Origin: Candidatus Shapirobacteria bacterium CG09_land_8_20_14_0_10_38_17 | GTDB taxonomy: Bacteria > Patescibacteriota > Microgenomatia > 0-14-0-10-38-17 | Assembly: GCA_002774085.1 (NCBI GenBank) | Contig: PEZH01000010.1 | Location: 1-28,067, forward strand | Direction: 5' to 3' | DNA: 28,067 nt | Shown: positions 1 through 28,067 of the stretch, in pieces | Position numbering within the stretch: the stretch's first letter is position 1 | Layout: each line of letters begins with the position of its first letter | Translations under genes and position numbers: made by a program | Notes under the pieces: model-generated | The model's input: only the letters and a program-made list of their open reading frames with translations | What the model was told of the DNA's origin: nothing | Databases searched by the model: none

Positions 1-117
1 CCTCGCCGGCTAGGCGGGCCAACCACAGGTTGGAGATAGAGCGATATCAATAAACGCGCGCAGCGCGACACAAAGCGGAACATAAAACCCCGACCGGTAG
101 GGTCGTAATTTTTTTAT
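1..117 (+). mobile_element. TTAT-bounded short non-autonomous element, copy 1 (5' end cut by window edge)
   Basis: Aligns with copies at 611-726, 25430-25555 and 27913-28062 (ccaacc-loop-ggttggagat..gcgatatcaat.aacgcgcg..gcgcgacacaaagcggaaca.aaaaccccgacc-loop-ggtcgt..ttttttat). Starts inside the same cctcgccggctaggcggg insert seen in the 27913 copy. Confidence 0.85.
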
Positions 118-135
118 AAGGAGGTGAAAAAAAGA

Positions 136-468
136 ATGGTGAGTAAACAGAACAAAATAAAAAAGGCTGGATTTTTAGCTTTGGCCGCTACTATTGGGGC
201 GGCTGTTGGCGGAGCCTTGGGAGTGCTTTTTGCGCCTCAATCGGGCAAGGAAACAAGAGAGGATATTAAAAAAGCTCTCAATGACACTAAAAAGGAGATT
301 AAAGAAAAAGCCAACAAAATTCAGGATTTGACTTCAGATCAATACCAGAAGATTGTTGACGAAGTAGTTGATCAATACGAAGCTATCAAAAGCTTGGGGA
401 GTAAAAAAATAGCGAAAATTAAAAAAGGATTATACGCTAATTATCAAAAGACCCAAAAGACTTCTTAA
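136..468 (+). CDS. YtxH-domain protein (N-terminal Gly/Ala membrane segment, coiled-coil tail)
   Basis: Motif GAAVGGALGVLFAPQSGKETREDI typical of YtxH family; SD aggaggtg at 119-126 favours ATG 136 over the ORF-track start 124. Confidence 0.8.
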   Translation: MVSKQNKIKKAGFLALAATIGAAVGGALGVLFAPQSGKETREDIKKALNDTKKEIKEKANKIQDLTSDQYQKIVDEVVDQYEAIKSLGSKKIAKIKKGLYANYQKTQKTS

Positions 469-522
469 TCTTGATTTTTAGCAATATTTGTGTTAGACTG
501 CCAATATAATTGGAGGTTTCTA

Positions 523-579
523 TCTAAATTCTAAATAAAAGAAAGTCAGAATTTAGAAATTAGTCCGCCTGTGGCGGAC
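523..579. repeat. 10-bp inverted repeat plus GC micro-palindrome
   Basis: tctaaattct (523-532) / agaatttaga (548-557); gtccgcc-tgt-ggcggac (563-579). Confidence 0.75.
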
Positions 580-610
580 CCACCGAAGAGATGGGAATTG
601 AGGATTTTAT

Positions 611-726
611 TCCAAGAAAGCGAAAACTCCAACCACAGGTTGGAGATGAAGCGATATCAATGAACGCGCGAAACGCGACACAAAGCGGAACACAAAACCC
701 CAACCTTCAGGTCGTGGGTTTTTTAT
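611..726 (+). mobile_element. TTAT-bounded short non-autonomous element, copy 2 (116 bp, insert-free prototype)
   Basis: TTAT at 607-610 then tccaagaaagcg; AAAA 623-626; hairpin ctccaacc-aca-ggttggag 627-645; AAAA 694-697; bulged hairpin 698-718; ends TTAT 723-726. Similarity between copies stops at the TTAT on each side. Confidence 0.85.
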
Positions 727-750
727 AATAATTTATTTTTATTCTTAATT

Positions 751-3132
751 ATGCCTATTTTACTTAAACCAGGGCTAGGTCGTTCTTCTCGTAACGCTCA
801 GGAGTTGCCGATAATTCCTCTTCGTGATACGGTAGTTTTTCCTCAAAATGAGACCACCCTTACTTTTGGTCGGTCTCAATCAGTAGAGGCAATATTAAAA
901 GCTTTTTCTTCCCACAAGAAGGTTTTTTTAGTTTGTCAAAAAGATTCGCGGCAAAATCAACCGGGCAAAGAGGATATTTATTTGATAGGGACGATTTGTC
1001 AATTAGAAAACATTCTCAGAGTAGATGATGCTGTCTATGCGATTATTCGCGGTCTTTCTCGAGCACGAATAAAAAGAATTATTACTACAAAGCCATTTTT
1101 CGAAGGGGAATTGGAAATTTTAATAGAAGATGAAGGTAAAGATGATAAGGTGGCTGTTTTTACTAATCTTTTAATGGAGCAACTCAAAAAAGCTTTATCG
1201 TTAGGGAAAATAGTGGAACCTCAATTTATCAATCAGTTGAATTTTAATGATCCGGTGAGATTTGTTAACCGAATATCGGCTGTTTTGGATATTGATACTT
1301 CTAAGAAGCAAGAATTATTGGAGACTGATAATTTGAGAGTAAAGTTGGAGAAGGTGGCTAAATATTTAGCTCAAGAGATTAAGGTTTTGGAGTTAGACCG
1401 GAAGATTAGTTCTCAAGCGCAGGATCGTTTTGATAAATCAATGAGAGAGGCGGTTTTACGCCAGCGGCGAGAGACGATTGATAGAGAGTTGGGTAAAATG
1501 GGGGTGAGGGAGGTTGATCCGGAGATTAAAGAGTTAGAAAATAAAATTAGGACAGGAAAGATGCCATTGAAGGTGAGAAGGAAAGCCGATGGTGAACTAA
1601 AGAGGCTAGTGGAGATGTCACCGATGAATCCCGAGAGCGGTTATCTTCGTGCTTATTTGGATTGGTTAGTTAGCGTTCCCTGGGAAAAGAGAAGTCCTAA
1701 TAATATTAGCTTAAAAGAAGCGGTTGAAATTTTGGATGAAGATCATTATGGTTTAGAGAAGATAAAGGAGCGGATTTTGGAACATTTGGCGGTGATGCAA
1801 TTGCGGAGTAAGAGTAAAAAAGTTGGTAAGAAAGGAAAACAAGCGGTTTCACCGACAATCTTGTGTTTTATTGGCCCTCCTGGAGTAGGAAAAACTTCGG
1901 TGGGCAAATCAATTGCTCGAGCGTTGGGGCGGAAATTTGTTCGTGTTTCTTTGGGTGGAGTGAGAGATGAGGCGGAAATCCGCGGCCATCGACGGACTTA
2001 TGTGGGGGCCTTGCCGGGACGGATTATTCAAGGAATGAAAGAAGCGGGGACAAAAAACCCGATTTTTATGTTAGATGAAATTGATAAGATAGGTAATGAT
2101 TTTCGCGGTGATCCTTCGGCAGCGCTTTTAGAAGCTTTGGACCCGGAGCAAAATAAGGAATTTTCCGACCACTACCTTGAAGTGCCCTATGACTTATCAG
2201 AGGTCTTTTTTATCACCACTGGTAATATTTTAGATACCATTCCTCCTGCTTTACAAGATCGTTTAGAAATTATCCGTTTCCCCGGTTATACCGATGAAGA
2301 GAAATATCATATTGCCAAAGGTTTTCTTTGGCCTAAACAGACTGTCGCTCATGCTCTTGACGACAAACATCTTTTATTAACCTTAAATGCTTATTATGAA
2401 ATTATTCGTCGTTACACTCGAGAAGCAGGGGTGAGACAATTAGAGAGAGAGTTAGCAAAAATCTGCCGTAAGTTAGCAAGGCAAATTGCTGAAGGTAAAA
2501 AAGTAGGAAATAAAATTAACATTGCCGAAGTTCACTCTTTGTTGGGGACAGTTCAGTTTTCTTCTTTATCGGCGGAGAGGAAAGATGATGTGGGACGAAC
2601 GACTGGTTTGGCTTGGACTCAAGCGGGGGGAGAAATTTTGTTTATTGAGGTGGCTCTAATGCCCGGTAAAGGACAGACTCTTTTGACTGGGCACTTAGGG
2701 AATATAATGAAGGAATCTTGCCAGGCGGCGATTTCTTATGTGCGCTCTCATTGGAAAAAGTTTGGTTTAAAGAAGGATTTTGCTAAAAATTTGGATATTC
2801 ATATTCACGTTCCCGAAGGGGCTGTTCCTAAAGATGGTCCTTCGGCGGGAGTGGCAATTGCCACGGCGGTGGTTTCTGCTCTTACTAAGAAGAAAGTTAA
2901 GTCCAACATTGGGATGACCGGAGAGATCACTTTAAGGGGCAAAGTTTTGGAGGTTGGCGGGGTGAAAGAAAAGGTTTTGGCGGCCCACCGGGCGGGATTA
3001 AAAACAATAATTTTGCCCAAAAACAATAAAAAAGATTTGGAAGATATTCCTAAAAAAATTCGTGGGAGCTTAAGGTTTATTTTTGTTGATGAATTAAACC
3101 AAGCCTTAAAAACAGTCTTGAGAGAAAATTAA
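751..3132 (+). CDS. lon: ATP-dependent Lon protease
   Basis: N-terminal LON domain (LPIIPLRDTVVFP), Walker A GPPGVGKT, RGHRRTYVGALPG, catalytic PKDGPSAG and GGVKEK. Confidence 0.98.
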   Translation: MPILLKPGLGRSSRNAQELPIIPLRDTVVFPQNETTLTFGRSQSVEAILKAFSSHKKVFLVCQKDSRQNQPGKEDIYLIGTICQLENILRVDDAVYAIIRGLSRARIKRIITTKPFFEGELEILIEDEGKDDKVAVFTNLLMEQLKKALSLGKIVEPQFINQLNFNDPVRFVNRISAVLDIDTSKKQELLETDNLRVKLEKVAKYLAQEIKVLELDRKISSQAQDRFDKSMREAVLRQRRETIDRELGKMGVREVDPEIKELENKIRTGKMPLKVRRKADGELKRLVEMSPMNPESGYLRAYLDWLVSVPWEKRSPNNISLKEAVEILDEDHYGLEKIKERILEHLAVMQLRSKSKKVGKKGKQAVSPTILCFIGPPGVGKTSVGKSIARALGRKFVRVSLGGVRDEAEIRGHRRTYVGALPGRIIQGMKEAGTKNPIFMLDEIDKIGNDFRGDPSAALLEALDPEQNKEFSDHYLEVPYDLSEVFFITTGNILDTIPPALQDRLEIIRFPGYTDEEKYHIAKGFLWPKQTVAHALDDKHLLLTLNAYYEIIRRYTREAGVRQLERELAKICRKLARQIAEGKKVGNKINIAEVHSLLGTVQFSSLSAERKDDVGRTTGLAWTQAGGEILFIEVALMPGKGQTLLTGHLGNIMKESCQAAISYVRSHWKKFGLKKDFAKNLDIHIHVPEGAVPKDGPSAGVAIATAVVSALTKKKVKSNIGMTGEITLRGKVLEVGGVKEKVLAAHRAGLKTIILPKNNKKDLEDIPKKIRGSLRFIFVDELNQALKTVLREN

Positions 3133-3409
3133 TTTTACTGATAGGAGTGGCATTGATAGGAAGGACTCCTTCGGGTAATTGATAACCATTAATTTTTACT
3201 GAACCGCTCACTGTATAAACTCTTTCTGGATCTGCTTGAGGAAAATCAGAATTATTTTGTGTTGTCGGGGGATGTTTATTCTCTCCCTCGAATTGCTTCG
3301 CATATTGCCTAAAAGGACCACTACTTTGTAATTCAACCGCTTTTCTTCTTGTTGCCGTTCTTTCTGGAAAGATTGGTCTCCCTTGCTCGTGTTCTGGTGT
3401 TCTAACCAT
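3077..3409 (-). CDS. hypothetical protein (110 aa), directly downstream of tRNA-Glu
   Basis: Open frame with ATG filling the lon-tRNA gap; overlaps lon 3' end convergently; no recognisable motif. Confidence 0.4.
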   Translation of the reverse strand: MVRTPEHEQGRPIFPERTATRRKAVELQSSGPFRQYAKQFEGENKHPPTTQNNSDFPQADPERVYTVSGSVKINGYQLPEGVLPINATPISKINFLSRLFLRLGLIHQQK

Positions 3410-3410
3410 G

Positions 3411-3482
3411 TGACCCCACCGGGATTTGAACCCAGATTATCAGAATGAGAATCTGATGTCCTAACCATTAGACGATGGGGCC
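3411..3482 (-). tRNA. tRNA-Glu (anticodon CTC), CCA not encoded
   Basis: Reverse complement GGCCCCA-TCGTCTAATGGTTAGGAC-A-TCAGA-TTCTCAT-TCTGA-TAAT-CTGGG-TTCAAAT-CCCGG-TGGGGTC-A folds as a cloverleaf; followed by CAT, not CCA. Confidence 0.95.
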
Positions 3483-3492
3483 AAAAGAATAA

Positions 3493-3645
3493 TTAAAAGT
3501 CAAAAGTCTAAAGTTAAAAATAAGGAAGCGGGGGTTAAAGCCTCTTGCTTTGTTTTCCGACAACTTTTAACTTTTGACTTTTAACTGTTTTGTTTTAGTG
3601 TATTCTAATTTTTAACTTTTAACTTTTGACTTTTAACTGTTTTGT
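3493..3645. repeat. degenerate 7-mer array with inverted arm and exact 32-bp direct duplication
   Basis: ttaaaagtcaaaagtctaaagttaaaa (3493-3519) is inverted relative to aacttttaacttttgacttttaactgttttgt, which occurs identically at 3562-3593 and 3614-3645. Confidence 0.85.
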
Positions 3646-3649
3646 GCTT

Positions 3650-3700
3650 ATTATATGCCTTTTTTCTTTGCTTGACAAGAGAAGGGCAAAGTAATATAAT
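3650..3700. promoter_or_regulatory. back-to-back sigma70 promoters (greA on +, tRNA-Glu on -)
   Basis: + strand TTGACA 3672-3677, 17 nt, TATAAT 3695-3700; - strand TTGTCA 3678-3673, 17 nt, TATAAT 3655-3650. Confidence 0.8.
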
Positions 3701-3803
3701 CTCTTCATCTTTTTGAAAAAGCTTGATATACTTCTTAAACTTTTTCGGAAATATCAGCCAAAATTAAACTTCAGAATTTATTTTTTAGCAGTTGCTAATG
3801 ATA

Positions 3804-4283
3804 ATGAATGCCAAAAATTTTGATAACCAGGTTAGATTGATTACCAAAGAGGGGTTTGAGAATCTGCGAAAAAAGTTGTTAAAACTTGAAGATAAGCGAC
3901 CCTATTTGGTGGATCGATTGGAGCATGCCCGCAGTATGGGTGATTTGGCGGAAAACAGCGAATATCACAGCGCTAAAGAGGACTTAGAGTTTTTGGATAG
4001 GCAAATTGATGAATCAAGAGAAGCAATTACTCATTTACGGGTAGCACAAAATAGGAACGATCATTCTCGGGTTTTGTTAGGTTGTCGAGTAAAAGTGGTG
4101 GCTGACGATGGCAAACAGATTGTTTTTATGATTGTGGGGGATTATGAAAGCGATCCTCTTAAGGGAAAGATTTCTTATTCTTCGCCATTGGGAAAAGCTT
4201 TATTTGAAAAGCGGGTAGGCGATAAAGCGATGGTGAAAACTCCCAATGGGATTGTCCATTACAAGATTTTGGCTATAAATTAG
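3804..4283 (+). CDS. greA: transcription elongation factor GreA
   Basis: LITKEGFENL, GDLAENSEYHSAKE, ISYSSPLGKAL, VKTPNG motifs; start could be ATG 3798 or 3804. Confidence 0.95.
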   Translation: MNAKNFDNQVRLITKEGFENLRKKLLKLEDKRPYLVDRLEHARSMGDLAENSEYHSAKEDLEFLDRQIDESREAITHLRVAQNRNDHSRVLLGCRVKVVADDGKQIVFMIVGDYESDPLKGKISYSSPLGKALFEKRVGDKAMVKTPNGIVHYKILAIN

Positions 4284-4311
4284 TTTTTCTTTGTGATAAA
4301 CTATTAACTAA

Positions 4312-5760
4312 ATGGTTAGTCGTTTACAAAAAATTCGCCAAGAGAGAGTTGAAAAGTTTAAAAAGCTTCGTCAATTGGGTGTTGACCCATACCCTCCTCG
4401 AGCTAAAAGACGGGAAGTAATCGGGAAAGCACGCGCTAAATTAGGTAAGGTTGTTTCGGTGGCGGGAAGAATTATAGCTTGGCGGGCTCATGGCGGCGCT
4501 GTTTTTGCTGACTTAATGGATTCTTCTGGAAAAATTCAGCTCTTTTTTAGCCGCAGTGATGTTGGCGAGAAAAATTACGAAATTTTGACACTTTTGGATA
4601 TCGGTGATTTCTTGTGTGCTCAAGGAGAAGTTTTTAAGACAAAGCAGGGGGAAATTACTGTCAGGGTAGTTTCTTTTCAGGTTTTAGCTAAATCTTTGCG
4701 TTCTCTGCCAAACAGGTGGAGGGGCTTGAGAGATATTGAAATTCGTTCCCGAAAAAGGTATTTAGATCTTTTAGTAAACCCGAAATCGCAGCAGGTTTTT
4801 ATCCATCGCAGTCAAATTATTCGCTCGTTGCGGAAAATTTTGGATGAAGAGGGATTTTTGGAGGTGGAAACGCCTACTCTTCAACCTCTTTATGGCGGCG
4901 CTTCGGCGCGGCCTTTTATCACTCGTCATCACGCTTTAGATGCTAATTTATATCTTAAAATTTCCGATGAACTTTATTTAAAGAGGTTGATTATTGGTGG
5001 TTTGGATAAGGTTTACGAAATTGACCATAATTTTAGGAATGAGGGGATAGATAAATCTCATAATCCGGAGTTTACGATGATGGAATGTTATTGGGCAATG
5101 GCTGATTATAAAGATATGATGGGATTAACGGAAAAGATTTTTTCACAGATAGCCGTTGAGGTTTTGGGGACGACTAAGATTAATTATGGTGGTCACCAAA
5201 TTGACTTAAAACCGCCTTGGCCAAGAATAACAATGTTTGCGGCGATTAAGAAATATTTAGGTTGGGAGCCGAAGAAGATAAGCGATGGGGATTTGAAGAA
5301 GAAGTTAGCAGAGAGAAATCTTACCCTGTCAGGGGGTTTTAATCGGGGCTTGGCGGTGGCGGCTCTTTTTGAAGAGGTGGAGCCGAACTTAATCCAACCT
5401 GTTTTTATTACTGATTTTCCTAAAGAAACAACTATGCTTTGTAAGCCGCGAGAGGATAATCCTGAATTAATTGAGCGTTTTGAGCCTTATATTGCCGGTT
5501 TTGAGGTGGGCAATGCCTATTCTGAGTTAAATAATCCCTTTTTACAGCGGCAGTTTTTTGAAGAACAGGTTAAAGCGGCGGCGGTTGGTGACGAAGAGGC
5601 ACCTCCTTTGGATGAAGATTTTTTGGAGGCGATGGAATATGGAATGCCGCCGACGGGAGGTTTGGGAATTGGTATTGATCGGATGGTAATGCTTTTAACC
5701 GGTGAAGAAAATATTCGCGATGTGATTTTATTTCCAACATTGAGACCGGAAAAGAAATAG
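4312..5760 (+). CDS. lysS: lysine--tRNA ligase (class II)
   Basis: OB anticodon domain (VSVAGRI..RAHG), FLEVETPTL, motif 2 FRNEGIDKSHNPEFTMME, motif 3 YGMPPTGGLGIGIDR. Confidence 0.98.
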   Translation: MVSRLQKIRQERVEKFKKLRQLGVDPYPPRAKRREVIGKARAKLGKVVSVAGRIIAWRAHGGAVFADLMDSSGKIQLFFSRSDVGEKNYEILTLLDIGDFLCAQGEVFKTKQGEITVRVVSFQVLAKSLRSLPNRWRGLRDIEIRSRKRYLDLLVNPKSQQVFIHRSQIIRSLRKILDEEGFLEVETPTLQPLYGGASARPFITRHHALDANLYLKISDELYLKRLIIGGLDKVYEIDHNFRNEGIDKSHNPEFTMMECYWAMADYKDMMGLTEKIFSQIAVEVLGTTKINYGGHQIDLKPPWPRITMFAAIKKYLGWEPKKISDGDLKKKLAERNLTLSGGFNRGLAVAALFEEVEPNLIQPVFITDFPKETTMLCKPREDNPELIERFEPYIAGFEVGNAYSELNNPFLQRQFFEEQVKAAAVGDEEAPPLDEDFLEAMEYGMPPTGGLGIGIDRMVMLLTGEENIRDVILFPTLRPEKK

Positions 5761-5800
5761 GGTCGATGTTATATTGTTACATTGTTAAATTATTGGGGCT

Positions 5801-5996
5801 GTCATTCTGACAAAAGTCAGAATCAATAATTAATTTTCAATTTCCAATTTACAATTTTTATTGAATTTTTAATTGATTAATTTTCAATTTTTTAATGATT
5901 AACGTCCAGATCCTGAAATGAATTCAGGATGACCGTGCTCCGTCATTCTAAATTCATTTCAGAATCATCTTAAAGAGGCCCTGAATTTATTTCAGA
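5801..5996. repeat. REP/RPE-like two-hairpin units, first unit expanded by 7-mer cargo
   Basis: gtcattctga-caaaag-tcagaatc (5801-5824), 84 nt of aattt-type 7-mers, gatcctga-aatgaat-tcaggatgac (5909-5933); second degenerate unit 5942-5996. Confidence 0.8.
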
Positions 5997-6058
5997 CAGC
6001 CAGCAATTTAGCAGTATAATAAATTTGAAATTTGCAATTTAAAATTTAAAATTGATTT

Positions 6059-6619
6059 ATGGATAGAGATAAGATCTTAACTATTATTAACCAGTATATT
6101 GATAATAAAAATATTGTTAAACATATGTTGGCAATGGAGGCTTTTATGCGCGCTTTGGCGAAAAAGTTAGGGGGAGATGAAAATGAATGGGGCATTACCG
6201 GTTTGGTTCATGATTTAGATTATATTGATAGCACACCAGCAAATAAGCATGGTTTATTGGTGGGTGAGATGTTAGAAAAAGAAGGAGTTATTTTATCTCC
6301 AGAGATTTTGTCTGCCGTGGCGGCTCATAATTGGCACAATAATGGTGTTGAACCAAAATCGTTAATGGATTGGGCATTATTTTGCGGCGATTCGTTAACT
6401 GGTTTAATTGTTGCCTGTACTTTGGTTTTGCCTTCTAAAAAATTGGCTGACTTAACAGTAAAATCAATTTTGAAAAAGTTTCCTCAAAAGAGATTTGCCG
6501 CTGGCACTAGGCGAGAAGATATTAAAATGGGCGAGGAAAAGTTAGATATTCCCTTAGAGGAATTTGTTGATATTTGTCTTAAGGCAATGCAGGGAATAAA
6601 CAAAGAGCTGGGGCTGTAA
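6059..6619 (+). CDS. HD-superfamily hydrolase (HDIG/COG2316-like)
   Basis: KHMLAMEAFMRALA...WGITGLVHDLDY...HNW...DSLTGLIVAC pattern (H...HD...D). Confidence 0.85.
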   Translation: MDRDKILTIINQYIDNKNIVKHMLAMEAFMRALAKKLGGDENEWGITGLVHDLDYIDSTPANKHGLLVGEMLEKEGVILSPEILSAVAAHNWHNNGVEPKSLMDWALFCGDSLTGLIVACTLVLPSKKLADLTVKSILKKFPQKRFAAGTRREDIKMGEEKLDIPLEEFVDICLKAMQGINKELGL

Positions 6620-6621
6620 AG

Positions 6622-6643
6622 GATTAAAGTAATAAAAGAATAA
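6622..6643. repeat. left inverted arm of four-helix-bundle cassette
   Basis: gattaaagtaataaaagaataa; reverse complement matches 7049-7070 at 19/22 positions; abuts ATG 6644. Confidence 0.65.
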
Positions 6644-7024
6644 ATGGATAATCACGAAATGGTAAAAAACTATAAAGAACTAAAATTTTGGCAAACAGCT
6701 TTTGAAACAACGATTTTGGTTATAGATCTTACAAGAAAATTGCCAAAAGAAAAAGTTTTTTGGATAATAGGTGATCAAATTATTCGAGCCGCTTCGTCTG
6801 TTGGTGCTAATATCGCTGAAGGGTTTGGTCGTTATAGAGGAAAAGAATATGAGCGTTTTTTACAAATTTCTCTTGGATCAGCAAATGAGGTAGAATATTG
6901 GTTGTTAGTTATTAAAAGAATTTTACCAAAATTAAATGAAGAAATTTTCAGGACAATAGAAATTAATAAACAAACGATCAAAATGTTGGCTAGTTTATTA
7001 AAAACTTTAAGAGCGAAGAGATAA
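6644..7024 (+). CDS. four helix bundle protein (23S rRNA IVP-like family)
   Basis: YKELKFWQ...LPKE...DQIIRAASSVGANIAEGFGR...FLQISLGSANEVEYWL signature. Confidence 0.92.
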   Translation: MDNHEMVKNYKELKFWQTAFETTILVIDLTRKLPKEKVFWIIGDQIIRAASSVGANIAEGFGRYRGKEYERFLQISLGSANEVEYWLLVIKRILPKLNEEIFRTIEINKQTIKMLASLLKTLRAKR

Positions 7025-7048
7025 ACTTTAATAAGACTGACTGATCAC

Positions 7049-7070
7049 TTATTCTTTTAGTCCTTTATTC
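7049..7070. repeat. right inverted arm of four-helix-bundle cassette
   Basis: ttattcttttagtcctttattc, 9-mer periodic, ends 2 nt before serS ATG. Confidence 0.65.
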
Positions 7071-7072
7071 TT

Positions 7073-8326
7073 ATGCTTTCGATTGACTTTATCCGCCAAA
7101 ACCAGCCGTTAGTTAAAAAAGTGGCTCGTGATAAACAGCTTGACCCAAGAGTGGTAGATCAACTTTTGGCAGTAGATATTAAAAGGCGAGAATTAATTCA
7201 GAAAATAGAAAAATTGCGGGAAGAAAGAAACCAGGTAGCGCGGCAGAGGGATATTAAACGAGGCAGAGAGATAAAGGCGGCGTTAGTAAAATTCGAACCT
7301 CAACTTAAAAAGGTTGAGAGAGAATATAAAAGCTTAATGCTTTTAATTCCCAATATTCCTTCAGAGGATTCGCCCTTAGAGAATAAAGAAATTTATCGCT
7401 GGGGTAAAAAGCCGAAATTTAACTTTCCGCCGCGTTCTCACCTTGAGCTTGGGGAAGAATTAGGTTTAATTGATTTAAAAACAGGAGTTAAAACAGCCGG
7501 TTTTCGTGGTTATTATCTTAAGAATGAGGCGGCCTTACTTCATTTTGCCCTTTTATTTTATTCTTGGCAAAAGATTATTAGTAAGGGCTTTATGCCCATG
7601 TTGCCGCCGACAATTTTGCGGGAATTTGCTCTTTTGGGAAGTGGTCACTTTCCTTTTGGTCGGGAGGATGTTTACCAAATTGCCAATCCCGGTAAACTCT
7701 CAAGTGGTGAGGAAATTAGCGAACCATTGTTTTTAGCGGGCACGGCCGAGCCCTCGCTTTTAGCTTATTTTGCCAATCAGACTTTAAAAGAAGAGGATTT
7801 ACCGGTTAAAGTTTGCGGTTGGACGCAATGTTATCGCTCCGAAGTGGGCAGTTATGGCCGGGATACTCAAGGTGTTTACCGGATTCATGAGTTTATGAAG
7901 GTAGAGCAAGTGGTTTTATGTCTAGCTGATGAGGTAATTGCTGACCAGTGGCTGGAGAAAATGCGGATTTATTCGGAAGAAATTTTGCGTGATTTAAAAC
8001 TTCCATATCGGGTAATTCAGGTGGGAAAGAAAGAGATGGGGGTGGGGAAGCGGAAAATGTATGATTTGGAAACCTGGATGCCATCAAGAGAGGGCTATGG
8101 GGAAACCCATTCTGATTCTAATTTGACCGATTGGCAGGCGCGGCGGCTAAATATAAAATATAAAACTAAGAAAGGGGAAACAAAATATGTTTACGCCTTG
8201 AATAATACGGTGATTGCTTCGCCGCGGATTTTAATTGCCATTTTGGAAAATTATCAGCAAAAAGACGGCTCCATTTTAATTCCCAAGGTTTTGCAAAAGC
8301 TAGTAGGGAAAAAGGAAATTGGCTAA
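7073..8326 (+). CDS. serS: serine--tRNA ligase
   Basis: MLSIDFIRQN start, LAGTAEPSL, CYRSEVGSYGRDTQGVYRIHEFMKVEQ, YDLETWMPSR, LNNTVIASPRILIAILENYQQKDGSILIP. Confidence 0.98.
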   Translation: MLSIDFIRQNQPLVKKVARDKQLDPRVVDQLLAVDIKRRELIQKIEKLREERNQVARQRDIKRGREIKAALVKFEPQLKKVEREYKSLMLLIPNIPSEDSPLENKEIYRWGKKPKFNFPPRSHLELGEELGLIDLKTGVKTAGFRGYYLKNEAALLHFALLFYSWQKIISKGFMPMLPPTILREFALLGSGHFPFGREDVYQIANPGKLSSGEEISEPLFLAGTAEPSLLAYFANQTLKEEDLPVKVCGWTQCYRSEVGSYGRDTQGVYRIHEFMKVEQVVLCLADEVIADQWLEKMRIYSEEILRDLKLPYRVIQVGKKEMGVGKRKMYDLETWMPSREGYGETHSDSNLTDWQARRLNIKYKTKKGETKYVYALNNTVIASPRILIAILENYQQKDGSILIPKVLQKLVGKKEIG

Positions 8327-8438
8327 AATTATCGTTTTGATTAATATTATAGGGTGGGGATATAAGATTAAGTGATCGTTTAATTTTATGTCCTAAATTT
8401 TATTTCAAGAAATAGGTAATAATTGAGGAGAATATTTT

Positions 8439-9047
8439 ATGGTGGGAAGAAAACGAACCACTAATGATACCAATAAAACTAAGGAGTTGGTTTCTTTTTT
8501 CTTTGAAATAGGAACGTTAAGGAAGATTGCTCGTTCCCACCGTCAAACTTTATTAACCGATGATTTTTCTGATAATATTGCTTCTCATTCCTTTCGGACG
8601 GCGTTTATTGGTTGGTTTTTAGCAGAAATAGAAAATGCCGATTCTTATAAGGTAGTAATGATGTGTTTACTGCATGATCTTGAAGAAACTCGTGCTGGTG
8701 ACCAAAACTGGGTTCATAAAAGGTTTGTTAAGGTATTTGAGGAGGAAATTAGAAAAGGGCAGTTAACGCCTTTGCCAAAAGCAAACGAACTTTTATCGTT
8801 AAGCAGTGAATATCAGGGAAGAGAAACCCTGGAAGCTAAATTAGCTAAAGACGCTGATTTATTAGATCAAATCTTGCTGTTAAAGGAATACTCCCATCAA
8901 GGGAATAAGGAAGCGGATGATTGGCTTAAGGGAGGGCAGCAAGAAAAACTGATGTTTAGCAAAACTGCCAAGAAATTAGCTCATGAAGCTTATCAACAAA
9001 CTCCTAGCGATTGGTGGCAAAATCTCTGGATTAATAAAAGAAGATAA
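8439..9047 (+). CDS. HD-domain protein (YfbR/HDDC2-like nucleotidase family)
   Basis: DNIASHSFRTAFIG...MCLLHDLEETRAGD...EAKLAKDADLLD; SD gaggag upstream. Confidence 0.85.
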   Translation: MVGRKRTTNDTNKTKELVSFFFEIGTLRKIARSHRQTLLTDDFSDNIASHSFRTAFIGWFLAEIENADSYKVVMMCLLHDLEETRAGDQNWVHKRFVKVFEEEIRKGQLTPLPKANELLSLSSEYQGRETLEAKLAKDADLLDQILLLKEYSHQGNKEADDWLKGGQQEKLMFSKTAKKLAHEAYQQTPSDWWQNLWINKRR

Positions 9048-9051
9048 GATT

Positions 9052-10497
9052 TTAATTGTTTTTGTATCGGCCAAAGAGTTTTTCATTTTGATAGCTGGTA
9101 ATTTGAATGGGAATAATCTTTTTGGGTAGCTTTCTTTGGTTTTCCTGCCTGCAACGCTTTGGTCCGCCAGGTGGCGGAGATTGCGGGCAGGTAATTTTTA
9201 CTTCCCAGAAGTTTTCGGTTAGGCCGCGCCAGTAATTTTTCTTCTTGCCGATAATAAGACAATTTAATTTTTTTCCTACCAGCTTTTCGGCTTCTTCACG
9301 GCGAATTTTTTTAACCAATTCACTGACTTTCTTGCTTCTTTCTTTTTTAATTTTTTCTGAAATTTCCTGCCATTGATTGTTTTTAGTCATTTTGTAAGCG
9401 ATTGTCCCGGGTCGGGGTGAGTAGCGAAAAATATGGGCAAAGGCAATTTTTACCTCTTCAATATAATGAAGTGTTTCTTGAAAATCATTTTCGGTTTCGT
9501 CTGGAAAGCCAACGATGATATCGGCGCGGAGATTAAATTGGGGAATTTCCTGTTTAATATATTGTAGTAGGTCTTTTAATTTATTAAGATCCGTCTTGGG
9601 TCTATTCATTTTGATTAATATTTTTTTTGATCCTGATTGAAGGGCAATATGAAAATAGAAAGATAGTCTTTTTGAGCCGCTTCGCCAATCGTTAGTATAG
9701 AGATTAATTAATTTTTTATTAATGAGGTTTGGAGTTAGAGAACTTAAAGAAAGGCGGGAAATATTGGTTTTTTGGAGGATATTTTTTAGCAATTCTACCA
9801 AATCGGTTTTCGGTTTTAAATCCTGACCAAATAGCGATAAATTGATGCCGCAGAGATTTATTTCTAAAATGCCCTCTTTTTCTAATTTTTTAATTTCTCT
9901 GATAATTTGCGTCACTGGTTTGCTTTTTAATTGGTTGCGAAGATAGGGAACAATGCAAAAAGTGCAAAATTGATTACAACCGTCTTGGATTTTTACCCAT
10001 CTTCGAATTGACATATCCATCTGTTTGATAGGTGGAGAAAACTTATCCCGCCCTGGCGGGCTGGTTTGAGGTGCGAATGATGGGTAGCCCTTCGCCGCTT
10101 TAGTAAAGGAGGGTTTCTGGGCTAAAATTTCGGGAATTTTCTCTTTATCTTGGTTGCCAATAAAAAGATCAGCCTCTGGCAATTTTATTCCTAATTTTTT
10201 TTGGGCTTCAACCGCGCATCCGGTAGCCAATAAAAAACTTTGAGGGAAAATTCTCTTTAAATGACGAATTTCTTTTCGAGTTTCTCGTTCTGCTTTTTTG
10301 GTGACAACACAAGTATTTAAAATAATAATATCGGGGTATTTGTTTATAAAAGGGAAATTTTGAGAAGCAAAAGGAAGAAATCCTGCTTTAATGAGGTCTT
10401 TTTTTATTTGATTGATTTCTTCTTGATTAACCCTACAACCTAATGAACGACACAAAATGGTGAGAGGATAATTATTTTTTAGAGAAAAGCCATTCAT
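9052..10497 (-). CDS. mtaB: tRNA methylthiotransferase, MtaB-type radical SAM enzyme
   Basis: SLGCRVNQEE, NTCVVTKKAE, TGC, CxxxCxxC in KIQDGCNQFCTFCIVP, DIIVGFPDET, HIFRYSPRPGT; MtaB rather than MiaB by NTC.VT/KIQDGC patterns. Confidence 0.85.
   Translation of the reverse strand: MNGFSLKNNYPLTILCRSLGCRVNQEEINQIKKDLIKAGFLPFASQNFPFINKYPDIIILNTCVVTKKAERETRKEIRHLKRIFPQSFLLATGCAVEAQKKLGIKLPEADLFIGNQDKEKIPEILAQKPSFTKAAKGYPSFAPQTSPPGRDKFSPPIKQMDMSIRRWVKIQDGCNQFCTFCIVPYLRNQLKSKPVTQIIREIKKLEKEGILEINLCGINLSLFGQDLKPKTDLVELLKNILQKTNISRLSLSSLTPNLINKKLINLYTNDWRSGSKRLSFYFHIALQSGSKKILIKMNRPKTDLNKLKDLLQYIKQEIPQFNLRADIIVGFPDETENDFQETLHYIEEVKIAFAHIFRYSPRPGTIAYKMTKNNQWQEISEKIKKERSKKVSELVKKIRREEAEKLVGKKLNCLIIGKKKNYWRGLTENFWEVKITCPQSPPPGGPKRCRQENQRKLPKKIIPIQITSYQNEKLFGRYKNN
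9144..9191. repeat. 48-bp nested palindrome inside mtaB, in frame
   Basis: cctgcctgcaa...ttgcgggcagg outer arms enclosing tccgcca-gg-tggcgga; encodes TCPQSPPPGGPKRCRQE. Confidence 0.8.
10047..10113. repeat. two GC micro-palindromes in the mtaB interdomain linker
   Basis: cccgcc-ct-ggcggg (10047-10060) and imperfect cccttcgccgctttagtaaaggaggg (10088-10113) within the Pro-rich linker KPSFTKAAKGYPSFAPQTSPPGRD. Confidence 0.55.
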
Positions 10498-10542
10498 TTT
10501 TAGAAATTTAGCTTATTGTTTTGGGAATAAATTTGGAACGGC

Positions 10543-10594
10543 GATAGGCCGTATGTAACAGCCTATCTTTCCTTTTCTGCCTCTTATTATATCA
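10543..10594 (-). promoter_or_regulatory. extended -10 promoter and 5' leader hairpin of mtaB
   Basis: TGaTATAAT on - strand (10594-10586); gataggctg-ttacata-cggcctatc hairpin (10567-10543). Confidence 0.5.
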
Positions 10595-10635
10595 GCCTTG
10601 CTTTTTTAGAGATGATGCTAACACTATCCGTAGCC

Positions 10636-10765
10636 GTCATTCTGATGAAAATCAGAATCATCTTAAGAAGATCCTGAATCAAGTTCAGGATGACGGTTCC
10701 CTTGGTGTCATCCTGACGAAAGTCAGAATCATCTTAAGAAGATCCTGAATCAAGTTCAGGATGAC
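10636..10765. repeat. tandem pair of 59-bp REP/RPE-like units
   Basis: gtcat(t/c)ctga..tcagaatc-atcttaagaa-gatcctgaatcaagttcaggatgac at 10636-10694 and 10707-10765, 12-nt spacer; terminal inverted repeat gtcatcctga/tcaggatgac. Confidence 0.9.
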
Positions 10766-10833
10766 GCTATCCATTTATGAATGACACTATACACCCTTTT
10801 TGTTTCTTTAGATTTTCGGGTTATAATTAAGGT

Positions 10834-13539
10834 ATGTTTTCACTTAAAAATATTTTTGATACCAATTCTAAAGAGATTAAAAGGTTATCTAAAATAGTAG
10901 AAGAAATTAATAAAAGGGAAGGGAGAATTAAAAAATTAACCGATAAGCAGCTTGCTGATAGAACAAAAGAACTTAAAAAGAGGTTAAAAAAAGAAAATCT
11001 AAACACTATTTTGCCTGAGGCATTTGCGGTAGTGCGTGAGGTGGCTCAGAGAACCATTGTTGGCCAGCGTCATTTTGATGTTCAGTTAATGGCCGCCATT
11101 GCTTTATTTGAGGGGAAGGTGGTGGAGCAAAAAACCGGTGAAGGAAAAACTCTGGCGGCGACTCCGGCGCTTTATTTGCGGGCCCTAACAGGGAAAGGGG
11201 CTCATTTGGTGACAGTTAACGACTATTTGGCACGGCGTGATGCCGGTTGGATGGGATCAATTTTTGATTTTTTAGGACTAAAAATAGGTTGTATTATTCA
11301 CGATCAGGCCTTTTTGTTTGATTCTCAATTTACCACTAAAACTGACGACGAACGATTAGCTCATTTACGGCCAGTAGAAAGAAAAGAAGCTTACTTAGCC
11401 GATATTACCTATGGCACTAATAATGAATTTGGTTTTGACTATCTTCGTGATAATATGGCTTTAAATTGGGATGATAAAGTGCAGAGAGGGCATTATTTTG
11501 CCATTGTTGATGAGGTTGATTTTGCCTTGATTGATGAAGCGCGAACTCCTTTAATTATTTCTTCTCCTGAGGCTGAAGCGACTAATAAATATTTTCAGTT
11601 TGCTTCATTGGTTAAATCTCTTTTTCCGCAAACCGACTACACCATAGATGAGGAATCGCAAGTTGTTTCTTTAACCAATCACGGGATTACCAAGGTGGAA
11701 AAGATGTTAGCAATTGATAATCTTTATGAGAAAGATTTTGAAACAGTTCACCATATTGAAAATGCTCTTAAGGCAAAAGAATTATTCAGACGAGATCGGG
11801 ATTATGTAATTAAGGATGGTGAAATAGTGATTGTTGATGAATTTACCGGTCGTTTAATGTTTGGCCGCCGTTGGTCGGCGGGGTTACATCAGGCAGTTGA
11901 AGCCAAAGAAGGAGTGGTGATTAAGCAAGAATCAAAAACTCTGGCAACGATTTCTTTCCAAAATTATTTTCGTCTTTACCAAGTTTTATCGGGGATGACG
12001 GGGACGGCATTTACCTCTAAAGAAGAATTTAAGAAAATTTATAATTTAGAGACAGTGGTAGTTCCCACTAATAAGCCGATGATTCGTCAAGATAAGACTG
12101 ATGCCATTTTTAAAAATCAGCGGGCAAAATATGCGGCGATAGCCAGTGATGTAGAGAAATGTTATCAAGCGGGACAACCGGTTTTAGTGGGGACCACTTC
12201 GATTGAGAAAAATGAAATTGTTTCTCACCTATTAAAGCATAAAAAAATTCCCCATCAGATTTTGAACGCCAAAAATCACGAGAAAGAAGCTTTGATAATT
12301 GCTCAAGCCGGAGGGAAAGGGGTAATAACGGTGGCTACTAATATGGCGGGACGGGGAGTGGATATTGTTTTGGGCGGAGAACCGCCAAAAAAAATCCAAA
12401 ATCCAGTCCGCCAGCTGGCGGACAAAACCCAAAACTATAAAGAAGAATATGAAAAATGGCAAGAAGAACATAACGAGATAGTTAGGTTAGGGGGATTACA
12501 TGTTATCGGGACGGAAAGACATGAGGCGCGGCGAATTGATAATCAATTGAGGGGACGATCCGGGAGACAGGGTGATCCCGGCTCATCTCGATTTTATGTT
12601 GCTTTAGACGATGATATGATGCGGGTATTTGGTGGAGAACGGATAGCTGGTCTTATGACCCAATTTGATTTTCCCGAAGAAATTCCCGTGGAAAATAAAT
12701 TGATTGGTCGGGCGATTGAGCAAATTCAAGCTAAAGTAGAAGGGGTTAATTTTGATTCTCGCCGCTATTTAGTGGAATATGATGACGTGATGAGTAAGCA
12801 ACGGGAGATTATCTATAGAATTCGCGATAAAATCTTGTTACAGGCAAAAAATAAGGATTTTGAAGGTCTAAAAAAGACTATTGGGGATAAAGTTAATAAA
12901 GAAATAGATGGTCTGATCGGTGGAGGGGAACTGCGATTAGACGATAAAGCAATTGTTAATGAATTTTCCGAAATAGTTCCCCTTGATAAGGACACTCAGC
13001 AAAACTTGACCGATAAGATTAATGGTTGTTCATTTGATAAGGTCAAGGAGTTGTTGTCAGATTTAGCTAAAGATGCTTATGGTGATTTAGAGAAAAATAT
13101 AGGGATAGAAACATTGTTGGCAATAAATAAATTAGTGTTTCTGATGACCATTGATAATTTATGGACAAGCCACTTGGATGATATGGAAAATTTACGAGAA
13201 GGAATAGGGTTGCGAGCCTATGGACAGCAAGATCCGTTGTCTGCTTATAAAAATGAATCTTTTGTTGTTTTTGAACGATTGATGGATCAAATTGATTATG
13301 AGGTGGTGCGGCGAGTCTTTCGGGCGCGATTGATGCCGCCAGCGCCGGTATTTATGCCTCAAAATATAACGACTAATGTTGATTCTGCCGACGGTATGGG
13401 TTTAGCTAATCCTAAGAGAACCGTGGGTTTAATGGTAAAACCTGTTGTTCCCAATCAACCTCATCCTGGTCGCAACGATCCCTGCCCCTGCGGGAGCGGG
13501 AAAAAATATAAAAAATGTTGTTACCCCAAATATGGGTAA
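10834..13539 (+). CDS. secA: preprotein translocase subunit SecA
   Basis: QKTGEGKT, DEVDFALIDEARTPLIIS, ATNMAGRGVDI, GTERHEARRIDNQLRGRSGRQGDPG, C-terminal SEC-C GRNDPCPCGSGKKYKKCC. Confidence 0.99.
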   Translation: MFSLKNIFDTNSKEIKRLSKIVEEINKREGRIKKLTDKQLADRTKELKKRLKKENLNTILPEAFAVVREVAQRTIVGQRHFDVQLMAAIALFEGKVVEQKTGEGKTLAATPALYLRALTGKGAHLVTVNDYLARRDAGWMGSIFDFLGLKIGCIIHDQAFLFDSQFTTKTDDERLAHLRPVERKEAYLADITYGTNNEFGFDYLRDNMALNWDDKVQRGHYFAIVDEVDFALIDEARTPLIISSPEAEATNKYFQFASLVKSLFPQTDYTIDEESQVVSLTNHGITKVEKMLAIDNLYEKDFETVHHIENALKAKELFRRDRDYVIKDGEIVIVDEFTGRLMFGRRWSAGLHQAVEAKEGVVIKQESKTLATISFQNYFRLYQVLSGMTGTAFTSKEEFKKIYNLETVVVPTNKPMIRQDKTDAIFKNQRAKYAAIASDVEKCYQAGQPVLVGTTSIEKNEIVSHLLKHKKIPHQILNAKNHEKEALIIAQAGGKGVITVATNMAGRGVDIVLGGEPPKKIQNPVRQLADKTQNYKEEYEKWQEEHNEIVRLGGLHVIGTERHEARRIDNQLRGRSGRQGDPGSSRFYVALDDDMMRVFGGERIAGLMTQFDFPEEIPVENKLIGRAIEQIQAKVEGVNFDSRRYLVEYDDVMSKQREIIYRIRDKILLQAKNKDFEGLKKTIGDKVNKEIDGLIGGGELRLDDKAIVNEFSEIVPLDKDTQQNLTDKINGCSFDKVKELLSDLAKDAYGDLEKNIGIETLLAINKLVFLMTIDNLWTSHLDDMENLREGIGLRAYGQQDPLSAYKNESFVVFERLMDQIDYEVVRRVFRARLMPPAPVFMPQNITTNVDSADGMGLANPKRTVGLMVKPVVPNQPHPGRNDPCPCGSGKKYKKCCYPKYG
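12406..12423. repeat. perfect 18-bp palindrome inserted in frame in secA
   Basis: gtccgccagctggcggac, flanked by aaaatcc/aaaaccc 7-mers; the tccgccagctggcgga core is identical at 25443-25458 and 27926-27941. Confidence 0.85.
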
Positions 13540-13560
13540 GAAATAGTTAAAAGTCCAAAT

Positions 13561-13653
13561 TTATCCGTCTTATCCGCCCTATCTGTCTTATTTATCTTAT
13601 CTGTCCCATTCGTCCCATTTGTCCTATCTGCCCTATCCGTCCCATTTGTCCCA
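13561..13653. repeat. 10-unit degenerate 9-mer tandem array (consensus YYATYYGTC)
   Basis: ttatccgtc ttatccgcc ctatctgtc ttatttatc ttatctgtc ccattcgtc ccatttgtc ctatctgcc ctatccgtc ccatttgtc. Confidence 0.9.
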
Positions 13654-13755
13654 GTGGGTTTTATGTTCTGAGGTCACACCGCAGGCGACTGGATTGGGAT
13701 GACAACTAAGATACTGTGGTAAAATAACTTCGTTACTTCTAAGGGTGCACCTTAT

Positions 13756-13865
13756 TTCAAGAAAACCAGGAACCAAGGCTTTTAGGTTTGGGATGAAGGC
13801 GGTCTAAAAAGAACGAACGAAGTGAATATCAAGCGAAACAGGGCTATTAGCCCTCGGAGCCTTAT
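13756..13865 (+). mobile_element. diverged relative of the TTAT-bounded element (copy 5)
   Basis: TTAT|ttcaagaaaacc...hairpin...gatgaag...gaacgaacgaag...aagcgaaaca-gggct-att-agccc...TTAT parallels TTAT|tccaagaaagcg...gatgaag...gaacgcgcgaag...aagcggaaca. Confidence 0.6.
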
Positions 13866-13893
13866 TATTTACTTTAAAAAGGGAGGGTTTTTT

Positions 13894-15633
13894 ATGCTTA
13901 AGAAAATTAAAATACTAAAGATTTTTTACCGATTTTTGTGGCGTTATAAAAAGAATTTTATTTTCTTTGGGTTTATTTTGCTTATTTGGTCGGTGGCGGT
14001 TAGCCTTAATCCTTATTTTTATAAGCTTTTTATTGATGCTATTTTTCAAAAAGGCTTTTCCGATTTGATAAAGATTTTAATTATCTTTGTCGGCTTTAGA
14101 ATTTTGGTTAATCTTTTAGATGTTTTGGTCTATTATTGGGGAGATAAAATTTTAATTCCCGCTTCAAAAGATGCCCGTATTGCTATTTTTCGTCATATTC
14201 AAGATTTGGACTTTGCTTACCATACGGAAAAAAGCACCGGTTCTTTGATTAGTATTTTTAAACGAGGAGACGGATCTTTTTTTGATTTATTCCATGCTTT
14301 AAATATCAATATTGTTCGTATTTTAGTAGGGTTTTTGGTAATGTTTTTCTTTTTTACTGATTTGGGTAAATGGATTGCCCTGCCAATGTTTTTTATTTTG
14401 ATTTTCAATAGTTTTTTAGTGGGAAAGCTGGTGATTATTAATATTAGAAAAAGGAGAGAATTTAATAAAGCCGAAGATGGGATTTCAGCGATAATCGCCG
14501 ATAATTTAATTAATTTTGATACGGTTAAGTATTTTGCTAAAGAAAAATGGGAGCAAAAAAGATTGATAGAAAATTTTTCCGATTGGGCAAAAAAGCTTTG
14601 GCAATTTACTAACTCTTTTCGATTTATGGATCTTTCGGTAGGAATGGTTGCTAACTTGGGGGTATTTTTTCTTTTATTTTATTCTTTGAAAAAATATTCT
14701 CTTGGGGAAATAACCAGTGGGGATTTAGTTTTAATTCTGGGGTTTGTCACCGAATTTTTTAATCGATTTTTTGATTTGTTTTTTAGCTTGAGGACAATAG
14801 TTAAATGTTATGTTGATATTAGTCGCTATTTTAATATTTTAGATGAGAAAATTTTGGTTAAAGATAGTAAAAATCCGCTTAAAATAGATAAAATTAGCGG
14901 AGAAATTAAGTTTTGTGATGTTGACTTTTCTTATCCTCAAGGTAGGGAGGGAGCTCTTCGGGACTTTAATCTTGAAATTAAGTCGGGGGAAACGGTTGCT
15001 TTGGTAGGAAGTTCGGGAGCGGGAAAAACAACGGTTGTTAAGCTTTTGATGCGTTTTTATGACGTTGATAAGGGGAGGATTATAATTGATGATGGTGATA
15101 TCCGTCGTTTTAACAAGAGTGATTTGCGTTCTTTCATTGGTATTGTTCCCCAGGAAACGATTTTGTTTAATGAGACAATTGCTTATAATATTGGCTACGG
15201 GTTGCCGGAAATTAAAATTGAGGCGATAAAGCGAGCCGCTAAGATAGCCAATTTATCAGATTTTATTGAAAGCTTACCCCAAAAATATGAAACTTTGGTG
15301 GGTGAGCGGGGGATAAAATTGTCGGGAGGGCAAAGGCAGCGGCTGTCTATTGCCAGAGTGGTTTTGTCTAAGCCCGAGATTATTATTTTTGACGAAGCCA
15401 CTTCTCAACTTGATTCAGAGTCTGAAAATTTAGTTCAGGAAGCATTTTGGAAAATGAAAAAAAACAAGACGACGATTATTATCGCCCATAGACTGTCAAC
15501 AATCAAGAAAGCTGATAGGATTGTAGTTATTGATAACGGTAAGATAGTGGAGAAGGGAACTCATAAGCAATTGTTATCTAAAAAAGATAGTCTTTATCAC
15601 CATTTTTGGAAACTACAAACAGAATTGGTGTAG
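13894..15633 (+). CDS. ABC exporter, fused TMD+NBD, Atm1/HMT1-like
   Basis: DNLINFDTVKYFAKE (Atm1-like), Walker A GSSGAGKT, LSGGQRQR, DEATSQLD, IAHRLSTI; SD gggagg at 13881-13886 supports ATG 13894. Confidence 0.88.
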   Translation: MLKKIKILKIFYRFLWRYKKNFIFFGFILLIWSVAVSLNPYFYKLFIDAIFQKGFSDLIKILIIFVGFRILVNLLDVLVYYWGDKILIPASKDARIAIFRHIQDLDFAYHTEKSTGSLISIFKRGDGSFFDLFHALNINIVRILVGFLVMFFFFTDLGKWIALPMFFILIFNSFLVGKLVIINIRKRREFNKAEDGISAIIADNLINFDTVKYFAKEKWEQKRLIENFSDWAKKLWQFTNSFRFMDLSVGMVANLGVFFLLFYSLKKYSLGEITSGDLVLILGFVTEFFNRFFDLFFSLRTIVKCYVDISRYFNILDEKILVKDSKNPLKIDKISGEIKFCDVDFSYPQGREGALRDFNLEIKSGETVALVGSSGAGKTTVVKLLMRFYDVDKGRIIIDDGDIRRFNKSDLRSFIGIVPQETILFNETIAYNIGYGLPEIKIEAIKRAAKIANLSDFIESLPQKYETLVGERGIKLSGGQRQRLSIARVVLSKPEIIIFDEATSQLDSESENLVQEAFWKMKKNKTTIIIAHRLSTIKKADRIVVIDNGKIVEKGTHKQLLSKKDSLYHHFWKLQTELV

Positions 15634-15680
15634 TAATGTTGCTATATCGTGACGTTATTGTTTTGGGTATAATATATTTA

Positions 15681-16073
15681 ATGATGATAATGAAGCGTTT
15701 GTTGAGGGTCGCCCTTTTGGTAATTCTTTTAGCGGGAGTGGTTTATGGAGTTAAAAATTATCATCAAATTGATCAGAAAGATAGAATTTTGGGTGAGTGG
15801 TTAGAATCTCCGGAGGAGTTGGTCAATCCGGTTTTTGAAAAAGCAAATGAGGGGATAGAGTATTTTTCTGGGGCGGGAATAAAAATTCCCGAAGCCGGCA
15901 GCAGCGGTGATAATAAAGAAGTAATTGCTAACGATACCAAAGAAAAAGTTAATCAACTGGTTGAGATAATAAAGGAACTGCCCGAAAAGCAAGTGATTAA
16001 AATTAAAGAGCAGATAATTCAGGAAATTTTCCCCGGTTGTCAGTGTTCCTGTTCTGTCACTAAGAACAATTAA
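15681..16073 (+). CDS. hypothetical N-terminally anchored membrane protein
   Basis: KRLLRVALLVILLAGVVYG transmembrane segment; TATAAT 15668-15673 just upstream; start 15681, 15684 or 15690. Confidence 0.7.
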   Translation: MMIMKRLLRVALLVILLAGVVYGVKNYHQIDQKDRILGEWLESPEELVNPVFEKANEGIEYFSGAGIKIPEAGSSGDNKEVIANDTKEKVNQLVEIIKELPEKQVIKIKEQIIQEIFPGCQCSCSVTKNN

Positions 16074-16091
16074 TTAAATAAGGTAATAATT

Positions 16092-16170
16092 GTCATGCTG
16101 AATTCAGTTCAGCATCATCTTGATCCTGAAGCAAGTTCAGAGCCTGTCCCTAATTTATTTCAGGAATGAC
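16092..16170. repeat. composite REP/RPE-like unit upstream of prfB
   Basis: gtcatgctga-attcagt-tcagcatc, gatcctgaagcaagttcag, nested agcctgtccctaatttatttcag, terminal gaatgac. Confidence 0.75.
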
Positions 16171-16188
16171 ATTTTTAATCCTAAGATT

Positions 16189-17205
16189 ATGGATAAAGAA
16201 AATTTATTAAACAGATCAGCTTTGTTAAAAGAGAAATTGGATATTGATGGAAAAAGAAGGGAATTAGCGGAGCTATCGAATAAAATTCAAGATCAAAAGA
16301 TATGGGACGATTATCAAAAAGGAGCGGCATTGTCTAAGAAAATAGCTTTTTTAAAAGAAGAGATAGATTCTTGGGAAATGGCTGAGTTGTTTTTAGAAGG
16401 GGGAGAATTGAAAAATGCTGAGGAAGAGATTAGTAAATTAGAACAAAAGCTTTATTTTTCTGGGAAATACGATCGCGGCGGGGCGATTTTTTCTATTCAG
16501 GCCGGTCAAGGGGGGACCGAGGCGATGGATTGGGCGGAGATGTTAGAACGGATGTATACCCGTTTTTTCGAAAGAAAGGGTTGGCGAACTGAGGTTTTGG
16601 ATAAATCGTATGGAGAGGAAGCGGGCATAAAAAAGGTTGTGATGAAAGTAAGCGGCGGAGATGTTTACGGGACATTAAAGCATGAGCAGGGCGCTCATCG
16701 TTTAGTTCGTCAATCGCCATTTAATGCCGATAAGCTACGACAGACTTCTTTTGCTCGCGTTGAGGTTTTACCGGAGTTGCGGGAAGAGGATTTAGTCATT
16801 GACCACAAGGATATTAAGTTTGAATCTTTTCGGGCCGGCGGCCATGGGGGCCAAAATGTTAATAAGGTAGCGACAGCAGTGCGATTACGTCATATTCCTA
16901 CGGGTATTGTCGTCGCTTGCCAGTCACAGCGATATCAGGAGCAAAATCGGCAGTTGGCGATGGATTTGCTGCGTAATAAACTTTGGGTGATTGCTGAAGA
17001 GGAGAAAAAGCAAAAAAAGGCAAAGTTGCGGGGGCAGTACCGTCCCCCCAGTTGGGGTCGACAAATTCGTTCCTATGTTCTCCACCCCTATAAAATGGTT
17101 AAAGATTTGCGGACCGGATATGAAGATAAAAACGTGGAAGCAGTTTTAAGAGGAGAGTTAGAAGGTTTTATTGAAGTGGAAATTAAGACGTTGGCAAAGA
17201 ATTAA
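16189..17205 (+). CDS. prfB: peptide chain release factor 2 (no programmed frameshift)
   Basis: [25 protein letters not shown] (SPF), [10 protein letters not shown] (GGQ), [10 protein letters not shown]. The ORF-track N-terminal extension comes from the REP; ATG 16189 preferred. Confidence 0.96.
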
Positions 17206-17235
17206 TAATATGATATATTGATATTGATAAGGAAT

Positions 17236-17703
17236 ATGGAGGAGGAAAACTTGTCGATTCACCAGTTAAAGAGTGAGCCGCTACCGAGACGGGGGGATGT
17301 GAAGGAGAAAGTAATTTTAGGAGTGGCTTTTTTAATTATTATTGGCGGAGGAATTTTTAGTGGCAAATTTTTGGCGGAGAAGCGGAGTTCTTCTAATTCT
17401 AAAGAATTGGCCAAGGGAAGTGTATCTCAAGAGGAAATAAAGAAGGGGGAGGAATTTGGTCTTAAAGATAAAGAGGCTTTTAAAGATGTGGCGACAGGAG
17501 TTTTGAAAGAAGGGGGAGTAGATGGTGAAGGGACTCATCATTTAGAACGCGAGGGGGGAGTTTCCCAGAACGTTTATTTAACTTCCTCAGTTTTAAATTT
17601 GCAACAATTTGTGGAGCGAAAAGTCCAAATTTGGGGAGAAACCTTTACCGCTCAGAAAGCGGGTTGGCTTATGGATGTGGGTAAATTAAAAGTTTTGGAT
17701 TAA
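17236..17703 (+). CDS. conserved-looking membrane-anchored hypothetical protein
   Basis: Single TM (VILGVAFLIIIGGGIFSG) and C-terminal beta-rich domain GEGTHHLEREGGVSQNVYLTSS...KVQIWGETF; SD aagga at 17229-17233. Confidence 0.8.
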   Translation: MEEENLSIHQLKSEPLPRRGDVKEKVILGVAFLIIIGGGIFSGKFLAEKRSSSNSKELAKGSVSQEEIKKGEEFGLKDKEAFKDVATGVLKEGGVDGEGTHHLEREGGVSQNVYLTSSVLNLQQFVERKVQIWGETFTAQKAGWLMDVGKLKVLD

Positions 17704-17710
17704 ATATGGT

Positions 17711-18409
17711 ATGCCTAAAAGCAAGGAAAAACCAATTATCAAAATTGATAAAGTGTCAAAAGAGTTTGGCTCTCTTGCTGTTTTAAAGGAAATTAGTTTT
17801 AATATTTATCCTCGTGAGTTTCTTTTTTTAATTGGTCCGTCGGGAGCAGGCAAAACCACTCTGTTTCGTTTATTGACCCATGAGATTGTTCCCACACAAG
17901 GAGAGATACTTTTTGATGATATAAAGGTTTCTGGGAAGCTGGCGGGAAGGCAATTGTGTGAATTGCGGCGGCGAGTGGGGAGAGTATTTCAAGATTTAAA
18001 GCTTATTGGGGATAAAACAGTGGCGGAGAATATAGAGTTAATTTTTGATATTCTTGGGATAGATAGGAAAAGAGCTTTTGAGGAAAGTCAAAAACTGCTT
18101 GATTTGGTAGGATTGAATGAACGGGCAGATCTTTTCCCATCCCAATTATCCGAGGGTGAAAAACAACGAGTTGGTATTGCCAGGACTTTGGTGGGACAAC
18201 CTGACGTGTTATTGGTTGATGAACCCACCAGTAATTTAGATCCGGCCACTTCTTGGCAAATTATAGAAATGTTGCGAGATATTAACAATAAAGGAACGGC
18301 GGTGGTGATTGCTACCCATGATGAAGATATTGTTAGCTCATTAAAAGTACGGGTAATAGAAATTGATAAAGGGAAACTGGTACGTGATGAGAAGAGGGGG
18401 AAATATTAA
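17711..18409 (+). CDS. ftsE: cell division ATP-binding protein FtsE
   Basis: GPSGAGKTT, RRRVGRVFQDLKL, DEPTSNLDP, IATHD; directly upstream of ftsX. Confidence 0.88.
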   Translation: MPKSKEKPIIKIDKVSKEFGSLAVLKEISFNIYPREFLFLIGPSGAGKTTLFRLLTHEIVPTQGEILFDDIKVSGKLAGRQLCELRRRVGRVFQDLKLIGDKTVAENIELIFDILGIDRKRAFEESQKLLDLVGLNERADLFPSQLSEGEKQRVGIARTLVGQPDVLLVDEPTSNLDPATSWQIIEMLRDINNKGTAVVIATHDEDIVSSLKVRVIEIDKGKLVRDEKRGKY

Positions 18410-18424
18410 TATAATCAATAAATT

Positions 18425-19312
18425 ATGACCGCCCTAAAAACTGCTTTAAGTCATATTCGTCGTTCTCCCTACCAATCGACTTTGGTGATTTTGACGCTGA
18501 CATTTTCTTTCTTTTTAATTTCCGGTTTTACTGTTTTATCTTTTGCTTCTCAACAGGCTTTGAGTTTTTTTGAGGGCAAGCCGCAGGTAATTGCCTATTT
18601 AAGTGATAAGGCTACTTCGGAACAAATTTTAGCTCTTAAAGATAAACTTAGTGCTACCGGTAAGACTAAGGAAGTTAAATATGTATCTAAGGAAGATGCT
18701 TTGAAGATTTATCAAGAAGCCAATCGGGATAATCCCTTGCTTTTGGAGATGGTTAGTGCCGATATTTTACCTGCCAGTTTGGAAATTTCCGCCACTGATA
18801 TTTCTTATCTTAAAGATTTAGCCGATACTTTAGAACACGAGGAGATTATCTCGGTTTCTGAAGGAGGGAAAAAAGAAATTGATTTTCAGGAGGATATCGC
18901 TCAATCTTTGCGCCGCTGGACACAATCAATTCGTAAAGTCGGCTTAGGATTGGAGGGATTTTTAGCATTAGAGTGTTTTTTGTTAATTTTAGTGGTTACC
19001 TCGATGAAAATTGCCCTGCGGCGTGATGAGATAGAAATTGTTCGCCTTTTAGGCGGTTCCTCCTGGTATGCTCGGGTGCCATTTTTGTTAGAAGGGATAA
19101 TTTATGGGTTTTTAGGGGCACTTTCAGGGTTTTCAATAATGTATCTTGTTCTTACGCAGATTGCTCCTCTGGCGGCGAGTTTTTTGGGTGAAGTAAATGT
19201 TTTTCCGCTTTCGCAGGAATTTTTGTTGGCTCTTTTGGGTTCTACTCTTCTTTTTTCCTCTTTACTTTGCGGGCTGGCTAGCTTCTCGGCAACAAAAAGA
19301 TATTTAAAGTAA
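18425..19312 (+). CDS. ftsX: cell division permease FtsX
   Basis: VKYVSKEDAL, NPLL..LPASLEI, RRDEIEIVRLLGGSSWYARVPFLLEG; four TM segments. Confidence 0.92.
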   Translation: MTALKTALSHIRRSPYQSTLVILTLTFSFFLISGFTVLSFASQQALSFFEGKPQVIAYLSDKATSEQILALKDKLSATGKTKEVKYVSKEDALKIYQEANRDNPLLLEMVSADILPASLEISATDISYLKDLADTLEHEEIISVSEGGKKEIDFQEDIAQSLRRWTQSIRKVGLGLEGFLALECFLLILVVTSMKIALRRDEIEIVRLLGGSSWYARVPFLLEGIIYGFLGALSGFSIMYLVLTQIAPLAASFLGEVNVFPLSQEFLLALLGSTLLFSSLLCGLASFSATKRYLK

Positions 19313-19320
19313 ATATCTGG

Positions 19321-19480
19321 AAAAACTAAAAGCTAAAAACTAAAAAGAATGAAGAGGATAAATAATGGGTAAAATTTGAAAATCTTAAATCCAAAATCTC
19401 AAATTTAAAAAACTAAAGGCTAAGCGTTTGAAACGTTTGAGTTATAATTCATATTAATACCTCAAACCTCAAATAATCCA
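19321..19480. repeat. degenerate 7-mer patches
   Basis: aaaactaaaagctaaaaactaaaa; aaatttgaaaatcttaaatccaaaatctcaaattt; tttgaaacgtttgag versus ctcaaacctcaaa. Confidence 0.55.
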
Positions 19481-19494
19481 AGCATTATTTTACC

Positions 19495-19554
19495 GTCATT
19501 CTGACGAAAGTCAGAATCATTCTTAAGACGATCCTGAAACAAGTTCAGGATGAC
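19495..19554. repeat. single 60-bp REP/RPE-like unit
   Basis: gtcattctgacgaaagtcagaatcattcttaagacgatcctgaaacaagttcaggatgac, flanked acc/ggt extending the inverted repeat. Confidence 0.9.
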
Positions 19555-19642
19555 GGTTAAAGTATCCCGCTGTGGTGAGGCAACATCTCTTATCTAATAT
19601 CTCTTTTTTTATCTATATTTCTATATTATTACTCCTTTACCC

Positions 19643-19671
19643 TTGCAGATTGGCTTCTAATTAGGTAATCT
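19643..19671 (+). promoter_or_regulatory. sigma70-like promoter
   Basis: TTGCAG-17 nt-TAATCT upstream of ATG 19704. Confidence 0.55.
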
Positions 19672-19703
19672 TTTATATAGATAAAGATTATTTTTTTAAG
19701 ATA

Positions 19704-20891
19704 ATGAAAAAGAAAATTTGGGTTTTGCTTTTATCTTTTTTAGTTTTAGCAGTCCTTGTTATTTCCCCTTTGTCGGTTGGGGCTGATGAGGCTAGTGATT
19801 TAGAGGACAAGATTGCCGACCTTCAGCAAAAGATTAGCGAAACTCAAGAAAAAAAGAGAACTCTTTCTTCGCAGATTGAGTTGACAAATCAAAAAATTTA
19901 TTTAATTCAACTTCAAATCTCTCAAACCAAAAATCAAATTAGTACCCTTGAAGAGGAGATTGAGGACTTATCCGGGAAGATAGAAAAATTAGATATTTCC
20001 TTAGATAAGGTTTCTCAAATATTGCTGCAGCGGATAGTGGAAACTTATAAAAAAGGCCAATTAGAGCCTAGTTTATTTTTGTTTAGTGCTGATAATGCCG
20101 GCCAATTTTTAAGAAATTATAAGTATATTCAAGAGGTGCAAAAGCATGACAAAATGCTGATGTTGGCCTTAGAAGAAGCCAAACAAAATTTTGACACCCA
20201 GAAGAGTCTTAAAGAAGAAAAGCAAGAAAAATTAGAAGAGCTAAAAAAACAGTTAGGGGAACAAAATACTGCTCTTGATCTCCAAAGGAAGGAAAAAGAA
20301 TATCTCTTAGAAGTGACTAAAAATGATGAAGTTCGTTATCAGCAGTTATTAGCTGAAGCGCAGCGAGAATTATCAAAGCTGCTTTCTTTTACTACAAAAA
20401 GAGTAGGGGTTTTTGGCTCTTATTGCGCTGGCGAATTTTCTAGCGGTGAGACAGGTTGGTTTTTTAGCCAAAGAGATTCTCGCTGGTGTAGTAGTTTAAT
20501 TGGAAATTCTGACATGACAATAGGTAAGGTAGGTTGCCTTATTTGTAGTACGGCAATGGTCAATAAAAGTAGGGGTGTTGATATTACTCCTCTGGGCGTA
20601 GCCAATAATCCATTTTTCTTTGTTCCGGGAACGGCTTATATGCTTTGGCCTTTTCCTTCTTTTGTTAGTCAACACTTTACAGGAATACTCAAATCAGAAA
20701 TTGATAGTCAACTGGGGGAAAGTAATCCGGTAATTGTTCATCTCAATTTGGGGGGCGATGGCCATTGGATTGTTTTGATTAAAAAAGACGGTAATGATTA
20801 TTTAATTAATGATCCTTGGGAAGGTCCAGATAAGAGATTGAACGACTACTATAGTTGGGCAGTAATTGATAGAGCCTATACTTTAAAATAA
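19704..20891 (+). CDS. secreted coiled-coil protein with C-terminal C39-like (papain-fold) peptidase domain; putative FtsEX-linked cell wall hydrolase
   Basis: Signal peptide, about 200-aa coiled coil resembling PcsB/EnvC, then FSQRDSRW...GCLICSTAM...GHWIVL...INDPW (Cys-His-Asp). Confidence 0.8.
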   Translation: MKKKIWVLLLSFLVLAVLVISPLSVGADEASDLEDKIADLQQKISETQEKKRTLSSQIELTNQKIYLIQLQISQTKNQISTLEEEIEDLSGKIEKLDISLDKVSQILLQRIVETYKKGQLEPSLFLFSADNAGQFLRNYKYIQEVQKHDKMLMLALEEAKQNFDTQKSLKEEKQEKLEELKKQLGEQNTALDLQRKEKEYLLEVTKNDEVRYQQLLAEAQRELSKLLSFTTKRVGVFGSYCAGEFSSGETGWFFSQRDSRWCSSLIGNSDMTIGKVGCLICSTAMVNKSRGVDITPLGVANNPFFFVPGTAYMLWPFPSFVSQHFTGILKSEIDSQLGESNPVIVHLNLGGDGHWIVLIKKDGNDYLINDPWEGPDKRLNDYYSWAVIDRAYTLK

Positions 20892-20920
20892 AGATTAAGT
20901 AGATAGTAATTTCTGCTAGT

Positions 20921-21418
20921 TTAATTATGGTGGGGAAGAGTTTGTGGTAGATTTGAAGCCAATTGGGGTGCCCATTTGTCTTTCCAAAGAACTAATATTG
21001 CCTCGGTGGGCTGGAATTGGGGGTTAGTATTTTCAGGGTTTTCATTTTTAATCAGTGTATTTAAGTCGTTGACGGCAGCGGATATTATTTGAGCTCTTTC
21101 GGGATTTACTTGTTTTTCTATCTTTTCGGTTTTTTCTTCTAAGCGGGATATTCCTTCAGTTAAGGAGAGAAGTAATTCAGCTTTTTCGGTAGAGTATAGA
21201 TCTTTTGGATTGGCAAAAATGGCAAAATGAGTTTTGTTTCTTAACAGCTCTTTAGCTAAGTATAAATTAAGCATTTCTCTTTCTTCTTTATTGCTTAAGC
21301 CTAATTCTTGGTCAAGATAAAATTGGGCGTTTATCATTCTTGCTTTTGCCAAGAAAGATACGGAAAAGATATAGCCATCACTTTTTTCTGGGTACGGAAA
21401 TTCTCTTTCTTGATACAT
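20921..21418 (-). CDS. hypothetical protein (165 aa)
   Basis: Long open frame filling the gap; extended -10 TGgTATAAT ends 6 nt before its ATG. Confidence 0.7.
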   Translation of the reverse strand: MYQEREFPYPEKSDGYIFSVSFLAKARMINAQFYLDQELGLSNKEEREMLNLYLAKELLRNKTHFAIFANPKDLYSTEKAELLLSLTEGISRLEEKTEKIEKQVNPERAQIISAAVNDLNTLIKNENPENTNPQFQPTEAILVLWKDKWAPQLASNLPQTLPHHN

Positions 21419-21509
21419 ACTTGGATTATACCACCTTTTCGTTTAATTTGGTATTATAGGATTTTTTTTGAATAAGAAAGTGATTATTTGTTTTGATTTT
21501 TAAATACTT

Positions 21510-21550
21510 ATATGCTTCATAGCATATCACTAACATGCTATGAAGCATAT
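21510..21550. promoter_or_regulatory. paired inverted operator-like palindromes
   Basis: atatgcttcatagcat (21510-21525) and its perfect reverse complement (21535-21550); each contains ATGCT-N4-AGCAT; TTGACA follows at 21558-21563. Confidence 0.7.
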
Positions 21551-21596
21551 TTGATACTTGACAGCTTGGTTAGTAAGACGTTATTCTCTTTTATTA

Positions 21597-22025
21597 ATGA
21601 CGCGACTGCCTAAACGCCCCCTACCTATTCCTGCCAAAGAAAAGATTCTTGAAAATTTTACTATTTTTCTAAATTCTTTAGAGGGAAGAAGAGAATTTGA
21701 TGATTTTTGTCTTTTCTTTCTTTCCCGGACAGAAAGGTTGGTGTTGGCTAAAAGACTGCAAATTGCCATTTTTCTAATTAAAGGATACGATTATCAGCGG
21801 ATAGGGAAAGCTTTAGACACGAGTGCGGGAACAATTAGCAGGATTAGTGAAATGTTAAGGAAGCAGGGGGAAATTGCCAAATTGATTGACGAAGTTTTTA
21901 TTGCTCCGCAAAAAAGAGCCAAGGAACAAGAAGAAAACGATAAAAAACTAAAAGAAGGTTCTGCTCTTTTTAAGACGCCAACTTTAGGAAAAAATTTAGA
22001 AAAAGCCATTTTCGGCGACAAATAA
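21597..22025 (+). CDS. TrpR-like (YerC/YecD family) DNA-binding protein
   Basis: FLSRTERLVLAKRLQIAIFLIKGYDYQRIGKALDTSAGTISRIS matches the TrpR-like HTH pattern; the ORF-track TTG start is part of the -35 box. Confidence 0.8.
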   Translation: MTRLPKRPLPIPAKEKILENFTIFLNSLEGRREFDDFCLFFLSRTERLVLAKRLQIAIFLIKGYDYQRIGKALDTSAGTISRISEMLRKQGEIAKLIDEVFIAPQKRAKEQEENDKKLKEGSALFKTPTLGKNLEKAIFGDK

Positions 22026-22056
22026 TTGTTTAATAGAAAAAAAAGAGTCTTTTTAT

Positions 22057-22084
22057 CACTAACATGCTTCATAGCATGTTAGTG
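22057..22084. promoter_or_regulatory. operator-like perfect 12-bp inverted repeat
   Basis: cactaacatgct-tcat-agcatgttagtg; shares atcactaacatgct-N4-agcat with 21526-21548. Confidence 0.7.
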
Positions 22085-22130
22085 GTGAGGGGTTGATAAT
22101 TAGTTCTTGTTTATTGATAAGGGGAATATT

Positions 22131-23432
22131 GTGTTTGCTAAAAGAAAATTCTTCTTTTTGCTTATTGCGGCTGTTTTCTTGCTTTCGCCGAAGGATGTTT
22201 TAGCTGCTAATTTTGGCGATGTGGTGATTAATGAGGTTTATTATGATGTTTGTAGTAAAGGTGATTGCGGAGGAGATAGAGGCGAGGAGGGGAAAAATGA
22301 GTGGGTAGAAATTTATAATTGTGGTAAAGAAGATATTAATTTGAAAGGATGGAAAATAAAAGACACTACTGATAATGAGCGGATAATAATTGAGAGCGAT
22401 TTATTTTTGTGCCCAGGGAAGTTTGCTTTAATTACTAACAATGTTTCTACTTGGAACTTTTGGGATATTCCCGGCAATGTTTTAAAAATTTCTTTAGGAG
22501 AAAATATTGGTGGAGGTTTAAATAATGAGGGGGATAAGGTAATATTAGTTCCCCCTAATAATTTTTCTGTTGAGTCTATTGAAATTGAATATGGTAAAGA
22601 GTCTCTTCCTCATGCTAAAGAAGGACATTCTTTAGAAAGGATCCCAGCGGTAACAGGCGATTTGATTGAGCAGGAAGATCCTACGCCGGGAAGAGGGATT
22701 TTTACGCTAACGCCGACGGCAACAATGTCGCCATCGCCTACGCAATTAACCCCCAGCCCCACGCTAATAACAACTCTTACGACGACTCCCGTCCTATCCC
22801 TCACATTAACTCCTACCCCCACGCCGGCTAAAGCTATCTATCAAATAAATGAAGTGAAAAATGAAGACGGCGATATTCTTTCTGCTGTTAAAATTTATAT
22901 TGATGATCAGTATATCCACCATTATGCGCCGGAAATTTTAGAATTTTGTGACGGATGTTATTGTGATGATGATAAGGAAGTAAAATGCGGTTTTGGCGAC
23001 CATACGATAAGGCTGGAAAAAAACAATTATCAGGATTGGGAAGAAGCGAAAAAAATCGGCGCTGGTGATAATCATAAGGCTGATCCAATAATGGATTTAT
23101 TATCACTAACTGCTATCCCAACCTCTAAGATAACGCCAACTTCAACAGCAACGCTAAATTCTTTAACCCTATCGCCGACCTTGACGGCTCCTCTTATTTT
23201 GCCAATGCCGTCTTTTTTTCTTCAAGTTCACTCTTTAGTGCCAAAAAATCAAGATTCGATTTCGTCGGCCTCAACTCAACCCGAAGTTTTAGGAGAACAA
23301 TCTGAGCGAAAGGGGACTTTGCCTTCATTATTATTTTGGAGCGGTGGCATTTTTTATATTGCCTTTCCGATTTATTGGCTAAGAAGGCGGTGGTATAATG
23401 ATTTTAATGAAAAAGACTTTGTTTTGGATTAA
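22131..23432 (+). CDS. surface protein: lamin-tail domain, Thr/Pro linkers, PEGA-like domain, C-terminal TM anchor
   Basis: Signal peptide; VVINEVYY...EWVEIYN...INLKGWKIKD (LTD); VKIYIDDQY...GDHTIRLEKNNY; SD aagggg before GTG 22131. Confidence 0.82.
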   Translation: MFAKRKFFFLLIAAVFLLSPKDVLAANFGDVVINEVYYDVCSKGDCGGDRGEEGKNEWVEIYNCGKEDINLKGWKIKDTTDNERIIIESDLFLCPGKFALITNNVSTWNFWDIPGNVLKISLGENIGGGLNNEGDKVILVPPNNFSVESIEIEYGKESLPHAKEGHSLERIPAVTGDLIEQEDPTPGRGIFTLTPTATMSPSPTQLTPSPTLITTLTTTPVLSLTLTPTPTPAKAIYQINEVKNEDGDILSAVKIYIDDQYIHHYAPEILEFCDGCYCDDDKEVKCGFGDHTIRLEKNNYQDWEEAKKIGAGDNHKADPIMDLLSLTAIPTSKITPTSTATLNSLTLSPTLTAPLILPMPSFFLQVHSLVPKNQDSISSASTQPEVLGEQSERKGTLPSLLFWSGGIFYIAFPIYWLRRRWYNDFNEKDFVLD

Positions 23433-23826
23433 CTATTGGTTTCCGCCCATTTTTTTAATGGCCCTTATTTTTTATTTATCTTCCTGCCCTTCCTTTGCGA
23501 TGGTCAAGAACTATTGGCTTAATTTCTTGGTTTTTAAAACCCTTCATTTTTGCGAATATGCTCTTTTGTTTATCTTGTGGTTTAGAGCTTTGAATAGTGG
23601 GGAGAAGAAAAATAGAGGCAACCAGCTTTGGGGAGCATTTGTTTTAAGTTTCTTTTGGGCGGTGATCGATGAAATTCATCAACTTTTTGTTCCCACCAGA
23701 GGGGGTAAAATCCGTGATGTTTTAATTGACACAATGGGGATATTTTTTGCCTTTTATTTAATAAAAAGAATTTTACCTAAGGCACCCGATAAATTGGTGA
23801 AATTAGTGAATAAATTGGGGATATGA
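23407..23826 (+). CDS. VanZ-like family membrane protein
   Basis: IFYLSS...KTLHFCEYALL...AVIDEIHQLFVPTRGGKIRDVLIDTMG. Confidence 0.88.
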   Translation: MKKTLFWINYWFPPIFLMALIFYLSSCPSFAMVKNYWLNFLVFKTLHFCEYALLFILWFRALNSGEKKNRGNQLWGAFVLSFFWAVIDEIHQLFVPTRGGKIRDVLIDTMGIFFAFYLIKRILPKAPDKLVKLVNKLGI

Positions 23827-24839
23827 GAGAAAAGAAAATTTTAGTTACCGGCGGCGCCGGTTATATCGGCAGTCATATGGTTAAAGCTCTTTTAGAGCAG
23901 GAATATAAGGTGGTGATTTTTGATAATTTATTTCGGGGCTATCAAGAAGTAGTTGATGTTCTTCAAAAAAAGTTTGGCACTAAAAATTTAAGTTTTTATC
24001 AGGGAGATTTGCGAAATTACGCCGATATTTCTCAAGTTTTTAAAAAAGAGCAAATTTACGGGGTAATGCATTTCGCCGCTCTTTGTTTGGTTTCCGAGTC
24101 AATGGAAGAGCCGGAAAAATATTTTGAGAATAATGTTTTAGGCACCTTAAATTTGTTAAGGGCGATGGCGCAATTTAGCGTCGGTAAATTAATTTTTTCT
24201 TCTACCTGCGCTGTTTATGGAGAAAGTCAATATTTGCCGGTTGACGAGAAGCATCCTCTCAATCCTGCCAATCCCTATGGTGAATCAAAATTAATGGCGG
24301 AGCGGGAAATTTATTGGTTTGGGCAATTAAAAGATTTGAAGTATGTAATTTTACGTTATTTTAATGTTACCGGCGCGTCTTCTGGTGGTTTAATTGGTGA
24401 TAGTAAAAAGCCTTCTCAATTATTGGTGCAAAATGCGGTGCGGGGAGCATTAAATATAGAACCGTTTCGGTTAACTTGTCCTCGGGTGGATACTGCCGAT
24501 GGCACTCCAATTCGTGATTATCTTAATGTAGAAGATTTAGCCGATGCTCATTTAAAGGCTTTGAATTATTTAATTAAAGGTGGTAAAAGTGATATTTTTA
24601 ATTTGGGCACCGGTCAAGGCAATTCGGTTTTGGAGATAGTTAGTTCTGTCCAAAAGATGATCGAAGTAAAATTTCCTGTGAGTAGGGGTAAAGCTCGTCG
24701 AGGAGAATATGCAGAAATCTATGCCAATATTGGTAAAGCTAAAAAAGCGCTTAAATGGAAGCCTGAGAAAACAATAAGCGATAGTATTTTGAGTTTAGTC
24801 AAATGGTATAAAAATAAGCCTGATGGTTGGTCGTATTAA
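23823..24839 (+). CDS. galE: UDP-glucose 4-epimerase
   Basis: LVTGGAGYIGSH, MHFAALCLVSES, FSSTCAVYG, NPYGESK, LRYFNVTGA, DGTPIRDYLNVEDLADAH, FNLGTGQG. Confidence 0.95.
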   Translation: MREKKILVTGGAGYIGSHMVKALLEQEYKVVIFDNLFRGYQEVVDVLQKKFGTKNLSFYQGDLRNYADISQVFKKEQIYGVMHFAALCLVSESMEEPEKYFENNVLGTLNLLRAMAQFSVGKLIFSSTCAVYGESQYLPVDEKHPLNPANPYGESKLMAEREIYWFGQLKDLKYVILRYFNVTGASSGGLIGDSKKPSQLLVQNAVRGALNIEPFRLTCPRVDTADGTPIRDYLNVEDLADAHLKALNYLIKGGKSDIFNLGTGQGNSVLEIVSSVQKMIEVKFPVSRGKARRGEYAEIYANIGKAKKALKWKPEKTISDSILSLVKWYKNKPDGWSY

Positions 24840-24853
24840 GATATGTATAGTGT

Positions 24854-25230
24854 ATGGGGTTATTATGTTCACTTCGTTCACACCAACCCCATGAGTATAT
24901 GAAAAGAAAGATTTAATTTCTTAATTTCCGTGAGCGTAGCGAACAAATTTCCTAATTTCAACTAATGAAACGAGCGAATTTCTTTTAATTTCTACGAGCC
25001 TCGCACCAGAACGGTGCAGGGCTCGTTGTTTCGGTTAATTCTTACCCGTCTAGACGACGAGGCTGATAATCTCTAATATCTGTTTTGATATTTGTCCGCC
25101 GGCTGGCGGATCCCCAGCTAGCCTCGCCGATGAGGCGGGCCAGCCTCATCGGCGAGGCGGGAATGACAAGTTAGCAGCAATATAGCAATGTAATTTACCT
25201 TGTCATCCTGAGAGTACTCTGAAAGATCCT
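24854..25230. repeat. cluster of at least six different palindromic units
   Basis: atggggtt/aaccccat (24854-24892); gagcgtagcgaa; acgagcc.cgcacc/ggtgc.gggctcgt (24994-25026); tccgccggctggcgga (25095-25110); gcctcgccgatgaggc/gcctcatcggcgaggc (25121-25158) inside ggatcccc...gggaatgac; gtcatcctgag..aagatcct (25202-25230). Confidence 0.8.
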
Positions 25231-25374
25231 CCTTAAAAGCGAAGCCTTTATTTTAATGTAGTAGTCACTTCAATAGAGTGTAGTAATAATTATTTTAACT
25301 GTGAAATATATTAGAAAATCTATTTTTTTAATTCTTCTTGACAATTAATTACTTAGTATTCTACACTCTTTGTT

Positions 25375-27042
25375 ATGAAAGGGTGGAAACTGATTGTTTT
25401 GGTTTCGATAACAGTAGTCTTTTTTTTATTCCAAGAAAGCGATCCGCCAGCTGGCGGACCAACCCTGGTTGGAGATGAAGCGATATCAATGAACGCGCGA
25501 AGCGCGACACAAAGCGGAACACAAAACCCCGACCGTAAGGTCATGGGTTTTTTATTTCCTTCTTTTATTTTAGCCCAAGATAAGGCGCAACTTAATGTTG
25601 TTTCTGTCATAGATAGAACTTTTTATGGTAATCAATGTAATCAATCGGAATGGATGTGGTTGTGCCAGGTTAACAATGCCAAAGTAGCTGCTTTAGGCGA
25701 AAAAGACGGTTGGGAATTTTTTTCTGACGATCTTTTTGATTCTGGCCAAAATCAGTGGATAGAGTTAATTTTTTTACCTTACGAGGGAGAGGTTGATGCA
25801 TCAGACCTTTCTTTATTCTTAAGGATGGTCGGGGGTAATATTGGTTTGGGCCATTTAGAGGTTTTGGTGGGAGAAAATTGGGAAAGGGTTTTGGGCAAAG
25901 AGGGCAGTGATTGGCATATTTTTGGGGGTGATTCCTCCTGGAATGAACAGATTGATTTGCTGGCTGTTTTAGGAGACAAAATAACGGAAGAGATAAAAAA
26001 AGGTTTAAAACTACGTATTCAGGCAGTTCCTTTTTATGCAATAAATGATAAAATTTTATTAGCGATTGATCAGTTAGTATTATCAGTTGGCTATTCGGAT
26101 AAGGTAGAAGTTACTCCCACCTTGGTTTCAGCAACCTTGACACCTACCTTAGTATTAACTTCCGTCCCTACTCCTACGCCCACCATTACGCCTACACCTA
26201 CCCCTACGCCTACCCCAACGCCCACCCCGTCCGATCAAGAAAAACCTAAAATTTCCTGGTTAAATCCAACCGAAAATGAGGTGGTTTTTGGTAAAGTGGC
26301 CTTAAAAGTTGATATTAGTGATAATTTAAACGATATTGATGAAGAAATTTATCCTCAATTTTTTTATCGTCCTTTTGGCCAGGGGTATTGGCAGGTGATT
26401 GATAATAAAATTTGGCAAACTCAAAATATTCCTCTGGGTGATTATCAATTACGATCAAGGGTTTGTGACCGGGCGGGTAATGAGAAATTAGAGGAAATTA
26501 ATATTGGTGTAGGGGCGGTAATCTTTAATGTGTTTCTTAATGAGAGATTATTGTCTTGGAGTACCGACCGGCCAACTATCGGTCGGATTATTTATGATCG
26601 TCTTTCTCATCAAAATGTTAACCCTAATTATCCTAATTTCAGTTATGCCTGGTCTAGTGGTGAAGTAGATAATGAAAAAATAACCAGTCATCAGTTTGCT
26701 ATTCCTCCTTTGCCGTCGGGAAAATATTTTTATCGTATTTTAGCCTTTGGTTCGCCCGTGTCTTACACTCCTGAATATTCTTTTGAGACCGATAATCTTT
26801 TATCTTTTGCCAATGATGAAGATAGGGAAGATGAATCTTCAATTTTGGGATTGGTGGTTAGCGTCACTCCAGCGGTTGAAGTTGAGGATGTAAAGGTAGA
26901 AGAAAAAACTAAAGAGCGCTTTGGCTTAGATAAAAGGCGACTTTTAGTTTTAGTAGCAGTTGGCCTTCTCTCCAGTTTGGGGATTTTCTATTTGACAAAA
27001 AATAAGAAAAAGACTTTAATGAGAAGCAATGAGAAACGGTAG
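25375..27042 (+). CDS. surface protein with (TP)n linker, Ig-like and FN3-like domains, C-terminal TM; signal peptide interrupted in frame by a 126-bp element
   Basis: TTGACA-18-TACACT upstream; (TP)n run; KPKISWLNP..VALKVDISD (Ig-like); LSWSTDRP...YFYRILA (FN3-like); C-terminal LLVLVAVGLLSSLGIFYL plus basic tail. Confidence 0.8.
   Translation: MKGWKLIVLVSITVVFFLFQESDPPAGGPTLVGDEAISMNARSATQSGTQNPDRKVMGFLFPSFILAQDKAQLNVVSVIDRTFYGNQCNQSEWMWLCQVNNAKVAALGEKDGWEFFSDDLFDSGQNQWIELIFLPYEGEVDASDLSLFLRMVGGNIGLGHLEVLVGENWERVLGKEGSDWHIFGGDSSWNEQIDLLAVLGDKITEEIKKGLKLRIQAVPFYAINDKILLAIDQLVLSVGYSDKVEVTPTLVSATLTPTLVLTSVPTPTPTITPTPTPTPTPTPTPSDQEKPKISWLNPTENEVVFGKVALKVDISDNLNDIDEEIYPQFFYRPFGQGYWQVIDNKIWQTQNIPLGDYQLRSRVCDRAGNEKLEEINIGVGAVIFNVFLNERLLSWSTDRPTIGRIIYDRLSHQNVNPNYPNFSYAWSSGEVDNEKITSHQFAIPPLPSGKYFYRILAFGSPVSYTPEYSFETDNLLSFANDEDREDESSILGLVVSVTPAVEVEDVKVEEKTKERFGLDKRRLLVLVAVGLLSSLGIFYLTKNKKKTLMRSNEKR
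25430..25555 (+). mobile_element. TTAT-bounded element, copy 3 (126 bp), inside a CDS
   Basis: TTAT 25426-25429 | tccaagaaagcga ... gggttttTTAT 25552-25555; carries the tccgccagctggcgga insert. Confidence 0.9.
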
Positions 27043-27901
27043 AGGAATTTGGTCTTTTTTTATTCCTGACCAGGATAATAATTATCGCGCTCGTTTTCTT
27101 CATCTTCCTGTTTTGTCGGCCTTTATTTTTTTCTTTCTTTTGGCCCAGACTTCAATTTCTCTTTTTGCCCTGTCAAGGCCGGCTGTTTTAGGTTATTCTT
27201 CTCAAATTACTCCGGAGGAAATTGTTGAATTGACCAATTTCGAGCGGGGGAAATATGGTTTATCACCCCTTTTACTAAATGCGTCTTTAAATGAAGCGGC
27301 GCGGCGGAAGGCGGCCGATATGTTTGCTTTTAGTTATTGGGCTCACAAATCTCCTTCTGGCCGAGATCCTTGGGATTTTTTTAGAGAGGTGGGATATGAT
27401 TATATTTATGCTGGTGAAAATCTTGCCCGTGATTTTTCTACTCCTGAAGCGGTGGTAGCGGCTTGGATGATGTCTTCTTCTCACAAAGATAACATTGTTA
27501 ATAACCAGTATCAGGAAATTGGTGTCGCGGTGGTTAATGGTACTCTTGAAGGAGTAGAAACAACATTGGTAGTTCAATTATTGGGAACGCCGGTTAATTC
27601 TCTGTCTGGGGTAAAAGAGTCTGGGGTAAAAGAAGAAATACCGGTTGTCTCTTCAGTTAGTGAAAAAGAGGTGCTTTTGCCTGCCCAAAGTCCTTCTTCA
27701 AAATCATTAAGTCCTCTTTTAATTACTAAACAGGTGGCGATTTTCATTTTGGGGGTTTTGTTGGGAGCGTTGTTGGTTGATAAAATAATTGTGGAGAGGA
27801 AGAAGGTGGCGCGGCTTTGCGGCGACAATTTAGCTCACATAAGTTTTTTAATAGCAATTTTAGTGACAATATTATTAGCAAGGTCGGGGATGATAATCTA
27901 A
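27029..27901 (+). CDS. CAP/SCP-domain membrane protein
   Basis: LTNFERGKYGLSPL..N..LNEAARRKAADM...YWAH...AGENLARDF...WMMSSSHKDNI...YQEIGVAV; N- and C-terminal TM segments. Confidence 0.92.
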   Translation: MRNGRGIWSFFIPDQDNNYRARFLHLPVLSAFIFFFLLAQTSISLFALSRPAVLGYSSQITPEEIVELTNFERGKYGLSPLLLNASLNEAARRKAADMFAFSYWAHKSPSGRDPWDFFREVGYDYIYAGENLARDFSTPEAVVAAWMMSSSHKDNIVNNQYQEIGVAVVNGTLEGVETTLVVQLLGTPVNSLSGVKESGVKEEIPVVSSVSEKEVLLPAQSPSSKSLSPLLITKQVAIFILGVLLGALLVDKIIVERKKVARLCGDNLAHISFLIAILVTILLARSGMII

Positions 27902-27912
27902 TAATAATTTAT

Positions 27913-28062
27913 TCCCAGAAAGCGATCCGCCAGCTGGCGGACCAGCCTCGCCGGCTAGGCGGGCCAACCGTCAGGCTGGAGATGAAGCGATATCAATAAA
28001 CGCGCGAAGCGCGACACAAAGCGGAGCACAAAAACCCGACCGTCAGGTCGTGAGTTTTTTAT
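27913..28062 (+). mobile_element. TTAT-bounded element, copy 4 (150 bp, two nested inserts)
   Basis: TTAT 27909-27912 | tcccagaaagcga, tccgccagctggcgga, ccagcctcgccggctaggcggg, core, ends TTAT 28059-28062. Confidence 0.88.
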
Positions 28063-28067
28063 TTCAA

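Follow-up and report, generated by a model that had tools for sequence, protein, structure and literature searches.

The locus raises a simple question: what is the repeat at positions 611 to 726, and how did it get there? The window is the whole stretch of DNA that was analysed, 28,067 nucleotides, and it is the whole of contig C8 of a 523-kb, 53-contig, 83%-complete genome of a Candidatus Shapirobacteria bacterium. The public runs that contain this contig are groundwater and aquifer metagenomes. An earlier note, made from the letters alone, had described five copies of a mini-element in one shared orientation, and the sequence itself, a repeat search and a covariance model together place the five copies where that note had put them. 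The repeat is very probably a palindrome-associated transposable element (PATE), a non-autonomous derivative of the IS200/IS605 transposons in which the left and right ends are fused and no transposase gene is present.

The repeat search showed 80-100% identity over 92 nt among four same-strand copies in the window. The fifth copy, at 13751-13867, is divergent; nhmmer missed it, and it emerged only when the covariance model was run without filters (24 bits, E 9e-4). Across the 523-kb genome there are 38 nhmmer matches, about 24 of them near full length, and 37 covariance-model matches. A high copy number with constant boundaries had been named beforehand as a check, and about 37 copies in a 0.52 Mb genome is far above chance. 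The local repeat is 110-160 bp long, and mini-elements of the family range from 104 to 179 nt, which is too short for a transposase gene. About ten contig ends fall inside copies, including both ends of the window contig. The assembly of this 83%-complete genome is fragmented at repeats.

Relatives of the element were found with the covariance model, R1, which was built from the five copies without inserted hairpins. Searching relatives with blastn returned only fragments, and the covariance model was needed for full-length matches. With R1, full-length relatives were found in 12 of 61 genomes of the same class and then in 25 of 151, at 1-16 copies per genome, so the distribution of the family in the class is patchy and multi-copy. 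Copy 1, cut by the contig end in the window, has a full form of 157 nt in public assemblies. Copy 3 has preserved two pairings described below, P0 (UUUC:GAAA) and Px (CC:GG), through compensatory changes. An element of a second subfamily begins at 28063, straight after the terminal TTAT of copy 5; the population contig L169, which runs on past the right end of the window, shows this tandem, and a tandem of the same kind is found on C38.

Table. Coordinates of the copies in the window, of the parts of the prototype copy and of the interrupted gene.
Feature	Position	Strand	Remark
Copy 1, 5'-truncated by contig end	1..117	+	two inserted micro-palindromes
Copy 2, prototype element without inserted hairpins	611..726	+	between ytxH-like gene and lon; covariance model 139.5 bits, E 4e-30
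Copy 3, old divergent member, 5' region of next gene	13756..13865	+	TTAT kept at both ends
Copy 4, in-frame insertion (42 codons), signal-peptide region of ORF 25375-27042	25430..25555	+	orthologues without insert
Copy 5, two micro-palindromes	27913..28062	+	covariance model
Copy 2: TTAT target, left cleavage tetranucleotide C_L	607..610	+	pairs with guide AAAA under IS608 code
Copy 2: P0 5' strand, first three bases of element (plus T610)	611..613	+	pairs with 687-689 (plus A690)
Copy 2: Px 5' strand (GC)	620..621	+	pairs with 651-652, closing the guide / hairpin / ATGAA module
Copy 2: left guide G_L (AAAA), abuts left hairpin foot on its 5' side	623..626	+	position matches IS608 G_L (PMC3201880)
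Copy 2: left subterminal hairpin IP_L (P1)	627..645	+	conserved ATGAA next, 646-650
Copy 2: central mini-hairpin P2	665..677	+	compensatory change in 5/5 pairs
Copy 2: P0 3' strand (GGAA)	687..690	+	covariation
Copy 2: right guide G_R (AAAA)	694..697	+	guide tabulation
Copy 2: right subterminal hairpin IP_R (P3), bulged T, T6 next	698..718	+	terminator-like on both strands
Copy 2: right cleavage tetranucleotide C_R (TTAT), last element bases	723..726	+	conservation ends here in all copies
Host ORF interrupted by copy 4: secreted protein, no Pfam family on record	25375..27042	+	gene order conserved

The anatomy of the prototype can be read directly, and the geometry given for it in the earlier note is exact. 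TTAT stands immediately before the element (607-610) and closes it (723-726), AAAA at 623-626 abuts the left hairpin at 627-645, and AAAA at 694-697 abuts a bulged hairpin at 698-718 that ends 8 nt from the right end. The boundaries are constant, with (T)TTAT on the left and a T-run plus TTAT on the right in essentially all full copies. There are no terminal inverted repeats: TCCAAG... at one end is not the inverted counterpart of ...TTTTTTAT at the other. Instead, imperfect palindromes that resemble each other lie on the same strand just inside both ends, and P1 and P3 covary, a change in one going with a change in the other from subfamily to subfamily. Folded as single-stranded DNA, copy 2 forms three hairpins (z = -2.97). 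The central CGCGC-GNA-GCGCG hairpin had been claimed for copies 1, 3 and 4; copies 1 and 4 do carry it, while copy 3 (13756) does not. It is perfect in 1-117, 25430 and 27913 and has one mismatch in 611-726. P2 is optional in the family, being missing from one copy in G000 and from the G068 subfamily.

One insertion event is demonstrated by comparison with orthologues. The gene order around ORF 25375-27042 (vanZ, a galE-like epimerase, the ORF, a CAP-domain gene) is conserved, and five orthologues of the ORF, with 38-80% identity to its first 140 residues, have an uninterrupted signal peptide without the 42-43 residues encoded by copy 4. In the closest orthologous DNAs, from two loci on three contigs, a single T-run plus TTAT is followed by TTCC. 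In the window the order is T-run TTAT, the element ending in T-run TTAT, and then TTCC, and deleting 25430-25555 restores the orthologous sequence with one TTAT. An empty orthologous site that retains one TTAT, as the earlier note had anticipated for a real insertion, therefore exists for copy 4. The boundary at this empty site is ambiguous by up to 8-9 bases, the target T-run being equal to the element's own 3' T-run; it was fixed at TTAT because in other copies the left flank and the right end have only TTAT in common. Insertion 3' of a specific tetranucleotide, without target duplication, was found at this one orthologue-level empty site. A second candidate empty site lies after the CAP-domain gene, where the orthologue has 30 nt and this lineage has 306 nt; the AT-rich flank there aligns too poorly for the TTAT to be placed.

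The origin of the ends was traced through elements that carry a transposase. Full-length tnpA elements with matching ends, as expected, were found in other genomes of the class, and none was found in this genome. Two weak model matches at the 3' end of a transposase gene led to loci L079 in genome G020 and L070 in G048. The TnpA encoded by L079 is 143 aa long and has the HUH and catalytic-Tyr motifs. Upstream of its tnpA is a P1-like bulged hairpin and then GATGAAGCGAT, that is, the P1 module of the mini-element; downstream come CACAAAAC, next a hairpin that matches the consensus form of the family's P3 at 21/21 bases, and finally TTAT. L070 is degenerate but has ends as in L079, including the right-end hairpin with 21/21 identical bases. 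In a third genome, G141, a tnpA element (L157) and a mini-element (L135) share their first 20 bases after TTTAT. The homology of the mini-element ends to tnpA-bearing elements is thus demonstrated, and because the ends match those in L079, L070 and G141, the mini-elements are read as fused IS200/IS605 ends.

Canonical TnpA was defined as a protein of 135-171 aa with a PF01797 E-value of 1e-18 or better. It is encoded in 13 of 151 genomes. Among the 25 element-bearing genomes only G020, G075 and G141 have it, and no canonical tnpA was found in the remaining 22. A tblastn search with the L079 TnpA did not find a canonical tnpA in this 83%-complete genome, and the same search found nothing in G001, G005, G006, G040 or G045. 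The PF01797 proteins of this genome are only RAYT-like proteins of 220-230 aa and a 52-aa fragment beside tnpB. Likewise, the complete single-contig genome G068 has six near-identical copies of the element and only RAYT-like Y1 proteins. The driver of the mini-elements may have escaped the bins, may have disappeared once the bursts were over, or may be provided only for short periods. The absence of a cognate TnpA bears on current mobility, not on origin.

These protein inventories bring in another reading, in which the family is a REP/BIME-like mosaic repeat that is kept or moved by the resident 220-250-aa RAYT-like Y1 proteins and not by a canonical TnpA. No Y1 proteins other than RAYT-like ones were found here or in most element-bearing genomes, genomes that lack canonical tnpA have had recent bursts, and this genome is full of nested palindromic repeats. 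In a covariance-model scan, an element copy adjoins one of 14 RAYT-like loci, but the other 13 loci are without an element. RAYT-like genes are also present in 3 of 5 element-free genomes, and they were not found in G040 despite its 5-6 copies. On C27, the RAYT-like gene is flanked on both sides by a hairpin of its own that differs from the element and numbers about 19 copies in the genome. Apart from the one adjoining copy, the repeats studied here neither bracket nor accompany a RAYT-like gene at the 14 loci, and their ends match canonical tnpA elements. We rate the RAYT-like proteins as weak candidates for the driver and consider it very improbable that they explain the family.

The fused-end reading makes a prediction about the bases that border each copy, since TnpA of the IS608 type is guided to its cleavage sites by pairing. 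In the right end of IS608, C-3 pairs with G-35 and T-4 pairs with A-34, A-2 has no other base interaction, and base triples are formed with the two bases 3' of the hairpin foot (PMC3201880). The mapping used here (c1-g2, c2-g1, c4-g4) was taken from that paper and from both IS608 ends, with the c4-g4 pair presumed. A total of 122 element ends were tabulated, which gives 366 position pairs, and 92% of these are Watson-Crick under the IS608 mapping, compared with 74% and 67% under two alternative mappings. In 5000 shuffles of the distinct combinations, guide and cleavage site never paired as well as observed.

The cleavage and guide sequences fall into four classes. TTAT with guide AA-N-A is the majority class; CTAT goes with AG-N-A at 17/22 ends, TCAT with GA-N-A at 13/13 right ends, and TTAC with AAAG at 9/11 ends. 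The two ends of one element can differ in class. The rule given in the earlier note, that an AANA guide predicts TTAT, holds and extends by covariation to the three other tetranucleotides. The code also predicts the left cleavage sites of the full-length elements, TTTA for guide AAAT in L079 and CTAA for AGAT in L070; both were found, read by eye and not computed, 16-17 nt from the hairpin foot, a spacing like that in the window. The positions of the triple-forming bases of IS608 are taken here by the ATGAA that directly follows the left hairpin and by the AG that follows right hairpins of the TCAT type. Guide and cleavage site demonstrably covary. The family is a natural covariation data set with four cleavage/guide classes, and the covariation independently supports the guide code that was established biochemically for IS608.

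A mechanism can be proposed from the biochemistry of IS608. With the top strand single-stranded, a Y1 HUH TnpA supplied in trans would bind the two similar hairpins, IP_L and IP_R. The AAAA on the 5' side of each hairpin foot would pair with TTAT through c1-g2, c2-g1 and c4-g4, leaving c3 free, and this pairing would direct the two cuts, one immediately behind the TTAT of the left flank and the other immediately behind the TTAT at the element's right end. The element would then leave as a single-stranded circle and re-insert 3' of another TTAT, without target duplication. Catalysis by TnpA on this element, and any current mobility, are what we infer from the likeness to IS608. Taken together, the boundaries, the empty site, the tnpA elements with the same ends and the guide code support the view, already put forward in the earlier note, of a non-autonomous PATE-like element of the peel-and-paste kind.

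The fold of the element is conserved as well as its ends. The covariation alignment consisted of 66 covariance-model matches, and 40 further copies from 16 genomes were fetched. In the 66-sequence alignment, 91.3% of the cells are paired over the whole structure and 24/26 pairs show compensatory change; for P1 alone the values are 92.7% and 7/8 pairs. The covariation score is 0.438, compared with 0.161 in shuffles (0/500 reached 0.438) and at most 0.057 with slid partners.

Two of the pairings, Px and P0, lie outside the IS608 model and are specific to this family, in which they are conserved by covariation. They were not in the model behind the alignment and are therefore less biased by it. 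Px encloses the left guide, the left hairpin and ATGAA; its covariants are GC:GC, GU:AC, GGU:ACC and AG:CU, and its length is 2-9 bp, longest in other genomes. In P0, the three or four bases at the very start of the element pair with a segment on the 5' side of the right guide. All four of the P0 pairs (4/4) show compensatory changes, 83% of its cells are paired, and the two strands are exact complements in 84% of copies, compared with 34% in a cross-control. Its variants include TCC:GGA, TTC:GAA, AAC:GTT, TGC:GCA and CAC:GTG, and it reaches 7 bp in G068. P0 is not evident in the full-length element L079. Px and P0 may help a very short single-stranded substrate to pre-fold and to bring its ends into synapsis, and P0 would lengthen the right hairpin across the junction once the element is an excised circle. 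Less probably, the two pairings have a role in an RNA.

A bolder proposal would make the mini-elements a distinct architectural subclass, with ends joined by P0 and a guide pocket preformed by Px. Such a self-synapsing substrate might need no canonical tnpA in its own genome and be moved by the RAYT-like Y1 proteins (220-250 aa) that are ubiquitous in these bacteria, or by a transient TnpA. We regard this proposal as rather doubtful; if true, it would explain how complete genomes with no canonical transposase came to have recent bursts.

Covariation of a discrete structured RNA had been named in the earlier note as a finding that would speak against a transposon. The covariation is indeed present, but it fits transposon-end hairpins and guide pairing better than an RNA. 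The RNA reading holds that the repeat is a structured cis-regulatory RNA, such as an attenuator or a riboswitch-like leader, or a multicopy small RNA, with a three-way junction and an intrinsic terminator. In it, the 3' strand of P1 could pair with the 5' strand of the terminator as an antiterminator. RNAalifold does select this alternative pairing between the P1 3' strand and the P3 5' strand, with compensatory changes, but the apparent antiterminator follows from the likeness of the left and right hairpins. The covariation is strong in all helices, including the long-range P0 and Px, and the purine-rich single-stranded linkers are conserved. Against this, the crossed covariation of c1 with g2 and of c2 with g1 is the signature of TnpA-bound single-stranded DNA and not of an RNA helix. 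By its score the right end is terminator-like, but several subfamilies, with CTAT or TCAT as right ends, have no T-run.

The genomic contexts of the copies bear on the same question. About 19/27 local copies are co-oriented with a gene that starts close downstream, and the family persists in genomes without tnpA, as an RNA might. However, all four gene contexts are occupied: about eight local copies either point towards a convergent gene or run antisense to the genes on both sides, and many copies in relatives have no co-oriented downstream gene. The downstream genes are unrelated (the ytxH-like gene, lon, a third gene and the gene for the secreted protein), and one copy is a lineage-specific insertion inside an ORF. 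The copies neither keep a constant sense position in 5' leaders nor accompany a coherent set of genes. Because no gene context is free of copies and one copy interrupts an ORF, the covariation is not read as that of a dedicated regulatory RNA. No Rfam family was matched: at the gathering threshold on the window and in E-value mode on copy 4, only chance matches appeared (MicX, Thr leader). In L079, moreover, tnpA sits between the two halves, and on this and the crossed guide code the initial reading as an antiterminator or riboswitch-like three-way junction was dropped. A role as regulatory or small RNA is highly unlikely. A hammerhead or K-turn was also considered for the GAUGA / GAAA loop; by inspection, its strand topology does not fit.

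If the repeat is a fused-end mini-transposon, the local copies do not all look ready to move. In about 18 of the roughly 24 full copies, the AAAA left guide has been replaced by a perfect palindrome of 16 nt, and one or two hairpins of 22-23 nt are often added to these copies. The 16-nt palindrome can be found at 51 places in the genome, frequently within other repeats. The guide is kept in only five copies: 611-726, two on C17 and C42, and a divergent pair on C14 and C26. With the left guide replaced, the palindrome-bearing copies would, by the code, direct no cleavage at the left end. Yet these copies are the ones most alike one another, and the IS608 model does not explain why. Because no canonical tnpA is assembled and the left guide is replaced, most local copies are probably immobile, and we take them to be, probably, relics of a recent burst.

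Public assemblies, and contigs assembled from public runs, give the population side of this picture. Copies 1 and 2 are retained in 10/10 public assemblies examined that carry the ytxH-like gene, with no presence/absence difference among them; copy 2 is present and fixed in all ten. The differing left flanks in public assemblies look like assembly chimeras across the repeat. Over a 14-kb stretch, four groundwater runs gave only short, low-depth assembled contigs that break at the repeats, and in these neither a joint skipping 611-726 nor a circle junction was seen. The orientation of the copies agrees with the strand of the local gene in 25/29 cases and with GC skew in 23/29, and the two are confounded. 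Such agreement is the expectation for targeting of the lagging-strand template, but it is inseparable from gene strand.

The right end, which combines a GC hairpin, an A-run and T6 and scores as terminator-like, should act as a bidirectional intrinsic terminator. This geometry would suit yet another account, in which the origin is the same but the copies are dead relics, multiplied now by recombination or gene conversion alone and kept as terminators or stabilisers of mRNA ends. The left guide is displaced in most copies, although it is intact in five, and no polymorphism was seen among public assemblies. Halves of different copies are joined in assemblies, but chimeric joins in short-read assemblies are more likely artefacts. 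Subfamilies without a T-run show that the terminator is not a conserved property, and an insertion inside the coding region of a signal peptide is unlikely to be beneficial. We consider this account very improbable.

We therefore return to the mini-transposon made of fused IS200/IS605 ends, which is a known kind of selfish DNA. What is unusual is its abundance in a tiny genome with no matching transposase gene assembled. A streamlined, tiny genome of a groundwater bacterium can evidently bear a heavy load of single-strand "peel-and-paste" mini-transposons, here about 37 copies and about 1% of the genome. These mini-elements break assemblies, and at least one disrupts a gene. Recognition of the family prevents the terminator-like right end or the covarying fold from being mis-annotated as a regulatory RNA. 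In most carriers the family occurs without a canonical transposase, which repeats the puzzle, first met in Haloquadratum, of who moves such elements.

Among known systems, the closest in mechanism is IS608 of Helicobacter pylori. Both have imperfect subterminal hairpins with a bulged base on the top strand at both ends, a 4-nt guide that abuts each hairpin foot on its 5' side, with c1-g2, c2-g1 and c4-g4 paired and c3 unpaired, and insertion 3' of a target tetranucleotide without duplication. AT stands directly 3' of the left hairpin foot in both, AG stands directly 3' of the right hairpin foot in IS608 and in the TCAT subfamilies of this family, and the TTAC/AAAG variant in G068 and G040 is identical to the IS608 left end. 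The mini-element differs in having no tnpA or tnpB and in having TTAT on both sides, whereas IS608 cleaves at TTAC and TCAA. The spacing on the left and right is 16 nt and 8 nt, compared with 19 and 10 in IS608, and the covarying Px and P0 are not described there.

The closest in kind are the PATEs of Haloquadratum walsbyi (PMC3119063). They too are short of room for a transposase, have no terminal inverted repeats and make no target duplication, and their near-terminal palindromes resemble each other and those of IS605-type transposons. They form homogeneous high-copy subfamilies, are present though functional tnpA is scarce or absent, and are targeted near their palindromes by small repeats. 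Unlike these haloarchaeal elements, the mini-element is bacterial, lives in a very small genome and is only about 116 nt long. The invading unit is here a micro-palindrome of 16-23 nt that replaces the left guide, while in PATEs it is the 110-bp SMR-A element.

With REP/BIME sequences and their RAYT proteins, the family shares GC-rich hairpins in mosaic arrays, a relative of the Y1 HUH enzymes encoded in the genome, and possible roles in termination or mRNA stability. It differs from REP/BIME in having two different functional ends with guides that match canonical tnpA elements, and the RAYT-like gene here has a separate hairpin family. Finally, a transposon end hairpin with a T-run can stop transcription, which gives insertions polar effects; the left-end hairpin of Salmonella IS200 acts as a terminator, and Correia elements are miniature elements that carry terminators. 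Compared with these, the terminator-like hairpin of the present family is the right end, it looks bidirectional, and its function as a terminator is putative, as judged from its sequence.

A perfect 16-nt micro-palindrome, TCCGCC-AGCT-GGCGGA, is found at 51 sites across the whole genome and often lies within the loop of another hairpin-forming repeat. In mini-transposons it invariably occupies the left-guide position (the 4 nt directly 5' of the left hairpin). The same 20 bases are found also in several further families of the class. Between the epimerase gene and the ORF interrupted by copy 4, the gap (window 24840-25374) spans 535 nt versus 137-148 nt at orthologous loci, and the surplus DNA consists of several palindromic repeat units piled up.

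The terminal TTAT of copy 5 leads directly into an element of a second subfamily, from window 28063-28067 onward (L169:2532-2658 on the population contig), whose left end is TTAT and whose right end is CTAT, as in genus g2. The same tandem is seen on contig C38, with a second-subfamily element right behind the terminal TTAT of a mini-element. Copy 3, which is divergent, is separated from a 901-aa ORF (10834-13539) by a tandem array of ten 9-nt units (13561-13650; consensus approximately TTATCTGTC). In contigs from all four public groundwater runs this copy differs, by T>C or A>G, at four linked positions (13787, 13788, 13809 and 13829). With two of these changes, an alternative left stem formed by 13766-13770 and 13787-13791 would have G-C pairs in place of G-T wobbles. 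The copy 1 locus was found in public assemblies (L108:1316-1494, L109:175-331), some of which fuse copy 1 to the left flanks of other copies, C11-like and C17/C42-like. These fusions reflect either an assembler switch inside the repeat or recombination between copies.

In another genome of the class, G033, at least six contigs end in a match to the right-end hairpin module (33-36 nt, 94-95% identity). The full-length covariance model probably missed a related high-copy element in this genome.

Coordinates of the repeats and of the TnpB-family and Y1 genes
Feature	Contig or locus	Positions
Micro-palindrome	window	9163-9178, 12407-12422, 25096-25111, 25443-25458, 27926-27941
Contig ends matching right-end module	L012, L031, L034 and others (G033)	
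TnpB-family genes or fragments	C23	5587-5787
TnpB-family genes or fragments	C35	601-798, 4214-4381, 112-183
RAYT-like Y1 protein gene, 228 aa	C27 (L001)	L001:1291-1977
Hairpin pair around RAYT-like ORF	C27 (L001)	8311-8341 and 9095-9127 (L001:1258-1288 and 2042-2074)

One TnpB-family gene of the Shapirobacteria genome is intact (376 aa) and the rest are fragments; a 52-aa C-terminal remnant of a Y1 transposase adjoins one of them, and no mini-element flanks any of those on C23 and C35. The RAYT-like gene has on either side a copy of a hairpin (AGCCTCGCAAGG, 5 nt, CCTTGCGAGGCT) that differs from the mini-element hairpins and is present in about 19 copies across the genome. The gene and its flanking hairpins look like a separate system, of the REP/RAYT type.

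Follow-up and report, generated by a model that had tools for sequence, protein, structure and literature searches.

The window, by which we mean the whole stretch of 28,067 nucleotides analysed here, contains a gene for a surface protein whose signal peptide carries a 126-bp insert translated in frame, and this insert is probably a recent, tolerated and fixed insertion of a non-autonomous, IS200/IS605-like mini-element. The insert belongs to a repeat family of about 27-29 copies in the same genome (523 kb, 53 contigs, 83% complete), and it is missing from the orthologous genes of relatives. An earlier note on this DNA, made from its letters, had put forward an excision switch and, as a second option, a recent tolerated or inactivating insertion; it is the second option that the evidence favours.

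A mini-element inserted in a signal peptide and absent from the orthologues

The insert at 25430-25555 is 42 codons long, free of stop codons and read through inside the plus-strand ORF 25375-27042, as the earlier note had recognized. Its translation gives 42 polar residues rich in Gly, Pro, Ser and Ala, and one of its three sense frames is open, namely the one used. The GC content is about 0.45-0.53 at the insert and about 0.28-0.40 in its surroundings. When 25430-25555 is deleted in silico, ...VVFFL-F is joined to PSFILA-QDK and the sequence MKGWKLIVLVSITVVFFLFPSFILA-QDKAQ is obtained, so that exact removal does rebuild a signal peptide, of the uninterrupted form that orthologues have. The 8-bp sequence TTTTTTAT directly precedes the insert and also forms its right end, and the cut position may therefore slide by 8 bp with the product unchanged. 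The same note had the hydrophobic region split by polar sequence, and this proved wrong: the apolar run of residues 6-19, a 14-residue core equal to the complete apolar run of the orthologues, is uninterrupted, and the insert lies between this core and the Pro that opens the c-region PSFILA-QD.

The host protein is composed of an N-terminal signal, a Cys-containing N-domain, a Pro/Thr linker, an Ig-like region and a C-terminal membrane anchor. No family was found for it in a Pfam search, and the structural leads from Pfam and Atlas are weak and only Big_7-like or Ig-like. Signal-peptidase sites follow the -3/-1 rule, to which the predicted A/Q site of the host protein conforms. The start of the downstream CAP-domain gene overlaps the end of the host gene by 14 nt, and because of this overlap, which is identical at the orthologous loci, the two genes are probably co-transcribed. 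Coordinates of these features and of the parts of the insert are listed in Table 1.

Table 1. Features of the host locus and of the mini-element in the window.
Feature	Position	Strand	Basis or remark
Family copies within the window	1-117, 611-726, 25430-25555, 27913-28062		
Promoter-like site TTGACA-18-TACACT	25338-25367	+	7 nt 5' of ATG; 10/12 matches
Host gene, 555-aa surface protein, function not assigned	25375-27042	+	ORF and sequence features
n-region (MKGWK) and intact apolar h-region (residues 6-19)	25375-25429	+	final h-region codon finished by the insert
Target T-run + AT, end of host segment left of the insert	25420-25429	+	
126-bp insert, putative non-autonomous IS200/IS605-like mini-element	25430-25555	+	covariance model R1, 128 bits
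Conserved left-end 13-mer TCCAAGAAAGCGA	25430-25442	+	
16-bp GC micro-palindrome TCCGCCAGCTGGCGGA	25443-25458	+	optional module
Hairpin P1 (CCAACC-CT-GGTTGG), left subterminal	25459-25472	+	
Hairpin P2, invariant CGAAG centre	25494-25506	+	
Right-end hairpin P3, then TTTTTTAT	25527-25555	+	imperfect, -9.4 kcal/mol
Displaced c-region PSFILA and predicted signal-peptidase site	25556-25578	+	A/Q between 25575 and 25576
Pro/Thr linker of host protein	26113-26232	+	
C-terminal membrane anchor of host protein	26941-26994	+	
Downstream CAP-domain gene	27029-27901	+	PF00188, E 1.3e-15

The 42-residue segment is missing from the orthologues that have been compared, as the earlier note's reading of an insertion into a pre-existing gene predicts. 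In seven genomes that belong to the same family, the syntenic orthologues align to the host protein only from the end of the insert onwards, and the four with N-termini extracted (G001, G002, G004 and G005) have ordinary signal peptides of 24-30 residues without the segment. It is likewise missing from closer relatives in the protein collection (P0001, P0002, P0003, P0005 and P0007), and P0001, P0002 and P0003, which are 74%, 71% and 59% identical to the host protein, each have an uninterrupted signal of the form MK.WKL...FLFPSF..AQD. Whole-protein identity of the five orthologues without the segment is 36-74%, and they share the gene order of the locus: VanZ, an epimerase gene, the host-gene orthologue and the CAP-domain gene lie in this order on the contigs of the closer relatives. 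In a DNA alignment with four orthologous loci (L022, L023, L025 and L026), both promoter hexamers are unchanged, and the alignment is base for base through the hexamers, the ATG and the flanks. At the place of the insert the relatives, which represent three of these lineages, have single empty sites, composed of one T-run + AT and then TTCC or TCCC, and the window has the T-run + AT, 126 bp, and then TTCC. These empty sites, together with the ends of the family, give exactly the boundaries 25430-25555 that had been proposed, and they place the insertion after the origin of the gene.

Family copies are numerous and frequently form contig ends in this assembly, so that a repeat might have been misplaced into the gene by the assembler. 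We regard such an artefact as practically negligible, since independent contigs cross both junctions (the left one in Logan per-run contigs of X2, X6 and X11, the right one in one X2 contig) and a JGI metagenome contig assembled independently, L203, contains the filled allele in full (2 mismatches over 3093 bp, including one within the element). The filled allele is common to two genotypes differing by SNPs, and all samples open to examination have the filled form as their consensus allele.

The repeat family and the geometry of its ends

The left end of the family is a 13-nt sequence, TCC[A/C]AGAAAGCGA, located immediately 3' of (T)TTAT. Further parts shared by the copies are hairpin P1, a GATGAAGCGAT motif and the small hairpin P2 with CGAAG at its centre, and the right part common to all copies consists of ACAAAGCGGAAC followed by an A-run, the last hairpin P3 and the terminal TTTTTTAT. 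The first three bases of TCCAAGAAAGCGA, which are also those of the element, pair with GGA at 25516-25518, just 5' of the right-end A-run; this helix, P0, is 100% paired, with both-sided changes at all three pairs. P1 has the compensatory variants CCCGCC/GGCGGG in two copies and, like P3, covaries across genera. The copies occur in lengths of 116/117, about 126 and about 150 nt, depending on GC micro-palindromes placed after the 13-mer, and minimal forms of 45 nt are also present. The module TCCGCCAGCTGGCGGA of the focal copy is missing from the 116-117-bp variants and occupies the place of an A-rich 4-mer 5' of P1. The element has no terminal inverted repeats, as its ends, TCCAAGAAAGCGA... 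and ...GGGTTTTTTAT, are not inverse complements, and the left flank and the right end share TTAT only, whatever lies further out. The left flank reads (T)TTAT in essentially all copies found in this genome and in 18 of 21 copies from elsewhere, the other three having TTAC (two) or TGAT (one); TTAT is treated here as a fixed flank, from which a fixed 4-bp TTAT duplication would be formally indistinguishable, and no variable target-site duplication is found.

A covariance model, R1, was built from ten copies and run on 150 other genomes sampled from the class, and a unit of 110-130 nt was found in eight of them, with up to 14 copies in one. In this genome there are 29 model matches, against almost none in the seven nearest relatives. 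Because carrier genomes are few and the nearest relatives nearly devoid of copies, the distribution of the family is patchy and its expansion here lineage-specific. Across genera, 94.5% of the helix cells are paired and 17 of 19 pairs have changed on both sides, in an alignment fitted to the model, compared with 31-52% pairing in slid controls. A scan of genome contigs with the 17-mer left end gave matches at about chance level, save two real copies in one Shapirobacteria MAG, and an exact-pattern scan of genome contigs with two internal motifs gave 0 matches.

No Rfam family for the element was found, either at gathering thresholds on the whole window or at E up to 10 on 25380-25600. This bears on another explanation, in which the insert is removed from the RNA or bypassed in translation between two identical UUUUUUAU sites. 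Identical 8-nt sequences do flank a highly structured insert, as this explanation would have it, but it is hardly credible: there is no stop after the take-off site, a bypass is not needed because the insert is open in frame, no ribozyme or intron is matched in Rfam at E up to 10, and the same element is intergenic at 26 other places.

In IS608, insertion takes place 3' of TTAC, which is kept outside the element 19 nt 5' of the left hairpin, and cleavage at the right occurs within the element, at a site 10 nt 3' of the right hairpin; a 4-nt guide located 5' of the foot of the respective hairpin recognizes each site (AAAG being the left guide), and excision leaves a donor joint without gain or loss (PMC3201880). 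Like IS608 and other members of IS200/IS605, and like their derivatives without a transposase (PATEs), our mini-element lacks terminal inverted repeats and inserts 3' of a fixed outside tetranucleotide. In its basic variant, TTAT is located 16-18 nt 5' of the P1 foot (19 nt in IS608) and a second TTAT ends 7-8 nt 3' of P3 (10 nt in IS608), and in most copies AAAA or AATA occurs with TTAT as a guide-like, A-rich 4-mer 5' of both hairpin feet. The copies flanked by TTAC (L164 and L166, from a single genome) also terminate in TTAC, and AAAG occupies three of their four guide positions, that is, both ends of L166 and the right end of L164, the left end of which has AAAT; at these three positions TTAC goes with AAAG, as in IS608. 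The scarless, IS200/IS605-type geometry proposed in the earlier note therefore fits, by the TTAT flanks, hairpin distances and A-rich 4-mers (PMC3201880), and a scarless donor joint would be predicted. By this analogy, the IS608-like ends give good, though thin, support to a single-strand "peel and paste" chemistry, from which scarless excision would follow in principle.

The element differs from IS608 in being a mini-element for which the genomes examined gave no tnpA with such ends and of which only a unit of 110-150 nt exists. It also differs in the extra covarying helix P0 and the central hairpin P2, neither of which could be placed in the IS608 scheme, and in the GC palindromes that the 126- and 150-bp variants of this genome have for the left 4-mer, with P1 and P3 unlike. 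In the focal 126-bp subfamily, CGGA stands at the left guide position, a GC palindrome being in place of the A-rich 4-mer, and this inserted palindrome lengthens the left distance to 29 nt. This replacement conflicts with the left-end cleavage rule of IS608 and counts against the explanation that we prefer.

A Y1 transposase with matching ends was found neither in this genome (assembly 83% complete) nor in four other carrier genomes. Two Y1_Tnp ORFs of 228 and 221 aa are present in this genome (G000), on contigs C27 (8344-9039) and C5 (10471-11145), each flanked by its own, different palindromes, and no R1 match lies near these two ORFs or near nine Y1_Tnp loci in G148, G046 and G063; G040 and the Shapirobacteria MAG, which are also carriers, gave no Y1_Tnp match. 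The TnpB genes on contigs C23 and C35 were considered as the source of an autonomous parent and rejected, as their ends are unrelated, and the search for such a parent gave none, every model match in the 151 + 8 genomes being the short unit. Since the cognate transposase was not found, the assignment to IS200/IS605 is one of geometry. There is also a likeness to the REP/BIME sequences and their RAYT (TnpA-REP) proteins, in the GC-rich palindromic modules, in the mosaic build and in the domesticated-looking Y1 genes that have their own palindromes in this genome. Unlike REP/BIME, the mini-element has asymmetric, defined ends and a fixed flank and forms no REP doublet, and the palindromes at the two Y1 genes are unlike its sequence.

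Tolerance of the insert and termination at P3

In this genome, 3849 TTTAT sites are present, 82% of which are within long ORFs (about 3,150 in genes), and TTTAT is frequent in the codons of hydrophobic segments of an AT-rich genome. Nevertheless, only one of 27 copies is genic and 26 are intergenic (binomial P about 1e-18), which argues that selection removes genic insertions. Copy lengths divisible by three (10 of 19) are in non-significant excess. Rickettsia palindromic elements (RPEs) and other intragenic MITEs are hairpin-rich repeats that lie in frame in genes and are translated as an extra peptide (review, PMC10969869). Our insert is like RPEs, ERIC, BOX and Coxiella QMITE1 in that a short hairpin-rich repeat is translated in frame, and as a miniature mobile element it adds a new case to a kind of event already known. 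RPEs, however, are often genic, and the single genic copy found here is a lone survivor rather than a habit of the family.

From the sequence, we infer the following course of events. The mini-element would have found its target in the signal-peptide codons for Phe and Leu, which by chance contain a TTTAT, and inserted 3' of it, its family having expanded to the present copy number in the same genome. The insertion would have survived because its length is a multiple of three, because it is in its sole open frame, and because the boundary of the hydrophobic core and the cleavage region may be among the most permissive places in a secreted protein. The intact n- and h-regions may still direct the host protein to the membrane, and as the cleavage site has been moved by 42 residues, the protein would probably either remain attached through its N-terminus or undergo cleavage at a cryptic site. 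With its T6, the imperfect P3 would reduce full-length transcription without abolishing it.

The insert departs from the subfamily consensus at about 2 of 126 positions, by one substitution and a loop deletion of 2 nt, and it is 96% identical to the nearest copy; we thus take the insertion event to be recent. At this age roughly one disabling mutation is expected under neutrality, so that intactness says little, and with too little time for decay an intact ORF is no proof of continued function. The host gene is intact apart from the insert. Its dN/dS against the orthologues is 0.13-0.28 and its lineage (branch-specific) value is about 0.15, but dN/dS was set aside as a test of function after the insertion, since the branch value comes mostly from the time before it.

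The earlier note had also described a hairpin with a T-run resembling an intrinsic terminator. A hairpin followed by T6 does exist, but its stem is imperfect, with 4 bp, a 2-nt bulge and 3 bp (-9.4 kcal/mol, where the consensus has -13.6), and a consensus terminator scan made no plus-strand call at the focal P3. The G-to-A change that weakens this stem also makes an in-frame ATG (Met57). A locus-specific weakening of the terminator was considered and rejected, since the same change occurs in the intergenic copy C42:5898-6014 and several other intergenic copies have weaker stems; because the change is not specific to the locus, P3 gives no sign of local adaptation. The final T-run is only T3-T5 in other genera, which indicates that conservation concerns TTTAT, as the cleavage site, rather than a U-tract. 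In many family copies the end lies 5-26 nt 5' of the start codon of a co-oriented gene, and transcripts must therefore often read through P3. It was also considered whether elements supply the start codons of downstream genes, and this was rejected because the overlaps on C17 and C36 are longest-ORF artefacts with the real starts downstream. From these sequence features, it is plausible that transcription of the host gene and of the overlapping CAP gene is partially terminated at P3.

A stronger effect is assumed if the insertion is taken as inactivating, with P3 and the T-run terminating transcription, or the displaced cleavage site blocking maturation, so that the host gene and perhaps the CAP gene are becoming pseudogenes. 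A hairpin of this energy with T6 is indeed present on the sense strand, at 150-180 nt of the mRNA, the cleavage site is now 42 residues from the apolar core, and for a young insertion an intact ORF is expected either way. Nevertheless, we consider inactivation unlikely: without selection, an insert would be in frame and free of stops only about one time in three, the P3 stem is imperfect and was not called by the terminator scan, sister copies lie directly 5' of co-oriented start codons, and the allele is common to the two SNP-differing genotypes.

Excision and the significance of the locus

The main proposal of the earlier note was a switch, in which precise removal of the element in some cells, by a Y1 transposase supplied in trans, toggles export or expression of the host protein (phase variation). 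For this proposal it can be said that the geometry predicts a scarless excision rebuilding the signal peptide exactly (PMC3201880), that the genome holds two Y1_Tnp genes, and that the family has clearly been mobile in the lineage, as its 29 matches against almost none in the seven nearest relatives demonstrate. The expected empty-site joint has the form ...TTTTTTTTAT directly followed by TTCCTTC, i.e., the left T-run + AT and then TTCCTTCTTTTA. Among contigs from four runs, including three runs that cover the locus, none had a joint skipping 25430-25555, contigs being a form of data that drops rare variants. In metagenome contigs, the exact empty-site pattern, searched with tolerance for T-run length, gave 0 matches, against one match for the filled junction. 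In addition, the Y1 genes are flanked by their own palindromes with no model match, the left guide 4-mer is missing from the focal subfamily, and nothing sets the focal copy apart from the intergenic copies. The switch is thus unsupported, and we judge it improbable.

Phase variation by precise excision of an insertion sequence is known for IS492 in the eps locus of Pseudoalteromonas and for IS256 in the ica locus of Staphylococcus, and in these cases both alleles occur in one population and the element encodes its own transposase. Our locus is like them in that a mobile element resides in a surface-related gene that would be restored by its precise loss, and it is different in that neither both alleles nor an element-encoded transposase has been seen. 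A more specific proposal is that an orphan, RAYT-like Y1 protein might excise the element scarlessly at low frequency, restoring both a cleavable signal and transcription of the surface-protein/CAP operon. This is very improbable in our view; if true, it would be phase variation by a transposase-less mini-element in an ultra-small bacterium of the CPR/Patescibacteria type, and if excision were shown, it would provide a simple phase-variation device in a group of organisms for which hardly any gene regulation is known.

As it stands, with a recent and tolerated insertion as the probable reading, the locus is a well-documented event of an ordinary kind. It is a base-precise natural pair of filled and empty sites for a mini-element family that is constrained in structure and has no known transposase, and this pair fixes the element boundaries to the base, fixes the target (T-run + AT), and shows recent movement of the family in a 0.5-Mb groundwater genome. 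The locus also shows where selfish DNA can persist in a streamlined genome, namely in a signal peptide, where the hydrophobic core meets the cleavage region.

Helix P0 and conserved motifs

Hairpins P1 and P2 of the mini-element are enclosed by the long-range helix P0, which joins the element's first three bases to the triplet immediately upstream of the right-end A-run. The covariation between them is perfect in alignment A4, with TCC/GGA, AAC/GTT, TGC/GCA, TTC/GAA and CAC/GTG as the pairs by genus, and no place for this helix was found in the published scheme of IS608 (PMC3201880). In divergent copies from another Shapirobacteria MAG (contigs L052 and L087), the left 13-mers and internal motifs are identical, and the P1 and P3 stems are wholly different. 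Cross-genus conservation of the mini-element resides in the motifs, not in the stems.

Positions of the features in the window, its genome (G000) and the other MAG
Feature	Location	Strand	Remark
Helix P0	window 25430-25432 with 25516-25518		covariation, A4
Spacer, epimerase gene to surface-protein gene	window 24840-25374
Copies at contig ends	window 1-117; 27913-28062		start; end
Divergent copy	L052:5109-5220	-	Candidatus Shapirobacteria MAG
Divergent copy	L087:1230-1344	-	Candidatus Shapirobacteria MAG
RAYT-like Y1_Tnp gene	C27:8344-9039	-	228 aa
RAYT-like Y1_Tnp gene	C5:10471-11145	+	221 aa
TnpB-like ORF	C23:4732-5862	+	376 aa, intact
TnpB-like fragments	C35:199-879; 4106-4381	+; -
Minimal form	C27:22062-22106	-	45 nt
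Minimal form	C40:78-122	+	45 nt
tRNA-like sequence and right-end module	C28:246-331	+	tRNA-like part read by eye
Second element type	C42:6015-6080; C17 about 5455-5651	-; -	also C21, C28, C45, C48

Transposase-related genes and the assembly

Both RAYT-like Y1_Tnp genes of the genome are bracketed, each by its own palindrome (TAGCCTCGCAAGG.GACTCCTTG.GAGGCTA on either side of the C27 gene), and these palindromes have no relation to the mini-element ends. The right ends of the TnpB-like ORF on C23 and of the fragments on C35 (…TAGTCTTTAGC.TAGTGGTAGTT.AC) are unrelated to the mini-element, and no tnpA adjoins them. The window both starts and ends in mini-element copies, and so do other contigs of the genome; the family is probably among the main reasons why the assembly is fragmented, and a longer, gene-carrying copy could therefore have been lost from it.

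Reduced forms and arrays

The sole contents of the minimal forms are the 13-nt left end, the A-run, hairpin P3 and TTTTTTAT, and the left flank of both is TTTAT, as in full mini-elements. On C28, a right-end module (CAAAGCGGAACA..., P3, TTTTTTAT) abuts the 3' side of the tRNA-like sequence, the left part of the element being missing. The spacer upstream of the surface-protein gene is 535 bp long, versus about 147 bp at the orthologous loci L022, L025 and L026, and its extra length consists of piled-up GC-rich palindromic units. The second element type has its left end and GC palindrome in common with the mini-element and differs in its terminus, ...CTTGTTCTTTAT. Mini-elements are placed immediately 3' of the terminal TTTAT of this type, giving tandem or nested arrays, a pattern that looks as though each further element had targeted the right end of the one before it.
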